Both the position numbers and the translations under genes were made by a program. This document shows positions 1 through 64,000 of a stretch of DNA of 64,000 nucleotides, piece by piece. Numbering within the stretch: position 1 is the stretch's first letter; every line of letters begins with the position of its first letter. The notes beneath the pieces are model-generated. The model was not told where the DNA came from, made no database searches, and saw only the letters and a program-made list of their open reading frames with translations. The DNA is from Bacteroidales bacterium (GTDB lineage: Bacteria; Bacteroidota; Bacteroidia; Bacteroidales; VadinHA17): assembly GCA_033791445.1 (NCBI GenBank), contig JASJGS010000044.1, forward strand, positions 833 through 64,832, written 5' to 3'.

Positions 1-326
1 TCCCAGTTCGAAGGAACAGGAATATCGTCCCAATCTGCAACATTATATTTTGGTTTAAAAAAATCTTCAGGTCTGTCGGCAGGGTTCTTTACCCAATTAA
101 ACTTCCAGGTTCCATTTAATGATTTGTAAAAAGGGGAATTCTCCTTTTTATTACTGAGGAGGTTTGCGATATTGTCAAATGGCATCAAGCTTGCATGGGG
201 CTCTTCCTTATTCTGGTTAAACATTTTTGGATTTTCTAAATCAGCAGGAAACTCTTGTTGAGCAATAATTGTATTTGATATTACCAGGGCAAAAAATGTG
301 AAGGATAACCAGAGTCTTGATTTCAT
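1..326 (-). CDS. Glycoside hydrolase family 2 (beta-galactosidase-like), N-terminal fragment; the gene continues past the left window edge
   Basis: Absent from the ORF track because it is open at the window edge. My reverse-strand translation from the ATG at 326-324 reads MKSRLWLSFTFFALVISNTIIAQQEFPADLENPKMFNQNKEEPHASLMPFDN...SLNGTWKFNWVKNPADRPEDFF...DWDDIPVPSNWE. That is a signal peptide plus the N-terminal sugar-binding-domain pattern typical of GH2 enzymes. Confidence 0.7.
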   Translation of the reverse strand, partial: MKSRLWLSFTFFALVISNTIIAQQEFPADLENPKMFNQNKEEPHASLMPFDNIANLLSNKKENSPFYKSLNGTWKFNWVKNPADRPEDFFKPKYNVADWDDIPVPSNW

Positions 327-392
327 TTTTACTAAATTTTTAGTGAAAAAATATAAGGCAATAAAGATAAATAATATGGGTAGTTATTGGGA

Positions 393-1880
393 TTATTTTG
401 AGTCTTTTCTTTTTTGTGTAGGAGTTAAATATTCCTCCCAGTAATTAAGTATATCTTCATCAGATGAATTTTCTGTTAGCCCTTTTCTCTCCATTTGGAT
501 TTTATAGCGATCTGTCATAAGATTCCGGGCATATTCAATTTCTTCAGTTGATTCCGGATAGACTCCTTTATCATATTCCAGAAGACAGTAATCCATCACT
601 TCCCTCAAACTTATAAGAGTTTTTTCATATTTTTCAACCAGGGCCAGATTGTTGATTTCATAGGAATCCTTCTGGATGTCATACAACTCTTCTGCTGGTC
701 TGGTGTTTCCCATGAATATCTCCTGTATTGGTGTCAGATTGCCATCCTTTTCCAATAGCTGCATTAATGTTAAAACAGGATATGCTTGCTTCTTATAGGC
801 ATTGAATTGGGTATAGGGTCTTTCAGGATAGAAGTTGCGGATATATTTAAATTTTTTAGTACGAATAGCTCTTATTCGGTCTACAGTTTCATCTCTTCGA
901 TCGCGCATTGAAAAGATATAATCTCTTTTTATGCTTTCAGGTTTCAAAAAATTAATCCCCTGCAAATGGTCTGGAATATTAATCCCCGCCAGAAAAAGAG
1001 AGCTGGGCGCAAGATCGATGTTGCTAATTAGATCATCGGATATACCATGCTTCATATATTTTTCTGGCCACCGAATAATCAGGGGACTATGGATCCCTCC
1101 ATCGTACATAAATTGTTTTGCCCGTACCATTGGGCGGCCCTGATCCCCAAAAAAGAATACAATAGTATTGTCCAGTAGATTTTCATCTTTCAGTCTTTGT
1201 AATACTTTTCCAACCTCCCTGTCCAGTACCTGTATTGTTTCCAGATATAGGGCCCAGTCTTGTCTGGCTATCCAATGATCAGGGTAATAGGGGGGGAGGC
1301 TAATCATTTCCTCCTGAACCGGAAAGATAGTGTCTCTTAGAAAGGGCCTGTGCGGGTAAAAAATCTGGATTTGTGCAAAGAATGCTTGTCCATCTTTTCG
1401 CTGAGACCAATCGGTACCATCATATATACTGTCAGCTATAAAATTATAATCTGTCTTTCCTGGTTCTTCAATATTTCTAAAATTCCCATTACTTGTGAAA
1501 TAACCAGCTTCCTTAAAAAACTTTGTGATGGGTGTAATTCCATGTGGTAAGGATTTTTTGAAGCGGGTTCTATGTTGGTGGGCATCAATGCTAACCGGAT
1601 ACATCCCGGTAATTAATGCAGATCGACTTGGAGAGCAAACAGCTGTTACAGTATAAAAGTTCGTATATCTGATGCCATTTGCAGCCAGATTGTCAAGATT
1701 CGGGGTATACACAACTGGATCTCCGTAGCATCCCAGGTCAGTACCCAGATCGTCCGCTACAATCCAAAGAATATTAGGTCTGTTATCTTGTTTGTTATTT
1801 TCTGAGTTGCAGGAACTTCCCAGGATTCCAATAGTAAGTGAGAAGATTGCCCATTTGAAAATACTTTTAATTAACACCAT
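393..1880 (-). CDS. S1-family (formylglycine-dependent) sulfatase, lipoprotein-type signal
   Basis: 495 aa. N-terminal metal-site block NILWIVADDLG and FGly motif CSPSRSALITGMYP (C-x-P-x-R). Signal peptide ends in ..GSSC. Confidence 0.9.
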   Translation of the reverse strand: MVLIKSIFKWAIFSLTIGILGSSCNSENNKQDNRPNILWIVADDLGTDLGCYGDPVVYTPNLDNLAANGIRYTNFYTVTAVCSPSRSALITGMYPVSIDAHQHRTRFKKSLPHGITPITKFFKEAGYFTSNGNFRNIEEPGKTDYNFIADSIYDGTDWSQRKDGQAFFAQIQIFYPHRPFLRDTIFPVQEEMISLPPYYPDHWIARQDWALYLETIQVLDREVGKVLQRLKDENLLDNTIVFFFGDQGRPMVRAKQFMYDGGIHSPLIIRWPEKYMKHGISDDLISNIDLAPSSLFLAGINIPDHLQGINFLKPESIKRDYIFSMRDRRDETVDRIRAIRTKKFKYIRNFYPERPYTQFNAYKKQAYPVLTLMQLLEKDGNLTPIQEIFMGNTRPAEELYDIQKDSYEINNLALVEKYEKTLISLREVMDYCLLEYDKGVYPESTEEIEYARNLMTDRYKIQMERKGLTENSSDEDILNYWEEYLTPTQKRKDSK

Positions 1881-1963
1881 TTTCGGAATCGATTATTATT
1901 AATTCTGTAATTATAAGAATTATTAAATGGCTATGACATGATAAAAATTAGCAGGCGTCTGAA

Positions 1964-3196
1964 TCATTCTTCGGGCTTTATTATCAATGGGATGTGAACA
2001 TTGTAGGTTCCTGTATCAAGTAATTTTGAAAGCGATTCAATAGAACAGGCAGCGTAAAGAACAGAAGGATTTCCACCATCTTCCAGCAGTAGTTGAGGCC
2101 TTTCTAAATGGGCTACTTTTATAATGGAGTTATTTTTCAGGAGGACTTGTTTCTTCATAAAGAATGGATTCTCAGTAGGCTCCCATTTAAAACCATCAGG
2201 CGAGCTAAGTACTGCAAGACCAGGTTCATCCCCAGTAATTATCCCAGAAAAATCTTTAACAATTGCATAAAAACGATCCTGAATAGAATAATACCATACA
2301 TAAGGATCTTCAGCACTGGCAATTTTACCATCTGGCATTCTGATATCGAAAATTATTTCGTCTTTTGCCTTGAAGGGTCCAGTTGGAGAATCAGATAAAG
2401 CTACTCCATGAATACCTCTCCAGTTTGGATCATAAAAATTACCTTTAAAATATAGTAGGTACTTTTTATCAGCAGGACGGAAAACTACAGAGGGGTTTAC
2501 TACTATAATGTTATCAGGCAAAGCTACAGTTCCCTCTGCGGAAGGATTCACAATATTGTCTTTTTTTACCCTGGTCCTGGGTGCGAGTATGGGTTTATCA
2601 GGTCGAATAAAATTTCCGGCTAGCAGATCTTCGAAATTTTCAAACTCAACTACTCCTATAGTTTGAGACTGTTGTACCCGATTTCTTTTGTTGAGGGATT
2701 CACCTGGAGATCCAGGTGCCTGTTTGCCTGGATCATAGGAACCGATATAATACAGATAATACTTGTTGTTAAACTTTTTTATATGCGGATTATGTACCAT
2801 TTGGGCATCCCAGGCAGTTGTATCCCCGTCAAATCTTCTTCCTTTTAAGATGATCTTCTTAAACTGAAAATCGCGGTCGGGATAATTCGAAACAGCATAT
2901 CCAATCGTTGAATTTAGAACCCAGCTATCACCAAATTTTAGACTATCAGGCCCGGAATCCCAGGTGGAAAAAAACATATGAAACATACCTTTTTCCCCTT
3001 TTACAACGCTCGCCCCCCAAACCAATTTGTTCTCGTCAAGCAATACTCCTGGACCTTTAAGAACCCGAATATCTCCCATTTTCACCTCAGTGGCATCCAG
3101 GGGAACTGGTACATAAGTCCATAAACTATCTGTCTTTTTTTTTGAGTTGCAAGCCAATGCCAGCAAGCTAAAGAGGATAGAAATTAATGTTTTCAT
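1964..3196 (-). CDS. Putative beta-propeller glycoside hydrolase-like lipoprotein (GH43/GH117-clan-like; family not resolved)
   Basis: 410 aa. Lipoprotein signal (LLALAC). Repeated blade-like blocks (MFHMFFSTWDSG, AWDAQMVHNPHIKKFNNKYYLYYIG, VVNPSVVFRPADKKYLLYFKG, AEDPYVWYY). Sits among sulfatases and GHs. Family assignment is by pattern only. Confidence 0.45.
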   Translation of the reverse strand: MKTLISILFSLLALACNSKKKTDSLWTYVPVPLDATEVKMGDIRVLKGPGVLLDENKLVWGASVVKGEKGMFHMFFSTWDSGPDSLKFGDSWVLNSTIGYAVSNYPDRDFQFKKIILKGRRFDGDTTAWDAQMVHNPHIKKFNNKYYLYYIGSYDPGKQAPGSPGESLNKRNRVQQSQTIGVVEFENFEDLLAGNFIRPDKPILAPRTRVKKDNIVNPSAEGTVALPDNIIVVNPSVVFRPADKKYLLYFKGNFYDPNWRGIHGVALSDSPTGPFKAKDEIIFDIRMPDGKIASAEDPYVWYYSIQDRFYAIVKDFSGIITGDEPGLAVLSSPDGFKWEPTENPFFMKKQVLLKNNSIIKVAHLERPQLLLEDGGNPSVLYAACSIESLSKLLDTGTYNVHIPLIIKPEE

Positions 3197-3235
3197 ATTT
3201 TTCCCAATTTACTGGATCAATGCACTAAAGTAATA

Positions 3236-5839
3236 TCAAAATTCAATAAGAAGGACATCAGATCCTTTTTTCTCCTGAGAATTAAGGTTTGTGAAGACTT
3301 TGAAATTGTCTTCGTCACCAATTTCAATTCGATATCTTCCAGGTTCATACACTGGCGGCGAAAATGTGTTTCCTTGAATGCGAAGAGCGTATACCAATTC
3401 ATCCTTTTCCTCATTATAGATTTTAATAACAGGATCCGTCATTCCGGTAACTTCTATATCTGGAAGCCAGGCATTGGGTGAGGGATTATAATTATCTTTT
3501 TGATTTATGGTAATTGGCCAACCTGTATATTGCGAAGCATCCGGATCAGACGGGTCAATGAATCTTGGCCAGCACTCTAAAGTAATATCTCTGGAACTCT
3601 TATTGAATCTTATAATACCATAGCCTGTAGCCCTATCATATAAATTCGAAGGCTTTATACCAGTATATACCGGGTTAGAAACTGCCTCTACAGTTATCTT
3701 GTTTCCAAAACCATCTAAAAAGTCACCTGTATATTTTGGTGATCCTTCCTTCCAGTTTGCACCTGGAGTGGAAGGATACCATCTTCTTGGCCACACATTA
3801 GAGACTGCAGGGACACAAAAAGCAAACCCGGCATCTTTCCAATCGTCAACACCATATTGGATTGTACTCCCCAGGTGTTGGTCACCAGCGAGATGTAAGG
3901 CAAAGGCTTTTCTCATTGCTTTTATGGCCAAATCTCTTTTAGATTGTGGCCATCCGTTTGAGTCAAAGTCGTTTACTGGTCGGTCATCAGGAGCATACTC
4001 ACCTTCGTTAAGGATCCTAAGTTTTGGAACTACTTTATCGTGATATTCTGACTTTGGAAGAGTAGCAACATTGGCAAAGATTGTTTGAGAAAGAACAACT
4101 TTCATCCAGGTTTGATTGGACCAGTCTCCAGCCCATGATTCAAGAAAATTCAGCTGTCTTTTCCCCAATAATACTGCCTCTGGAATATCCCCATATTTCG
4201 CAGCATCCCATTTTTTGTTTTGTGGCCAACCATTGTTTATTTCTGCTTCAGGCAGCATCTTTTTGGGAGCTGACTTAAATTTTCGGTCCTCTATTACTGC
4301 AAAGCTAATCCCGCCGTAATTCATTTCTGTGAAATAAACGCCAATTCCCTGTTCAATTGGTTTAGGATCATAAGGATCGGGTAAATGGCTTGTTTGAGTT
4401 CTTTCAACCATTTTTACCCATTCAGCAGGCATTTTGTAACCTCCTGCATCCTGAGCATTATTTCCTGTTAAACCAGGGGGAGTTGCTATACCTCCTGCTC
4501 CCCAGATATTTCCATGGTATACGTCATGATCATCCGGGATGCTAATGGAGGGAAGGTTACGCAATAAATTTCCGTATTCCCAGCCATAGAGATACCATTT
4601 TCTCAAATAATCCAATGATGCTTTTTCGATGGGGGCTCTCTGTACGCCAAAGCCAGCAACACCTTCATAGATTTGGTCTCCTGAGAAGAATAGTAGGTCA
4701 GGATCATGATGCTTAATCGCTTCGGTAAGGTCGTTATTGGGAAATCCAAGATCATTATTACCGGTAAAACCAGCTACAACAATCTCATTTTTATCGAGTG
4801 GTTCCTTCCGAATAGTACCATCGTACATGTAGCTCATTGATTCAGCATTACCTTGCATAAGATCATACATAAGCCTGTAATTAATATCCCTGGAATTGTC
4901 CCAGTTCTCAATCCTGAAGTTAGCTGTCCTTGACATCGGGTCAATGGTAGCAGAACTTATTTTTTTCCAATCTCCATCAATCATTATTTCCAGGCTAACA
5001 TCTTTTGAATCATTTGCTCCTACCGGAGGCATTTGGGCTGTCATTTTTAAGGTGCCCCGGCTCAGAGTATACTGTGCAAAAAGAACTGGTCCAAATGCAC
5101 GGAGAGGGTAGTTTTTTAGTTTTGTACCAGAGACTTTCCATTCGTCGAACCAGCAACTGGGGATATTATTGTTTCTTCGGTATTCACCAAAATGACTGAC
5201 AAGGGCAATACTTCCGAAGAGGTTCTGCTGAGGAACATCAAGTTCTTCAATTTCAACCAGGACTTCATTCGTTTCAGGATTTATTGCTGACAGTGTAAGC
5301 TTATATTTACCATCCACATTGTTTGCAGTAACCTTTAGCGATATCTCATTTTTAAGAAAAGGGATTAGGGCTTTTGCATTTCCATTTTGTTTTATGGAGG
5401 GTTCTCCAATAAAGAGGTCACCTTCTGCAGTGATGCCTAAGTTTAGACCTTTTCCATAGATAGCATCATCCCGGTAGTCATTAAATTGCCCCCTTGCACC
5501 AATTCGAAAGCCAATCCAGTGTTTGTCATTGTTGGTAAGAGAATCTGCTAACAATCCAGTTTTTACCTGAATCATGAATTCGCCTTGATCCTCTTCCAGT
5601 CTCCAGGTCAGAAGATTTAAATTTCGATTTGATTCGGAAGTGACACATTCTAGCCTTCCATTATTTAGTTGCCAATCTTGAAGTCTGTTTGCCCAATATT
5701 CAGGACCAACCCAAACTCTCTGGATACCATCTGGCCATTGGCTATCAAAGCTTTTCAAACTTTCCTTTTCATTTGTACAGGAACTAAAAGTTGTATAAAC
5801 TAGTAACAAGAGCCAAAACTGAAAACTTCTTCTATTCAT
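3236..5839 (-). CDS. PhoD-like calcineurin-type metallophosphoesterase with a large N-terminal domain, lipoprotein
   Basis: 867 aa. Metallophosphoesterase blocks FFSGDQIYE, IPDDHDVYHGNIWGAGG and LAGDQHLGSTIQYG. Signal ends in ..FSSC. Its start overlaps the stop of the upstream sulfatase by 8 nt (5832-5839). Confidence 0.6.
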   Translation of the reverse strand: MNRRSFQFWLLLLVYTTFSSCTNEKESLKSFDSQWPDGIQRVWVGPEYWANRLQDWQLNNGRLECVTSESNRNLNLLTWRLEEDQGEFMIQVKTGLLADSLTNNDKHWIGFRIGARGQFNDYRDDAIYGKGLNLGITAEGDLFIGEPSIKQNGNAKALIPFLKNEISLKVTANNVDGKYKLTLSAINPETNEVLVEIEELDVPQQNLFGSIALVSHFGEYRRNNNIPSCWFDEWKVSGTKLKNYPLRAFGPVLFAQYTLSRGTLKMTAQMPPVGANDSKDVSLEIMIDGDWKKISSATIDPMSRTANFRIENWDNSRDINYRLMYDLMQGNAESMSYMYDGTIRKEPLDKNEIVVAGFTGNNDLGFPNNDLTEAIKHHDPDLLFFSGDQIYEGVAGFGVQRAPIEKASLDYLRKWYLYGWEYGNLLRNLPSISIPDDHDVYHGNIWGAGGIATPPGLTGNNAQDAGGYKMPAEWVKMVERTQTSHLPDPYDPKPIEQGIGVYFTEMNYGGISFAVIEDRKFKSAPKKMLPEAEINNGWPQNKKWDAAKYGDIPEAVLLGKRQLNFLESWAGDWSNQTWMKVVLSQTIFANVATLPKSEYHDKVVPKLRILNEGEYAPDDRPVNDFDSNGWPQSKRDLAIKAMRKAFALHLAGDQHLGSTIQYGVDDWKDAGFAFCVPAVSNVWPRRWYPSTPGANWKEGSPKYTGDFLDGFGNKITVEAVSNPVYTGIKPSNLYDRATGYGIIRFNKSSRDITLECWPRFIDPSDPDASQYTGWPITINQKDNYNPSPNAWLPDIEVTGMTDPVIKIYNEEKDELVYALRIQGNTFSPPVYEPGRYRIEIGDEDNFKVFTNLNSQEKKGSDVLLIEF

Positions 5840-7286
5840 TGCTTGTGAGGTTAAGTAATTGATTATTAAATTCCAGGTATTTTATTGTATCAAATTCGGG
5901 ATTGATTTTATTAGGGATAGGGGCCAGGATCTCTTTTCTCCATTCATCAAGAATTATTAATAATTCTTCTTTCATTTCAGGATATATTTCTGACAGATCC
6001 TTGGTTTCTCCTATATCATTCTTAAGGTTATACAGCTCAGCTTTGCCATCCTCGTAAAACTCAATTAATTTCCAATCGCCCAGCCTAACTGCCGATGCTG
6101 GTGTTGTACGCCATATTGTTTTCATCCCTTTGTTTCGTTCAAGGTAGGCTGGAAAATGCCAGAAAAGGGGTCTTTCAACTATATCTTTTCCTCTAAGGAG
6201 GGGACGTTTTAAACTAACTCCATCCAAAACAACATTATCAGTGATTTTTACTCGTGCCAGCTGCAAGATGGTTGGGAAAAGGTCAGTTCCAGCTACCGGG
6301 ATATCACAAATGGTAGCTTCTCTTATTTTTCCTGGCCAGGAAATAATAAAGGGTACACGAATTCCCCCTTCATAAAGCATACCTTTAGAACCTCGCAAAG
6401 GTTCCATCCCTGTCACCACACCATGACCACCGTTGTCTGACATAAAAATGACTATTGAATTTTCTCTAAGGTCTAATTCATCTAGTTTATCTAAAATCCT
6501 GCCTATGCTTTCATCCAGACTTTTTACCATGGAGGCATACTTCGGATTTTTCTGCTTACCACTTGGCACTTTTGTGTTGAATAACTCTGTAATACTGTCT
6601 TTGGCCTGGATTGGAGTATGGACTGCATAATGAGGAAGGTATAAGAAAAATGGATTGTCCTTATTCCTGTTAAGGAAGTCAAGCGCTTCTTCTGTGAGAC
6701 GATCCGTTAGATATTCCCCATTTGGCCCATCTGACAGATAGGGGTTTTTATAGGGACTGAAGTAGCTTTTAGGATGGCCTAGCTGGTATCCACCTATATT
6801 TTCATCAAATCCCTGGGTTTGTGGTAAACCAATAGAATCATTTCCAAGATGCCATTTCCCTATTGAGATAGATGTATATCCATTTTTCCCCAAAACTTCT
6901 GCAATGGTAATAAAACTGGTATCTAGTATGGTTTTGTTTTCAATTGGGATGATTTTCCTGAATTCAGATTTACCTCTGGCAGAGGAGTTTACCGTGTATA
7001 TTCCATGACGTGGAGTGTACATGCCTGTTAGTAGGCAAGCACGGGAGGGAGCACAGTTTGGAGCATTGGCATAAGCATTAGTAAATGTCATGCCACTAGC
7101 CGCCAAAGCATCTATCGACGGGGTTTCATAATAATCACTCCCCATAAAACCTGCATCTTTCCAACCCTGGTCATCTGATAAAATAAGAATAATATTGGGT
7201 TTTCTTTTGGACCAGGAAGTGCATGCTTCATTTAACAAGCCTAAAAGGATTGCCAGTGAGATTATAAACAGAAATCTGGGCTTCAT
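5832..7286 (-). CDS. S1-family sulfatase, lipoprotein
   Basis: 484 aa. NIILILSDDQGW and CAPSRACLLTGMYTPRHG (FGly motif). Confidence 0.9.
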   Translation of the reverse strand: MKPRFLFIISLAILLGLLNEACTSWSKRKPNIILILSDDQGWKDAGFMGSDYYETPSIDALAASGMTFTNAYANAPNCAPSRACLLTGMYTPRHGIYTVNSSARGKSEFRKIIPIENKTILDTSFITIAEVLGKNGYTSISIGKWHLGNDSIGLPQTQGFDENIGGYQLGHPKSYFSPYKNPYLSDGPNGEYLTDRLTEEALDFLNRNKDNPFFLYLPHYAVHTPIQAKDSITELFNTKVPSGKQKNPKYASMVKSLDESIGRILDKLDELDLRENSIVIFMSDNGGHGVVTGMEPLRGSKGMLYEGGIRVPFIISWPGKIREATICDIPVAGTDLFPTILQLARVKITDNVVLDGVSLKRPLLRGKDIVERPLFWHFPAYLERNKGMKTIWRTTPASAVRLGDWKLIEFYEDGKAELYNLKNDIGETKDLSEIYPEMKEELLIILDEWRKEILAPIPNKINPEFDTIKYLEFNNQLLNLTSNE

Positions 7287-7328
7287 GAATTTATTTATTG
7301 GCGTGAAATTAGCAAAAAGCTAAAAGTA

Positions 7329-8810
7329 TCACAACATGCCAGAAGCTTGATTATAAAATTCCTCAAGTTCCGGGAATTTGAAAAGATCAGATGGTACATG
7401 AGAATCTTTCATCTCATCTAGAAGCCTGGTTACGATTTCTGGATATTTGCTGGAAAGGTCATTTTGTTCAGCAATATCTTCCTTGATATTATAAAGTTGA
7501 ATGCTAATTTGTTTGTTTTTTGAAATGAGGTTTTGTACCAATAATTTCCAATCTCCATCGGTAATGGCAGCCTGCCCTCCATACGCTGGAAACTCCCAGT
7601 AGAGTGTTTCATGTTTCTCCTGATTATCCTCTCCAAGCAGCGTTGGGAGAAAACTTATACCGTCAGTATTATCAGGTATTTCACTGCCTGATAGTTCACA
7701 GATTGTTGGTAAAACATCCCAAAAAGCAGAAGGCAAGTCGGTCACCGTACCCGGCATAATTTTTCCTGGCCAGGAGACCACCATAGGCTCCCTAATTCCT
7801 CCTTCCAAAAGTGAACCTTTTCGGCCACTTAAAGGCCCGGAACTGTTAAAGAAATCAGAATCAGCCCCACCCAATCGTCCATAGGTGGGTCCATTATCAC
7901 TGGTGAAAATTATTATAGTATTCTTATTAAGCCCAAGTTTTTTAATTCTTTTCATCACCTGGCCAATTCCATCATCCATCTGGCTGATCATTCCTGCATA
8001 TCCAGCATGAGGTGAAGGATGTTGAATATAGCCTTTGTGTTCATATTCTGATTCTGGAATAGAATCTTTATACTTTTCAAGGAAAACTTCATTGGTTTGG
8101 ATGGCCAGATGAGGAATAATAAATGGAAGGAATAGGAAAAATGGGGAGTTTTTATTTTGGTCGATAAATTGAAGAGCCTCTTTTGTAAATAAATCTTGCG
8201 AATGTTGGGCTCCATATAGTGTTCGGTCGTTGCCTTCCAAAGTTTCCATTTTATCATTTCTCCACAAAAAATTTGGATAATGATTGTGGGCATGTACCTG
8301 GCATTTATACCCATAAAAGAGATCAAAACCCTGATTATTCGGATCTCCTGAAGTTCCCTGGCTACCCAGTCCCCATTTGCCAATGCAGGCTGTTGTATAA
8401 CCCTGGTTTTTTAACAGTTCACCAAGGGTTATTTCAGAACCGGGTATTGGATTCTGACCTGGAAAGACCGTTAGTGTGTTTTTTTCTTTGGGTTGTCCAT
8501 TGTTTCGAATATAGGAATGCCCTGTATGTTTACCTGTCATTAGAACACACCTGGAAGGCGCGCATACTGCGGAACCGGCATAAAATCTAGTAAACTTCAT
8601 CCCATTTTCTGCAAGCTTATCAATATTTGGAGTGTTAATGATCTCCTGTCCATAGCATCCGACTTCACCATATCCCATATCATCGGCCATAATAAGAATG
8701 ATATTGGGTTTGTTTTCAACCTGCGAAACCTTTGAGTCCTTGTTCTTGCACCCTGGTATACAAAGTATTAGAATTAGGCTAGTCTTAATTAATATATTTT
8801 TATCAAGCAT
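7329..8810 (-). CDS. S1-family sulfatase, lipoprotein
   Basis: 493 aa. NIILIMADDMGYGE and CAPSRCVLMTGKHTGHS (FGly motif). Confidence 0.9.
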   Translation of the reverse strand: MLDKNILIKTSLILILCIPGCKNKDSKVSQVENKPNIILIMADDMGYGEVGCYGQEIINTPNIDKLAENGMKFTRFYAGSAVCAPSRCVLMTGKHTGHSYIRNNGQPKEKNTLTVFPGQNPIPGSEITLGELLKNQGYTTACIGKWGLGSQGTSGDPNNQGFDLFYGYKCQVHAHNHYPNFLWRNDKMETLEGNDRTLYGAQHSQDLFTKEALQFIDQNKNSPFFLFLPFIIPHLAIQTNEVFLEKYKDSIPESEYEHKGYIQHPSPHAGYAGMISQMDDGIGQVMKRIKKLGLNKNTIIIFTSDNGPTYGRLGGADSDFFNSSGPLSGRKGSLLEGGIREPMVVSWPGKIMPGTVTDLPSAFWDVLPTICELSGSEIPDNTDGISFLPTLLGEDNQEKHETLYWEFPAYGGQAAITDGDWKLLVQNLISKNKQISIQLYNIKEDIAEQNDLSSKYPEIVTRLLDEMKDSHVPSDLFKFPELEEFYNQASGML

Positions 8811-9032
8811 TATTTCAGAATATTATCAAGGGACGATTCAATTCTCGAATTTACAATTTGCATTTATTAAATAAATGATTTTTTGAGTTTTTTTCAAGTA
8901 AAGATGGATTATATGGATAGTCTTTCAAGCAATTACCCGGTGGGCCATCAATAAAATCTATACTTTCAATCCACAGCTTAAATGTTGGTTTAATACTGTA
9001 CTGATCAATTTTTTTTTGATATTTGCTGATAC

Positions 9033-10313
9033 ATGAATCAGAAGTTCAGTGATAATAGGTCAGGAAACAGATGGATTATAATCTTTTGTCTTGTTTTTGC
9101 CGGAGAGATAATCTTCAGTTTGCCCTTTCATGTGGCAAGGTTTTTTCGACCTACCTTATTAGATGTTTTTGGCCTTTCCAATACTGAATTGGGTGATGTT
9201 CTAGCCGTCTATGGTATTGCCGCTATGATATCCTACTTTCCAGGTGGTCCACTTGCAGATCGGTTTTCTGCCCGTAAATTATTATCAATATCTCTCGCAG
9301 GTACAGCATTGGGAGGAGTTTATTTTGCTCAAATTCCTGGTATACTTGGACTTTCTTTTCTTTTTGGATTTTGGGGTGTGACTACCATATTGTTTTTCTG
9401 GGCAGCACTGATTAAGGCTACACAGGCCTGGGGTGGAAAACTGGCACAGGGTAGGGCATTTGGTATTCTGGATGGGGGAAGGGGCCTTATTGCTGCTGGT
9501 GCTGCATCTATTGGTGTGATTCTTTTGGGCCGGTTTCTTCCTGACAGTTCGGAAAGTTTTACCATTGGCCAGAGAACGGAGGCACTGAAAGTTATTATCT
9601 ATTTTTATACCTTCTTAACTTTTATTGCAGCTTTGCTGGTCTGGTTTTTTATTCCGGATTCTAAAGAAAATGCAAGCACAAATAAAAATATACTTGGTAT
9701 CAAGAAGGTACTTGGAAATCGCCTTGTTTGGTTACAGGCACTTGTAGTGGTTTGTTCTTATTGTGGATACAAGGGAATCGATTATTATTCGCTGTATGCA
9801 ACTGATGTTCTGAATCTGAATGAAGTAAGTGCTGCAAGATTCGTAGCCAATGCCAGTTATATCAGGGTTTTTGCAGCTATCTGTGCCGGATTATTAGTTG
9901 ATCGCTTCTCAGCAACGAAGGTAATTCGTATTACATTCATGCTTCTCATAATGAGTTATGTCGCACTTGCATTGTTGTCGCCGACAAGCCATGCAATAAA
10001 TATCATTTATGGAAATTTAATCCTGACTTTTGCTGCTGTTTATGCATTAAGAGGAGTATATTTTGCCTTATTGGATGAGACAAAAGTTGAAAGACTCATT
10101 ACCGGTACAGCGGTGGGCTTTATTTCTCTTATTGGTTATACACCCGATGTGTTTTTTAATTCAATTGCCGGACGAATATTGGATGCATCTCCCGGACCTG
10201 TTGGTTTTCAGCACTTTTTTATGCTTCTTGCCGGATTCTCAGTTCTTGGGTTAATCGCAACTCTAATTATGATCTACACGAATAAACTTAAGATAATTAA
10301 TCCTGAGTTTTAG
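9033..10313 (+). CDS. MFS transporter
   Basis: 426 aa with about 12 hydrophobic segments. MFS motif-A-like GGPLADRFSARK between TM2 and TM3. Its stop codon overlaps the stop of the convergent gene (10310-10313). Confidence 0.8.
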   Translation: MNQKFSDNRSGNRWIIIFCLVFAGEIIFSLPFHVARFFRPTLLDVFGLSNTELGDVLAVYGIAAMISYFPGGPLADRFSARKLLSISLAGTALGGVYFAQIPGILGLSFLFGFWGVTTILFFWAALIKATQAWGGKLAQGRAFGILDGGRGLIAAGAASIGVILLGRFLPDSSESFTIGQRTEALKVIIYFYTFLTFIAALLVWFFIPDSKENASTNKNILGIKKVLGNRLVWLQALVVVCSYCGYKGIDYYSLYATDVLNLNEVSAARFVANASYIRVFAAICAGLLVDRFSATKVIRITFMLLIMSYVALALLSPTSHAINIIYGNLILTFAAVYALRGVYFALLDETKVERLITGTAVGFISLIGYTPDVFFNSIAGRILDASPGPVGFQHFFMLLAGFSVLGLIATLIMIYTNKLKIINPEF

Positions 10314-12082
10314 ATACCATTTTCTGAGAATTTATTTAGTAACTTTTTCCCCTCATTGACCCATTGAGCGGCTGTTTTTTCGTTTAAACTTTCAGTAGTT
10401 ATCTTTCGTAGGAAAGTATCTATTTCTTCAAGTGCCTTAATGCTTTCAGGAGTGCGACTCTTAAAGCTTTCCTCCTGCAGTATCCTGATTTTCTCAAAAT
10501 CCTGAATTCCCTCCACCAACCTTTCAAAACGGATGGAACTTCTCGGTCCCGGGTATACAAAATAGGTGTCTCCGGCTGGCCAGGTTCGGAAGCGAGTATC
10601 TAATAGAGGATCTTCGACCCAGGAGTTGTAGGCCCAGCGCAAAAAACCATCAAAACCCATGGCTGCTGCAAACCACGACTCATAGGTTGATTCTGCAGGA
10701 GGTGAGAAACTGAAATTATTGGGTTCTGGTATTCCACAGGCTACATAGTAGGTAGTAATTGCTCCGTTTTTCCTTCTTTCATCAGCTACTTCTTTTGAGC
10801 TTTCAAAAACATGACCCCAATTGTAGCTAAAGTCATGTATTTCCTGATTTATTTCTTTGTAATAATTCCCGGCCATCGTAATTTTAAATTCTGGAGTAGT
10901 TTCTTCCATAAATGAAAACAATGATTTCATTTCTTTTAATCCCCTTTCGTCCAGGGCAATAGTGGTTTTGTCCAACCAATTCATTTCCTCGAGGTGTGCC
11001 CTGAAGTCATATAAAAACGGTTTCCAGAAATCTTCAAACTCCTCAGATCCGGGAATTAATACACGGTTTACATATTTGCTTGAATCTTCATCGAAATAAC
11101 GAACCTGGTTGCCCCATGGTACCATGGAATAGCAATTTATCTGTTTTGATATACCACAATCCATTGCAAATTGGACGTACTGATCAAAAATGGAATAATC
11201 GTAATCCCATTTTCCTGATGAATTGTATATCCAACCAATCATGGATTCAAATGGATCGTATGTTTGGCCTCCCCAGGGGGCTGGAATAATTGATGTTGTA
11301 ATACACTTTTGACCAGCCTCAGCCAACATGCTTAGAAGAGGTTTTAAAAGATCCCAGTGTTGCTGTGACCAGAGAGGAACTTTATGAAACCTGGCTACTG
11401 CAAATGGATTTTGCCAAAGATCAAGATGAAATGACCAGGCGGAAGGAGGAGGCAGGATCTTATCCTGCACTCTTATTGAAATATCCAATGTTTTTTCGGC
11501 AACAGAATTATATTGCAGTTTAATACTCCCCTGATAAACTCCTGGAGTTTGGTCAGCAGGGATTTTAAATGTTACCCACATGGGCCGTGTAGCTTGAGCC
11601 GGAAGATTCAAACTGTTAACCGGTTCAAGCATATCACCCACGAGGTGAGCCTGTATAGTATCGGAGTCTCTGTAGCCACAACCAGTAAGGAATTCATCTG
11701 TAAGTACATAACGAACCGCACGTATCTCAACGGATTCTGAGCTCAATATATTACCCTCCTTATCCTTCAGTTCACTGGCCTCCCAGTGTATATCCTTAAC
11801 ATCAGCGTTTGCCCACAATAGGAATTGAGAATGTATTTTTTCACCTCTCCAGCCAACTCCTTCCCAGCTATTTGTATAGTTGATATCTGGTGGTAAATCT
11901 CTATTATACCGTTCATCTACTGATCCAAAACTGATTTGTAACCCAGGTTCTACATTATTCCACAATGCAGTTTCTACAACTTCAGGATTATCAGGTTCAG
12001 CAAAACCTACATTCAGCTTTTCAGGATCCTTACATGCACTTAAAAGCAGAATAGAAAGGATAATAACTAAGAGGGTTTTCAT
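10310..12082 (-). CDS. DUF4091-type / GH123-like putative glycoside hydrolase lipoprotein
   Basis: 590 aa. Lipoprotein signal (LLLSAC). Size and central block (HLDLWQNPFAVARFH...PAPWGGQTYDPFESMIGW) recall DUF4091 proteins. Assignment is from memory of the family pattern only. Confidence 0.4.
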   Translation of the reverse strand: MKTLLVIILSILLLSACKDPEKLNVGFAEPDNPEVVETALWNNVEPGLQISFGSVDERYNRDLPPDINYTNSWEGVGWRGEKIHSQFLLWANADVKDIHWEASELKDKEGNILSSESVEIRAVRYVLTDEFLTGCGYRDSDTIQAHLVGDMLEPVNSLNLPAQATRPMWVTFKIPADQTPGVYQGSIKLQYNSVAEKTLDISIRVQDKILPPPSAWSFHLDLWQNPFAVARFHKVPLWSQQHWDLLKPLLSMLAEAGQKCITTSIIPAPWGGQTYDPFESMIGWIYNSSGKWDYDYSIFDQYVQFAMDCGISKQINCYSMVPWGNQVRYFDEDSSKYVNRVLIPGSEEFEDFWKPFLYDFRAHLEEMNWLDKTTIALDERGLKEMKSLFSFMEETTPEFKITMAGNYYKEINQEIHDFSYNWGHVFESSKEVADERRKNGAITTYYVACGIPEPNNFSFSPPAESTYESWFAAAMGFDGFLRWAYNSWVEDPLLDTRFRTWPAGDTYFVYPGPRSSIRFERLVEGIQDFEKIRILQEESFKSRTPESIKALEEIDTFLRKITTESLNEKTAAQWVNEGKKLLNKFSENGI

Positions 12083-12094
12083 TTTGAAAATGCT

Positions 12095-13540
12095 TTATTG
12101 TTTGATTTTTGTAACTCTAAAAGACCAGGCATATTGACATGGTGGTGTCTTCTGTATTCCGGAAGGAATACTTATCGAAAATCCCTCCTCACTATTCTTC
12201 CATTTTAGTGGCTTGGCATAGCCAAGAAGATAGATTTTAGCTCCTTTCTCCAGTTCAAAGGATGCAATGGATACTTTTTCAGGAAGCGAAAGTTCATCTT
12301 CCCCAGCCAAATAGATCATATTGATGCTTTTATCAGGATTTGCAGTAAAGCAAATATTTCCTTCCTTGTATGGGGCTATTGCTCTTGTTTTATAAATTGC
12401 TTCCCCATTTATTTTCATCCATTTACCAATATCCTTCATACGGCTAATTGCATCAGGAGGTAGGGTTCCTTCTGGGCTGGGGCCAACATTCAGTAAATAA
12501 TTACCTCCTTTGGCGACTATATCTACCAGATTATGTACAATGGTCCGTGTCGATTTATATGTGTCATTTGGAACATATGACCATGAACCTCCCATAGTCA
12601 TGCATGTTTCCCAGGGGTAATCAAGGGCTTTTTCCGGGATATGCTGTTCAGGCGTGGTATAATTCTCATATTTCCCCTTAACCGTTCTATCCACGATTAT
12701 TAAGTTGGGTTGATGGGAACGGGCCATAGTAGCAATCTTTGACATCTCAATATCCTGGTTATAAGGTGGTTTTATAGGTTTGTCAGAATCCAGTTCGGGT
12801 CTTGGGCGAACCCAGCCACCATCGAGCCAAAGTATATCTACTTTGCCATACCCGGTCATGAGTTCCTCAATTTGCCCATAGGTAAAATCTTTAAATTTCT
12901 GCCAGCGATCCGGGTATTTTACAGGATTATAATTCACATGCCTGTCAGGAGTTGCAAAATAAGGCCACCAGTAATTTTCACTGTGCCAGTCAGGCTTCGA
13001 AAAATAAGCACCTGTTTTAAATCCTTCCTTTCTAAATGCATCGAAAATTTCTTTCGTGATATTCGCTTTTGGATTGCTATGGAAGGCACAACCAGGATCG
13101 GTAATACTATAGTCGGTTTGTTTCGTGTCAAACATGCTGAATCCATCGTGATGCTTTGTGGTAAATACGACGTATTTCATTCCGGCTTCCTTTGCTATTT
13201 CTGCCCAGCTTTCAGGGTTAAATTCTACCGGATTAAAAGTTTCCTTGAGCTTTTCATAAGCTTGTACATATTCCACATAATTGTCCATTTTCCTTTGGCA
13301 CCAGGGGACATCTTCTGAGCATAATGACCAGGATTCTACTACTCCCCATTGTGAATATGGCCCCCAGTGCATCATAAACCCAAATTTTAAATCCTGCCAT
13401 TCCTCAAGATTTTCTAAAACCAGGGGATCTGTTTCTTTTTCTTCACTACCAGGAGATTGAGCAAACGGAAATGATAGGCAAGTAAGAAGTAATACGGCTA
13501 ACAAAAAGAGTCTTTTTTGTTTGATTGGTTTTGCTTTCAT
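12095..13540 (-). CDS. Alpha-L-fucosidase, GH29
   Basis: 481 aa with signal peptide. GH29 blocks FGFMMHWGPYSQWG and VVFTTKHHDGFSMFDT. Confidence 0.9.
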   Translation of the reverse strand: MKAKPIKQKRLFLLAVLLLTCLSFPFAQSPGSEEKETDPLVLENLEEWQDLKFGFMMHWGPYSQWGVVESWSLCSEDVPWCQRKMDNYVEYVQAYEKLKETFNPVEFNPESWAEIAKEAGMKYVVFTTKHHDGFSMFDTKQTDYSITDPGCAFHSNPKANITKEIFDAFRKEGFKTGAYFSKPDWHSENYWWPYFATPDRHVNYNPVKYPDRWQKFKDFTYGQIEELMTGYGKVDILWLDGGWVRPRPELDSDKPIKPPYNQDIEMSKIATMARSHQPNLIIVDRTVKGKYENYTTPEQHIPEKALDYPWETCMTMGGSWSYVPNDTYKSTRTIVHNLVDIVAKGGNYLLNVGPSPEGTLPPDAISRMKDIGKWMKINGEAIYKTRAIAPYKEGNICFTANPDKSINMIYLAGEDELSLPEKVSIASFELEKGAKIYLLGYAKPLKWKNSEEGFSISIPSGIQKTPPCQYAWSFRVTKIKQ

Positions 13541-13969
13541 TTTAATCGAATTATTGGGTTATTTCTCTTCAAGCCATTTTGACTGGAATCGCGGAAAAGG
13601 AATTTTTTTTACAACGATTTTAGGAAAATCAAAAAAAATAATGAAACTGAAATTTTCGTCTAACTGATGGTAAATCATTCAAAAATACTATCAAAGATTT
13701 AGGGTGAGGCAATATTCAAATAAAGAAGCCCTATTTAAAATCATTAAAAATAAATATAGAGCATTTTCAAGGTATAACTTTTACAACAAAATCCCGTAAC
13801 ATACTTCCAGAAGAGAGTATTATTAAGTGCCTCAATTTAAATATTTCTTAGTAGGTCTTTATTGTGTTGATTGTCAGGTTTTTGTGTTTTTATTTCTCAC
13901 AGCCAGATTAAAATTCAAACAAAGATCAGGTATTCAATTTTATAAATGATTATTAAAACTCAAGGGTAA

Positions 13970-14854
13970 ATGCAGAAAAAGGCAATAATTCCATATGTTG
14001 GTCTTGCAATTATTATACTTTGGTTCGTTCAAGCCTTTTTCGATAGTATTTTTTCAACTGGCACAAGTTTTATTGAATCACTCTTAACTGATATTCCCCC
14101 TTCAGAGCTGGCATTTCGACTGTTCCTGATAGCATTTGTAATTGGAGTAAGTGTTTTTTTCTATCTCCGATTTCTGCGGTCAACCCAGAATATTGAAAGC
14201 ATTGATATTGAAATTCCGGAGGGTATTAAGAAACTGGCAGAACGTGACCCACAGTTTCTTTTGAACTTCCTGCACAAAATCAGGACCCAGCTCAATAATG
14301 TGTTGGGCTTTGCTGATCTGATCAGAGATGAGGAGATTAGTAAATCTGATTCAGATCGGTATTTTGGTTATATAGAAACCAGCAAACAATCTACACATTC
14401 TGCCATTGACGAGTTGATTGGAACCCTGAAAGTAGGCGATGCGAAAACATTGAAGACCAATGAGGACTACCTGGAAATAATTAACTGGCAGGATAAAAAA
14501 ATCTTAATTGCTGAAGATGTTGAAATGAACTTTATTCTGTTGAAAGCCGTTCTTGATAAAACAGGAGCTGAAGTTTTGTGGGCAAAAGATGGAAATGAAG
14601 TGTTAAAGATTTTTAGAAAGAACCGTGATGTGAACCTCATTTTGATGGACATATTGATGCCTGAGATGGATGGATTTGAAGCGACTAAATCCATTCGTAA
14701 ATTTGATACAGAAGTGCCCATTATCGCCCAGACGGCCTATAATTTTGACTGGACAGCCATACAAAAAGAAGGACTTGGCTTCGACGATTTTATCTCCAAG
14801 CCTATCGGTCATTATGATTTGATTTTAAAAACTTATCGCTATCTCGATAGGTAG
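13970..14854 (+). CDS. Membrane-anchored DHp (HisKA-like) + receiver-domain protein lacking an HATPase_c domain
   Basis: 294 aa. Two N-terminal TM segments. H-box-like FLHKIRTQLNNVLGFADLI. Complete REC domain (KILIAEDVEMN...ILMDILMPEMDGFE...ISKPI). Only about 60 aa separate the two domains, so there is no room for a catalytic ATP-binding domain. Confidence 0.7.
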   Translation: MQKKAIIPYVGLAIIILWFVQAFFDSIFSTGTSFIESLLTDIPPSELAFRLFLIAFVIGVSVFFYLRFLRSTQNIESIDIEIPEGIKKLAERDPQFLLNFLHKIRTQLNNVLGFADLIRDEEISKSDSDRYFGYIETSKQSTHSAIDELIGTLKVGDAKTLKTNEDYLEIINWQDKKILIAEDVEMNFILLKAVLDKTGAEVLWAKDGNEVLKIFRKNRDVNLILMDILMPEMDGFEATKSIRKFDTEVPIIAQTAYNFDWTAIQKEGLGFDDFISKPIGHYDLILKTYRYLDR

Positions 14855-14908
14855 AATCCTTATCCCATCAAATTCTCTCTTGTAGTAATTTCAACTGGAT
14901 TTAAAATT

Positions 14909-17900
14909 TCATTTTTTAACCTGAGCAGGATGTTTAACTATTCCTGTGTAGAAAGGAATACAGTCTGATTCTTTGTGACTTTTGACCAAATTAGTGATGG
15001 GAGCCAGCAACTTTGAAATTACATGTACATCGTCAAGCTTTGGATCTTTTATAGAACCTTTTATGTTTTGGCTAAGAATACTGCAGCCTTTTTGATTTAA
15101 CAGAGCAAGAGTGATATCAAGACTATCAAGCCCCAGGTTGATCCACCCTGATGCCGCAATTCGATTTTCGGGAGTCGTAAAAGCTATATCTTGCATTCTA
15201 AGGTTGCCCTTTTGTATATTCCAATCGGTGTATAATTCTAGAATATTCGATGATTCTTCAGGATTTGAAACCAAAAGACTGGTAAAGTCAAATCCTTTTG
15301 TAACAGCAAGTCCAACAGGGCCAGCAAAAATAACAGCCCCTATGTCTACAAGTGTGAAATGTTGGGTCCGTTCAAATTTTTTTGTAATTTCATCGATATC
15401 AATTCCCTCCAAATTTAGGTTTGAACCTTTTAATTGAGCTTCTCCATTTAAAGTTGGCGCAATACTTAACCAATCACTCCCTTTAAAATCAAGAGACAAG
15501 TCAAAATCCACTAATCCCTTTAGAGCTTGTTTTTCCTTGAAACTTTCAAGAAACTTCTCCACCTGAAACTGCTTTACAGTGTATTTTATGGAGTAGGACG
15601 GAGGTTCGTTGAAAGGACTCAGAACCAACTTACCTGTACCTTCCTTGCCAAACAAGCTAACTTTTTCAGGAGTAATGGTATACGTACCATCTATTGCTTC
15701 AATTCCAAAATATACACTGTCAGCCTTAAAATGAGATGTTTTTATTTTTCTGGCGGATAAATCAAATGAAGCAGTAAGCTTGGAAAGTGGGTTCGCATTG
15801 TGCTTATAATCTATATCACGGCCATAAAATTGAATTGAATCAATAATAATTGTATCTGAACTACTTGAATAGGATAATTTACTGGTTTTGAATTCAAGTC
15901 TATTTAAGATGGATTTAGTCTTTTTTATAAAGAACAACTTGCATGCCATTCCTCCGGTAAGCATAGCATTAAGTGCCTTTGGAATAGTATCTGTTTTATA
16001 ATAGTAAAACAATTTACCCGGATTTAATTCTTGAGCATGAAGTTGTATCTCCAGTTTTAAAGCTTTGTCAGGTGGGGAAAATATATCCAAAGATGTATTC
16101 AAATAACTACCGGCAACCTGGATAGCAAAGTCATTAAAATCAAGGTGTAAAAGGCTATCTATTTCTCCCAAAATAAAAATTCCCTGGTTTATTTTAATGG
16201 GAGGAAAAAGGTTTTCAATATCAGCATTCAAATGTTTAATGTTGAATTTAATCTCTGGGACTTTTTTAAAATTCTTAAGCTTATAAAGTGTGGTAGATAT
16301 ATCCACATCCATATTTATTTCATTTATTTTATGAGGAAAGCTTTCACCAATTTTTGGATCAAAGGATAGAAATTCTGGCAAGTCAAAGCTTGATGAGCTT
16401 ATAATAAGATCTGCAGAAATGTTTTTCCCCTCATCTTTTATAAATTGGGAAATATTAAATACGGACCCATCAATTTGAAGATCAGTATTACCTGTTTTAA
16501 TTTGTAAATTAAAAAGGTCCAGCGTATACAGGTTTCCTCTCAGGTTCCCATTTAAGAGGCTTACGTGATAATCAGTAATATTAAATGAAATACTATCCAA
16601 TAAAACTGAAATGTTATTCCTACTGTCTCGTATCCAACCCGAATCAGCTATAAAATGGCCGGTAAACTGATCTTTGATTTGAACAGTTCCAGACAAATCC
16701 GAAAGCTGATTGATTTTGAATATAGCATCAAAACCTTTTAAGTCTGTTTTTAGGTCTATAGTATAATCCAAATGTGGAGAATTGAAATCTTCGAGGTAGA
16801 ATAACCCATTAATATGTCCCTTGGGAAGTTGTGCTGAAATGGTATCGATTTTGAGATAGGCTTGGGATAAATCAGCCTTCTTCCCAGAATTAAAATGCCC
16901 GTTAATACTCAGGTTCTGAATGGTTTTATTTGATTCCGGGATTTTTACATTTAGATTATTTACGCCAAATTTACAATTGACTTCAGGAATCTCAGGATAC
17001 AAAAAGCCAATGATACTGGCAGTAAAATATACGTCTCCACTTTTGATGTTCTTGATTCCTGGCTTGGTTAAAAATAATTTCAGGAAGCTTATATCCTCAT
17101 CAGACCCATCTAGTTCAAGATCTAATTTTATTTTTTCATTTAATTGTGCAATACCCTTTAAGTTCATTTTTGCTTCTTGAACAATCATTTCACTCGGATC
17201 TATAGAAAGGGTTTTTCTCTCCCTGTCATAATGAATGGAGGACTTTAAACCCAGACTTATATTTTGAATATTTTTTTGATCAGATAGCTGCAAATCTGAA
17301 ATATCCATTTGCAAACGGCAGGTAGTTTTGATAATTTCAGGCATGTATTCAAAGGATGCTTTTAGCACGTCAATTTTGGCAACTGCACTTTTTCTAGAGA
17401 GCTTGCTATGGTAATTCAATGCAACATTTTTGAAATAAACCTGATTGATTGAAAGATCCATTTCAGACTTGGAGAATTTATTCGAATTATTGGATTCAGA
17501 AGCTTTTGGCTGTTTATGAATAATATGATCGGTTTCTGAAGGAGAAAATGCTTTAATGAAATTGTAGCTACTATCAACATCATTGATTAAATTAAACTCT
17601 CCACCTTCAATTGTAATCCTTGAAACATCAATGTGACCCTTGAGAAGTTCAAGAATGTTAATCCCTGCATGCAATGCCTCAATATTTGCAATAGGCTTTT
17701 CAAGGGAATCAATAAATGCCTTTTTTTCTAGTATTTTAATATTGGTAAGAGTGACTGAAACGCTTGGTAATTGTACGAATGGGGATAGGTGAATATCATT
17801 GAAAGTGATTACACTATTTGTTCGTTTACTTGTTTCTGCTATAATTTTCCTGCCAATATTATCTTTATTTATATAAAATAATACAAGAATGAATAATAGT

Positions 17901-17980
17901 AATCCTATTAAAACCAAGAATGTGGTTAAAGCAGCTTTAATAAGCCTTGAAAAAGATGGTTTTCTTTTCTTGTAGGACAT
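14909..17980 (-). CDS. AsmA-family-like large membrane-anchored protein
   Basis: 1023 aa. Single N-terminal TM (LTTFLVLIGLLLFILVLFYI) followed by a long repetitive beta-rich region. Architecture-based call. Confidence 0.45.
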   Translation of the reverse strand: MSYKKRKPSFSRLIKAALTTFLVLIGLLLFILVLFYINKDNIGRKIIAETSKRTNSVITFNDIHLSPFVQLPSVSVTLTNIKILEKKAFIDSLEKPIANIEALHAGINILELLKGHIDVSRITIEGGEFNLINDVDSSYNFIKAFSPSETDHIIHKQPKASESNNSNKFSKSEMDLSINQVYFKNVALNYHSKLSRKSAVAKIDVLKASFEYMPEIIKTTCRLQMDISDLQLSDQKNIQNISLGLKSSIHYDRERKTLSIDPSEMIVQEAKMNLKGIAQLNEKIKLDLELDGSDEDISFLKLFLTKPGIKNIKSGDVYFTASIIGFLYPEIPEVNCKFGVNNLNVKIPESNKTIQNLSINGHFNSGKKADLSQAYLKIDTISAQLPKGHINGLFYLEDFNSPHLDYTIDLKTDLKGFDAIFKINQLSDLSGTVQIKDQFTGHFIADSGWIRDSRNNISVLLDSISFNITDYHVSLLNGNLRGNLYTLDLFNLQIKTGNTDLQIDGSVFNISQFIKDEGKNISADLIISSSSFDLPEFLSFDPKIGESFPHKINEINMDVDISTTLYKLKNFKKVPEIKFNIKHLNADIENLFPPIKINQGIFILGEIDSLLHLDFNDFAIQVAGSYLNTSLDIFSPPDKALKLEIQLHAQELNPGKLFYYYKTDTIPKALNAMLTGGMACKLFFIKKTKSILNRLEFKTSKLSYSSSSDTIIIDSIQFYGRDIDYKHNANPLSKLTASFDLSARKIKTSHFKADSVYFGIEAIDGTYTITPEKVSLFGKEGTGKLVLSPFNEPPSYSIKYTVKQFQVEKFLESFKEKQALKGLVDFDLSLDFKGSDWLSIAPTLNGEAQLKGSNLNLEGIDIDEITKKFERTQHFTLVDIGAVIFAGPVGLAVTKGFDFTSLLVSNPEESSNILELYTDWNIQKGNLRMQDIAFTTPENRIAASGWINLGLDSLDITLALLNQKGCSILSQNIKGSIKDPKLDDVHVISKLLAPITNLVKSHKESDCIPFYTGIVKHPAQVKK

Positions 17981-18067
17981 ACTAATTTATAATGCCGAAT
18001 ATTTCTCCCCCTTATTCATGGTAAGCAAGTTTAAAGATACCAAAATCCGAAAATCTTTTCGCAAAGT

Positions 18068-18736
18068 TTACGGTTTCCCACCTTTTTTTAGGTTCAATAA
18101 TATGGAGAATGCCTTCTGAACATCCGCATCGCTCACCACAATGGTAAATTCATTGGTCGTAGATATAACTTCTAGGATATTTACTCCATCCCACGCCAGA
18201 TTTTTTAAAATAAAATAATAGAATCCTGATATTTCGGTATTTTCATCAGGAAGTCGCATGGTTATGGTGGAAAGATCTGTCTTTTTGCTTACCAATTGCT
18301 CTGTTTTAAAAAGTTCGTCCATTAAAGTTTCCTGGGATGAACTAATCACAATAGTGGTTTCATTGATACCCTGAGAAAAGGTATAGAAAATTCCCATCTG
18401 GTCTTCCAGTTGCTTCAACAGGATGGATTGCTTTTTTCGCAGGCCATCTGTATTTAGATAGGTGTAATCCATTAGATCAGATCGAACTGTAAAATCACCG
18501 AGGTTGGTGATAAAATCTTTCAGTCCTATATTTATTTTGTGATAATAATTCGGAGCCAGGCGATTAATAGCCATGATTATAGCTCCCTCATTTACCTCTT
18601 TTTTTAGTTTTCTTTCTACCTGAGGCCTGATCTTACGAGCCAGAGAGGATACATTAATGAGCTTGTCTGCCATGGCCTCTTCAAGAAATGGTGAATGAGC
18701 AATTATTTCCTTTACCGCTTCTGAAATAGTTATCAT
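18068..18736 (-). CDS. Hypothetical protein with C-terminal ACT-like domain
   Basis: 222 aa. The C-terminal segment GFYYFILKNLAWDGVNILEVISTTNEFTIVVSDADVQKAFSIL resembles the ACT fold of aspartokinase regulatory domains. Confidence 0.35.
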   Translation of the reverse strand: MITISEAVKEIIAHSPFLEEAMADKLINVSSLARKIRPQVERKLKKEVNEGAIIMAINRLAPNYYHKINIGLKDFITNLGDFTVRSDLMDYTYLNTDGLRKKQSILLKQLEDQMGIFYTFSQGINETTIVISSSQETLMDELFKTEQLVSKKTDLSTITMRLPDENTEISGFYYFILKNLAWDGVNILEVISTTNEFTIVVSDADVQKAFSILLNLKKGGKP

Positions 18737-18820
18737 AGTTAAATATTTAACACAATGTTAAAATAAATATAGGTAAATTTGAAATATTATTAACACTGTT
18801 TCTTAGATTGATTTATAAAT

Positions 18821-19288
18821 ATGGGAGTAGAGATAGAGAGGAAGTTTCTCATTATAGGCGATTATAAACACCTGGCAAAAGAAGTCGACGAGATTTCTCA
18901 GGGATACTTATCGTTGTCTAATGAGCAGGCTGTTCGAATTAGGGTTTCAGGGGAAAAGGGATACATTACTATCAAAGGAATGGGTAATAAGACTGGAGTA
19001 AGCAGAGAGGAGTGGGAGTATGAAATTCCTGTTTCCGATGCCCTGGAATTATTGAGAATGTGTAAAAATGGTATTATCCGAAAAAATAGATATTTGATAG
19101 ATTTTGAAGGAAAGACCTTTGAGGTAGATGAGTTCTCTGGCGACAATGAAGGCCTTGTGGTAGCTGAGCTTGAATTGAATTCTGAAAATGAGCCCTTTGA
19201 AAAACCTTCCTGGCTTGGTCGTGAAATAACCGGAGAAGATAAGTACTATAACCTTATGCTGGTAAAACATCCATTTAAGGATTGGTAG
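18821..19288 (+). CDS. CYTH-domain protein (triphosphate tunnel metalloenzyme / CyaB-ThTPase family)
   Basis: 155 aa. N-terminal EIERKFLI (ExExK signature). Size is typical of stand-alone CYTH proteins. Confidence 0.85.
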   Translation: MGVEIERKFLIIGDYKHLAKEVDEISQGYLSLSNEQAVRIRVSGEKGYITIKGMGNKTGVSREEWEYEIPVSDALELLRMCKNGIIRKNRYLIDFEGKTFEVDEFSGDNEGLVVAELELNSENEPFEKPSWLGREITGEDKYYNLMLVKHPFKDW

Positions 19289-19300
19289 GAGATTTTATTG

Positions 19301-19550
19301 GTCCTAAAGTCTAAGAGTCTCAAGGTTCCATAGTTGCAATTTCCCAAAATTCCCATATTCTAAATTTCCAAAGTTCCAATGTTCCATTTTTTCGGAGTTC
19401 CGATGGTTCAATGTTGAATAGTTTCACTTTTCAAGGCTCTAAAGCTCCATAGTTCTGATGTTTCAGTGTTTCAGTGTTTCAGTGTTTCAGTGTTTCAAAG
19501 TCCTAAAGTTACACCAATCCACCATTCCTATGTTCCATTATTTAGGTTCT
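19301..19550. repeat. Degenerate 8-bp-periodic tandem array (about 30 units) with a perfect core of 4 x TGTTTCAG
   Basis: Read directly. Successive units include gtcctaaa, gtctaaga, gtctcaag, gttccata, tttccaaa, gttccaat and gttccatt. Four exact TGTTTCAG copies lie at 19459-19490, with a fifth one-mismatch copy to 19498. Decayed units continue to about 19550. Confidence 0.8.
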
Positions 19551-19672
19551 TTTTTTTCATGGTTTTAGCTTGTTTAAAATTTAACAATATGTTAAGAATA
19601 TGTTTTAGTTTTTGTATTTTTTTTGGTACTTTATTTCAAGAGCTACATTTGCTGCCAAGAAATTTATAAAAA

Positions 19673-21004
19673 ATGAAAGTACAGAAGTTTGGTGGTACAT
19701 CACTTGGAACTCCGGAAAGTATGCTGCATATCTCCAATATTATTAATGACGGAGAACAAAAGATTGTGGTACTTTCTGCCATTGCCGGAACAACCAATAA
19801 ACTCATTTATATTATTGATCTTGTAAAGAAGTACCAAATTAAAGAAGCGCTGGTGAAGATACTAGAACTTAAATATGAATATGAAAAATATATTTCGGTA
19901 TTATTTACTAGCAAAGATCACCTTTCACAGTTAGAAGCCCTTATTGCAAAAAGTTTCGAAAAGTTATATGCTCTGAATGCCGAGGACTTAACAGATGAGT
20001 ATGAAAGAGAAATCCTCGCGCAGGGGGAATTGCTCTCATCTGAGATTTTTCATTTTTTATTAGAAACGCTGGGGCAGAATTCCAGGTTAATTTATGCATT
20101 AAATTTTATGCGTACAGATAAGGATTGTGAACCGGATATGTATTATATTAAAAGTAATATTAAGAAATGTATGCATAGTGCTCCGGAGGCGGAGGTATAT
20201 ATAACACAGGGCTATATCTGCAGAAATTATTTTGGTGAGATAGATAATCTTGGAAGAGATGGGAGTGACTATTCAGCAAGTTTAATAGGTTCTGTTTTAG
20301 ATGTTAATGAGATCCAAATCTGGACCGATGTTGATGGAGTGCATAATAATGATCCCAGAATGGTGTCTTCAACAATGCCTATTAAAGAACTATCCTACAG
20401 GGAGGCAGCTGAATTGTCTTATTTTGGTGCTGCTATCTTACATCCGAAATGTGTATTTCCTGCACAGGTAAAAAACATACCGCTCAAACTTAAAAACACC
20501 TTTAAATCCGATGCACCTGGAACATTAATATCCTCTACCTCAAGAAGAGATAAAGTTAAATCAGTGGCTGCAAAGGATGGGATTATAGCCATTCGGATAC
20601 GGTCAGCCAGAATGCTCATGGCCTATGGTTTCCTGAGAAAAGTTTTCCAGGTTTTTGAGGACCATGAAACCCCCATTGATATGATCTCAACTTCAGAGAT
20701 TAGTGTTTCCTTAACCATCGATAACCCGAAGAACCTTGACACCATCCTGGCAGATTTAATAAAGTTCGGGGAGGTTGAATACGATCTTGACCAGACTATT
20801 GTTTGTGTGGTGGGCGATTTTATGGCGGAGGAAACAGGGATGGCAAGAACTGTACTGGATGCATTTAAAGACATACCAGTCCGGATGATTTCATATGGCG
20901 GAAGTATGAATAATATATCATTATTGGTGAAATCAGCCGATAAAAAGAGATCACTTGAATCTCTGCATCAGAAATTTTTCAACAAACATTTCAGCTATGC
21001 TTAA
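19673..21004 (+). CDS. lysC: Aspartate kinase
   Basis: 443 aa. N-terminal MKVQKFGGTSLG (KFGGTS motif), amino-acid kinase core and two C-terminal ACT-like repeats. Confidence 0.9.
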   Translation: MKVQKFGGTSLGTPESMLHISNIINDGEQKIVVLSAIAGTTNKLIYIIDLVKKYQIKEALVKILELKYEYEKYISVLFTSKDHLSQLEALIAKSFEKLYALNAEDLTDEYEREILAQGELLSSEIFHFLLETLGQNSRLIYALNFMRTDKDCEPDMYYIKSNIKKCMHSAPEAEVYITQGYICRNYFGEIDNLGRDGSDYSASLIGSVLDVNEIQIWTDVDGVHNNDPRMVSSTMPIKELSYREAAELSYFGAAILHPKCVFPAQVKNIPLKLKNTFKSDAPGTLISSTSRRDKVKSVAAKDGIIAIRIRSARMLMAYGFLRKVFQVFEDHETPIDMISTSEISVSLTIDNPKNLDTILADLIKFGEVEYDLDQTIVCVVGDFMAEETGMARTVLDAFKDIPVRMISYGGSMNNISLLVKSADKKRSLESLHQKFFNKHFSYA

Positions 21005-22226
21005 AAAAATAGATATCAATGCATTTGAAGGAAAGGAAACGCCTTTTTATTATTATGATTTAGACTTGCTACAAACTACTGTTGATCGGTTAAAGAAGGA
21101 ATCTGAGAAGTACGATTATACAGTTCATTATGCACTGAAAGCCAATACAGATGATAGGGTCCTTCAGATAATTAGTGAAGCTGGTTTTGGTGCAGATTGT
21201 GTAAGTGGGAATGAGGTGAAGAAAGCACTGGAACATAATTTTTCGCCTGAAGATATATATTATGCAGGGGTGGGCAAAACCGATACCGAGATTCGAGCTG
21301 CCTTGATTGGAAATATAGGATGTTTTAACTGTGAATCCAAACAGGAGATTGGTGTAATTAGCCAGATTGCATCGAAGATGGGTGTAATCGCAAAAATTGC
21401 CTTGAGAATTAACCCTCATATAAATAGTAAATCCCATGCTTACATAACCACAGGAATAGAGGAAAATAAGTTTGGCATTCAATTGTGGGAGTTGGATGAA
21501 GTTTTATCTGCAGTCAGTACTCTTGAGAACGTGGAACTCATTGGCCTTCATTTTCATATTGGTTCACAAATAGCGGACCTGTCAGTCTTTAAAGAGCTTT
21601 GCCTAAAGGTAAATGAGGTAAATGAATATATTGGAGGCAAAGGTTTTAATCTTTCAATATTAAACCTGGGTGGTGGTTTGGGTATCGATTATGTAAATCC
21701 TGAATTAAATTCGATTCCTGATTTCGGGAAGTTTTTTGAAACTATCCATCAGACTTTAAAAGTGAAGCCCTTGCAGCATGTTCATTTCGAATTAGGCCGT
21801 TCGGTAGTTGCACATATGGGGACTTTAATTGCTAAGGTTTTGTTTATTAAAAATGGAAGAAGCAAGAGTTTTGCTGTAGTTGATGCAGGTATGACAGAAC
21901 TTATCCGACCTGCTTTGTATAACTCCGTTCACAAAATTGACAATTTGACGCAAAATGAGATAGGTGTGGCTGGAACCAAGGATGATAATTTATACGATAT
22001 TGTTGGGCCAGTTTGCGAAACCACTGATTTTCTTGGAAGAGATATTTCATTGCCTTCTACATTTCGTGGGGACTTGTTGGCTGTATGGAGTGTAGGTGCC
22101 TATGGTCAGTCCATGGCCTCAAATTATAATCTTCGAGAGAGGGCAGGGGTAGTATATTCTGATGAACTTTTGATAGATACGGGGCAGGAGGAGGTATCTA
22201 AGCAAAGGATCCAGGCAAATACTTAA
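20997..22226 (+). CDS. lysA: Diaminopimelate decarboxylase
   Basis: Group IV PLP decarboxylase blocks YALKAN, LGGGLGI and GPVCETTD. I prefer the ATG at 20997 (MLKKIDINAFEGKETPFYYYDL) over the track start at 20955. That gives an 8-nt ATGCTTAA overlap with the lysC stop. Confidence 0.9.
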   Translation: MLKKIDINAFEGKETPFYYYDLDLLQTTVDRLKKESEKYDYTVHYALKANTDDRVLQIISEAGFGADCVSGNEVKKALEHNFSPEDIYYAGVGKTDTEIRAALIGNIGCFNCESKQEIGVISQIASKMGVIAKIALRINPHINSKSHAYITTGIEENKFGIQLWELDEVLSAVSTLENVELIGLHFHIGSQIADLSVFKELCLKVNEVNEYIGGKGFNLSILNLGGGLGIDYVNPELNSIPDFGKFFETIHQTLKVKPLQHVHFELGRSVVAHMGTLIAKVLFIKNGRSKSFAVVDAGMTELIRPALYNSVHKIDNLTQNEIGVAGTKDDNLYDIVGPVCETTDFLGRDISLPSTFRGDLLAVWSVGAYGQSMASNYNLRERAGVVYSDELLIDTGQEEVSKQRIQANT

Positions 22227-22263
22227 TTGGATTTCTTAAAAATTATTGAGATCAATAATAAAC

Positions 22264-22305
22264 GTAAACAGGAAAGAATTCCAGGAGGATATCTTCTCTG
22301 TTTAC
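22264..22305. repeat. Inverted repeat between convergent genes (possible bidirectional terminator)
   Basis: GTAAACAG (22264-22271) and CTGTTTAC (22298-22305) flank a partly self-complementary segment. It lies between the lysA stop and the stop of the minus-strand ORF 22354-22851. No clear U-tract. Confidence 0.25.
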
Positions 22306-22353
22306 TACTCATAACCCCATTTATACAAAAATGGCGGTCCCCAATATTTTTAA

Positions 22354-22851
22354 TTAACTAATGTTGCAGGCAAATACCTTTTCCATATCTATTAAAAGCA
22401 TCGGATAATAAGCTGCAATTAAACCAAGGCACCCTTTCAGGCTTTTTTCATTCTTGTCTCTTGTTATAACCTTTTGATAAAAATAGGACGACTTATCAAG
22501 TATGTTTGCATCTGTCACAAAACCCTGGTTGTTTAGTCCTTTATTGTGTGTCAGAACACCAAAATATTCCTTATAACATATATATTGAACAGATAGTTTA
22601 TCAGTGAACACAATATACCTGCAGCAATCCTCTTCGGTTCGAACAGCCACAGAGACTGTCTTTGCAGAATTTTCATATGAGATGGTGTAGGTGTCCAACT
22701 TATATCCATCAAGAACTACCAGCTCAGATGACTTTTCAATGATAAAACCACCCAAGGCACAATTCGTAGTCCCTTTTAGAACAACTGTTTTTGCAGGGAA
22801 GGAAAAGGAGATCATTAGGATCAAAATAAAATAACTAATTAAATGTTTCAT
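22354..22851 (-). CDS. Hypothetical secreted Cys-containing protein
   Basis: The track ORF starts with TTG at 22884. The ATG at 22851 gives MKHLISYFILILMISFSFPA, a signal peptide. No family recognised. Confidence 0.4.
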   Translation of the reverse strand: MKHLISYFILILMISFSFPAKTVVLKGTTNCALGGFIIEKSSELVVLDGYKLDTYTISYENSAKTVSVAVRTEEDCCRYIVFTDKLSVQYICYKEYFGVLTHNKGLNNQGFVTDANILDKSSYFYQKVITRDKNEKSLKGCLGLIAAYYPMLLIDMEKVFACNIS

Positions 22852-23085
22852 GGCTGCTAATTTTAATAAATAAATAGAAATCAAATAAATATATCTCTTG
22901 GTTCTGCTATCTTGTAGCTTAAGCTTCTATTTAATACTAAAATGAACGATGTTTATTAATAATACAACAACCTATGTTGCATTTAATGGAGCATATGTTA
23001 CATTTTGGAAGGAATGATAAAGATTTGACCCTGATTGGTAAATTGTTAGGCCAATTTTAAAGTTTAGAAATTGGATGTCAAAATA

Positions 23086-23889
23086 TTATTGCTTTTCTAT
23101 TTGAGGAATAATAGAACGATTAGTAATAAGATTTTTAAGAGCTTTTAGCATCATTTTCCATGTAGGACTAAAGTTAATACTAGTGCCCTGTTTTCTTGAT
23201 TTTAGCATTTTACTTGCTAACCATGGTGTAACTACTTCGACTTTTTCAGCCATCAGGTTAAAGACTTTTATAGTAGTCTTATATTCCGGATTATCCTTAT
23301 GAATTGGTTGCAACAATAGGTCCGTTACCACCATTCCCGGGGCAATAGTTCCTACTAAAACTGGTGACTTCTCGATTTCCTTTACGAAAGAACCAGTAAA
23401 ATAAGTGACAGCTGATTTTGTAGTACCATAGACTGAAAGTTTTTTTCGCTTCATGCCATTGCTGCCGAAACCCTCCATATTAAAAATTTTCCCATAGCCT
23501 TGCGCGGCCATTCCGTTGTATGCAACCTGGCAGCCATAAATAAGGCCCGTTATATTGGTATTTACGATACTCCTTACTTTATCCTTTTCAAGTTCCCAAA
23601 TATATTTATAGTCTTGTCCCTGCCCAGCATTATTGACCCAGATATCTACTTTGCTGTATTTCTCTATAGCCAGATTCCATAGCTTTTGGATATCATCATT
23701 CTGGGTAACATCACACACAATCCCCTGGATACGCTTTTTTTCATAGGATTTTTCTAGGTCTATTATAGCCTGGTTCAAAACTTCTTCTGATCGACCAGAG
23801 ATGCTTACCGAGCAACCTAAGTCAAGAAAGGATTTGGCCAATCCTAAACCGATTCCTCGAGAACTACCAGTTATAATAATATGTTTCAT
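23086..23889 (-). CDS. Classical short-chain dehydrogenase/reductase (SDR)
   Basis: 267 aa. TGSSRGIGLG (TGxxxGxG), NNAG and YGTTKSAV (YxxxK). Its start codon overlaps the hyaD stop (ATGA at 23886-23889). Confidence 0.85.
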   Translation of the reverse strand: MKHIIITGSSRGIGLGLAKSFLDLGCSVSISGRSEEVLNQAIIDLEKSYEKKRIQGIVCDVTQNDDIQKLWNLAIEKYSKVDIWVNNAGQGQDYKYIWELEKDKVRSIVNTNITGLIYGCQVAYNGMAAQGYGKIFNMEGFGSNGMKRKKLSVYGTTKSAVTYFTGSFVKEIEKSPVLVGTIAPGMVVTDLLLQPIHKDNPEYKTTIKVFNLMAEKVEVVTPWLASKMLKSRKQGTSINFSPTWKMMLKALKNLITNRSIIPQIEKQ

Positions 23890-24356
23890 AAGGAAAGAAT
23901 TTGTTTTACCTGGGATATTATTTGGGGAATTGAATTCTGGATTTTGCTGGACAGTTCCATGCCAATATCCTGGTCGGGACTAATGGTAATGGTGATAAGG
24001 TAAATTTTTGGTAAAGAATCCAGCAGGATCGCGGAGTCTATTAAATCTTTCAGGCCTATGTCGTGCGAAGAAAGAGCTTTTGGGAAATCCTTTGAGAATT
24101 TAGGTTCAATAAGATTAACGTTGCCAATTGGGCTTTTATCCAGGCTGGCATCAATCATGATGATTGTGTTATATTCTTGCAACAGTGATAAAATGTGAAA
24201 GCCCCCGGTCCCTCCATCCAGAAGGTGAATGTATTCAGGCCATTCCATTCTTTCCATTTCCTGAATGGCATGAACTCCAATACCTTCATCCTGCAATAGG
24301 ATATTGCCGATACCTAGTACTAATATATTTTCTTTTGGAGTTTTGTTTTTTGACAT
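23886..24356 (-). CDS. hyaD: Hydrogenase maturation endopeptidase (HyaD/HybD family)
   Basis: 156 aa. VLGIGNILLQDEGIGVHA signature. Confidence 0.9.
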   Translation of the reverse strand: MSKNKTPKENILVLGIGNILLQDEGIGVHAIQEMERMEWPEYIHLLDGGTGGFHILSLLQEYNTIIMIDASLDKSPIGNVNLIEPKFSKDFPKALSSHDIGLKDLIDSAILLDSLPKIYLITITISPDQDIGMELSSKIQNSIPQIISQVKQILSL

Positions 24357-24416
24357 GCCTGAGCTTTCTATTTGAAATGGTTGTCGAATATATTAATTCG
24401 TTTCTTTAAATACAAT

Positions 24417-24451
24417 GAAAAACAAAGAATCCCGGGAAACCGGGATTCTTT
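24417..24451 (-). terminator. Rho-independent terminator/attenuator between hyaC and hyaD
   Basis: Perfect 12-bp stem AAAGAATCCCGG / CCGGGATTCTTT (24424-24451) with a 4-nt loop. On the minus-strand RNA it is followed by GUUUUUC (24423-24417). It lies about 40 nt after the hyaC stop. Confidence 0.6.
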
Positions 24452-24491
24452 ACTAATCAAGCAATTGTAACTTAAACTAAAGTTTTCCAGT

Positions 24492-25205
24492 TTAAGAATC
24501 CTTTTCATTTTCATCGTCCTCCGGAACTTCAATAAATTTCCAGCCCCCAATCATAGAGGATGTTACACCGTTCCTCTCTATATAATCATGATAAAAAACG
24601 AGGTAAATATGTACCATGGAGAAGATAATAAATATCCACATTAATAGGTGATGAATATGCCTAGCTATCATATCACCTCCTACCAGTGGTACAAACCAGG
24701 AAAATAACTTTGGGAACCAAGAAGGACTCATAGCAGCGTACAAACCAAATCCTGTAAGGCATTGGAAAACGAATGCTATAAAGATGATGAAATAACTTGT
24801 GCTGGCAAGCGCATTATGACCTACTGTTTCATAGGGTCCAAGTTTGAATTGAAAAATATCTACTTTCATTACTTCCCAGATTCCTTTCCAGTGTTTTTTC
24901 CTAAAAGGAATATAATTATCCCATTTGGCATATTCATTTCCGACAAATCCCCAGTAGAGTCTGAAAATGAAATTAAAGAAGAAAACATAACCGGCTATAA
25001 AATGTATCGTCCGGTTAATCCCAAACCAGTAACTGAATGATGCCTCTGCTCCGTTCTGGATAGCCAGTGGAGCACCAATCAGGTATCCAGTCAAGCATAA
25101 AACCAGAATGGCCAAAGCATTTACCCAGTGAAATATTCTCACCGGCTGCTGCCAGACATATACGAGTTTGAGTTTCGGATCTAATTTGAGAATATTCTGT
25201 TCCAT
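24492..25205 (-). CDS. hyaC: [NiFe]-hydrogenase b-type cytochrome membrane subunit
   Basis: 237 aa with four TM helices. N-terminal VYVWQQPVRIFHWVNALAILVLCLTGYLIG matches the HyaC/HupC pattern. Sits immediately downstream of the large subunit. Confidence 0.85.
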   Translation of the reverse strand: MEQNILKLDPKLKLVYVWQQPVRIFHWVNALAILVLCLTGYLIGAPLAIQNGAEASFSYWFGINRTIHFIAGYVFFFNFIFRLYWGFVGNEYAKWDNYIPFRKKHWKGIWEVMKVDIFQFKLGPYETVGHNALASTSYFIIFIAFVFQCLTGFGLYAAMSPSWFPKLFSWFVPLVGGDMIARHIHHLLMWIFIIFSMVHIYLVFYHDYIERNGVTSSMIGGWKFIEVPEDDENEKDS

Positions 25206-25208
25206 AAC

Positions 25209-26930
25209 TCAAAATGTTTGAATTTGATGAACATAAGTTCCTTTCTCGTCATACACATGCACAGCGCAGGCTATGCAGGGATCGAATGAATGGATGGTCC
25301 TTAAAATCTCAAGTGGATTCTCTGGATCAGCAATAGGCGTTCCAATTAAAGATGCTTCATAGGCAGACATCTGACCATTTGGATCTCGTGGTGATGCATT
25401 CCATGTACTTGGAACAACCAGCTGGTAATTGTCTATTTTCTCATTCTTTATCTTTATCCAGTGAGCCAGAGCTCCTCTTGGAGCTTCTGATAAACCAACT
25501 CCCTTGGCCTCCAATGGCCAGCTTTTAGGATTCCATTTTTCAGAATTAAACGTAGATGTGATACCATTCTTAATATTATCCAGTAGCTGATTATAAAATT
25601 CCATTGACCATTTTGCTACCAGTTTAGTTTCGAGACCACGGGCTGCTGTTCTCCCTAGAGTTGAGAAAAGTGCATCAACCGGAGCATCTAGCGCTTCCAG
25701 TCCATAGTGTACCACTTCTTTTATTTCCTCATTACCGGCTGCATAGCCAACCAACAAGCGAGATAAGGGCCCAACTTCCATAGCGTGTCCTTTCCAACGA
25801 GGCGTTTTTAACCAACTATATTTTTCATCCACATTAAGGAAATCATAGGGAGGCTTGGGGCCGGTGTAATTTAACTCTGTTTCTCCATCCCAAGGATGAA
25901 GACCCTTGTCATCGCCACCGGAGTAATTATACCAGGAATTTTTTATGAATTCCTGAACCTGATCTCCATCTGTACCGTCCACTTCATGCAATTCATTTAA
26001 ATTACGACCCAAAACTGCCCCTCTGGGAAATTTGAAACTCGCCACATCGCCATATCCGTTTGTGGGTAAGTCGCCATAGGATAAGTAGTTTGGTAAGCCT
26101 CCTCCAATAGCAGCCCAATCGGATTTGTAAAATCCAGCAATTGCTACTAGATCAGGAATATATACTTGCTCTACAAAGGTTTTGGCATCTTCGAAGAGTT
26201 TGCCAACCAGGGCAAGTCTTTCAGCATTCAGTGCATTGTTTTCATCAATGTTTATTGAGCAGGGAACTCCACCAACCAGGTAATTGGGATGTGGGTTTTT
26301 CCCACCAAATACGGTGTGTACTTTAACTATTTCTTTCTGCCATTCCAGGGCTTCAAGATAGTGGGCCACTCCAATTAAATTGACTTCTGGGGGCAATTTG
26401 TAGGCCTTGTGCCCCCAATAACCATTGGCAAAAATCCCAAGCTGGCCGCTTTCCACAAAAGATTTTATTCTTTTCTGGATATCAGAAAAATAGCCAAACG
26501 AACTTTTTGGCCAATTTGAAATGCTTTGTGCAATTTCTGAAGTAGCTTTTGGGTCGGCTTTCAGGCAGGAAACTACATCTACCCAATCGAGCGCATGTAG
26601 ATGATAGAAATGTACTACATGATCCTGCATATACTGTGCACAGAACATCAGGTTTCTAATCAACTCTGCATTTTGGGGAATAACAATACCCAAAGCATCT
26701 TCAACGGAACGAACGGAAGCCAGGGCATGCACTGTGGTACATACACCACAAACTCTTTCTACAAATGCCCAGGCATCTCTGGGATCACGGTTTTTGAGGA
26801 TGAGTTCCAGTCCCCGAACCATGGTCCCGGAGCTGTATGCATCAACAATTTTACCATCTTTTATTTCAGCCTCCACTCTAAGGTGGCCTTCAATTCGTGT
26901 TACAGGATCAACAACTATTCTGTTTGCCAT
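25209..26930 (-). CDS. hyaB: [NiFe]-hydrogenase large subunit (group 1, membrane-bound uptake type)
   Basis: N-terminal RIEGH and ERVCGVCTTVHA. C-terminal DPCIACAVH followed by a 15-aa extension (protease substrate). I prefer the start at ATG 26930 (MANRIVVDPVTRIEGHL), which is preceded by AAAGGAGGTCAAA. Confidence 0.95.
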   Translation of the reverse strand: MANRIVVDPVTRIEGHLRVEAEIKDGKIVDAYSSGTMVRGLELILKNRDPRDAWAFVERVCGVCTTVHALASVRSVEDALGIVIPQNAELIRNLMFCAQYMQDHVVHFYHLHALDWVDVVSCLKADPKATSEIAQSISNWPKSSFGYFSDIQKRIKSFVESGQLGIFANGYWGHKAYKLPPEVNLIGVAHYLEALEWQKEIVKVHTVFGGKNPHPNYLVGGVPCSINIDENNALNAERLALVGKLFEDAKTFVEQVYIPDLVAIAGFYKSDWAAIGGGLPNYLSYGDLPTNGYGDVASFKFPRGAVLGRNLNELHEVDGTDGDQVQEFIKNSWYNYSGGDDKGLHPWDGETELNYTGPKPPYDFLNVDEKYSWLKTPRWKGHAMEVGPLSRLLVGYAAGNEEIKEVVHYGLEALDAPVDALFSTLGRTAARGLETKLVAKWSMEFYNQLLDNIKNGITSTFNSEKWNPKSWPLEAKGVGLSEAPRGALAHWIKIKNEKIDNYQLVVPSTWNASPRDPNGQMSAYEASLIGTPIADPENPLEILRTIHSFDPCIACAVHVYDEKGTYVHQIQTF

Positions 26931-26943
26931 TTTGACCTCCTTT

Positions 26944-28053
26944 TTAAGTGTTTTGATTTTCCATTTCAATTTCCCTCATGCCCTTATTGACAAGTCTTCT
27001 TTTTCGAATGTTTGTCATAACCGCATGAGCGCCAAGTGCAACACCTGTAGCAATACCCAATCCAAGTCCTACTTTATCTGATGTGCTTTCAATACCAAAG
27101 CCAGGGAATGACTTTAGATGTTGATAGAATGGGCCATCATCCCAGAAGTTTGCTTCACTGCAACCAATGCAAGGGTGTCCTGACTGAATTGGAAAGCTTA
27201 CACCGTTATTCCACTTTATAACACCACATGAATTATAGGTATTTGGTCCCCTGCAACCCATTTTATACAGGCAGTAACCTCTTTTTGCATTTTCATCATC
27301 AAAAGTCTGAACGAATAATCCTGCATCATAATTTGGACGACGATAGCAGGTATCATGCACTCTTCTTGAATAGAATGCTTTGGGTCTGTTCAGGCTATCC
27401 AGGGCCGGGATGCGGCCAAAAGTCAAAATATGAACGAGTACTCCCGCCATAACTTCAGCAATGGGCGGGCAACCTTGTACATTTATAAGCGGTTTTCCAT
27501 GTACCAGTTTATGTATAGGTGTGGCTCCAGTAGGATTGGGATTGGCTGCCTGGACACATCCAGAAGATGCACAATTCCCCCAGGCTATGACAGCACTGGC
27601 TCCTTCAGCGGTTTCTTTCAGTATATCGACAGCGGATTTACCACCAATACAGCAGTATATACCATCCTCCTTTGTTGGAACTGAACCTTCCACAAGGAGT
27701 ATGTATTCCCCCTTGTAGTTCTGCATGGTATCATGCAAGGATTTTTCGGCTTGATGGCCGGCTGCTGCCATGAGGGTCTCGGTATAATCCAGAGAAATCT
27801 TGTCGAGGACGATATCACTCACAATTGGGTGAGATGACCTGATAAATGATTCACTGCAACAGGTACATTCCTGGAAATGCATCCAAATTACAGGCAAGCG
27901 AGCTTTGGTTTCCAGAGCCTTTGCAATTTGAGATGCTCCAGTAGCCTCCAGTCCAAGCCAGGCACTCATTAGTCCGCAAAAAGTCAGGAATTCTCGACGC
28001 GAGTACCCTTTTTCCTGCAGCTCTTCGTAAACAGTTGGACGTTTGTTGTTCAT
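26944..28053 (-). CDS. hyaA: [NiFe]-hydrogenase small subunit, Tat signal, C-terminal membrane anchor
   Basis: 369 aa. Twin-arginine SRREFLTF, ECTCCSES, WGNCASSGCVQAANPNPTGA and GHPCIGCSE. C-terminal hydrophobic helix. AAGGAGG lies 5 nt before the ATG. Confidence 0.95.
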   Translation of the reverse strand: MNNKRPTVYEELQEKGYSRREFLTFCGLMSAWLGLEATGASQIAKALETKARLPVIWMHFQECTCCSESFIRSSHPIVSDIVLDKISLDYTETLMAAAGHQAEKSLHDTMQNYKGEYILLVEGSVPTKEDGIYCCIGGKSAVDILKETAEGASAVIAWGNCASSGCVQAANPNPTGATPIHKLVHGKPLINVQGCPPIAEVMAGVLVHILTFGRIPALDSLNRPKAFYSRRVHDTCYRRPNYDAGLFVQTFDDENAKRGYCLYKMGCRGPNTYNSCGVIKWNNGVSFPIQSGHPCIGCSEANFWDDGPFYQHLKSFPGFGIESTSDKVGLGLGIATGVALGAHAVMTNIRKRRLVNKGMREIEMENQNT

Positions 28054-28090
28054 GTTTGCCTCCTTAATTGGTTAAATTACTAATTGAGTT

Positions 28091-28318
28091 TTATTTTAGA
28101 CTTTTTGATTCTTTCAGATCAATCTTATACACTCCCTTAACCCTAAATTGCCCTTCGACCATTACTTTATCACCCAAATTATAATCACCGGGTTCTGTAA
28201 TATTTAACAGAATCCATTCTGGTTTGCAAATTATTTTAATAGTGGTAGATTCATCCTGGTCTAATATTTCCAGAATTTCACCTTTCAGAGAGAAAGTATC
28301 TGCCTTCATTGCAGACAT
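28091..28318 (-). CDS. Small hypothetical protein (75 aa), first cistron downstream of the sigma54 promoter
   Basis: The ORF starts about 35 nt downstream of the -12 element and ends 37 nt before hyaA. The translation looks beta-rich and non-repetitive. No family recognised. Confidence 0.4.
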   Translation of the reverse strand: MSAMKADTFSLKGEILEILDQDESTTIKIICKPEWILLNITEPGDYNLGDKVMVEGQFRVKGVYKIDLKESKSLK

Positions 28319-28353
28319 AATTAAATGCTTAGGGTTTAATGGAATAGTTTAAG

Positions 28354-28368
28354 GCAACTTGTGTGCCA
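28354..28368 (-). promoter_or_regulatory. Sigma54 (-24/-12) promoter of the hydrogenase operon
   Basis: The minus strand reads TGGCACacaagTTGC. This matches the consensus TGGCAC-N5-TTGC with correct GG/GC spacing. It lies about 35 nt upstream of the ATG at 28318, and a bEBP gene is adjacent. Confidence 0.7.
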
Positions 28369-28470
28369 TGATTTATGTGTATTCTATATTCAATTGTACT
28401 TCTCAATACAGTTGGTCATTTAGCAGGTATTTGATTTTAATACAAATGGATTTCTTGTCTGAAAATTATT

Positions 28471-28498
28471 TCTAATCTGCGGATTTCCGCAGATTAGA
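28471..28498. promoter_or_regulatory. Perfect 13+2+13 palindrome: candidate enhancer (UAS) for the bEBP, or alternatively the terminator of the bEBP gene
   Basis: TCTAATCTGCGGA-tt-TCCGCAGATTAGA, read directly. Its centre is about 118 bp upstream of the -24 element and about 50 nt downstream of the bEBP stop codon. Confidence 0.5.
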
Positions 28499-28549
28499 CT
28501 ACATGATTCCGTTGATGTTTTGTAAGGTGTGAATTAACTGATGTTGAAT

Positions 28550-29530
28550 TTATAGCTTGTTTTCGCAAGCAGTGGTATGAATGTATTTCCTCATCTTATC
28601 CCGAAAAGTTGAAAGACTTAATCCTAATCTTTTGGCTGCCTCTGATTGGTTTCCATTCGATTCTTTCAGTGTTTCCTTGATCAGGTTAGATTCAACACAA
28701 TGAACAATCTGGTTAAAATTGAAATTCTCATTGATAAAGCAGAGATTGCAAGCTCTAACAATTTGAATTAAAGGAGATTCTTTATTAAACTCATTAGGTA
28801 GGTCTGAAATTTTTATTTCATCAGAACTTATGAGTGACATTCTTTGTATCACATTACGTAATTCACGAACATTGCCTGGCCAGGGATGGTTAATTATTGC
28901 AACCATAGCCTCAGCTGATACTTTCAAGGCTTTATCAGGGGAAAACATTTTGATAAAATGGTCCACCAGCAAGGGAATATCGTCTCTGCGTTCACGGAGA
29001 GGAGGAATTTCAACAGGTATAACATTAATTCTGTAATACAGATCATCACGGAACAGCTTACGTTGCACCATTTCTTTGAGATCTACCTTAGATGCTGAAA
29101 TTAAACGGATATCAATGTGAATTGGACGTGTTCCGCCTACTCGCATTAATTCTCTGGCTTCCAAAACCCTTAAAAGCTTGGCTTGAATTTCAAGCGGGAC
29201 ATCATCAATATCATCCAAGAACAAAGTTCCTCCATCGGCAATTTCAAATAGACCTTTCTTTAGCCTATGAGCACTGGTAAATGAACCCTGCTCATGGCCA
29301 AACAATTCACTTGCCATGAGATCTGATGGCATGGCTGAAAGACCAATTCGTACAAATGAGTTTTGAGACCGGTTGCTTGTTCGATGAATATATTCTGCTA
29401 AGACCTCTTTGCCTACTCCGGTTTCACCAATTAATAGGACTGAGCTATTTGACTCTGTTGTTTTTTTAGCAAAGTCAATGATAGCAAGCATCTTCTCATT
29501 TTTCGTTATAATGGAAAGAGGTCCGCGCAT
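28550..29530 (-). CDS. Sigma54-dependent transcriptional activator (bEBP) consisting only of an AAA+ core and a C-terminal HTH
   Basis: 326 aa. Walker A GETGVGKE, GSFTSA (a GAFTGA variant), Walker B TLFLDDIDD, RVGG, C-terminal HTH AAKRLGLSLSTFRDKMRKY. The AAA+ core begins about 12 aa after the Met. An in-frame stop lies about 22 codons upstream. Confidence 0.9.
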   Translation of the reverse strand: MRGPLSIITKNEKMLAIIDFAKKTTESNSSVLLIGETGVGKEVLAEYIHRTSNRSQNSFVRIGLSAMPSDLMASELFGHEQGSFTSAHRLKKGLFEIADGGTLFLDDIDDVPLEIQAKLLRVLEARELMRVGGTRPIHIDIRLISASKVDLKEMVQRKLFRDDLYYRINVIPVEIPPLRERRDDIPLLVDHFIKMFSPDKALKVSAEAMVAIINHPWPGNVRELRNVIQRMSLISSDEIKISDLPNEFNKESPLIQIVRACNLCFINENFNFNQIVHCVESNLIKETLKESNGNQSEAAKRLGLSLSTFRDKMRKYIHTTACENKL

Positions 29531-29603
29531 TACAGTTTTGTTATTGAAATTAAACTGTAATATACTGATTTTTTTTAAATTACTGTTAATTATTTAACAG
29601 TAA
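29530..29603. repeat. Two inverted repeats sharing a TTAC(A/T)GT core at the 5' end of the bEBP gene
   Basis: IR1: TTACAGTTT (29530-29538) / AAACTGTAA (29552-29560). IR2: TTACTGTTAA-ttat-TTAACAGTAA (29580-29603). Read directly. Confidence 0.3.
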
Positions 29604-29700
29604 AATTGGATTTTAATCTCAAGTTTACTAGATAGACTATTAGATTTACCTGAATTGTAGTTCTGAAAAGGGGGATAGAATATATACGAATATCACGATT

Positions 29701-30741
29701 TTAACAAATCCTGGGTAGCTGTTCTCCGGAAATCATATCAACAATCCGGGTACTACCTATACTCGTTTTCATTCGCACCATTCGCTTCATTTCTGAGCTG
29801 ACAGATCCAATTATTGAAGAATCTCGTCCGGCAGGATGTCTCCTCATTGTCTCCAGGATTTGTTCGCTATACTCTTCAGGGACGATGATTAGTATTTTCC
29901 CTTCATTGGCTATGTATAGAGGATCAAGTCCCAGAATCTCGCAGGCACCTTTTACCTGCTCGGAAATAGGGATATCTTTTTCATTTATCTCAATCCCTAC
30001 ATTGGCAGTTTTGGCAATTTCATTTAAGGCACTGGAAATGCCACCGCGGGTAGGGTCACGAAGTACATGGACCTCCCTGGTAACACTGTAAACTTCATTC
30101 ATAAGATCATTTAAAGGCATGGTATCGCTAATAATTGAGGTTTCGAACTCAAGGCCTTCACGGGAGGACATAATGGCTACCCCATGTTCAGCAATTTTAC
30201 CATTGATTATTACAACATCCCCGGCTTGTGCCCGTTTTGGCCCAATGTTAATATTAGCTGGAATATGGCCAATTCCAGAAGTGTTGATGAATATTTTATC
30301 GCCTTTTCCCTTATCCACCACTTTAGTATCGCCTGTTACTACCTGGACACCTGCTATCTTGGCCGCTTTTCCAATGGATTGAACTATCTGCCAGAGTTCT
30401 TCCATGGAAAATCCTTCTTCAATTATCATTCCGAGGGAAAGGTAACGAGGAACAGCACCACAACATACCAGGTCATTTACAGTACCATTAACTGCCAGGT
30501 CTCCAATGTCTCCGCCTGGAAAAAAAATGGGATTTACTACAAAAGAGTCGGTTGAAAAAGCAAGCTTTCCAGGAAGATCAAATATGGCTCCATCATGCCC
30601 TTCATTTAAAAGGGGGTTTGATAGTTCTGGAAGGAACATCTTTTCAATCAATTGATTAGAAAGACTTCCACCTCCACCATGAGCCATGGTTACCTGGTCG
30701 TAGTTGGTTATTGGAACCGGACATGATACGTTTAAATCCAT
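29701..30741 (-). CDS. hypE: Hydrogenase maturation protein HypE
   Basis: 346 aa. AIR-synthase-like fold blocks and the diagnostic C-terminus ...GEQLPRIC. Confidence 0.95.
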   Translation of the reverse strand: MDLNVSCPVPITNYDQVTMAHGGGGSLSNQLIEKMFLPELSNPLLNEGHDGAIFDLPGKLAFSTDSFVVNPIFFPGGDIGDLAVNGTVNDLVCCGAVPRYLSLGMIIEEGFSMEELWQIVQSIGKAAKIAGVQVVTGDTKVVDKGKGDKIFINTSGIGHIPANINIGPKRAQAGDVVIINGKIAEHGVAIMSSREGLEFETSIISDTMPLNDLMNEVYSVTREVHVLRDPTRGGISSALNEIAKTANVGIEINEKDIPISEQVKGACEILGLDPLYIANEGKILIIVPEEYSEQILETMRRHPAGRDSSIIGSVSSEMKRMVRMKTSIGSTRIVDMISGEQLPRIC

Positions 30742-30789
30742 TACAATTTATTATTATGTTTTATTACTCCTGGCAGTTTACAATTAAGT

Positions 30790-31881
30790 TTAATCCTGTC
30801 GTTTTTTATAATGGAAATATGCTGCACAGGCACCCTCCGATGAAACCATTGGAGCTCCGAGGGGGTTTTCAGGAGTGCATTTCTTTCCAAATGCTGGACA
30901 ATCTGTAGGCTTTTTAAATCCCTGTAAAACTTCACCTGCAATACACAAAGGGGACTCAGGGCTAGTAAATTCCTTTAAATCAAAAACCTTCTCTGCATCA
31001 AAATTTTCATACTCAGGTGAGATGGCAAATCCACTCTGCGGAATAACACCGATACCACGCCATTTTCTATCAATAATTGTAAATACTTCATCCAAAACTT
31101 TTTGTGCTGGAATATTGCCACCTCTTGTTACTACTCTAGAATACTGATTTTCAACCTCAGCTTTCCCATTTTCAAGTTGCTTAACAGTAGCCAGGATTCC
31201 CTGGAGAATATCAACTGGTTCAAATCCAGTTATTACAATGGGGACATTATATTTATTGGCCAGCGGAATGTATTGTTCGTAGCCCATAATGGTGCATACA
31301 TGACCTGCTGCCAAAAAACCCTGAATTAAAGATCCTTGTGCCGATAAAATAGCCTCAATCGCAGGAGGAACAAGTACATGGGAGCTAAGTATGGAAAAAT
31401 TGGAAAGACCTCGCCGGTGGGCCTCGCGAACTGCCATAGCGTTTGCCGGTGCTGTGGTTTCAAAACCAACAGCAAAAAAAACTATTTTTTTATCTGGATT
31501 TTGTTCCGCCAGCTTAACTGCATCCAGTGGGGAGTATACCATGCGTACATCACCACCCTCAGCTTTTACCTTAAGCAAATCATTTTTGGAACCAGGTACT
31601 CTCAGCATATCCCCAAAGGAGGTGAAAATTACATCTTGCCTTGAGGCAATTATGATGGCTTTATCAATTAATTCAAGAGGAGTAACACATACTGGGCAAC
31701 CTGGCCCATGTACCAGGCTTATATCAGAAGGCAAAAACTCTTCAAGATTGTATTTTAATATGGAATGCGTTTGTCCTCCACATATCTCCATGATGATCCA
31801 TGGCCGTGTGACAAGCTTTTTTATCTCCTCAGAAATTTTTCTAACAAGTTCTAAATCACGGTATTCCTCTACGTATTTCAA
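30790..31881 (-). CDS. hypD: Hydrogenase maturation protein HypD
   Basis: 363 aa. (M)KYVEEYRD aligns with the E. coli HypD N-terminus (MRFVDEYR). [10 protein letters not shown] motif. The start codon is TTG (31881-31879). Confidence 0.95.
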
Positions 31882-32003
31882 AACAATTAATTTATTTTTT
31901 GGAGATAAGAAATCGAGTTAGTCAATTTTGACTTAAAACCCTTCGTCTATAGTATTTGATGTAATGTATGACCGGGTCAATCCAGTTTGAAAATGGATTA
32001 TTA

Positions 32004-32264
32004 TTAGCTTTTTACCTCATTATCTTCTTCATCCAACAACCTTTCCATTTCGTCAAAAGTTTCCAGGCTTAAACGGGCTTCCTCTTCATCTAACTTACTT
32101 AGAGCCATCCCTGCGTGGGCAATTATATAATCATCAATACCGGCTTCCGGCAACCATTGAATACAAATGTCTTTTATTACCCCACCAAAACTTACTTTTG
32201 CCATCCTTAAATCGGGGTTACTGGTATCAATTGAAACGATTTTTCCTGGAACTGCTAAACACAT
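32004..32264 (-). CDS. hypC: Hydrogenase maturation chaperone HypC/HupF family
   Basis: 86 aa. N-terminal MCLAVPGKI with the essential Cys2. Confidence 0.9.
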   Translation of the reverse strand: MCLAVPGKIVSIDTSNPDLRMAKVSFGGVIKDICIQWLPEAGIDDYIIAHAGMALSKLDEEEARLSLETFDEMERLLDEEDNEVKS

Positions 32265-32356
32265 ATCGAAATTTGTTTAAAAGTATAATTATAAAAATCC
32301 ACCTCAAAAGTAAAAAGATTAATGCAAAAACCGGCAATAGAGAACAAATCAGTAAA

Positions 32357-33457
32357 TTAATCCTCCCCAACAATCTGTTTAATAATCTCCTGCATTTGAT
32401 TGAATTGTTCCTCCATACTTGAAACAAGCTTGAATTGAGCTCTTGCGCGTTGAAGATTATGATGCTCATGATGAGTCTTGAAATAATTATCCCCATCAAT
32501 GTAGTCTGTGAGAAACCGCAAACCAATAATGAAAGTCATCATCTTTCCAGAAAAAGCCAGATAATCTAATTCATTCTTTGTCAGGAAAGACTTTGTTTCA
32601 CCGAGAAATCCTTTTGAATAGGCCTCAAATAGTTGAAGATCCATTTCTACTTTTGACAGGTCTTTCTCATCCTCATTACCTGTGTTGGTAGAAGTGCGTA
32701 TTGAATCCCCAAAATCATAATGAATATAGCCTGGCATTACAGTATCAAGATCAATAACACATAGACCCTTATCGTGTTCATTCAATAAAACATTATTAAA
32801 TTTTGTGTCGTTGTGTGTAATACGCAGTGGAATTTTACCTTCTTCTCCAAGTCGCTGAATAGTAGTCATCTCTACCGCCCTTACTTCCACGAATTTAATC
32901 TCCGTAGCGGAAAGTTTTGCCCTGTTTTCCGGATCATTTTTAACAGTGTCAAAAAATGTGTCCAGACGTTTTTGCATATTGTGAAAATCAGGAATCGTTT
33001 CAAAAAGAGGTTCCCCTTTCAAGTCAGAAAGGAGGTATTGAAAACGGCCAAAAGTCTTCCCTCCTTCAAAAGCCTGTGATGGGTTTTCCACTCTGTCGTA
33101 ACTACGATTTTTAATAAAAATGTAGAGTCGCCAATAGTTGCCCTCCAGATCCTTGTAAAAAGGTAGGTTTTCAAGAGATGGAATTAAGGTAAGTGTCTCC
33201 CTGTCAGGATTTGATCCAGGGATTTCTTCTAGTTTATTCTTAAGATGGGTAGTTACCCTGAGAATATTGTCCTGTAAATTCGGTACATTTTTAAAAATCA
33301 AGTGGTTGATTCTTTGTAAAATGTAATCCGTAGCATCCCCCTCTTTTGTAGCAATCAGGAATGTGTCATTGATATGTCCTGATCCATAAGGCTTTCCTGA
33401 CTCAAAAGAACCATCTGCTTTAAAATTCGAGAATATTTCCTTCAGATTATATTTCAT
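32357..33457 (-). CDS. APH/ePK-like phosphotransferase, N-acetylhexosamine 1-kinase (NahK)-like
   Basis: 366 aa. Catalytic-loop-like ITHNDTKFNNVLLN and metal-binding VIDLDTV. Length and motifs resemble NahK/LnpB-type sugar 1-kinases. Confidence 0.6.
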   Translation of the reverse strand: MKYNLKEIFSNFKADGSFESGKPYGSGHINDTFLIATKEGDATDYILQRINHLIFKNVPNLQDNILRVTTHLKNKLEEIPGSNPDRETLTLIPSLENLPFYKDLEGNYWRLYIFIKNRSYDRVENPSQAFEGGKTFGRFQYLLSDLKGEPLFETIPDFHNMQKRLDTFFDTVKNDPENRAKLSATEIKFVEVRAVEMTTIQRLGEEGKIPLRITHNDTKFNNVLLNEHDKGLCVIDLDTVMPGYIHYDFGDSIRTSTNTGNEDEKDLSKVEMDLQLFEAYSKGFLGETKSFLTKNELDYLAFSGKMMTFIIGLRFLTDYIDGDNYFKTHHEHHNLQRARAQFKLVSSMEEQFNQMQEIIKQIVGED

Positions 33458-33554
33458 ATTGTATCAATAATTCTCAAAGCATTTTCACATGGCATTGAAA
33501 TGCATAAAAGCTTCTCGGAACCATGTGAAAACATTATATAAACTTTAAAATAAT

Positions 33555-35435
33555 TTAGTCTGCCCGCAGTTTATTAAATGATTTGAAAAGGAAGAAAGTC
33601 CCAATTGCAGCAATACCTAATAGGATAAATCCCTGGCCAGGTTTCAAATATACGAAGCTGCCAATGGAAAATAGACTGGAATAAATAACTATTATACCAA
33701 TGAAAACGAGTAATATTTGTATGGGCATTTCCCAGGCCAATCCTCGATCTTTCAGATCAACCGGATCTCCATCTTCATCAGCCTCTTTAACAACTTTTTT
33801 CCAACCCGGACCACCAGGACGAGTGAGACGATAAAAGCTTCGTAGTGTCTCTGTAGATTCAGGTTTGGTAAGGTAGGTAGTAGCAAGCCACATAATTGTT
33901 GTAGCAAAAACTGCAATAAGAAGCTTGATTGGAAAAACAGTGCTTGAAAGTGCCTTTTCCCCCATTTCGGCATAGTCAGCTGGTAATGGATAAATGCCTG
34001 AGAACATATCAGCCAGAGCCAGGTCATTAACCACAAAAACTAGAAGTATTGCATTAATGGTGGCTATAAACATGGCTGAGATTTCCGACCAGGCATTAAT
34101 TCGCCACCAAAACCAGCGCAGGAGATAAATGAGACCCGACCCTGCACCACTCAAAAGGAGGATATTAAATGCCTGGGTAGCATCTTCAAGGTAAGCTAGA
34201 GCGATGAAGCCAGCCAGGATCATAAGCAGGACAGTCGAAATCCTACCCATCAAAACAAGTTCTTTTTCAGAAGCTTCTGGTTTTACAAATCTTTTGTAAA
34301 AATCATTAACAATATAGGAAGATCCCCAGTTCAGGTGGGTGCCAATTGTAGACATATAAGCAGCTATGATAGAGGCTACTACCAGTCCCAGCCACCCGGG
34401 ATTTAGTTTTGAAAGCATTACTGGATATGCAATATCATCCTTCAGGTATGCATCAGTAATAGCCGGAAATTCAGCTTTGATAGAAGCAAGATCTGGATAA
34501 ATAATCAGGGACGCCAGGGCAACAATAATCCATGGCCATGGCCGCAACGCATAGTGGGCAAAATTGAACAATAAAGTAGCACCAATTGCGTTTTTCTCAT
34601 CTTTAGCTGCCAACATTCGCTGAGCAATATATCCACCGCCACCTGGTTCAGCACCCGGGTACCATACAGCCCACCATTGCACTGCAATGGGAATGATCAA
34701 GAGAGGTATAAACACTGATGGATCAGAGAAATTAGGAGTAAATGAAAGTTTATCCTGCAAGGCTGGATTACTTAAAAGGCCCGATAATCCACCTACTTCA
34801 GGCTGACGAACGGCAACCACAGCCGCCAAAACAGCACCAAACATGGCAATCGAGTATTGAAAGAAATCGGCCCATATAACGCCTTTGAGACCACCCATTC
34901 CAGCATAAAGAACAACAACGATGGATGCCCCAACTACTGTTTGCCAGGGCTTAAGGTTTAGCATCACAGCCCCAATTTTTATAGCAGCAAGAGTTACTGT
35001 CGCCATAATTAAGACGTTGAAGAACAACCCCAGATAGATGGACCGAAAGCCACGAAGAAAGGCGGCTGGCTTTCCACCATATCTTTTTTCGTAAAATTCA
35101 AGATCTGTTAATACATTTGAGCGTCGCCATAACTTTGCGAAGATGAACACTGTTACCATACCGGTAATAAGGAAGGCCCACCAGGCCCAGTTTTTTGCTA
35201 CGCCGTTTTCACGCACCATTCCGGCTACCAGATTCGGCGTGTCAGCCGAGAAGGTACAAGCTACCATTGAGATACCCAATAACCACCATGGCATACCGCG
35301 ACCACCCAGGAAAAATTCCGAAGTATTCTTACCTGCTGTTCTGGAGGCAACCCATCCAATAGATAAAACAATAATAAAAAATACACCCACGATGGACCAA
35401 TCGAGGTTATTCAATGCAATACTTGCTGTAATCAT
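33555..35435 (-). CDS. Sodium:solute symporter family (SSF) transporter
   Basis: 626 aa with about 13-14 TM segments. N-terminal EFFLGGRGMPWWLLGISMVACTFSADTP is typical of SSF. Confidence 0.85.
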   Translation of the reverse strand: MITASIALNNLDWSIVGVFFIIVLSIGWVASRTAGKNTSEFFLGGRGMPWWLLGISMVACTFSADTPNLVAGMVRENGVAKNWAWWAFLITGMVTVFIFAKLWRRSNVLTDLEFYEKRYGGKPAAFLRGFRSIYLGLFFNVLIMATVTLAAIKIGAVMLNLKPWQTVVGASIVVVLYAGMGGLKGVIWADFFQYSIAMFGAVLAAVVAVRQPEVGGLSGLLSNPALQDKLSFTPNFSDPSVFIPLLIIPIAVQWWAVWYPGAEPGGGGYIAQRMLAAKDEKNAIGATLLFNFAHYALRPWPWIIVALASLIIYPDLASIKAEFPAITDAYLKDDIAYPVMLSKLNPGWLGLVVASIIAAYMSTIGTHLNWGSSYIVNDFYKRFVKPEASEKELVLMGRISTVLLMILAGFIALAYLEDATQAFNILLLSGAGSGLIYLLRWFWWRINAWSEISAMFIATINAILLVFVVNDLALADMFSGIYPLPADYAEMGEKALSSTVFPIKLLIAVFATTIMWLATTYLTKPESTETLRSFYRLTRPGGPGWKKVVKEADEDGDPVDLKDRGLAWEMPIQILLVFIGIIVIYSSLFSIGSFVYLKPGQGFILLGIAAIGTFFLFKSFNKLRAD

Positions 35436-35624
35436 AGAATTTATTATTTAGTAAAACATTATTTCCCTTGAAAGCCTATAATCTTTAGGAGAAAATGAAT
35501 TGTATTAATAGCTAAAAAAATACTTGCAAATAAACTTTTTATTGAGACAAATTGAAATAAAATGATTTTATAAATTTGCTAATTGAAACTGATACCTGTT
35601 AATAGTTTCCTGTTAATGCCTGTC

Positions 35625-37040
35625 CTAATATTCATCTCCTTTAGTGGCAAAAATAGGTTTGTGCTTAATCCATTTTCCCCTAGTAAAATCTGGAAAATAC
35701 TGAGGTGCATTGCCCTCTGTAATAGATCTTTCAGATAATGGGGATATGGCACTCCAGGCAGCAGCATCATAAGCGTCAAGTGGTGGTGACTCCTGGCGTT
35801 TTACTGATTCTACGAATGCATGATCAACAAAGAAATCCATTCCACCATGGCCTGAACCAGCAGCATATTCTCCATATTTTTGCCAGAGGGGGTGATCGTA
35901 TTTCTCAAGCCAGCTTGGCAGAACCTCTTCTCCTTCAGCAACTTCAGGGGCTTTATTCATATCTTCCCACTGATGTGGCTTACTTACCCCTTCTATGTAA
36001 ATACGACGGGTATGATAATCGAAATCGCTTATTCCCTTTTCCCCCTGCACTTCAAAATTTAAGGAATAAGGTCTGGGTAAATTTGTGTCATGGGTAACGA
36101 GGATGGTCTCACCATTTGCCGTATTGATCTGGCTAGTTACCACATCACCCAATTCCCATTTAAGCTTTGCATTAGGATGATCTGGCCCGCCATCAGCATG
36201 ATTTACAATGTAATTATGCAAACCCCTGGATTTAGTAGAATGAGATGTAAGAGATACAAAACGGTTGCCTCGGTTTATATTCATCATAGATGCGATTGGG
36301 CCAACTCCATGAGTAGGGTAGAGGTCCCCATTTCTATATAGGGAATGCTGTGTTCTCCATCTTGCTTCTCCATGTGCTCCATCTCCAAACTCAACACCTG
36401 GATCAAATTTCACACCCCTTAGATCGTGCCTATAACCACAACGACCATGCACTAATTCACCAAATACCCCTTGCCTTACCATATTCAGAACCGCCATAAC
36501 ATCCCTGCGATAATTAACATTCTCAAGGATCATAGTAGGCTTGCCGGTGGCTTCAAAGGTATTTACCAGGTCCCAGCACTCTTCAATTGTGTTGGCAGCA
36601 GAAACTTCCACTCCCGCATATTTTCCAGATTTCATAGTATCTACAGCCATTTTGGTATGCCACAACCATGGAGTGGCAATTATTACCCCATCAATTTCCT
36701 CTCTGGCTAGAAGGTCGAGGTAGGCATGCTCACTTTGAGTATAAGCATTAGCTTTATTGACTCCTGCCTTTTCAAGCATATCCTGGGTTCTGTCAATAGC
36801 ATTTGGATCAATATCACAAATTGCTGTAACCTCAACATCTTCTCGGTTGAGAATATTTCTTAAATGACTTCTACCTCGGCCACCAACTCCAATAAAAGCA
36901 ATATTAACTTTTTCATTCTTAGAGGACTTCCCAAAGGCCAGTGTGGGGGCCACAGCAATTCCCAATCCAGTAACTGCTGTTGATTTTATGAATGTTCTTC
37001 GATTTAAATTGGAACGGAATTGAACTGGATTATTTCCCAT
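35625..37040 (-). CDS. Tat-exported Gfo/Idh/MocA NAD-dependent oxidoreductase, GH109-like (candidate alpha-N-acetylgalactosaminidase)
   Basis: 471 aa. Twin-arginine signal NRRTFIKSTAVTGLGIAVAP. Rossmann block VNIAFIGVGGRGRSHL. Size and architecture are typical of GH109. Confidence 0.6.
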   Translation of the reverse strand: MGNNPVQFRSNLNRRTFIKSTAVTGLGIAVAPTLAFGKSSKNEKVNIAFIGVGGRGRSHLRNILNREDVEVTAICDIDPNAIDRTQDMLEKAGVNKANAYTQSEHAYLDLLAREEIDGVIIATPWLWHTKMAVDTMKSGKYAGVEVSAANTIEECWDLVNTFEATGKPTMILENVNYRRDVMAVLNMVRQGVFGELVHGRCGYRHDLRGVKFDPGVEFGDGAHGEARWRTQHSLYRNGDLYPTHGVGPIASMMNINRGNRFVSLTSHSTKSRGLHNYIVNHADGGPDHPNAKLKWELGDVVTSQINTANGETILVTHDTNLPRPYSLNFEVQGEKGISDFDYHTRRIYIEGVSKPHQWEDMNKAPEVAEGEEVLPSWLEKYDHPLWQKYGEYAAGSGHGGMDFFVDHAFVESVKRQESPPLDAYDAAAWSAISPLSERSITEGNAPQYFPDFTRGKWIKHKPIFATKGDEY

Positions 37041-37370
37041 TTTGATAAAGTTAGGTTAGTTTTTTGATGCAAAATGAAGATGTAAATCTAAATTATTCCG
37101 GTTTGGTATCCAAATGTTTTTACTAATTGGTAAATGTATTAATCTTCAAACAATAGCTTGTAGAAATAAAACTTGATAAAAGTTAAATCTTTCGAAGTTT
37201 TGTTGGAAGAGGTTCAGAATAATTGCATGTATCCCATATTTTTTTTAATTCTTTAAAATCAAAGACTAATACAGCCTTTTTAATTGAGGATATATTGATT
37301 AACTTTATGGGGCAATCTAGGAAGAATCCTGGTTTTGATCTACTGATTAATCTAAAATACCTGAAAAGAT

Positions 37371-37796
37371 ATGAAGAAGGAAGAAATTGAGATTACAGAA
37401 ATTGTAAATAGGGAAACCAAAGCCTGGGATACTCAGGATGTAAATTTACTTATTACTATTTTTCACCCTGATATGGTTTGGCCCTGGCCCAGAACAACCG
37501 ATTCCCATGACCCAGTGGACTGGGTAATGGTATTGGGTAAATTCAACAAAGAAAAGTGGAGCCAAGGATGGCAGGACTTATTTGACACACATAACTTGGT
37601 ACATAATAAGAGGGAAATAAAGAAGATCGTAATTTCTGAGGAAAAAGATGGAGCCTTTGCAGTTGTGGATATTGACACCCTTTGGATTGATAAAAACAAG
37701 CGGAAAAACCATTGGAAAGGACGAGTATGTAAAGTGTATTCGAAGATAGGTCATGAATGGAAATTGACTATGCATACCGGGGCATTGGAATATTAA
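37371..37796 (+). CDS. NTF2-like (SnoaL/DUF4440-like) small protein
   Basis: 141 aa. The pattern EIVNRETKAWDTQDVNLLITIFHPDMVW ... GRVCKVYSKIGHEWKL is typical of NTF2-fold proteins. Tentative. Confidence 0.45.
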   Translation: MKKEEIEITEIVNRETKAWDTQDVNLLITIFHPDMVWPWPRTTDSHDPVDWVMVLGKFNKEKWSQGWQDLFDTHNLVHNKREIKKIVISEEKDGAFAVVDIDTLWIDKNKRKNHWKGRVCKVYSKIGHEWKLTMHTGALEY

Positions 37797-40531
37797 ATCT
37801 TCACATTTTGTATAAAAAAAAACTAGTTAGAATATTATTGATAATCATTGTCTTCCTGATTATTACGCCTGATTCAAATGCACAACCACATAGAATTACT
37901 AATAAGCCATGGACCTATTGGTGGTGGATGGGTAGTGCTGTAAATAAATCAGATATAAATTGGCAGCTTAAGGAATTTGCTAAGGCCGGACTTGGGGGCG
38001 TTCATATAATTCCAATTTATGGAGTGAAAGGATACGAAAATCAATTTATAGATTTCTTAACAGAAGATTGGCTTGAAATAGTTAATTATACCATTGAACA
38101 GGCTAAGCTATTGCATTTAGGTGTGGATATTACCCTTGGAACAGGATGGCCCTATGGAGGGAAATGGATTGATTCTAATACAGCGGCAAAAAAACTACTT
38201 ATAAAAGAATACAATTTAAACTCTACCAGTCACATTGTTGTTGATTTAGATAGTGTTATTCTCAATAATAACTACCTCAATCTGGTTGGACTACTGGTAA
38301 CAAACAGAAGGGGTGAATCCTTAAATTTAAGTTCAAATATTTCTGAAAATAAGGTGGACAAGGATGTGAGCGAATCCGTTTGGGAACTAAGCTTTTTTGG
38401 AATTGCCAATACAAATCAGAAGGTGAAGAGAGCAGCTCCGGGTGGAGAAGGATTGGTTATAGATTATTTTGAAAGAGAGGCAGTCATGACCTACCTAAAT
38501 CATTTTGACTCAATATTTGATAAATCTTCATATTCCCTGTCACCAAGAGCCTATTATCATGATTCTTATGAGGTGTTTGGTGCAGATTGGACATTGAATT
38601 TTACAAATCGTTTCAAAGAGCTGAGAGGTTATGAACTGGTGGAGTTACTGCCTGTTTTAATTGATGAGCTAAGTCCACAAAGGCCTCTTCTTATTCATGA
38701 TATTCGGGAAACCATTTCTGATCTGGTTTTTACGGAATTTGCTGAAACCTGGACTAATTGGTGCAAAAATCATAATATTAATTCTCGATACCAGGCCCAT
38801 GGCTCCCCTTCCAATTTACTTGATTTGTATGCCCTTTCAGATATTCCTGAGACGGAATCTTTTGGATGCAGCGGTTTTACTATACCCAATTTGAAATGTG
38901 ATCCGGATTTCGAGGAAGACCGATTTGGTCGTCCCAGTCCTTTAATGATGAAATTCGCTTCTTCTCCAGCGCATCTGTTTCATAAACAATTGGTTAGTTC
39001 TGAGACGGCAACCTGGTTGGGAAATCATTTTAAGGTGTCATTGAGCCAGGTGAAACCTCAGGTTGATGAATTATTCGTTTCAGGAATCAATCACATTTTT
39101 TATCATGGTATTGCATATTCTCCTAATGAAGAAGTGTATCCGGGGTGGTTGTTTTATGCTTCCACGAATTTCGGACTAACATCTCATTTCTGGGATGAAC
39201 TACCACTGCTCAACTCATACATAGAGGAATGTCAGCACCTTTTACAAAATTCTAGTCCTGATAACGATATCCTATTGTACTTCCCTATAGATGATTTATG
39301 GACAAAATATCCAGGCGAACCTCTTCTGACACTTGATGTGCATAAGCATTCGAAATGGTTTAGTAAAACGGCTTTTGGTATTACTGCTAAATTGTTATGG
39401 GATAATGGATATTGTTTTGATTATATTTCCGACAAGCAAATAAATCAATTGACAATTGGGGCTGATAGCCGATTGTCTTTGAAATCCGAATCATCCTATT
39501 CATTGATAGTAATTCCTTCCATTGACTATATCAACAAAAAAACCTATTCAAAGCTGGATTCCCTGGCAGAAAATGGGGTGAAAATTATTTTTGTTGATAG
39601 GCTTCCAGAACGTTTTGCAGGTATCATGGGAGAATCATTCCCAGTAGAGGAAATTTCAGAATTGAAAAGTGGTTTAATGTCTAATAACAACACAGTAATA
39701 TCTGATAATTTATTAATTGATTTAGGTGTTCAGGACATTAATCAGGAGAATATTAAACTTATGGGGCTCGACTTTATTCGAAAAAAGAACGAAAATGGTT
39801 TTCTTTATTTCATTACTAATTTAGGCAATCAGTACTATGAGGATAGCATAAGTTTGTCTCGAAACTCCAATTTTATCGAGATTTATGATCCTCAAAATCA
39901 AAACCAGGGCTTTTTAAAATCATCCAATAAATTTATATTACAATTACCTCCTGGGAAGTCATGTTTCATAAAAACCTATGAGGAAAAACCTTCATCAGAC
40001 CCATGGACTTTTTTCAGACCCTGCGATACCCTAAATCTTAATAATGAATGGACTGTAGATTTTCATCTGGATTCCAAAAAGAATGTAAATTCCAGATACA
40101 AAATTGACACCCTGGAATCATGGATTGAGTGGGTGGATGAGGAGTTAAAATCATTTTGTGGAAAAGCTACGTATTCTTCATTTTTTAAACTTAAAAACTA
40201 CGAGAAATCGAGTAGTTACAAGCTTGTTATTGATGATATAAATGAGACCGCAGAAATCACCATAAATGGTATTAATTGTGGCACAATCTGGGCCTTGCCA
40301 TATGAGCTTGAAATTCCGAGGGCTGTTTTGAAAAAACGCAATACAATTCAGATTAAAGTTCAGAACCTTTCAGCCAATAAGATAGGAGAAATTGATAGAC
40401 AGGGGCGTAACTGGAAAAAGTTTTACGATATTAATTTTGTTGATATCCAGTACAAGCCTTTTGATGCATCCAATTGGGACTATGTTCCTTCGGGTATTTC
40501 AGGCAATATAAGACTGATTAAGAATAAGTAA
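37757..40531 (+). CDS. Large secreted glycoside hydrolase, GH106-like (candidate alpha-L-rhamnosidase-type)
   Basis: 924 aa. N-terminal KPWTYWWWMGSAVNKSDINWQLKEFAKAGLGGVHIIPIYG. C-terminal jelly-roll block AEITINGINCGTIWALPYELEIP...NTIQIKVQNLSANKI. The ATG at 37757 overlaps the upstream ORF by 40 nt. An in-frame TTG at 37808 (MYKKKLVRILLIIIVFLI..) would give a cleaner signal peptide. Confidence 0.45.
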   Translation: MEIDYAYRGIGILNLHILYKKKLVRILLIIIVFLIITPDSNAQPHRITNKPWTYWWWMGSAVNKSDINWQLKEFAKAGLGGVHIIPIYGVKGYENQFIDFLTEDWLEIVNYTIEQAKLLHLGVDITLGTGWPYGGKWIDSNTAAKKLLIKEYNLNSTSHIVVDLDSVILNNNYLNLVGLLVTNRRGESLNLSSNISENKVDKDVSESVWELSFFGIANTNQKVKRAAPGGEGLVIDYFEREAVMTYLNHFDSIFDKSSYSLSPRAYYHDSYEVFGADWTLNFTNRFKELRGYELVELLPVLIDELSPQRPLLIHDIRETISDLVFTEFAETWTNWCKNHNINSRYQAHGSPSNLLDLYALSDIPETESFGCSGFTIPNLKCDPDFEEDRFGRPSPLMMKFASSPAHLFHKQLVSSETATWLGNHFKVSLSQVKPQVDELFVSGINHIFYHGIAYSPNEEVYPGWLFYASTNFGLTSHFWDELPLLNSYIEECQHLLQNSSPDNDILLYFPIDDLWTKYPGEPLLTLDVHKHSKWFSKTAFGITAKLLWDNGYCFDYISDKQINQLTIGADSRLSLKSESSYSLIVIPSIDYINKKTYSKLDSLAENGVKIIFVDRLPERFAGIMGESFPVEEISELKSGLMSNNNTVISDNLLIDLGVQDINQENIKLMGLDFIRKKNENGFLYFITNLGNQYYEDSISLSRNSNFIEIYDPQNQNQGFLKSSNKFILQLPPGKSCFIKTYEEKPSSDPWTFFRPCDTLNLNNEWTVDFHLDSKKNVNSRYKIDTLESWIEWVDEELKSFCGKATYSSFFKLKNYEKSSSYKLVIDDINETAEITINGINCGTIWALPYELEIPRAVLKKRNTIQIKVQNLSANKIGEIDRQGRNWKKFYDINFVDIQYKPFDASNWDYVPSGISGNIRLIKNK

Positions 40532-40601
40532 GATTATCATTTTAAATTGACCAGATTTTATTTAATTTAGTCAGCTGAAAAAGTTGCTAAAACGTTTTAA
40601 T

Positions 40602-42416
40602 ATGACAAAAATAGAAGATTTTAAAATGAATGAGCCGGTAAACAGGCTTAGAGGGAGTTTGCCCAAAATTGGTATTCGACCGGTTATTGATGGTCGTGAA
40701 AAAGGCGTGCGTGAATCGCTAGAAGAACAAACTATGAAAATGGCAATTTCTGCTGCCGATTTGATATCTCAAAACCTGAAACATCCAAACGGACTCCCTG
40801 TTGAGTGTGTTATTGCAGATTCTACAATAGGTGGTGTAGCAGAAGCTGCTGATTGTACTGAAAAGTTTTCACGAGAAGGGGTTGGTGTTTCACTTACTGT
40901 TACTCCCTGTTGGTGTTACGGAACTGAAGTTATGGATACGGACCCATTGTTACCTAAAGCAGTATGGGGTTTTAATGGTACGGAACGACCAGGTGCTGTT
41001 TACCTGGCAGCTGCTCTGGCTGGTTATAGTCAAAAAGGTCTGCCGGCCTTTGGCATTTATGGAAGAGATGTTCAGGATTCAGGAGATACCAGCATACCAA
41101 TAGATGTCAGGGAAAAGATTCTGAATTTTTGTAAAGCAGGCCTGGCCGTGGCTGAAATGAAAGGCAAATCCTATTTAGCAGTGGGTGGTGTTTCTATGGG
41201 AATTGCAGGTTCCATTGTTGATCATGAGTTTTTATTGGACTACCTGGGTATCAGGACTGAGTCAGTCGATATGACAGAGCTGGTGAGGAGAATTGAGGAA
41301 TCAATATATGATCTTGATGAGTTTGAAAAGGCCATGTCATGGGTAAAGAAATATGGACGTGAGGGAAAAGATTTAAATTCTCATGAAAATCAGCTATCTG
41401 CCGCAAAGAAGGAAGCAGATTGGGAGGTAGTTGTTAAAATGACCTTGATCGTTAGGGATTTAATGATCGGAAATCCAAAATTGAAGGAGATTGGTTTTGG
41501 AGAGGAAGCACTTGGCCACAATTCCATTGTGTCTGGTTTTCAGGGACAAAGGCAGTGGACAGATCATTTTCCAAATGGAGATTTTATGGAGGCTATGCTC
41601 AATTCCTCCTTTGACTGGAATGGGATTCGGGAAGCGTTTATGGTTGCTACAGAGAATGATAGCCTGAATGGTATTTCAATGTTATTTGGTCATTTACTCA
41701 CCGACAGGGCACAAATATTTTCTGATGTAAGAACATACTGGAGCCCTGATGCGGTTAAAAGAGTTACCGGAAAAGAACTGGAAGGGAAAGCTGCAAATGG
41801 GATAATACACTTAATAAATTCTGGGTCTACTACCTTGGATGCAACCGGACAGATGAAAGTAACTGGAGAATCAGTTATGAAACCATTCTGGGAGGTTAGC
41901 GCTGAAGATGTAGAGGAGTGCATGAATGCAACTCAATGGGCCCCGGCTGACCTGGGCTATTTCAGAGGAGGTGGATTTTCAAGCCAGTTTCTGACTCTTG
42001 GCGAAATGCCTGTAACTATGTCGAGATTGAATATTGTTAAGGGGCTCGGGCCTGTGCTTCAAATTGCAGAAGGCTATACGGTAAATCTTGATCCGGAAGT
42101 AAATGGAATACTAGATAGTCGGACCAATCCGACCTGGCCAACCACTTGGTTTGTTCCAAACTTGTTGGAAACAGGGCCATTTAAGGATGTTTATTCAGTT
42201 ATGGCTAACTGGGGTGCGAATCATGGCGCCATTTCTTATGGACATATTGGTCATCAATTGATTACACTAGCCTCTATGTTAAGAATACCGGTAAACATGC
42301 ACAATGTGGATGAAAGCCGTTTGTTCAGGCCTTCTTCCTGGTCAGCTTTTGGAACCCAAAATACTGAAGGTGCAGATTTTCGAGCCTGCAACAGCTATGG
42401 GCCACTTTATAGATAA
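40602..42416 (+). CDS. fucI: L-fucose isomerase
   Basis: Near-colinear with E. coli FucI as I recall it ([74 protein letters not shown]). The track start at 40584 is TTG. ATG codons at 40602 or 40626 are more plausible, and the exact start is uncertain. Confidence 0.95.
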
Positions 42417-42451
42417 GGGTGTTTATTTAGTTTAATTAATTCATCTCGTAC

Positions 42452-43900
42452 GTGAATGAGAAGATCATACTTGTTCTGGATTGTGGTGCCACAAATGTGC
42501 GAACCATAGCTGTAAATGAGTTTGGCAAAATCCTGGAAAGTCATTCCCTGTCTAACAATACGCGTCCTGACCCAGATGCAAAGAATCTGGTTATTTGGGA
42601 TGTGTTTGAAATTTGGGATAAATTTAAAGAAACTACTACTGCCGTTTTAAGCAAAATTAATCCCGATGATGTAGCTGGGGTTACCGTTACCGCTTTTGGC
42701 GTAGATGGAGCACCATTTGATAAAGATGGGAATATGCTTCACCCGGTCATTTCATGGCAATGTTCACGGACAGAACCTATAATGAATTCCATTGACAAGT
42801 ATATTTCAATGGATGAATTATACCAGATTAGTGGTGTCCAACCTTTTCATTTCAATACTATTAATAAACTCATATGGTTTAGGGAAAATAAGCCAGATAT
42901 ACTTGAGAAAACGGAGGCGTATCTGTTTATTCCTTCTATTTTCACCTATTTCTTAACAGGTGAATTAAACATTGACAGTTCTATGGCAGGAACATCCATG
43001 CTTACTGAACTAGAAACCCGCTCCTTTTCCGACCTGATTTTGGATCGAATTGGCGTATCAAAGGAAATTTTTCCGGACTGCCTTGAGCCGGGAGAATTGG
43101 TTGGCAGGATAAACCAGGAGGCTCAAAAACAGACTGGGATTCCATTGGGTACACCCGTTATAGCATCCGGCCATGATACCCAATTTGCTGTATATGGGTC
43201 AGGAGCAGGTGAAAATATCCCTGTACTTAGTTCTGGGACATGGGAAATACTTATGGTTCGGGCAAGGCAGGCAGATTCAAATATTAAGCAATTGCAAAAG
43301 GGTGTAACCAATGAGTTTGATGCTATACCTGGAATATATAATATTGGTTTGCAGTGGATCGCATCAGGGATGCTGGAGTGGGTAAAAAGAATGTTCTACT
43401 CAGAGTGTGAGATGAAAGGAAATATATATGAGTATATGATCTCAGAAGCTTCGAAGATTCTTCCGGGTTCTGATGTCATTTCTATAAAACCAGATTTTTT
43501 CAAAAAACCAGGTTCTGTTGGAGGAGTTATTTCTGGATTAACCATGGATACAACACGTGGTCAAATCTATAGGGCTGCTCTTGAGTCGCTTTCATATAGA
43601 CTTAAAAAAGAGTTAAAAGAACTGGAAAAGTCTGGTGATTTTAAGGCCGAATCTTTGATCGTGGTGGGTGGCGGTTCAAGGAATTCGCTCTGGAACCAGA
43701 TTCGGGCCGATGTTTTGAATTTGCCCATAAAAGTAATTGAACAAAAGGAAACTACGGTTCTGGGTGCTGCCTTATTCGCTTTGAGCGGTGTAGGTGTTTA
43801 CAAATCGCCGGAGGAGGCCAGGAGTGTTATAGAGTATAAGGGAGAAGTGTTTGAACCAGGAACAAATTCTTCTGTCTATCAGGATTTAATATCCAGGTAG
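42452..43900 (+). CDS. fucK: L-fuculokinase (FGGY family)
   Basis: 482 aa with a GTG start. IILVLDCGATNVRTIAVN, VLSSGTWEILMVR and VGGGSRNSLWNQIRADVLNLPIKV parallel E. coli FucK. Adjacent to fucI. Confidence 0.9.
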   Translation: MNEKIILVLDCGATNVRTIAVNEFGKILESHSLSNNTRPDPDAKNLVIWDVFEIWDKFKETTTAVLSKINPDDVAGVTVTAFGVDGAPFDKDGNMLHPVISWQCSRTEPIMNSIDKYISMDELYQISGVQPFHFNTINKLIWFRENKPDILEKTEAYLFIPSIFTYFLTGELNIDSSMAGTSMLTELETRSFSDLILDRIGVSKEIFPDCLEPGELVGRINQEAQKQTGIPLGTPVIASGHDTQFAVYGSGAGENIPVLSSGTWEILMVRARQADSNIKQLQKGVTNEFDAIPGIYNIGLQWIASGMLEWVKRMFYSECEMKGNIYEYMISEASKILPGSDVISIKPDFFKKPGSVGGVISGLTMDTTRGQIYRAALESLSYRLKKELKELEKSGDFKAESLIVVGGGSRNSLWNQIRADVLNLPIKVIEQKETTVLGAALFALSGVGVYKSPEEARSVIEYKGEVFEPGTNSSVYQDLISR

Positions 43901-43983
43901 ATTTCCTACATTGGATGGAATATAATGTCCTTGTTTGGAATAGGAATGTTGGTAGCTTTTAATCAAACTGAATTCAATTAGCC

Positions 43984-44997
43984 ATGTCAAAAAGAGTTCT
44001 TTTAACCGGTGCATCTGGAACAGTTGGTTATGCAGCATTAAAAATGCTGGTCGAGGAGAGTAAGCATGAAATCACTGTATTTGATCTTGAAACGAAAAAA
44101 TCCAGGAAGCTTCTCAGGAAATATAAATCCAGAGTAAAGTTGGTATTTGGAGACATTAGCAATAAGGATGATGTACGAAAGGTCAGTAAGGATAAGGATG
44201 TTGTAATTCATCTTGCTGCACTTATCCCGCCATTGGCTGATGACATGCCAGGACTGGCCTATAAAGTAAATGTTACAGGTACTAAGAATTTGGTTGAGTC
44301 ACTCGAAATAAACTCCCCATATGCTTTTTTTGCTTATAGTTCCTCTGTGGCTACATATGGAGATAGGCTGAGTAATCCCGACATCTATACAACTGACCCT
44401 TTGATCCCCAGTGTTGGAGATGAATATGCTAAGACAAAAATTGAAGCAGAACAAATTATCCGGCAATCGAAGTTGAAGTGGACAATATTTAGATTGTCAG
44501 CCATTATGGGAAGCAACAATCATGAGACCGGGAAGCTCATGTTTCATATGCCTCTGAGTACTTCCATGGAAATTGCAACACCCCAGGATACAGCCAGGGC
44601 ATTCGTTTATGCAGTTGATCATGCAGCTGAGCTCAATCACACTATTTTTAATCTGGGAGGAGGAGATAAATGCCGAATAAAATACCTGGATTTTATTTCA
44701 AAGTCGTTTGATATAGCAGGTTTAGGAGAACTTGACTTCCCGGAAAATACCTTTGCGGAGAGGAACTTTCACTGTGGCCATTATGCCGATGGTGATAAAC
44801 TGGAGGAGATCCTGCACTTTAGACAAGATACAATAGATGATTACTTTATTAAGCTAGAGGAGGATACGCCATTTTTCAAGAAGTTAGTGACCCGGCTATT
44901 TAGCAAGCAAATTAAGAAAATGCTCCTTTCAAAATCTGAACCCTTAAATGCCAGGACCAATAACAATACCCAGTTAATTGAACGTTTCTTTAATTAA
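43984..44997 (+). CDS. NAD-dependent epimerase/dehydratase-family (extended SDR) protein
   Basis: 337 aa. N-terminal VLLTGASGTVGYA (GxxGxxG) and YAKTK (YxxxK). Confidence 0.75.
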   Translation: MSKRVLLTGASGTVGYAALKMLVEESKHEITVFDLETKKSRKLLRKYKSRVKLVFGDISNKDDVRKVSKDKDVVIHLAALIPPLADDMPGLAYKVNVTGTKNLVESLEINSPYAFFAYSSSVATYGDRLSNPDIYTTDPLIPSVGDEYAKTKIEAEQIIRQSKLKWTIFRLSAIMGSNNHETGKLMFHMPLSTSMEIATPQDTARAFVYAVDHAAELNHTIFNLGGGDKCRIKYLDFISKSFDIAGLGELDFPENTFAERNFHCGHYADGDKLEEILHFRQDTIDDYFIKLEEDTPFFKKLVTRLFSKQIKKMLLSKSEPLNARTNNNTQLIERFFN

Positions 44998-45018
44998 GCA
45001 GAAGCAAAATATCCCTGC

Positions 45019-45732
45019 TTAAAATATCCCATATAAATCGAGATTTTGGGTATTGCAATATATACTTGAATAAAAACTGAACAGGTATTTATTGGTATCA
45101 ATACGTCTTTCGAGATGAAGAATTGGCGTGTTAGGCTCCACACAAAGATATTCGCGTACTTTTCCTTCCGCCTTAATGGCTTTAAGTTTCTGCTCACCTC
45201 CTGTGATATGAATATTGTAGGATTTTCTTAATGTGTCAAACAGGGATTTGTTTTCAAATGAGCGAGAGGTAAATCGAGGTAAATTCAGATTTGGAATGTA
45301 AGAAATATCGTAAAAAAGTGGTTCTTCCCCAACTAATCGAAGCCGCTCCATATAAATCAACCCACTTTCTTTTTCAAGCTCAGAAAGGGGGAATATAAAA
45401 GGCTCTTCCCATGGCCGAATTATCGGTTTTACCAGGATTCTGGTGGTGAGATCGAGGCCCTCCAATGCACTGGTTGTTCCTGCAATAGATAGAATGCCAA
45501 TGCCCTTTGGCTTTTTATTAACAATGCTCCCTTTTCCTTTTCTCTTCCGAATAAAACCATCCTTAACCAGATCATCAAGTGCATGTCTTACAGTAGGTCG
45601 GGTTAGCTTATGGGTAATACAGAGTTCATTTTCTGATGGAAGGACATCATCCTCCTGAAATACTCCGTCAACAATATGTTTCCTTAATATTTCATACAAT
45701 TGCTTGTATTGAGGTAAATTCGATTTGGCCAT
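45019..45732 (-). CDS. GntR-family transcriptional regulator (HTH + UTRA effector domain)
   Basis: The ATG at 45732 gives MAKSNLPQYKQLYEILRKHIVDGVFQEDDVLPSENELCITHKLTRPTVRHAL, a GntR winged HTH. The track start at 45768 is TTG and less likely. Confidence 0.85.
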   Translation of the reverse strand: MAKSNLPQYKQLYEILRKHIVDGVFQEDDVLPSENELCITHKLTRPTVRHALDDLVKDGFIRKRKGKGSIVNKKPKGIGILSIAGTTSALEGLDLTTRILVKPIIRPWEEPFIFPLSELEKESGLIYMERLRLVGEEPLFYDISYIPNLNLPRFTSRSFENKSLFDTLRKSYNIHITGGEQKLKAIKAEGKVREYLCVEPNTPILHLERRIDTNKYLFSFYSSIYCNTQNLDLYGIF

Positions 45733-45982
45733 CTTAACACAAAATATTCCGTTTATTACTTGGTGCAAAGGTATAAGAAAACATGAAAAAATGACTATTA
45801 TGTATTGATAAAATGAACAACCTGTTATAACAAGTTGTTCATTAATGTGTAAATAATATTAATAAATATCATACATATAGTAAGTTATGTATTTGTAAAA
45901 AATAATTATTAAAATACATATACTGACAAGTTATTTTGTTATTTTTGTAGGTCAATAGACAATAATTATTAGAATTTTACTT

Positions 45983-47317
45983 ATGGCAACACCGGTAATC
46001 ATGCCCAGGCAGGGACAATCTGTTGAAACCTGTATTATTACACAATGGATGAAGGAAAAGGGTGATAAAGTTGAATCAGGAGATTTACTTTTCTCTTATG
46101 AGACGGATAAAGCAGCTTTTGATGAAGAATCTGCCATTACGGGCATCCTCTTAGATGTTTTCTATAATGATGGGGATGAGGTACCTGTACTTACCAATGT
46201 TTGTGTGATAGGAGAGGAAGGTGAAAGTGTGGATGAATTTAAACCTTCTGACATAGTTGATGATACAAAAAATGAATCCCCGCAAAAGATTGAATTATCA
46301 GAAAAGGAATTGGGCGAAAAAGAAGAGCCTCCCACAGGAAAAATAGGAATGCTTGATACGGAAAAACTGAAAATCTCTCCCCGAGCACGAAAAAAAGCAG
46401 CTGAACTGGGATTGATTGTACAGGGTATTAAAGGGTCTGGGCCGGGCGGAAGAGTTATTGAGTCAGACGTTATTTTAGAAGCTGGCAAGCAACCATTTAT
46501 TACACCTCTCGCTCGCAAAAAAATGGAAAAAGACCAGCTGGTTTATAACAGACAGCAATTCAGCAAAGGTGAACGGGTTACTTCCAGGGATTTGTTAGGT
46601 GGAAAAACCGAACCAGGCAATGAGTTTGAAATTGTTCCATTATCAAGGATGAGGAAGCTAATTGCAGAGAATATGTTCCAATCTTTAAGAAACTCGGCTC
46701 AACTAACTCACCACCTCAGTGCGGATGCCCGAAGGATTTTAAACCTGAGGACTTTTGTTAAGCCAAAGGCTGAAGAAGGTGTTTTACCGAATATTACCTT
46801 GAATGATATGGTCTGTTATGCTGTCGTTCGGGCACTGAAGAAACATCCCAACCTAAACGCCCACTTCAAGGAGGATCATACTGTACAGTACAGGCCAGTT
46901 CATCTTGGATTTGCAGTCGATACGGAACGTGGATTAATGGTTCCGACATTAACAAATGCGGATACATTTACCCTGCCCGATTTTGCAAAAGAAATGAAAA
47001 GCCTGGCAGAGAAATGTCAGTCAGGAAATATTGATCCGGACCTTCTAATGCCTGATGCAGCCACTTTTACCGTTTCAAACCTGGGAGCTTTTGGTATTGA
47101 GATGTTTACTCCTGTACTAAACTTGCCTCAGGTAGGAATTTTAGGTGTGAATACCATTCAATTGAAGCCTGCTGATATTGGTGGAGGTGTAATAGGATTT
47201 GTTCCCTTTATTGGACTTTCACTTACTTACGATCACCGTGCAGTAGATGGGGCCCCGGCCTCTCTATTCCTGAGAACAATAAAAGAAGAAATAGAAAGCT
47301 TTGAAGAAACTGTTTGA
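45983..47317 (+). CDS. 2-oxoacid dehydrogenase E2 component (dihydrolipoamide acyltransferase)
   Basis: 444 aa. Lipoyl domain with ETDKA, peripheral-subunit-binding segment (ISPRARKKAAELG) and catalytic DHRAVDG. Confidence 0.9.
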   Translation: MATPVIMPRQGQSVETCIITQWMKEKGDKVESGDLLFSYETDKAAFDEESAITGILLDVFYNDGDEVPVLTNVCVIGEEGESVDEFKPSDIVDDTKNESPQKIELSEKELGEKEEPPTGKIGMLDTEKLKISPRARKKAAELGLIVQGIKGSGPGGRVIESDVILEAGKQPFITPLARKKMEKDQLVYNRQQFSKGERVTSRDLLGGKTEPGNEFEIVPLSRMRKLIAENMFQSLRNSAQLTHHLSADARRILNLRTFVKPKAEEGVLPNITLNDMVCYAVVRALKKHPNLNAHFKEDHTVQYRPVHLGFAVDTERGLMVPTLTNADTFTLPDFAKEMKSLAEKCQSGNIDPDLLMPDAATFTVSNLGAFGIEMFTPVLNLPQVGILGVNTIQLKPADIGGGVIGFVPFIGLSLTYDHRAVDGAPASLFLRTIKEEIESFEETV

Positions 47318-47339
47318 TCTGATTTATTAAAAATATATT

Positions 47340-49808
47340 ATGCCTAAGAACTTATTTATTGACCCAAAAACAGTCCGGAAACCAGGAAAAATTACTTTTC
47401 AACCCATTCCGGTAAATGAATATCAGAAAACCATTGAAGAGGAGAAAGCCAACTTCTCAAATGATGATTTTCTGAAAATTTACAAGGATATGATGATTAT
47501 CCGTGAGTTTGAGCTTATGCTCAATAAGATTAAAACTACCAATGAATATAACGGGATAAGTTATAATCATCCAGGTCCTGCTCACCTGTCGATAGGGCAG
47601 GAAGCTTCCGCAGTTGGGATGGCCTATGACCTTTCTGTAGAGGATATAATTTTCGGGTCTCACCGTAGCCACGGGGAAATTTTAGCAAAAGGTCTATCTG
47701 CTATTTCCCGGCTTGAGGAAAAGCAGCTCAATTCCATAATGACCAGCTACCTTGGTGGAAAAACACTATCAGTAGTGGAGAAAAATTTCCAAGGCAAAGA
47801 GAATGAATTGGCCATTGATTTCTTATTATATGGGACCCTGGCTGAAATTTTTGCAAGGGAAACAGGTTTTAATAAAGGTCTGGGTGGTTCCATGCATGCA
47901 TTTTTTCCTCCTTTCGGAATTTATCCAAACAATGCTATTGTAGGTGGTTCAGGGGATATTGCTGTGGGTGCTGCCCTTTATAAGAAGGTAAATAAGAAGC
48001 AGGGCATTGTTGTAGCCAATATTGGAGATGCATCAATGGGATGCGGCCCTGTTTGGGAAGGAATGATGTTTTCTGCAATGGACCAGTATAAAACCCTTTG
48101 GGAAGGTGATTATAAGGGTGGCCTTCCGGTTCTGTTCAATTTTATGAACAACCAGTATGGCATGGGAGGTCAGACCAAAGGTGAAACTATGGGATATGAT
48201 ATCCTGGCCAGGGTAGGTGCAGGCGTAAACCCTGAACAAATGCATGCCGAAAGAGTAGATGGCTATAACCCACTAGCGGTAATTGATGCTTTCCGGCGTA
48301 AAAAGAAGTTGCTAATTGAAGGAAAAGGTCCCGTATTGCTTGATACACTTACCTATCGTTATAGTGGCCATTCCCCTTCCGATGCATCTTCTTACAGATC
48401 AAAAGAAGAAGTGGATGCCTGGATGAAAGAAGATTCCCTGCTATATTTTGAAACAGAACTGACAAATGCAGGCATTGCCAGCAAAGCTCAGGTTGAAGAG
48501 ATTAAGGAATATGTGAAAGATAAGATTACTCATATTACCCGACTGGCAACCAACGATGACTTATCACCACGAATGAACATGGTGAAAAATCCTGATGCCA
48601 TTGGGGAAATGATGTTTTCAAATGAGTCAATATCAGCCATGGAAAACAGGCCTCCTGAAGTAAATCATCCAATGAATGAAAACCCCAGGGTGAAACAAAT
48701 TGCCAGGAAAGAGAGGTTCGGCCTTGACAAAGAAGGAAAACCTTTTTCAAAAGTAAAGACCTATCAATTACGTGATGGAATTTTTGAAGCAGTGATCGAT
48801 CGATTTTATAAAGACCCAACACTTGTTGCCTATGGGGAAGAAAACAGAGAATGGGGTGGTGCTTTCGCTGTTTACCGGGGCCTAACAGAGGCATTGCCTT
48901 TCCAGCGGCTTTTTAATTCACCGATTTCTGAAGGAGCTATTGTTGGAACGGCTATAGGGTATGCAATGTGTGGTGGGAGAGTGATCCCGGAAATTATGTA
49001 TTGTGATTTTCTGGGTAGATCGGGAGATGAAGTATTCAACCAATTACCCAAATGGCAGGCCATGAGTGGAAATATTTTAAAGATGCCACTTGTATTACGA
49101 GTCTCTGTAGGATCAAAGTATGGAGCTCAGCATTCCCAGGACTGGTCCTCACTGGTAGCCCATATACCCGGGTTGAAGGTGGTTTTTCCGGCTACACCCT
49201 ATGATGCGAAAGGATTGATGAATTCTGCCCTTCAGGGTACCGACCCGGTTGTTTTCTTTGAAAGTCAGCGTATTTACGATATTGGTGAACTATTTCATAC
49301 AGAAGGTGTTCCTGAAGAATACTATGAAATTCCTATTGGTGAACCAGATATCAAACGGGAGGGCAAAGATTTAACTATTTTGAGCATTGGTGCCACCCTG
49401 TATAAGGCCATGGAAGCAGCGAATATACTATCAGAAAAATATGGAATGGAAGCTGAAGTTATTGATGCCAGGAGCCTGGTGCCATTTAATTATGAACCAG
49501 TTTTAAAGTCCTTGCAAAAAACAGGTAAAATACTTCTAACAAGTGATGCATCCGCCAGAGGATCTTTTATAAAAGATATGGCATCAACTATTACCGAACT
49601 TGCATTTGACGATTTGGATGCTCCACCAGTGGTAGTTGGTTCACGTAATTGGATTGTACCGGCTCATGAGTTAGAGGATTATTTTTTCCCGCAGGTTGAT
49701 TGGATCCTTGATGCCATTCATAAAAAGATAATGCCATTGAAAGCATATGTAGTTAAAAACAACAGCTCAATTGATTCTGATTTGCAAAGGTTTCAGGAAG
49801 GTATATAG
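47340..49808 (+). CDS. Fused E1 alpha-beta component of a thiamine-diphosphate-dependent 2-oxoacid dehydrogenase
   Basis: 822 aa. The alpha part carries the TPP motif IGDASMG...[10 protein letters not shown]. The beta part has ...[32 protein letters not shown] and the C-terminal transketolase-like domain. Confidence 0.85.
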
Positions 49809-49863
49809 TTTATTAGTAAAATTCACTATTTTTATGATTTCTAACTAAACTTTAAAGTGTCTA

Positions 49864-50475
49864 ATGGAAACGGCAAATATCAATCAACAGGAACTAGTAC
49901 CCAATGAAAATGGCATTGATCCGAATCTTACACAGTCTAAATACGCCAAAGGGGGAGGAAAAGAAACTTTATACAGGGTAACTATCCGAAGCCAAATAAG
50001 GCTTATTGGGATTATGGATAGCAAGGCAAACTTGATAATAAGTATGAATACGCTGTTAATTACTGGTACACTTGGATTATTAACAGGTTCCCTGTTTTTT
50101 ATTGATGCGCCAAGAGAAATGAAGCTGGTAGATTATGTTCCTTTTCTAGCCCTGCTCTTTTTTGCTATAATTGCGATGACTTATGCAATTCTTTCCACCA
50201 GGACTGATTTAAGTATAAAGAAATTCAGAGCAAAAACCAGTCCCATGCAATTTACCTTATCACATCAGAAAAAAACTCCGGTAGATGAGTATCTAAGTTA
50301 TATGGAAAAGGTGATTTCTTCGAATGAACTGATTTATGAGAACCTAAACCTTGATTTGTATTTTCTGAGTAAGGTAGTGTCCAGGAAGTCTCATTATCTC
50401 AATATTTCCTATACTATGTTCCTTATTGGACTAATTCTCTCTGTGGTTCTATTCCTTGTTATTACTGTGTTTTGA
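49864..50475 (+). CDS. DUF5706 / Pycsar-effector-like three-TM membrane protein (orphan)
   Basis: 203 aa. The segment TLYRVTIRSQIRLIGIMDSKANLIISMNTLLI is followed by three hydrophobic helices and matches my recollection of the DUF5706 pattern (..L...AD.KAN.....N..). No cyclase lies next to it. Confidence 0.45.
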   Translation: METANINQQELVPNENGIDPNLTQSKYAKGGGKETLYRVTIRSQIRLIGIMDSKANLIISMNTLLITGTLGLLTGSLFFIDAPREMKLVDYVPFLALLFFAIIAMTYAILSTRTDLSIKKFRAKTSPMQFTLSHQKKTPVDEYLSYMEKVISSNELIYENLNLDLYFLSKVVSRKSHYLNISYTMFLIGLILSVVLFLVITVF

Positions 50476-50674
50476 TTTTTATTGAGCTCTTAGATTCAAT
50501 TCCTAGGTATAAGATTTGTAGTGCATTTCTATCATTGCCTTGATATGCTAATTAGGACGGTTTCATTTTTTATTAGTAGAGCTACGAGGAGAGAACTTCT
50601 AAATTAAATAATCAATTGTATTAAATTGTTTTTACTATTCAAAAAAATCTCCGGGACAATAACACAATACAAAA

Positions 50675-51847
50675 ATGACGGACCTACTTAAAATTGGTGT
50701 TAATACACATATCCATACGCCCTATTCTTTTAGTGCATTTTCTTCTATGGATCAAATCTTTGATATAGCTTATAAGGAGAATATTAAAGTGATAGGCATA
50801 AGTGACTTCTATACGGATGATGGCTATGATGAATTTAATAGTCTGGCCAAAAGACATAGGGTTTACCCTATCTTCTGCATGGAGTATATTGGCCTTTTAA
50901 AGGAGAAACAGGAACAAAATATCAGGGTAAATGATCCCAACAACCCGGGAAGGACATACCTCTGTGGTAAAGCATTTGGCTTTCCCTTTGCTTTAAATAA
51001 AAAATATTCAGATAAGCTCTCAGAATTAACTCGGGAAAGCCAGGATCAGGCAAGGGCTATGGTATTGAAAGCGAATAACTATTTTGCTTCCCTTGGACTT
51101 TCTATTCATCTTGATTTTGAGGAGATTAAGCAAAAATATGCCCGGAACATGGTCCGGGAGAGACATATTGCAAGAGCAATTAGAATTGCTTCATGCCAGG
51201 AATCCAAAACTGAGGAAGAGTGTATAAATATGCTAGGTCTTATCCTTGAAACAGGTATCGATGAAGCTATATTGAAGCAGGATGCTTTTCTGGAAAATCT
51301 AATTAGATCAAAATTATTAAAAAAGGGTGGGTTCGCATTTGTTGAAGAAACAGAAAGTGCATTTTTGCCAGTTTCTGAGCTAGTTGAACTAATTATCGAT
51401 GGAAAAGGAATTCCTTGTTACCCGGTTTTGCTTGATGATCAAAAGGGGAATTTTACAGAATTTGAAAAGGATTGGGAGCAGCTTTGTTCTGAGCTTGTTG
51501 GTCTTGGAATATTTGCTATTGAACTAATTCCAGTTCGAAACGATCCTAATATTCTTAAAAAGTTCGTTAAGTTTTTTAAAAAAAAGAATTTCATTATTAC
51601 CTTTGGTACAGAGCATAATACGCCAGATTTAATACCTCTTACAGTCCTCAGTAAGGATGGGCAACCACTGGATGACGAGTTGAGAGAAATTGGTCTTGAT
51701 GGAGCTTGTGTTTTAGCAGCGCATCAACATTTAGTGACTGAAGGCAAGGAAGGGTATATAGATTCAAATGGTGAAGCAAAATTTAGCCAGATAAAAGATT
51801 TTGTTTCATTAGGAAAAGATGTTTTGTTAAACTTCTTAACATATTGA
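50675..51847 (+). CDS. PHP-domain (polymerase/histidinol-phosphatase-like) metal-dependent phosphoesterase
   Basis: 390 aa. N-terminal GVNTHIHTPYS (HxH) and a distal FGTEHNTP block. A stop lies 6 nt before the next gene. Confidence 0.6.
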   Translation: MTDLLKIGVNTHIHTPYSFSAFSSMDQIFDIAYKENIKVIGISDFYTDDGYDEFNSLAKRHRVYPIFCMEYIGLLKEKQEQNIRVNDPNNPGRTYLCGKAFGFPFALNKKYSDKLSELTRESQDQARAMVLKANNYFASLGLSIHLDFEEIKQKYARNMVRERHIARAIRIASCQESKTEEECINMLGLILETGIDEAILKQDAFLENLIRSKLLKKGGFAFVEETESAFLPVSELVELIIDGKGIPCYPVLLDDQKGNFTEFEKDWEQLCSELVGLGIFAIELIPVRNDPNILKKFVKFFKKKNFIITFGTEHNTPDLIPLTVLSKDGQPLDDELREIGLDGACVLAAHQHLVTEGKEGYIDSNGEAKFSQIKDFVSLGKDVLLNFLTY

Positions 51848-51853
51848 TAAATA

Positions 51854-53044
51854 ATGCAAATAGATACGGAAATCCTTTATTTTGAATTACTTCCGGCCAT
51901 CCGGGGAATCTTTTTAAGAAGTTCTTTTGTTACCGTAAATGTAACATTGAATGAATCTTCAAATACAATAGCTAAAACGAAAAGTGCATTCAATATCTGG
52001 AAGCAAAAACGATCAGATTTAAATTCATTGTACCTTGATAATGATTTAAAGATCAGTGATATATTGAAAGCCGTTAAGTCCTTTGAAAATGGTCTGAGTA
52101 CGGAGCAAAAAAGACTTCCTTCTTTTATTTTCATTCAGGATACGGGTCTCATTAATGTTTGGCCAAGCACCCAAATTGCTGGTGATGATTTGGAGGATGA
52201 GCTTGTATATTATAATCCCAAGCACCTTCACCAGAAGGTTGTAGTGATCACAGGTGGAGCACAGGGATTTGGTGAGGGTATTGCTGTTAGGGCTTTCAAA
52301 GAAGGCGCACATGTTGTGGTAGCCGATTTGAATGAAAAGCTTGGATCCAATCTGGTTAGAAAATGGAAAGGCGAGAGTGATACTGGGAATAGAATGATGT
52401 ATTTTTACGCAGATGTAACCAATGAGGAATCAGTCAGGAATTTAATAATGAAAATAGTTGATAATTTTGGAGGCATAGATATATTGATTAGCAATGCTGG
52501 AGTGTTAAGGGCTGGTGGTCTGGATGAATTAAAAACAAGTGACTTCGAATTTGTGAATGATGTAAACTACAAAGGTTTTTTCTTGTGTAGCAAATATGCA
52601 TCCCGTGTAATGAAAATACAAAATAAGTTCAACCCATCTGGATACTGCGATATAATTCAGATAAACTCAAAATCAGGCCTAGAGGGAAGTCAGAAGAACT
52701 TTGCCTATGCCGGAAGTAAATTTGGAAGTATTGGGTTGGTTCAATCCTTTGCCCTTGAGCTGATTGAGAACCGGATAAAAGTAAATGCTATTTGTCCGGG
52801 GAACTATTTTGATGGGCCTCTCTGGTCCGATCCGGAAAATGGTTTATTTGTTCAGTATCTGCGTGCTGGCAAAGTTAAAGGAGCTAAAAATATTGCTGAT
52901 GTAAAAAGATTTTATGAAAGTAAGGTGCCCATGAACAGGGGTGTTACTGTTGATGATGTGATGCTGGCCATTTTATATGCATCAGACCAGAAATATGAAA
53001 CTGGTCAGGCAATTCCGGTAACTGGTGGACAGGTGATGAGATAA
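51854..53044 (+). CDS. Sorbitol-6-phosphate 2-dehydrogenase (SrlD/SorD)-like SDR with an N-terminal extension of about 125 aa
   Basis: The C-terminal approx. 265 aa parallel E. coli SrlD as I recall it (IIQINSKSG..GS..N..Y...KFG..GL.QS.ALEL, YESKVPMNRG, TGQAIPVTGGQVM). The Rossmann motif VVVITGGAQGFG begins at about residue 128. No alternative start codon lies before it. Confidence 0.8.
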   Translation: MQIDTEILYFELLPAIRGIFLRSSFVTVNVTLNESSNTIAKTKSAFNIWKQKRSDLNSLYLDNDLKISDILKAVKSFENGLSTEQKRLPSFIFIQDTGLINVWPSTQIAGDDLEDELVYYNPKHLHQKVVVITGGAQGFGEGIAVRAFKEGAHVVVADLNEKLGSNLVRKWKGESDTGNRMMYFYADVTNEESVRNLIMKIVDNFGGIDILISNAGVLRAGGLDELKTSDFEFVNDVNYKGFFLCSKYASRVMKIQNKFNPSGYCDIIQINSKSGLEGSQKNFAYAGSKFGSIGLVQSFALELIENRIKVNAICPGNYFDGPLWSDPENGLFVQYLRAGKVKGAKNIADVKRFYESKVPMNRGVTVDDVMLAILYASDQKYETGQAIPVTGGQVMR

Positions 53045-53117
53045 TTCTGGAAGATTGTAGGAATTGTTTAAATTTGTTTAGATAAATTCCAAATTATTAT
53101 TCTTATACCTTGATAAA

Positions 53118-54230
53118 ATGGAAAAATTAGAAAAATTGTTCCTTACAACAATTAAGAATAAATGGACGCTTATTGGCTTTTTGTTATTTTTTTCCTTTTT
53201 CCCCACTACAATTGCGCAGGAACCTGTAAATGCTGGTCAGCATGAGATAAATTCTAAGGTCGAAATATACAATGACCAGGATTGGCTATTGTTTGAAGAA
53301 GTTGAACCACTGAGATTATCCCTGGCCTTTGATAGAAAATTATTTCGTAAAAACACAATAAAAGAAGAGTACCAGCCTGCAGTTCTATCTGTACATTTAC
53401 CGGATACGGTTATTGATAGGGATATTCGAATTCGTGCCAGAGGAATCACACGGAAAACAATTTGTACTTTTCCTCCTATTAAACTAAACCTGAAAGAGGC
53501 TGATTTGGGTGATACACAGCTGAAGCACCAATCTACCTTGAAAATGGTCACCCATTGTAAAAATTCCAATATGTACCAGAAGTACATATTTAAAGAATAT
53601 TTGGTATATAAGCTTTATAATCTTCTAACTGACTATAGTTTAAAGGTCAGACTTGTACAAATCGATTACATTGATACAGGTCCTAAACAGAAAGTAATAA
53701 CCAAATATGGATTCCTGATTGAGCACATCGATGCACTGGCCAGGCGAATGGATTGCGAAGAGGTCGAAAATGAATATCTCCCTCAAAAAAATATGAACAA
53801 AGAAATTATGCCTCTGCTTTGTGTTTTTCAGTATATGATGGGGAATACCGACTGGAGCCTGGCAGGTTTACATAATATTAAAGTTATACAATCAAAAAAC
53901 CCTACTGATTTTGAACCTTACCCTATACCTTATGATTTTGATTATGCAGGTTTTGTGGATACAGAATACGCAATTCCGGCTGAGGGACTGGGACTTGATT
54001 CTGTTAAGGATAGATATTACAGGTGTATTTGCTTTGAAGAATCCTCTATATTTGAATCTGTTGATTTAATAGCTTCTAAAAAGGATGCCATGTTCAAATT
54101 AATTGAAGATTTTGAATACCTGACTAAAAATGAAAAAGCTTTTCTTACCAAATATTTGAATGACTATTTTGAACCCATGGAAAACGATAAGGTTATTAGA
54201 AGAGATTTAATTGATCCTTGTATTAAATAA
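53118..54230 (+). CDS. Secreted protein of unknown function, tandem paralog A (tentative CotH-like pattern)
   Basis: 370 aa. Signal peptide ends in ..TTIAQ-E. Shares blocks with the next ORF: VTHCKNS, KEYLVYKLYN, KVRLVQIDYIDTG, KYGFLIEH, GNTDWSLAGLHNIKV, PIPYDFDYAG, TEYAIPAE. Confidence 0.6.
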   Translation: MEKLEKLFLTTIKNKWTLIGFLLFFSFFPTTIAQEPVNAGQHEINSKVEIYNDQDWLLFEEVEPLRLSLAFDRKLFRKNTIKEEYQPAVLSVHLPDTVIDRDIRIRARGITRKTICTFPPIKLNLKEADLGDTQLKHQSTLKMVTHCKNSNMYQKYIFKEYLVYKLYNLLTDYSLKVRLVQIDYIDTGPKQKVITKYGFLIEHIDALARRMDCEEVENEYLPQKNMNKEIMPLLCVFQYMMGNTDWSLAGLHNIKVIQSKNPTDFEPYPIPYDFDYAGFVDTEYAIPAEGLGLDSVKDRYYRCICFEESSIFESVDLIASKKDAMFKLIEDFEYLTKNEKAFLTKYLNDYFEPMENDKVIRRDLIDPCIK

Positions 54231-54252
54231 GGAGTAATATGAGTTTATCATA

Positions 54253-55359
54253 ATGTTAAATAAAATATATATAAGTAAGCCTATCATAGCACTTTTGTTC
54301 TGGTTAGTTTTCCTTTTACCCTCCGGTGTATTAAATGCACAGGGTTTAGATGATGATAAAGACCTTTTGCTTGATACCACATCTGTAGTAAGTATTGATT
54401 CAGAAGTGGATTGGGACTTATTTGGAAATCAGGATCTACTTAGATTATCCCTTTCCTTCGATATGAAGGAGTATAAAAAATATGCTACTGAACCCAAATA
54501 CCAGGAAGCCGTTCTAACTATTCATGGGATGGATGGATCTATTGATAAAAAGGTAAGAATAAAACCCCGGGGAGAATTTCGGAGGAAGTATTGTTCATTT
54601 CCACCCTTGAAAGTAAATGTTAAGAAAACTGATTTTGATAATGACTATTTAGATAAACAAACGACATTTAAATTTGTAACACATTGTAAAAATTCAAGTC
54701 TTTTTGAATCATATTTATTGAAGGAGTTTCTTGTTTATAAGCTCTTTAATCAATTATCAGATATGAGTTTTAAAGTCCGGCTTATTCAAATGGAATATAT
54801 TGATACGGGTAAAAAGAAAAAGGTTTATTCGAAGTATGGTTTTATTATTGAACATGTAAATTCAGTCGCTTCAAGGAACAATGCTTTTGTTTTGAAGAAC
54901 GAGAAGCTCGGTCAGGCTATTATGGATAAAGATCATATGGCTTTGGTTGCATTATTTGAATATATGGTTGGCAATCCTGATTGGTCCATTACCGGCTTAC
55001 ACAATATGAAAGTCTTGAAAATAAATGATATAAACCTCCCTAATCCATTGCCTGTACCCTATGATTTTGACTATTCAGGGATTATTAATACGGAATATGC
55101 CATACCATCAGAAGATTTGGGGATTGAGTCAATAACAGAGAGATTGTATAGAGGAATCTGCCTTCCTGAAGAGGCTTTAAGAAATGGCAAAGAAGTCTTA
55201 CTTAAGAATAAAGATGAACTATTTAGAATTATTGAAGAATTTTCATATTTAAATAAGAGAGAACGCAAAGAGCTAAGCAGTTATCTGAATACTTCTTTTG
55301 ATATTATTGAATCTGAATCCTCTTTTAATCGTGAAATTATTAATAATTGTATAGATTGA
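54253..55359 (+). CDS. Secreted protein of unknown function, tandem paralog B (tentative CotH-like pattern)
   Basis: 368 aa. Signal peptide ends in ..LNAQ-G. Colinear with paralog A (VTHCKNS, KEFLVYKLFN, KVRLIQMEYIDTG, KYGFIIEH, GNPDWSITGLHNMKV, PVPYDFDYSG, TEYAIPSE). Confidence 0.6.
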   Translation: MLNKIYISKPIIALLFWLVFLLPSGVLNAQGLDDDKDLLLDTTSVVSIDSEVDWDLFGNQDLLRLSLSFDMKEYKKYATEPKYQEAVLTIHGMDGSIDKKVRIKPRGEFRRKYCSFPPLKVNVKKTDFDNDYLDKQTTFKFVTHCKNSSLFESYLLKEFLVYKLFNQLSDMSFKVRLIQMEYIDTGKKKKVYSKYGFIIEHVNSVASRNNAFVLKNEKLGQAIMDKDHMALVALFEYMVGNPDWSITGLHNMKVLKINDINLPNPLPVPYDFDYSGIINTEYAIPSEDLGIESITERLYRGICLPEEALRNGKEVLLKNKDELFRIIEEFSYLNKRERKELSSYLNTSFDIIESESSFNREIINNCID

Positions 55360-55373
55360 AATAATTGATATAA

Positions 55374-56636
55374 ATGAAATCAAAAGCTGTTAGAATATAC
55401 GGGAAGAGAGATCTTCGATTAGAAGAATTTGATCTTCCACCAATGAAAGAAGATGAGATCCTTGCGAGGGTAGTTTCGGATAGTATTTGCATGTCAACAC
55501 ACAAGGCTGCATTGCAGGGAATAGAGCACAAGAGGATTCCTAATGATGTGCATAAGAACCCCACCATTGTTGGCCATGAATTTAGTGGTGAAATTATCGC
55601 TGTAGGCGAAAAATGGGCTGATCAGTTCCAGTCCGGGCAAAAGTTCTCCATCCAACCTGCTTTAAACTATAAAGGCAGCCTCGATGCCCCGGGCTACTCG
55701 TATAGATGGATAGGGGGCAATGCCACACATATAATTATTCCAAATGAAGTCATGGAAATGAATTGCTTACTGGCCTATGATGGACCTGGGTTTTATCCGG
55801 CCTCATTATCGGAGCCTCTTTCCTGTGTGATTGGAGCATTTCATGCAAATTACCATATGAAACCTGGGAAATATAACCATCATATGGATATACAGGAGAA
55901 GGGGAATATGGCAATTCTGGCAGGAGCCGGACCTATGGGACTTGCGGCCATCAATTATGCCCTGTACAGGGAAAGAAAACCTTCGCTTCTGGTGGTAACC
56001 GATATCGATGACCAGAGATTGAATAAAGCCGAGTTGTTATACTCTAAAGAACTTGCGTCAAAAATGGGGGTAGAGCTTGTTTACATGAATACAGGTAAAT
56101 CCAGAGTGGCTGATAAAGACCTTTTGAATCTAGCGGGTGGAGAGGGATTTAACGATGTATTTGTTTTTGCCCCGGTACCAGAGGTGATTGAACTCGGTGA
56201 TAAAATATTGGCCAGGGATGGTTGTCTAAATTTCTTTGCAGGACCTTCCAATCCGGATTTTTCAGCTAAATTCAATTTCTATAATTTGCATTATAATTCA
56301 ACGCATGTGGTTGGAACCAGTGGTGGCAATAACGATGATATGAATGAGGCCCTTGAATTAATGGCAAAGGGCCTGGATCCTTCAGGTCTAATTACTCATA
56401 TTGGAGGACTGAATGCTGTAATTGATACTACCTTGAATTTGCCTGGAATTCCAGGAGGTAAAAAGCTAATTTATACCAATATAAACCTGGAACTAACTGC
56501 CATTGATGATTTTGAGCAATTGGGCGAAAATAACCCCCTCTTTAAATCTCTTGCAGAAATTACTTCCAGGCACAATGGCTTATGGTCTGTTGAGGCGGAG
56601 GCATTTCTATTAAAGAATGTGTCAAAACTTTCCTAG
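55374..56636 (+). CDS. Zn-dependent medium-chain dehydrogenase, L-sorbose-1-phosphate reductase (SorE)-like
   Basis: 420 aa. MKSKAVRIYGKRDLRLEEF...DSICMSTHKAALQG...GHEFSGEI (Zn-ADH signature region). Length and N-terminus match proteins usually annotated as sorbose-1-phosphate reductase. Confidence 0.7.
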   Translation: MKSKAVRIYGKRDLRLEEFDLPPMKEDEILARVVSDSICMSTHKAALQGIEHKRIPNDVHKNPTIVGHEFSGEIIAVGEKWADQFQSGQKFSIQPALNYKGSLDAPGYSYRWIGGNATHIIIPNEVMEMNCLLAYDGPGFYPASLSEPLSCVIGAFHANYHMKPGKYNHHMDIQEKGNMAILAGAGPMGLAAINYALYRERKPSLLVVTDIDDQRLNKAELLYSKELASKMGVELVYMNTGKSRVADKDLLNLAGGEGFNDVFVFAPVPEVIELGDKILARDGCLNFFAGPSNPDFSAKFNFYNLHYNSTHVVGTSGGNNDDMNEALELMAKGLDPSGLITHIGGLNAVIDTTLNLPGIPGGKKLIYTNINLELTAIDDFEQLGENNPLFKSLAEITSRHNGLWSVEAEAFLLKNVSKLS

Positions 56637-57554
56637 CTGCTCATTTTTGAGATTTTGAGCGAAAGATTCTGAGATGTAGTTTTCATCTGACATGCATACA
56701 TTGGATGCAAATTGAATGCCGGTTTGAACTAAAAAGTCCCAATCGGTATTTACTAGGGCTATAAGATCATCTCTTATGATTTTCTTTTTGTTCAGACTAT
56801 AAATTAGTCCTGCATTAAAATTGTCTCCAGCTCCAATGGTTGAAACGGGGGTAATCTCAGGTGTAATGAAATGTTTTTGATAATACTTTGTTTGCAATAA
56901 TACTCCCTGCTTGCCCATGGTGTAGATCAAACACGGGTTAACTGTTTTTATTTTGCTAAATACTTGTATTGGATCCTCCGTATTAAATATATAGTTAAAG
57001 TCTTCATCAGATCCTCTAACAATATCAGCAAGTAGAATATTTTCCTCTATAATAGGTATTAAAGTGGAAATCTCATCTAAATGAACCTCCCTGAAATTTG
57101 GATCATAAACAATTAATGCCCCTGCACTCCTGGCCTGTGATATTATCTTCTTTACTTTTTCCCTGAGCAGCGGATTTATTGCAAACCACGATCCCATCAA
57201 AAAGATATCATCTCCAGTAAATTCAGGGAGTGGTATATTAAATCTTTCCGCAGGAGGATCAGAAAAGAATTTATACCGGGCCTCATTCCTATCATTCAAA
57301 ATAGCATTTGAAATGGTCGTTTTGCCATCCTTATGACGGTATACATTTTCAAGGCTAACATTATTCTTTTGAAAAAAAATCTCCAGTTTTGCCCCATCTT
57401 CATCGAGTCCGAATTCAGTTAAAATATGGACGGGAAGGTTTAGGCGTCCTAATGAAACGGCAGTATTGATTGCAGATCCACCAGCAATGGCTTTAATTTG
57501 TTTTCCCTCTTTGAAAATTAATTCTAATAGGCATTCCCCAAGTGTATAAATCAT
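56622..57554 (-). CDS. PfkB-family carbohydrate kinase (fructokinase-like)
   Basis: 310 aa. AGGSAINTAV near the N-terminus and GAGDNFNAGLIY (PfkB signature 2). Its 3' end overlaps the convergent dehydrogenase gene by 15 nt. Confidence 0.85.
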   Translation of the reverse strand: MIYTLGECLLELIFKEGKQIKAIAGGSAINTAVSLGRLNLPVHILTEFGLDEDGAKLEIFFQKNNVSLENVYRHKDGKTTISNAILNDRNEARYKFFSDPPAERFNIPLPEFTGDDIFLMGSWFAINPLLREKVKKIISQARSAGALIVYDPNFREVHLDEISTLIPIIEENILLADIVRGSDEDFNYIFNTEDPIQVFSKIKTVNPCLIYTMGKQGVLLQTKYYQKHFITPEITPVSTIGAGDNFNAGLIYSLNKKKIIRDDLIALVNTDWDFLVQTGIQFASNVCMSDENYISESFAQNLKNEQLGKF

Positions 57555-57557
57555 GAT

Positions 57558-59078
57558 CTAACTATTTTTTAAAACAGATATATCTAAGCCTTCCTGTGTA
57601 TTAATAAAATCGATAAGTTTTCTCTGAATAAAGTTTACTCCACCGCTGGATTCTGACTCAATATTCAACGGCATAACCGGGTCATGTAAGGACATGCGTA
57701 AAAGAAACCAACCATCGCCATGATTTTTGTCGCATTTTACCCGTATCCCTTCATAGTTATCCGGCACAATAGACCACCCCTCTACCTTTTTTGAATAGGC
57801 CTCTATTTCATGGAGTATTTTCAAACCTCTGTCCTTAAAGTTTTCATCCAGGATTTTTATCCTGTACTCTTCTGATTCTAAAGGAATATTGAGATCTGCA
57901 ATAAGATCTGCCAGCATTCCTTGTCCTTCAATCTTCATTCTGGCCATTTTTACTAGGATAAGTGCAGCCAGGTAGGCCCCATCATCCAACCATTGATTCT
58001 CCTTTATCGCCGCATGGCCGGAGGTTTCTATGGCCAGATGGCACTCCTTTCCATTATTATCAAGAGAAATACCCTCATTAATAACGTTTCTGTAGCCTCG
58101 CTTAAACCGGTGATGCTTCCCTTTGAGTTTTAGGTTGATAAATTGATTTAGACCATCAGAAGTAATAGAGTCAGTTACTATCCAACTTTGTGGGTATTTT
58201 TCAAGGACAATAGCTGAAACCAGGGCTATCAGGCTATTTCTGTTCATTGGATTCCCCTGGTGGTCAACAAAAGCAGCCCTGTCAACATCCGTATCAAAGA
58301 TAATACCCAGATCTGCCTTATGATGAATTACAGCTTCGGTAATTGCTTGCATAGCCTCCGAATTTTCAGGATTTGGAATATGATTCGGAAACATTCCATC
58401 CGGTTCCAGAAAAAGGCTGTTTTGAATCTCTGCTCCCAATGGTTCAAGTACTTTGCTGGCGAAAAATCCGCCGGAACCATTACCTGCATCAACAATAATC
58501 TTAAATCCCTTTAATGCCAGGTCATTTTTCTTATAAGGGTCAATCCCATGGCTAATAATATCTCGTAAATGAGTACTATATCTGTCCATTAAATCAATTT
58601 TTTCAATCCTGGTTTCGGAACTACTTGTATTATCAAGTTGCTCAGCAATTTCAAGAATGGCACTGATGTCTTTTTTTTCTAAGCCCCCAACTGGAGTAAA
58701 AAATTTCATCCCGTTTCTGTTAAAGGGGAGATGACTGGCGGTAATCATAATGGCTCCATTCATTCCATATTCCTCAAATTGAGTACTCATGAACATGGCA
58801 GGAGTGGAAGCTATCCCAGCATCATAAACTTTACCTGATTCAGCATTAATACCCGAGCTAATAGCTTTTTTTAAGTCATTTCCTGTAATTCTGGGGTCTC
58901 TGCCAATGGCTATTTTTAGTGGCTTTATTGCCATGGGTGAATTAGATCCCAGCCAGATTAGAAATGCCCTTCCAAGTAGATAAGCCACATTTCCATCTAA
59001 ATTAACTTTTTCTCCTTCTATTCCATCTATGGCAACTCCTCTGATATCGGAGCCATTCTGCAGTTTTTTCCAATCCAT
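57558..59078 (-). CDS. Phosphomannomutase/phosphoglucomutase (alpha-D-phosphohexomutase family)
   Basis: 506 aa. Active-site loop ITASHLPFNRNG and metal-binding FDTDVDR. Confidence 0.9.
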   Translation of the reverse strand: MDWKKLQNGSDIRGVAIDGIEGEKVNLDGNVAYLLGRAFLIWLGSNSPMAIKPLKIAIGRDPRITGNDLKKAISSGINAESGKVYDAGIASTPAMFMSTQFEEYGMNGAIMITASHLPFNRNGMKFFTPVGGLEKKDISAILEIAEQLDNTSSSETRIEKIDLMDRYSTHLRDIISHGIDPYKKNDLALKGFKIIVDAGNGSGGFFASKVLEPLGAEIQNSLFLEPDGMFPNHIPNPENSEAMQAITEAVIHHKADLGIIFDTDVDRAAFVDHQGNPMNRNSLIALVSAIVLEKYPQSWIVTDSITSDGLNQFINLKLKGKHHRFKRGYRNVINEGISLDNNGKECHLAIETSGHAAIKENQWLDDGAYLAALILVKMARMKIEGQGMLADLIADLNIPLESEEYRIKILDENFKDRGLKILHEIEAYSKKVEGWSIVPDNYEGIRVKCDKNHGDGWFLLRMSLHDPVMPLNIESESSGGVNFIQRKLIDFINTQEGLDISVLKNS

Positions 59079-59291
59079 TGGATTTATATTTTAATTTATT
59101 AATTCTTACTTTAGCAAAAGTATAAAATTTGATAAATGCATGCTACAATATCATTAGAATGAACTGAAACTTTTTTTGAGGACTCGTATTTTTTTTGCAA
59201 ACTCCAATAATTGTGTATATGTTAGAAGTTTAAAAAGTACAATTGTATTTATCTTAAAGAAATTCTATTATTTAACTTAATTGTATGTATT

Positions 59292-59993
59292 ATGGTGAGA
59301 AAATTAGGAGCAGAATTTATTGGGACCTTCTGGTTAGTACTTGGAGGAGCTGGAAGTGCTGTTCTGGCAGCTTCATTTCCTGATGTAGGAATTGGCCTGT
59401 TGGGAGTTTCCATCGCGTTTGGGCTTACCGTTCTTACAATGGTGTATGCCATTGGACATATTTCCGGTTGCCATTTAAATCCGGCTGTATCTTTTGGTTT
59501 ATGGTCTGGTGGTAGGTTCCCTGCTTCAGATCTGGTTCCATATATTATTTCGCAGGTTTTGGGTGCCATTGCGGCTGCTGGAGTCCTGTACTTCATAGCA
59601 AGTGGAAAGGCTGGCTTTGATATTAGCAGCGGTTTGGCTTCAAACGGATATGGAGAACATTCACCAGGAGGCTATTCCCTTATATCTGGCCTGGTTATTG
59701 AAATTGTTATGACATTTATGTTTGTTCTCGTTATTATGGGAGCTACTGATAAGCGTGCTCCAAAAGGTTTTGCTGGTATCGCAATAGGCCTTATGCTGAC
59801 GCTGATTCATTTAATTAGTATACCAGTTACAAATACCTCAGTAAATCCTGCTCGTAGTACTGGTCCTGCAATATTTGTAGGAGATTGGGCATTATCACAA
59901 TTGTGGATGTTTTGGGTAGCACCTATTGCCGGAGCCATTCTGGCTGGTCTCGCTTACCGTGTATTTTTTGAAGAAAAGAAAGTAGAAGAATAG
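59292..59993 (+). CDS. aqpZ: Aquaporin Z
   Basis: 233 aa. Two NPA boxes (HLNPAVS, VNPARS) and N-terminal [16 protein letters not shown]. Confidence 0.95.
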
Positions 59994-60092
59994 GCTTGTT
60001 TTTTCTTGCCAGATATCAAATAAAAGTTTAAAATAGTTGGGTAAAAAAACTATTTTGAACTTTGTTGTTTTATAAATAATAAATTCTAGAGT

Positions 60093-60953
60093 ATGAATGT
60101 TTCAGATTTTTTAGTAAAAGAGGAAGAAAAAGTAGATTTAAAGAATTACCACACCTGTATTCCCAATAATGGTGTAACCAAAAAAGAAGCCAAAAGAGAC
60201 CTGGAGGATAATCTCGAGAGAATGGCTGAGCTTCAGGATATTCTCTATGCTTATAACAAATATGGTCTTCTAATAATTTTCCAGGCTATGGATGCAGCCG
60301 GGAAAGATAGTGCCATCAAGCATGTTATGACAGGCGTAAATCCGCAGGGAACGCAAGTTTTTAGCTTTAAGCAACCCTCAAAAAATGAACTTGATCATGA
60401 CTATCTATGGAGGACCTCCAAATCACTGCCTGAAAGGGGTCGTATTGGAATATTTAACAGGTCCTATTATGAAGAGGTATTGGTAGTTAAGGTTCATAAT
60501 CTTATTAAATATCAAAATTTACCGGAAGAGTTTACAAAAGGGAATATATGGGAGAGAAGATATCGTCAGATTCGGGATTTTGAAAGGTATGCCCATGAAA
60601 ATGGAATTATTACGATAAAATTTTTCCTCCATCTTTCAAAGGAAGAACAAAAGCAAAGGTTTCTGAAAAGGTTGGAGACACCATCCAAAAATTGGAAGTT
60701 TTCTGCTTCTGATCTGAAGGAAAGAGAACATTGGGATGAATACCAGAAATGTTACCAGGAAGCCATATCTGAAACAAGCACAGTAGATTCTCCCTGGTAT
60801 ATTATCCCGGCGGATGAAAAGCCCTATGCCAGGTACCTGATTTCAGAAGCAATTATCAATACACTTGAAAGTTTTGATATGAAATACCCCAGCTTGAGCG
60901 AAGATCAAATTAAAAATCTGGAGTTATATAAAAAGCAATTGTCCGAAGAATAA
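60093..60953 (+). CDS. ppk2: Polyphosphate kinase 2 family protein (single PPK2 domain)
   Basis: 286 aa. FQAMDAAGKDSAIKHV (Walker A-like) and RSYYEEVLVVKVH. Confidence 0.9.
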   Translation: MNVSDFLVKEEEKVDLKNYHTCIPNNGVTKKEAKRDLEDNLERMAELQDILYAYNKYGLLIIFQAMDAAGKDSAIKHVMTGVNPQGTQVFSFKQPSKNELDHDYLWRTSKSLPERGRIGIFNRSYYEEVLVVKVHNLIKYQNLPEEFTKGNIWERRYRQIRDFERYAHENGIITIKFFLHLSKEEQKQRFLKRLETPSKNWKFSASDLKEREHWDEYQKCYQEAISETSTVDSPWYIIPADEKPYARYLISEAIINTLESFDMKYPSLSEDQIKNLELYKKQLSEE

Positions 60954-60960
60954 GGGAGAT

Positions 60961-61572
60961 CTATTTATTTTTTTGTGCAGCTTGTCTTGATTTTGATCCA
61001 AGATATCCACCATGGTGCCTTAAAGCATAATCCTGGGCTGAAAAATCAATCTTTTTCATCATACAAACTACCAATGCATCACCAATTACTGTCATAACAG
61101 TAGTTGAGGTGGTAGGAGATAGGCCAAGTGGACAAACTTCTTTTGGATTACCAGTTTGTATCAACACATCAGCCAGCCTGGCGAGAGGACTATCTTCCTG
61201 ACTGCTTATGACAATAATTGGCAAGTTTGGATTCAGGTTTTTTGCCAATTCTACAAGTTCTATTATTTCCCTCGTTTTTCCGGAATTCGAAATCAGAAGA
61301 AATACATCATTCCTCTGGATAACTCCTAAATCCCCATGTTGTGCATCGCTGGGATGTAAAAATATGGAAGGGGTTCCTGTTGAACTAAATGTAGTAGCAA
61401 TATTGATGGCAATCTGACCCGCTTTTCCCATCCCGCTGGTAATAACCTTCCCATGCTGATTATGAACTTTTTCATATATCAGATCCAATGCCTCATCAAA
61501 ATCGGTGGTTACTGGGATATTTAAGATTGCACTGGCCTCATCTCTGAGTATCTGTTTAATAGTATCTGACAT
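60961..61572 (-). CDS. SIS-domain sugar-phosphate isomerase-like protein (KpsF/GutQ N-terminal type, no CBS pair)
   Basis: 203 aa. GKVITSGMGKAGQIA and LLISNSGKTRE blocks are typical of SIS domains. Confidence 0.8.
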   Translation of the reverse strand: MSDTIKQILRDEASAILNIPVTTDFDEALDLIYEKVHNQHGKVITSGMGKAGQIAINIATTFSSTGTPSIFLHPSDAQHGDLGVIQRNDVFLLISNSGKTREIIELVELAKNLNPNLPIIVISSQEDSPLARLADVLIQTGNPKEVCPLGLSPTTSTTVMTVIGDALVVCMMKKIDFSAQDYALRHHGGYLGSKSRQAAQKNK

Positions 61573-61795
61573 AATAAATTTATTTCAAGTGAATTTGCAA
61601 ACATAATCAAATTCACATTTATCTTTATTTGATAAGGTTGATTAATTCCAGAAAAAGTCAGGTGATCCTTACTAAGTAAAAAAGTTCCAGGTATGGAAAA
61701 AACATGATGGTGCTTAAAGAAATATCTGAGGCATTTTTGTTAATTTAGCCATCCTTAATATTTCCTGAGTTTCCCAATTGTAAATTCGACTGATT

Positions 61796-62899
61796 ATGCA
61801 CATAGAAAACGATAAAAGAATAGTAATGACTCTTGATGCCGGTGGTACGAATTTTGTTTTTTCAGCTATGCAGGGTGGTAAAGAAATAGTTGAAACTATA
61901 AGCCTGCCATCCAATGCATCAAATCTTGATCTTTGCCTCGAAACTCTGGTTAAAGGATTTAGTAGCATTCGGCAATCGCTAAAAATAGAACCGGAAGCGA
62001 TTAGTTTTGCCTTTCCCGGTCCGAGTGATTACCCGGCCGGAGTGATAGGTGATTTGCCAAACCTTCCTGCATTCAGGGGAGGGATAGCTCTGGGTCCAAT
62101 GTTGGAACATGAATTTAAAATGCCTGTCTATATTAATAATGACGGGAGTTTATTTGCTTACGGTGAGGCTATTGCAGGATTTCTACCATACATTAATGGC
62201 TTATTGGAAAAGGGTGGTAGTCCCAAAATATATAAGAATCTTATTGGGTTTACACTGGGAACGGGTTTTGGAGGAGGTATTGTAATAAATGGAAAGTTGT
62301 TGGTGGGAGATAATTCTCTTGGAGCAGAGGCATGGCTGCTTCGTGATAACAGTGATTTGACAATGAATGTGGAAGAAAGTATTAGCATTCGCGCAATAAA
62401 AAAAGCTTATGCATCTTTTGCAAACATTAGTATTGACCTTGCCCCAGAACCGAAGGATATTTTTGAAATTGCCATGGGGCTGCAAAAAGGAGATGAAAAT
62501 GCTGCTGTAAAATCTTATGAAAAGATGGCTACTGCCCTGGGAGAAGCAATGGCAACAGTAGTGACCCTGGTAGATGGACTGGTTGTCATTGGAGGTGGTA
62601 TTTCTGCGGCTCACCCTATATTTCTTAAGAAAACAGTGGAAGCTATGAATAGTTCCTTTACCACACCTGGAGGGGAAAAATTTCCACGCCTGGCAGAAAG
62701 AGTGTTCAACCTGGAGAATGAAGATAGCCTGAGACAGTTTATTAAGGGGGAATCGAAGCAGATCAATATTCCACACACAAACAAAAAATTATTGTATGAC
62801 CCATTGGCCAGAACAGGAGTTGGAATATCCAGATATGGCACCAGTCGCTCTATTGCATTGGGTGCCTATGCTTTTGCTCTGGATAAGCTGGATGAATAA
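61796..62899 (+). CDS. ROK/ASKHA-family sugar kinase-like protein (lacks the Cys-rich Zn motif)
   Basis: 367 aa. N-terminal phosphate-1 motif LDAGGTNF and TLGTGFGGGIVINGKL. No CxCGxxGC motif is visible. Confidence 0.65.
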   Translation: MHIENDKRIVMTLDAGGTNFVFSAMQGGKEIVETISLPSNASNLDLCLETLVKGFSSIRQSLKIEPEAISFAFPGPSDYPAGVIGDLPNLPAFRGGIALGPMLEHEFKMPVYINNDGSLFAYGEAIAGFLPYINGLLEKGGSPKIYKNLIGFTLGTGFGGGIVINGKLLVGDNSLGAEAWLLRDNSDLTMNVEESISIRAIKKAYASFANISIDLAPEPKDIFEIAMGLQKGDENAAVKSYEKMATALGEAMATVVTLVDGLVVIGGGISAAHPIFLKKTVEAMNSSFTTPGGEKFPRLAERVFNLENEDSLRQFIKGESKQINIPHTNKKLLYDPLARTGVGISRYGTSRSIALGAYAFALDKLDE

Positions 62900-62926
62900 A
62901 ATTACCTAATGTAGAAAACATATATC

Positions 62927-64000
62927 ATGAAAATAGATTTTAGGGAACTAAAACCAGACTCTAGCCAGAGTCATTTTGAAAAAGTTCCGGTTATGATTTT
63001 TGAAAATGCCGGAGAGGCTTCATTAAAGGTGGCAAAAGAGATTGCTTCTCTTATTAGAGAAAAAAATAAGCAGGGAAAATCCTGCGTTTTAGGCCTTCCA
63101 ACTGGTTCAACACCCATTGGGGTATACGTGGAGTTAGTTCGCTTGCATGAAGAGGAAGGATTGAGCTTTGAGAATGTGGTAACTTTCAATACCGATGAAT
63201 ATTACCCGATAGAACCCACAAAGCTCCAGAGTTTCAGCCGGTATATGCAGGAATATCTATTTAATCATATAGATATAAAAGCAGAAAATATTCATATCCC
63301 TGATGGAACGATTTCCATTGATAAAGTAACGGAGTATTGTAGAGATTATGAGAAGAGTATTATCGATAGCGGTGGAATTGATCTTCAGTTACTTGGAATT
63401 GGAAGAACAGGTCACATTGGATTCAATGAGCCTGGTTCAGGAAAGGAATCAAGAACTCGTTTAATAACTCTTGATCACGTTACAAGGGCGGGTTCAGCCA
63501 GTGATTTTTTTGGAGAGGAAAATGTTCCACGCCGGGCTATAACTATGGGAGTAGGAACTTTCCTGGAGGCCAAAAGAATAATTTTGATGGCCTGGGGCGA
63601 GGGAAAAGCCACCGTAATAAAGGATATGGTTGAAGGTCCTAAAACCGAGGCCCTGCCTGCCAGTTATATTCAGGATCATCCACAGGCAATAGTTGTTCTT
63701 GGCTCGGCTTCTTCTGCGGAGCTAACACGAATCAATACTCCATGGTTGGTTGAAATTGTCAAATGGGATGAACGGATAATTCGTAAAGCGGTAGTTTGGC
63801 TCTGCCAGAAGGTGGACAAGCCAATTTTAAAACTTACCAACAGAGATTACAACGATAATGGAATGAGTGACCTGGCAGCAGAATATGGTTCAGCCTACCA
63901 GATAAATCTCGAGATTTTTAATGCTCTTCAACATACCATTACTGGCTGGCCTGGAGGTAAACCAAATGCGGACGATAGCCAGCGGCCTGAAAGAGCTGTC
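62927..64000 (+). CDS. nagB: Glucosamine-6-phosphate deaminase, long form (3' end beyond the window)
   Basis: Absent from the ORF track (no stop in the window). My translation from ATG 62927 reads MKIDFRELK...VLGLPTGSTPIGVY...TFNTDEYYP...LLGIGRTGHIGFNEPGS.... The frame stays open for 358 codons, well past the length of a canonical short NagB of about 266 aa. Confidence 0.9.
   Translation, partial: MKIDFRELKPDSSQSHFEKVPVMIFENAGEASLKVAKEIASLIREKNKQGKSCVLGLPTGSTPIGVYVELVRLHEEEGLSFENVVTFNTDEYYPIEPTKLQSFSRYMQEYLFNHIDIKAENIHIPDGTISIDKVTEYCRDYEKSIIDSGGIDLQLLGIGRTGHIGFNEPGSGKESRTRLITLDHVTRAGSASDFFGEENVPRRAITMGVGTFLEAKRIILMAWGEGKATVIKDMVEGPKTEALPASYIQDHPQAIVVLGSASSAELTRINTPWLVEIVKWDERIIRKAVVWLCQKVDKPILKLTNRDYNDNGMSDLAAEYGSAYQINLEIFNALQHTITGWPGGKPNADDSQRPERAV

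Follow-up and report, generated by a model that had tools for sequence, protein, structure and literature searches.

A degenerate octamer array upstream of lysC is an ordinary lineage-specific short tandem repeat of Bacteroidales intergenic gaps

Repeat tracts that act through phase variation of promoters are known from host-adapted pathogens, where they are found at surface-antigen genes. Several sets of short-unit tandem arrays have been described in bacteria, including the TAACTGA heptamer arrays of a few Bacteroidetes, some long examples of which are missing from the closest relatives (MacGregor 2015, PMC4679880), the long simple-sequence repeats of Mrazek et al. (2007), here taken as they are summarised in PMC4679880, and the G-rich heptamers of Rehm et al. 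(2015, PMC4692102). In the ORF-bearing 23S rRNA intervening sequence (IVS) of Coxiella, heptamers precede the S23p ORF, and their copy number differs between strains (Warrier et al. 2016, PMC4990558). Here we describe an octamer array in a 64,000-nt window, by which we mean the whole stretch of DNA that was analysed, from a 4.1-Mb Bacteroidales MAG (36.9% G+C, 270 contigs, 87% complete; hereafter G000). The array occupies the spacer between a CYTH-domain gene and lysC, and the features of the locus are collected in Table 1.

Table 1. Features of the CYTH-lysC-lysA locus, in window coordinates
Feature	Position	Strand	Evidence and remarks
Second palindrome copy, TTAACA-CAA-TGTTAA	18747..18761	+	Divergent spacer upstream of CYTH
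CYTH-domain gene	18821..19288	+	Pfam PF01928, E 1.4e-17; stop codon 12 nt before array
Octamer tandem array	19301..19547	+	31 units, consensus G-T-T-Y-C-A-N-W; lag-8 identity, unit table, per-position information, TRF
Single 7-nt unit, TTTCAAG	19429..19435	+	Sole register shift of array; unit parse
Perfect core, (TGTTTCAG)x4.9	19459..19497	+	TRF: 100% matches, score 78
Conserved block, presumed lysC operator	19571..19612	+	Alignment with G002 and G003; three species of the genus
Presumed Bacteroidetes-type lysC promoter	19622..19651	+	-33 TTTG 19622-19625, -7 TACATTTG 19644-19651
lysC, aspartokinase	19673..21004	+	Pfam AA_kinase and ACT domains
lysA, diaminopimelate decarboxylase	20955..22226	+	Pfam Orn_Arg_deC_N and Orn_DAP_Arg_deC

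The array consists of 30 units of 8 nt and one of 7 nt, arranged head to tail with no spacers between them. Its self-identity in 19301-19550 is 0.60, 0.56, 0.53, and 0.50 at lags of 8, 16, 24, and 32 nt and just 0.10-0.20 at the out-of-phase lags (3-5, 11-13, 19-21, and 27-29 nt), and Tandem Repeats Finder (TRF) retrieved, in addition to the perfect core, degenerate 8-, 16-, and 24-nt periods at 19321-19386. The array is a mosaic of GTCYWAAR-like units (19301-19324, 19436, and 19500) and GTTYCA units. Unit positions 1 to 6 carry 0.7-1.1 bits each and positions 7 and 8 carry 0.17-0.29 bits; G1, T2, T3, C5, and A6 are kept, and the variation falls mostly at positions 7 and 8, along with a C/T alternation at position 4. 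The array sits between the CYTH stop codon and the lysC promoter and is noncoding; the sole ORF that spans it, 19466-19669, is of low complexity and overruns the conserved promoter. An initial annotation of the window had already recognized about 30 consecutive 8-nt units upstream of lysC, a perfect core, the CYTH, lysC, and lysA genes around them, and the noncoding nature of the array, all of which our unit parse, the TRF run, the Pfam domains, and the inspection of the ORF bear out. It had likewise judged the array not to be CRISPR-like, and a CRISPR array, with 23- to 50-nt repeats and unique spacers, is indeed ruled out because the 8-nt units abut one another. Predicted folding does not go beyond chance (z about -1.1), be the array taken as RNA or as DNA, and there is no inverted partner array within 16500-22500. 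The listed TTG start of lysA is probably too early, as the lysC and lysA ORFs of the congener G002 overlap by just 8 nt.

In its general properties, this array resembles the LSSR, STRR, and TAACTGA arrays, which have units of 5-11 nt placed head to tail, are intergenic, occur at several loci per genome, are taxonomically patchy with representatives in Bacteroidetes, are absent in their long forms from the closest syntenic relatives, and have no function assigned to them. It shows each of the features by which the LSSR and STRR classes are recognized, namely, spacerless 5- to 11-nt units, noncoding placement, several arrays per genome, and a patchy distribution among relatives. It differs from them in being an octamer, GTTYCANW, rather than a heptamer and in having 31 very degenerate units with a kept 6-nt core. 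We conclude that the lysC array is an ordinary lineage-specific short tandem repeat of Bacteroidales intergenic gaps; it need no longer be counted among the candidate regulators of lysC and, taken alone, matters little. Because this copy is unusually long and degenerate, the unit positions that are kept can be read from it, namely, six of the eight, with their spacing fixed.

The CYTH-lysC-lysA gene order is kept in the congeners G002 (lysC 81% identical) and G003 (74%), in which the CYTH-lysC spacer measures 147 and 135 bp, respectively, versus 384 bp here, and the difference of about 250 bases is the array. The 8-nt periodicity is absent from both short spacers, in which proto-units are not significant either (p 0.09 and 0.42), so that expansion in place and insertion are indistinguishable at this locus. 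The site of the array is cleanly defined by these two congeners.

The reading that we favor, and that we hold to be reasonably probable, is that of a gene-less, one-directional short-unit array that was gained or expanded in this lineage, was resized by slippage, and lies outside lysC control. It would be one member of the 7- to 11-nt intergenic tandem arrays of this Bacteroidales family, its gain or expansion would postdate the split of this species' lineage from the two sampled congeners, and it would take up the space that separates the CYTH stop codon from the conserved operator/promoter of lysC. Its length would change in whole units, presumably via slipped-strand mispairing or unequal exchange. 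The perfect core of 4.9 copies is best read as a recent slippage event and would mark the latest round of slippage or exchange. The effect of the array on lysC is most likely small, and it may well have no regulatory role.

A neutral minisatellite, sprung from a chance direct repeat by replication slippage in place, now decaying without constraint and unrelated to the arrays of the four-helix-bundle genes discussed below, would also have a perfect core with imperfect flanks. We nevertheless consider such an origin unlikely. The initial annotation had described progressively decayed units around the core and, with these, a repeatedly expanding and decaying minisatellite; its core is as recent slippage would leave it, but the gradient is not seen, as identity to the core unit does not correlate with distance from the core (Spearman rho 0.02, p 0.90) and interunit identity is nearly flat, at 0.61 for neighbors and about 0.55 at separations of 2-24 units. 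The lack of secondary structure and the absence of the array from the congeners agree with a neutral repeat, as does the observation that most like arrays have no PF05635 gene nearby. Against it, a single register-breaking indel is found among 31 units that differ at about 40% of positions, and variation is confined mainly to 2-3 of the 8 positions, with mismatches spread unevenly over the unit (chi-square p 0.017 with the identical core units collapsed, a generous value that overstates the evidence for constraint because the units of an array share ancestry). Moreover, this 6+2 word also recurs in further genera and phyla. Taken together, the flat identity, the uneven mismatches, and the single indel agree better with a 6-nt word that is kept at a fixed spacing than with free decay, which suggests that the word GTTYCA is held under constraint at a strict 8-nt spacing with two free positions.

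The lysC array is not specific to lysC, as like arrays adjoin unrelated genes in G000 and its relatives. G000 has about 15 further noncoding arrays of 7-11 nt (periods 7, 8, 10, or 11), several of them at contig ends, and because the assembly is a fragmented MAG, both such arrays and its PF05635 genes are probably undercounted. They include 7-nt arrays on contigs C203, C221, C224, C228, and C239 and smaller 8-, 10-, and 11-nt arrays on C12, C56, and C14, and the neighbors of the arrays are unrelated genes coding for cupin, TPR, CBM9-like, and other proteins. A whole-genome scan retrieved just one other region of comparably strong 8-nt periodicity, C243:55090-55300; with a more sensitive detector, 13 arrays of at least 60 bp with a period of 7 or 8 were found versus 2 in the shuffled genome. 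A heptamer family is common to G000 and G002 at many loci. For the heptamer array on C228, the orthologous site is occupied in G002 by units that have diverged, which indicates that some arrays persist across species while their words turn over. Directly before this array, the 3' end of a small cupin gene (L184:1785-1873 versus L187; contig C228 of G000 versus C11 of G002) is identical between the two genomes over about 89 nt, in surroundings that are about 74% identical.

Within G000, the GTTYCA-N2 word forms an array only at lysC. Arrays of this word were found in 8 of 61 genomes of the family and in 4 of 20 genera, with none in the three congeners. Twelve arrays were inspected in five other genomes of the family; none of them has an adjacent PF05635 gene, and all ten that were tabulated lie in short intergenic spacers in either orientation to their neighbors. 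A scan with one genome per species detected at least 120 GTTYCA-N2 loci, and those listed come from Bacteroidota, Acidobacteriota, Leptospiraceae, Chloroflexota, Planctomycetota, cyanobacteria, and others. Among the listed matches, a PF05635 gene lies within the 8 kb fetched at 3 of 120 loci and is adjacent in only one.

In the genome G050, where 353 windows match GTTYCA-N2, a hairpin module is present in about 47 copies, composed of a forward array (GTTCCANN)n, a 30-nt loop AGGTAGTTCTTCAACT, and a reverse array (NNTGGAAC)m. One set of these modules flanks a PF05635 gene (locus L049), which has a forward array upstream of it and is bordered on either side by repeated forward-loop-reverse modules; the remaining modules are gene-less and lie beside unrelated genes. 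The loop sequence occurs at the background level in G000, G002, and G003. The modules lie in C4:1,043,000-1,128,000 and at other sites (loci L049 and L055-L059), about 30 of them are packed in a single region of about 85 kb, and further C-rich 8-nt arrays of G050 are joined to hairpin modules.

The PF05635/S23p cassettes and the 23S rRNA IVS share with the lysC array the length class of the unit, and the arms of the L049 gene of G050 are built of the word GTTCCA-N2; furthermore, another 8-nt array of G000 flanks a PF05635 gene. A profile search of G000 retrieved PF05635 (23S_rRNA_IVP/TIGR02436 four-helix-bundle) genes on C243, C97, and C158 only, and each of the three either is flanked by arrays or adjoins the end of its contig. 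The genes are multicopy across 40 genomes of the family, and at 26 of 30 family loci, arrays of 7-, 8-, or 9-nt units lie no more than 400 bp away, in many cases to either side of the gene; as a control, lysC loci yielded 4 arrays in 84 kb. At every locus read, the two flanks of the gene are inverted copies of each other. Nearly all PF05635 genes thus have arrays, whereas most arrays have no gene, so the association is one-sided, and this asymmetry within the family constrains models that relate the repeats to the four-helix-bundle genes. The lysC array is not itself a PF05635 cassette, as it has no gene between arrays, no inverted partner, and no hairpin potential (fold z -1.1), and our own HMM found no PF05635 gene in L001, which covers the locus; it differs from the 23S rRNA IVS in lying in a protein-gene spacer rather than in rRNA. 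A relationship to the cassettes is plausible but loose. It would rest on a 14-nt stretch common to the lysC array and the C243 arms, which ranks near the 99th percentile of random windows, and on the recurrence of its word in the L049 arms; the lysC array would be at most an orphan relative of cassette arms.

On C243 (54517-55290; L180), the PF05635 gene at 54685-55044 has 8-nt arrays on both sides, with units, CTTNGACT, that correspond in reverse complement to those with which the lysC array begins. On C97 (3600-4405; L181), the intact four-helix-bundle gene is preceded by two extra copies of its first 45 nt or so, both of which have an 8-nt array after them, and a 16/17-nt array runs from the intact gene to the contig end.

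The array could also be a site of action in trans, at which an Avd-like pentamer encoded elsewhere would recognize GTTYCA at 8-nt spacing and coat the array in the way that it would coat the arms around its own gene. GTTYCA arms are absent from all three PF05635 genes assembled in G000, and the repeat period does not significantly track the PF05635 protein tree (10 changes versus 12.2 expected, p 0.09), both of which tell against this proposal; we hold it to be improbable, in spite of several observations that point toward it. Thus, PF05635 genes are almost always flanked by arrays; the C243 protein is sister to L046, from another genus, and both have arms of the same word; in a clade comprising L049, L030, L031, and L034, the arms are built on a GTTYC core spaced at 8 or 9 nt; and the core word and its spacing are kept in the lysC array. 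GTTYCA at 8-nt spacing would then be a recognition code for the pentamer, and gene-less arrays would be its dispersed landing pads, in this case beside the lysC operator, an extension to which the sequences lend little likelihood. If true, the long-unexplained heptamer and octamer repeats of bacteria would gain a protein partner.

Our preferred reading, of a gene-less array gained or expanded in this lineage and resized by slippage, places the array outside lysC control. The conserved block upstream of lysC holds the palindrome TTAACA-ATA-TGTTAA (19581-19595) and TGTT words at 11-nt spacing. In the general form TTAACA-N3-TGTTAA, this palindrome lies 91-102 nt upstream of the lysC ATG in six family genomes from at least four genera, and it has 2 copies in the 64-kb window, versus 0 expected, and 4 in the whole assembly. 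The 15-bp palindrome is probably the operator for a regulator of the lysC/CYTH locus. Farther downstream, TAnnTTTG, with TTTG before it (Table 1), is common to the aligned sequences of G000, G002, and G003, and the pair matches what we take to be the Bacteroides -33/-7 promoter consensus. A sigma-70 promoter and terminator scan, of a kind that does not cover Bacteroidetes promoters, found nothing, and no credible Rfam match to a riboswitch or other RNA family was obtained in 18500-20500 at E values up to 10.

The end of the array is about 20 nt from the conserved block, 30 nt from the palindrome, and about 75 nt from the -33 box, and the operator-to-ATG spacing here is that of relatives without the array. 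As judged from the aligned sequences, the array is outside the conserved lysC control region. The initial annotation had placed it in the lysC promoter/leader region and had supposed that its copy number could change promoter spacing. Neither proposal holds, as the operator-like block and the -33 and -7 boxes are all downstream of the array and the distances to the ATG are the same in relatives that lack it, so that the number of units cannot alter promoter spacing. Like phase-variation repeats, the array is short, tandem, and close to the start of a gene, and it includes a perfect stretch in which slippage could occur; it differs from them in lying neither between the promoter elements nor in the leader, in being mostly imperfect, and in adjoining a housekeeping biosynthetic operon. 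The distance between the two palindromes is widened by the array, from about 600 bp in G002 to 834 bp here. A contingency tract or binding-site array that would tune lysC-lysA or CYTH via copy number is very improbable: its location ahead of lysC in the intergenic spacer, a perfect tract capable of slippage, and the widened interpalindrome distance are in its favor, but the array is upstream of the operator-like block and the promoter boxes with ATG spacing unchanged, the congeners run the same locus without it, like arrays adjoin functionally unrelated genes in both orientations, and no riboswitch or other known RNA element was found with Rfam.

One metagenome scan retrieved contig RCNF010087481.1 (L051), on which lysC is 98% identical to that of the window and the 81 upstream bases are unrelated. 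These bases (positions 1-81) resemble a signal peptide ORF, and the contig ends 81 nt upstream of the lysC ATG; it is either from a rearranged strain or chimeric. A second match of the scan starts inside lysC, and no contig crosses the spacer. In the congener G001 (C646; L183:188-238), a sequence resembling part of the conserved block, ATATGTTAA-GAATATGTTTT, precedes an unrelated gene coding for a protein of 208 aa. This BLAST match was rejected as a lysC locus and is a similar promoter-region motif before another gene, on which basis part of the lysC upstream block may be a commoner promoter-region motif.

Follow-up and report, generated by a model that had tools for sequence, protein, structure and literature searches.

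At positions 53,118 to 55,359 of the window, i.e. the whole 64-kb stretch of DNA analysed here, two adjacent genes, referred to as A and B in the following, are inserted between an SDR gene and the gene of a Zn-dependent medium-chain dehydrogenase. The gaps are short: 73 nt separate the SDR stop codon (position 53,044) from A, 22 nt lie between A and B, and 14 nt between B and the dehydrogenase gene, which starts at position 55,374. An earlier interpretation made from the sequence alone, here called the sequence-only reading, had described the same two ORFs and the same three gap lengths and had regarded the proteins as paralogues, which is borne out: A and B share 46% identity over a gap-free BLASTP alignment of 324 amino acids (E = 1e-113), a likeness far beyond chance, and all seven sequence blocks listed as shared are found in both translations. 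B is identical to the NCBI entry 'hypothetical protein QNK30_04335, Bacteroidales bacterium', and the ortholog of A is L007_6755 with 69% identity. In the source genome, the two genes go back to an old tandem duplication, and tandem pairs of such genes are seen repeatedly, namely in the window and locus L007 and in loci L037 and L072. The coordinates of all features are summarized in the table.

Features of the A/B locus, in positions of the window
Feature	Position	Strand	Basis and remarks
PHP-domain phosphoesterase-like protein	50675..51847	+	Pfam PHP, E = 2e-7; host operon member
SDR, sorbitol-6-phosphate-dehydrogenase-like	51854..53044	+	Pfam/NCBIfam
TAAATTTG, matching the Bacteroidota -7 promoter motif; lies in the SDR–A gap (73 nt)	53069..53076	+	motif scan
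Paralogue A, exported CotH-like kinase-fold protein (predicted), 370 aa	53118..54230	+	ORF, AF2 model, Foldseek
A, predicted signal peptide, residues 1-33, cleavage TIA/Q	53118..53216	+	sequence inspection; Q-rule pattern
A, candidate beta3-Lys/alphaC-Glu pair K142 (53541-53543) and E160 (53595-53597)	53541..53597	+	conservation; roles inferred
A, putative catalytic-loop motif D245...H252-N253 (GNTDWSLAGLHN)	53850..53876	+	hhalign to CotH D..HN; conservation
A, Y272-D273-F274-D275, putative metal-binding Asp and adenine-stacking aromatic	53931..53942	+	hhalign to CotH P-W-D-Y-D
Paralogue B, exported CotH-like kinase-fold protein (predicted), 368 aa	54253..55359	+	ORF, AF2 model, Foldseek
B, predicted signal peptide, residues 1-29, cleavage LNA/Q	54253..54339	+	sequence inspection; Q-rule pattern
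B, K140 (54670-54672) to E158 (54724-54726)	54670..54726	+	conservation; model
B, putative catalytic loop D243...H250-N251	54979..55005	+	hhalign to CotH D..HN; conservation
B, Y270-D271-F272-D273	55060..55071	+	hhalign to CotH P-W-D-Y-D; conservation
Zn-dependent medium-chain dehydrogenase, 420 aa	55374..56636	+	Pfam/NCBIfam
PfkB-family sugar kinase, convergent	56622..57554	-	Pfam PfkB, E = 1e-27

Sequence comparisons place A and B in a large, unannotated family, which is specific to the Bacteroidota. The family comprises 4,341 clusters at 50% identity and is found in at least 584 species genomes, all of them Bacteroidota and including gut and marine members of the phylum; no description of it was found in the literature. 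Both proteins start with a basic n-region and a hydrophobic core of around 15 to 17 residues, followed by an A/Q junction (...TTIA/QEP after residue 33 of A and ...VLNA/QGL after residue 29 of B), so that the signal peptides ending in AQ proposed by the sequence-only reading are present as a sequence pattern in both. A glutamine at position +1 of signal peptidase I substrates is documented as the Bacteroidetes 'Q-rule' (PMC5837995), and a hydrophobic segment with an [ASGC]Q pattern is found in 72 of 89 relatives. In the AF2 models of both proteins, a disordered linker follows the hydrophobic helix (helix 9-28 and linker 30-52 in B). Furthermore, C114 and C145 (B numbering, as for all residues of the family below) are invariant among the 89 relatives, and C303 and C366 co-vary, both being present in 80 and neither in eight relatives, which is consistent with disulfides. 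A and B are therefore predicted to be exported via the Sec pathway, cleaved by signal peptidase I and stabilized by disulfides.

The models of A (pLDDT 85.0) and B (pLDDT 84.7, pTM 0.80) were compared with the PDB using Foldseek. The top matches of A are the CotH structures 5jda and 5jd9 (E = 1e-8, probability 1.0), and the top match of B is 5jd9 (E = 4e-7, probability 1.0, TM 0.51). All remaining good matches are kinase-fold proteins (PI4K, PI3K, HipA, PKR, Rio1 and MavQ), with the lipid kinases PI4K, PI3K, VPS34 and MavQ as the structural neighbours that rank after CotH. As judged from the models, the fold of A and B is closest to that of the B. cereus CotH kinase. CotH, an atypical Ser/Thr kinase known from the spore coat of Bacillus, is the nearest relative that has been characterised. 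This agrees with the sequence-only reading, which had suspected a CotH-like atypical kinase fold and had named Foldseek as a means of checking it: CotH is the best match for both paralogues, whose models are independent of each other. The same reading had also been reminded of HipA-type kinases. The likeness holds for the generic kinase fold, but HipA is not the closest relative, since HipA and HipT match the A model weakly (E = 2.5e-3 for HipA; TM 0.35-0.46), rank far behind CotH and are not among the best 50 Foldseek matches of the B model, and neither A nor B matches HipA_C of Pfam. In addition, HipA and HipT act as toxins in the cytoplasm, are paired with antitoxins and have no gene context in common with the family.

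At the level of sequence statistics, A and B are not members of the CotH family. Neither protein matched any Pfam family at E values up to 1, including PF08757 (CotH), which the sequence-only reading had put forward, nor any NCBIfam or PHROG model; PF08757 is touched by only two of 50 family members, with a best E value of 0.004. Sequence searches of the PDB with single-sequence and profile queries gave no match. A local hhalign comparison of the family profile with a CotH profile yielded colinear, non-significant alignments of the C-terminal half (E = 0.16) and the N-terminal half (E = 0.077), whereas the two profiles did not align in global mode, and HMM-to-sequence searches between the family and CotH, run either way and with filters off, gave no significant match. 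The CotH profile covers Bacillaceae only and is thus narrow, which gives these tests low power. Nevertheless, the local alignments, albeit at non-significant E values, pair the motifs as the sequence-only reading had proposed: GNxDWS..HN with QNxDGF.VHN, PYDFD with PWDYD, RG with YRG and GFIIE with YLxLES of CotH. The family and CotH thus have the motif order RG loop, G.Y.L.E, N.D...HN and P-aromatic-D-x-D in common, both lack a DFG motif, and they are alike in size with around 360 amino acids. They differ in that the family has three inserted residues separating the catalytic Asp from HN, is found in Bacteroidota only and is presumably Sec-exported with two conserved cysteine pairs. Bacillus CotH, by contrast, is a cytoplasmic enzyme of the mother cell with CotB and CotG as its targets.

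The residues expected to form the active site are almost invariant. The D..HN and W-D motifs of CotH correspond to D166, N171 and D184 of PKA and to an adenine-stacking tryptophan, Trp245 (PMC12189002), and the CotH variants D228Q and D251A are inactive, D228 and D251 being essential in B. subtilis CotH (PMC7821199). D243, N251 and D271 of B pair with the D, N and D of CotH in an alignment of low statistical confidence, so that candidate equivalents of the three PKA residues are present in the family, and Y270 takes the place of Trp245. A conserved aromatic residue was not found at positions 209-220, the region expected to match Tyr142 of CotH, and no counterpart of this tyrosine was identified. 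D243 is kept in 88 of 89 relatives, while H250, N251, D271, D273, E200 and an aromatic residue at position 270 are found in all 89. The putative β3-lysine and αC-glutamate lie in a strand and a helix, respectively, in both models (K142 in strand 140-144 and E160 in helix 151-168 of A; K140 in strand 138-143 and E158 in helix 149-166 of B), and are retained in 88/89 and 89/89 relatives. The conservation of D243, N251, D271, K140 and E158 in 88 to 89 of the 89 relatives argues for selection on an active site. The lone deviant, L060_4334, has lost R106, K140 and D243 together and looks degenerate, whereas both window paralogues and both copies of the other tandem pairs retain every catalytic residue. 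The lysine of the 'HN.K' element, which had been counted among the conserved residues, is not conserved (57/89). The roles assigned to these residues and the catalytic activity of A and B are inferred.

In 30 of 82 loci, the family gene has a DUF4956 gene beside it, its commonest neighbour. This gene mostly follows 1 to 21 nt downstream on the same strand, and its product matches PF16316 with E values of 1e-36 to 1e-44. In three of the 82 loci (L035, L044 and L045), a complete operon of a VTC polyphosphate polymerase (PF09359, E = 6e-27 to 5e-30), DUF4956 and a family gene is found; VTC is consequently rejected as a general partner. Other neighbours encode secreted phosphoesterases, namely NPP, metallophosphoesterases and alkaline phosphatases. 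In Firmicutes, true cotH genes have been described as forming a module with VTC and DUF4956 genes: secreted CotH-like proteins of streptococci, clostridia and bifidobacteria are encoded beside pel operons in an accessory cotH–VTC–DUF4956(–DUF4832) module (PMC7112168; bioRxiv 10.1101/2024.04.20.589940). This module and the family have in common the DUF4956 partner, the retained catalytic residues and an exported protein, although export is a prediction for the family, and the three-gene set with cytoplasmic VTC recurs in the three loci named above. Unlike the family, the Firmicute proteins are recognisable as CotH, with 22% identity to the Bacillus protein, and have an FN3 domain in addition. 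Family proteins consist of the one domain, and their genes mostly lack a VTC neighbour and are not linked to pel. The best explanation is that the family takes the place of CotH in the module formed with a VTC polyphosphate polymerase and the DUF4956 membrane protein. Since the DUF4956 and VTC partners are common to the family and true CotH, two sets of uncharacterised systems would be unified across phyla. The sub-clade of the window has lost DUF4956 adjacency altogether, and no DUF4956 or VTC gene was found in the full 64 kb. A PycTM membrane protein is not supported as a further general partner: it adjoins a family gene in only about five of 82 loci, and the PycTM copy of the window has no detectable relation to DUF4956.

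In the window, A and B are instead surrounded by genes of sugar-type enzymes, and the sequence-only reading had spoken of a sugar-phosphate operon. The context is real for the sub-clade of the window but not general, as around 89% of family members are found elsewhere, away from the sugar-type operon. The upstream SDR, which had been called SrlD-like, indeed has sorbitol-6-phosphate dehydrogenase as its best NCBIfam match, but with 229 bits it stays below the cut-off of 307 bits; its N-terminal extension of 125 amino acids matches nothing. The downstream dehydrogenase matches sorbitol dehydrogenase, xylitol dehydrogenase and IolM best, all of them weakly, and the label 'SorE-like' is not confirmed. 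It is therefore only plausible that the two flanking enzymes use phosphorylated substrates. The product of the convergent PfkB gene is fructokinase-like (115 bits, below the cut-off), and the PHP gene is linked to family genes in loci L001, L007 and L009-L011. Orthologues of the Zn-dehydrogenase with 62-99% identity are present in 80 metagenome loci. Constant co-occurrence of family, PHP, SDR and dehydrogenase genes was not observed: by reverse synteny, a family gene is present in only six of 48 loci with an orthologous dehydrogenase, and in the 42 others it is lacking and SDR and ADH are directly adjacent with 16 to 230 nt between them where no family gene intervenes. A core role of the family gene in the PHP–SDR–ADH operon is thus rejected, and these counts, together with the 89% of members elsewhere, point to an accessory insertion that a single sub-clade has retained. 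Besides the full set, there are the architectures AKR–PHP–fam–PfkB and SDR–fam–ADH–PfkB, three in all. In relatives, the gene preceding the family gene overlaps it by up to 4 nt or ends as much as 29 nt before it. No terminator-like site was found between SDR and ADH, and scans for sigma-70 promoters and terminators performed no better than on shuffled sequence. TAAATTTG precedes the start codon of A by 42 nt; however, the window contains 63 Bacteroidota -7 motifs against 76 expected, so that there is no enrichment and the match is weak evidence for a promoter. A and B are probably co-transcribed with the host operon.

Taken together, A and B are most likely periplasmic phosphotransferases. 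Signal peptidase I would cut at the A/Q junction and release a mature domain of around 335 amino acids into the periplasm or onto the envelope. There, a nucleotide would be held against the aromatic Y270, a divalent metal would be bound through N251 and D271, and D243 would serve as the catalytic base for phosphoryl transfer to a hydroxyl group of an acceptor outside the cytoplasm. The pair and the convergent PfkB gene would represent an accessory insertion in an (E1/E2)–PHP–SDR–Zn-dehydrogenase operon. As a whole, the explanation combining exported CotH-like enzymes, replacement of CotH in the module and an accessory operon insertion is favoured with moderate confidence. Among known enzymes, the secretory-pathway kinases Fam20C and Fam20B have a kinase fold and are disulfide-stabilized in an extracytoplasmic oxidising compartment, as is predicted for the family; they are not among the best 50 Foldseek matches and gave no Pfam match. 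A distant relationship of Fam20 kinases to CotH has been reported (PMC7821199, PMC12189002).

The link between A and B and their operon could be incidental, the pair being a self-contained insertion with its own promoter and a function unrelated to the flanking dehydrogenases, and we give this slightly less than an even chance. It would fit the 42 of 48 dehydrogenase loci in which SDR and ADH adjoin each other without a family gene, the unrelated contexts of around 89% of the family, the TAAATTTG motif in front of A and the lack of an obvious common substrate of exported and cytoplasmic proteins. Against it, the linkage has outlasted a divergence of the family proteins to 32-45% identity and has been rearranged into the three architectures without being broken. 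In L019, there is a 4-nt overlap of the SDR gene with the family gene. The promoter motif shows no enrichment, and family and PfkB genes co-occur (5/5 versus 1/39, Fisher p = 5.5e-6, a statistic that ignores phylogeny). The mismatch between exported proteins and a cytoplasmic operon would itself be an artefact if the hydrophobic N-terminus were an uncleaved anchor or the proteins were cytoplasmic. The leucine at position -3 of B is indeed not ideal for signal peptidase I, but an N-in anchor would still leave the domain outside the cytoplasm, and adherence to the Q-rule in 72 of 89 relatives, the invariant and co-varying cysteine pairs and the linker behind the hydrophobic helix make this improbable.

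The chemistry might also differ from that of a protein kinase: a kinase-like fold could serve a glycan, polyol or lipid acceptor, or the enzymes could rely on a different donor or reaction, for instance polyphosphate-dependent transfer or AMPylation. Fam20B, which shows that a sugar acceptor is possible, POMK and the PI kinases phosphorylate glycans, polyols or lipids, and SelO catalyzes AMPylation. Lipid kinases rank directly behind CotH, the sub-clade is surrounded by sugar and polyol enzymes and PfkB, the wider family by VTC, NPP, metallophosphoesterase and alkaline phosphatase, and the counterpart of CotH Tyr142 is missing. Moreover, no ATP is known to occur in the periplasm, so that a conventional ATP-dependent kinase would be without an obvious donor there; in eukaryotes, nucleotide transporters of the Golgi supply the Fam20 enzymes with ATP, for which the periplasm has no known equivalent. 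The full D-N-D triad and the adenine-stacking aromatic are nonetheless conserved as in CotH, and we consider a different chemistry possible but rather unlikely. That A and B are dead pseudokinases or plain periplasmic binding or scaffold proteins is very improbable: their recurrent tandem arrangement recalls kinase/pseudokinase pairs such as Fam20A/Fam20C, yet both window paralogues and the other tandem pairs keep all catalytic residues, and only L060_4334 of the 89 relatives, in which the five key residues are otherwise retained, looks degenerate.

Coming back to the preferred assignment as periplasmic phosphotransferases, it is tempting to speculate that the family is fuelled by exported polyphosphate rather than free ATP, with a sugar or polyol as acceptor in the sub-clade of the window; the probability of this is low. 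VTC, or PPK-type enzymes where VTC is lacking, would synthesize polyphosphate on the inner side of the membrane. The polymer would then move outward through the DUF4956 protein with its four transmembrane segments and be used, directly or via a nucleotide, by the exported CotH-like enzyme on an envelope or extracellular acceptor, which in the sub-clade of the window may be related to the substrates of PfkB, SDR and the dehydrogenase. In eukaryotes, the VTC complex couples polyphosphate synthesis to translocation. If true, this would be a previously unrecognised way to power phosphorylation outside the bacterial cytoplasm. Bacterial CotH-type kinases are not known to have a function outside Bacillus spores, and a fold and a probable active site can now be assigned to a very large family of "hypothetical proteins", which turns the periplasmic phosphoryl donor and the target of a kinase-fold enzyme into a testable question. 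Experiments on the family are practical, as its cultured hosts include Lutimonas halocynthiae, Carboxylicivirga marina and Chitinophaga species.

A and B, two tandem paralogs, belong to a Bacteroidota family for which a literature search found no description. Neither protein matched any Pfam, NCBIfam or PHROG model or any PDB sequence, and the NCBI entry identical to B, from a metagenome-assembled Bacteroidales genome, is named only "hypothetical protein". A word-indexed search returned 435 relatives, all of them from Bacteroidota and all unnamed, and an exhaustive profile search yielded 4,341 cluster representatives (50% identity level, E up to 1e-3). Family genes are present in at least 584 species-representative genomes of Bacteroidales, Cytophagales, Chitinophagales, Flavobacteriales and Saprospiraceae. 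The analysis described here gives this very large family of uncharacterized proteins a fold, a probable active site and a set of partners.

AlphaFold2 models, built from an input alignment of 50 sequences, reached a pLDDT of 84.7 and a pTM of 0.80 for B and a pLDDT of 85.0 for A. In Foldseek searches of the PDB, both models matched the CotH kinase of B. cereus best (5jd9/5jda; E 4e-7 and 1e-8, probability 1.0, TM ~0.51), followed by at least 1000-fold weaker matches, which were kinase-fold proteins only (PI4K, PI3K, VPS34, HipA/HipT, PKR, Rio1 and MavQ). The sequence-only reading, which had guessed a CotH-like kinase fold, was thus correct at the level of the fold. Membership in the Pfam CotH family, which it had suggested checking, has to be rejected by sequence: no Pfam model matches A or B, and comparison of the family profile with a profile built from the authentic 5jd9 sequence was not significant in the C-terminal part (E 0.16). 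This same non-significant alignment pairs GN-x-D243-WS...H250-N251 (B numbering) with QN-x-D-GF-V-H-N of CotH and P-Y270-D271-F-D273 with P-W-D-Y-D. The N-terminal halves are colinear, with RG opposite YRG and GFIIE opposite YLxLES (E 0.077). Since A and B most likely work like CotH but fail these sequence tests, we place them in the CotH/Fam20-type kinase-fold group as a divergent sister family that lacks annotation.

CotH lacks a DFG motif and retains equivalents of PKA D166, N171 and D184 (PMC12189002), and in B. subtilis CotH the substitutions D228Q and D251A abolish catalysis (PMC7821199). The key positions of CotH map to D243, N251, D271 and Y270 in the profile alignment. Among 89 family sequences from independent loci, D243 is conserved in 88, whereas H250, N251, D271 and D273 are invariant and position 270 is always aromatic; of the "HN.K" element highlighted earlier, only the lysine is not conserved (present in 57/89). 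K140, located in a strand, and E158 in the next helix are found in 88 and 89 sequences, respectively, a layout from which we infer the canonical Lys-Glu pair. In CotH, the adenine is stacked between Tyr142 and Trp245 (PMC12189002); a counterpart of Tyr142 was not found in the family sequences. That A and B are pseudokinases is very improbable, as the conservation of the catalytic residues, which are complete in both proteins, speaks against it. The sole deviant among the 89 sequences (L060, 4334-5401) has lost R106, K140 and D243 together (R106G, K140N, D243N), as expected if these residues form one functional unit; with its degenerate active site, it is likely a natural pseudokinase.

The N-termini of A and B consist of a basic segment and a hydrophobic core followed by an A/Q junction (TIA/Q34 in A and LNA/Q30 in B), in agreement with the signal peptides predicted earlier. 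In 72 of the 89 sequences, the N-terminus has a hydrophobic segment with [ASGC]Q at its end, which corresponds to the Q-rule described for signal peptidase I substrates of Bacteroidetes (PMC5837995, PMC10653852). All sequences have C114 and C145, while C303 and C366 occur together in 80 and are jointly missing from eight, a pattern that fits two disulfides and thus an oxidising compartment. Neither a lipoprotein cysteine nor a T9SS C-terminal domain is present in the family proteins, which favours the periplasm as the likeliest location.

On balance, we regard A and B as probable CotH-like phosphotransferases that are exported and catalytically competent; after export, they would transfer a phosphoryl group to an extracytoplasmic acceptor by CotH-like catalysis. 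The periplasm is not known to contain ATP, which is the main conceptual difficulty of this reading and raises the question of the phosphate donor for a kinase-fold enzyme in this compartment. DUF4956 (PF16316, E 1e-36 to 1e-44) is the dominant neighbour, encoded in 30 of 82 non-redundant loci, usually 1-21 nt 3' of the family gene and on the same strand, and is followed in at least seven loci by a gene for an outer-membrane-barrel-like protein of around 500 amino acids, which hints at a three-part envelope-spanning system. The barrel-like protein has weak FadL/Toluene_X similarity (E 5e-5, below cut-off); loci with it include L017, L021, L023 and L025-L027 (~+600 to +3100 nt past the family gene). 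Three operons (L035, L044, L045) encode, in this order, a cytoplasmic VTC polyphosphate polymerase without signal peptide, DUF4956 and the family protein. The same gene set is found with genuine cotH genes of streptococci, clostridia and bifidobacteria, whose module combines a VTC-like polymerase with a CotH-like protein that is secreted and a 4-TM protein that has an ACT-like domain (PMC7112168; bioRxiv 10.1101/2024.04.20.589940); these common partners support a relationship with CotH independently of the fold match. Genes for phosphoesterases and sugar-phosphate enzymes, either exported or cytoplasmic, also recur near the family genes (NPP, metallophosphoesterase, alkaline phosphatase, HAD, PHP and transketolase). 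It is conceivable, though rather unlikely, that the chemistry is directed at glycans or lipids or depends on polyphosphate instead of being protein phosphorylation, and only a slim chance is given to polyphosphate delivered via DUF4956 as the power source of periplasmic phosphorylation.

In a neighbour-joining tree, gene context tracks phylogeny. A Chitinophagaceae clade (L050, L076, L078, L083, L085), which has lost the C303-C366 pair, carries a gene for a secreted type I phosphodiesterase/nucleotide pyrophosphatase directly 5' of the family gene (23-72 nt). PycTM-domain genes directly adjoin family genes in unrelated loci (L004 7269-7985, 15-nt gap; L068 717-1952; L082 6434-7675), and such a protein, also encoded in the window, may stand in for DUF4956 as a membrane partner.

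Features of the window around A and B
Feature	Coordinates	Strand	Remarks
E2 acyltransferase	45983-47317	+	upstream
Fused E1 alpha+beta	47340-49808	+	822 aa; upstream
Small multi-pass membrane protein	49864-50475	+	between E1 and PHP genes; PF18967 (PycTM, 'Pycsar effector', E 1e-12)
Short-chain dehydrogenase (SDR)	51854..53044		flanks A
SDR N-terminal extension	51854-52228	+	125 residues; no Pfam match; conserved in orthologs (397-429 aa)
TAAATTTG motif	53069-53076		possible internal promoter; motif not enriched in window
A	53118..54230	same as B	370 aa ORF
B	54253..55359	same as A	368 aa ORF
Zn-dependent medium-chain dehydrogenase (ADH)	55374..56636		flanks B
PPK2-family polyphosphate-dependent nucleotide kinase	60093-60953	+	4.7 kb downstream
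SIS-only protein	60961-61572	-	~205 aa; KdsD/GutQ N-terminal domain without CBS domains

The tandem arrangement was confirmed (spacing SDR-A 73 nt, A-B 22 nt, B-ADH 14 nt), as was the paralogy of A and B, which share 46% identity over 324 ungapped residues (E 1e-113) and all motif blocks quoted earlier. A shares 69% identity with its L007 ortholog versus 44% with B; the duplication therefore arose before the L007 lineage branched off. Another tandem duplication, independent of this one and also old (L037 6457-10714, L072 5329-9565; DUF2797, rhomboid protease, two family genes, DUF4956), has kept the catalytic residues in both copies.

Members of the A/B sub-clade share a gene set that occurs in several versions: PHP–SDR–family gene(s)–ADH with a convergent PfkB sugar kinase gene (window, L001, L007), AKR–PHP–family gene with convergent PfkB, followed by a gene for a SIS protein or an isochorismatase (L009-L011), and SDR–family gene–ADH, partly with PfkB (L019, L056, L057). 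Gene junctions are tight (4-nt overlap to 29 nt) and no terminator was predicted in the window operon; the TAAATTTG motif could be an internal promoter. Among 48 metagenome loci with an orthologous dehydrogenase and sufficient upstream sequence, only six contain a family gene and SDR directly adjoins ADH in the others, which makes the family gene an accessory insertion and no core pathway component. The incongruous placement noted before is real but stems from this insertion, which is confined to one sub-clade, and linkage to these genes is not constant. Convergent PfkB accompanies the family gene in 5/5 loci, versus 1/39 loci that lack a family gene (Fisher p 5.5e-6, ignoring shared ancestry). 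That the link to the operon is incidental, a matter separate from the fold, is a serious possibility, if slightly the less probable one.

The flanking enzymes can be only loosely identified from their sequences: SDR resembles sorbitol-6-phosphate dehydrogenase, as the label SrlD-like implied, but scores below cut-off; ADH appears sorbitol/xylitol-dehydrogenase-like and its label SorE-like was not confirmed; the PfkB of the window appears fructokinase-like. Genes for 2-oxoacid dehydrogenase E1 and E2, in the window of 2-oxoacid or acetoin type, are often linked to PHP–SDR–ADH; the term "sugar-phosphate operon" is therefore no more than plausible, and the linkage of E1 in many metagenome loci suggests that the operon may belong to a larger pathway. 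A SIS-only protein is also encoded near the family gene in the PHP–family gene–PfkB variant L010 (10593-11219, minus strand). The PPK2 of the window scores above cut-off for PPK2_rel_1 and is ADP-polyphosphate-phosphotransferase-like (406 bits), which is of note beside the polyphosphate theme of the VTC partners.
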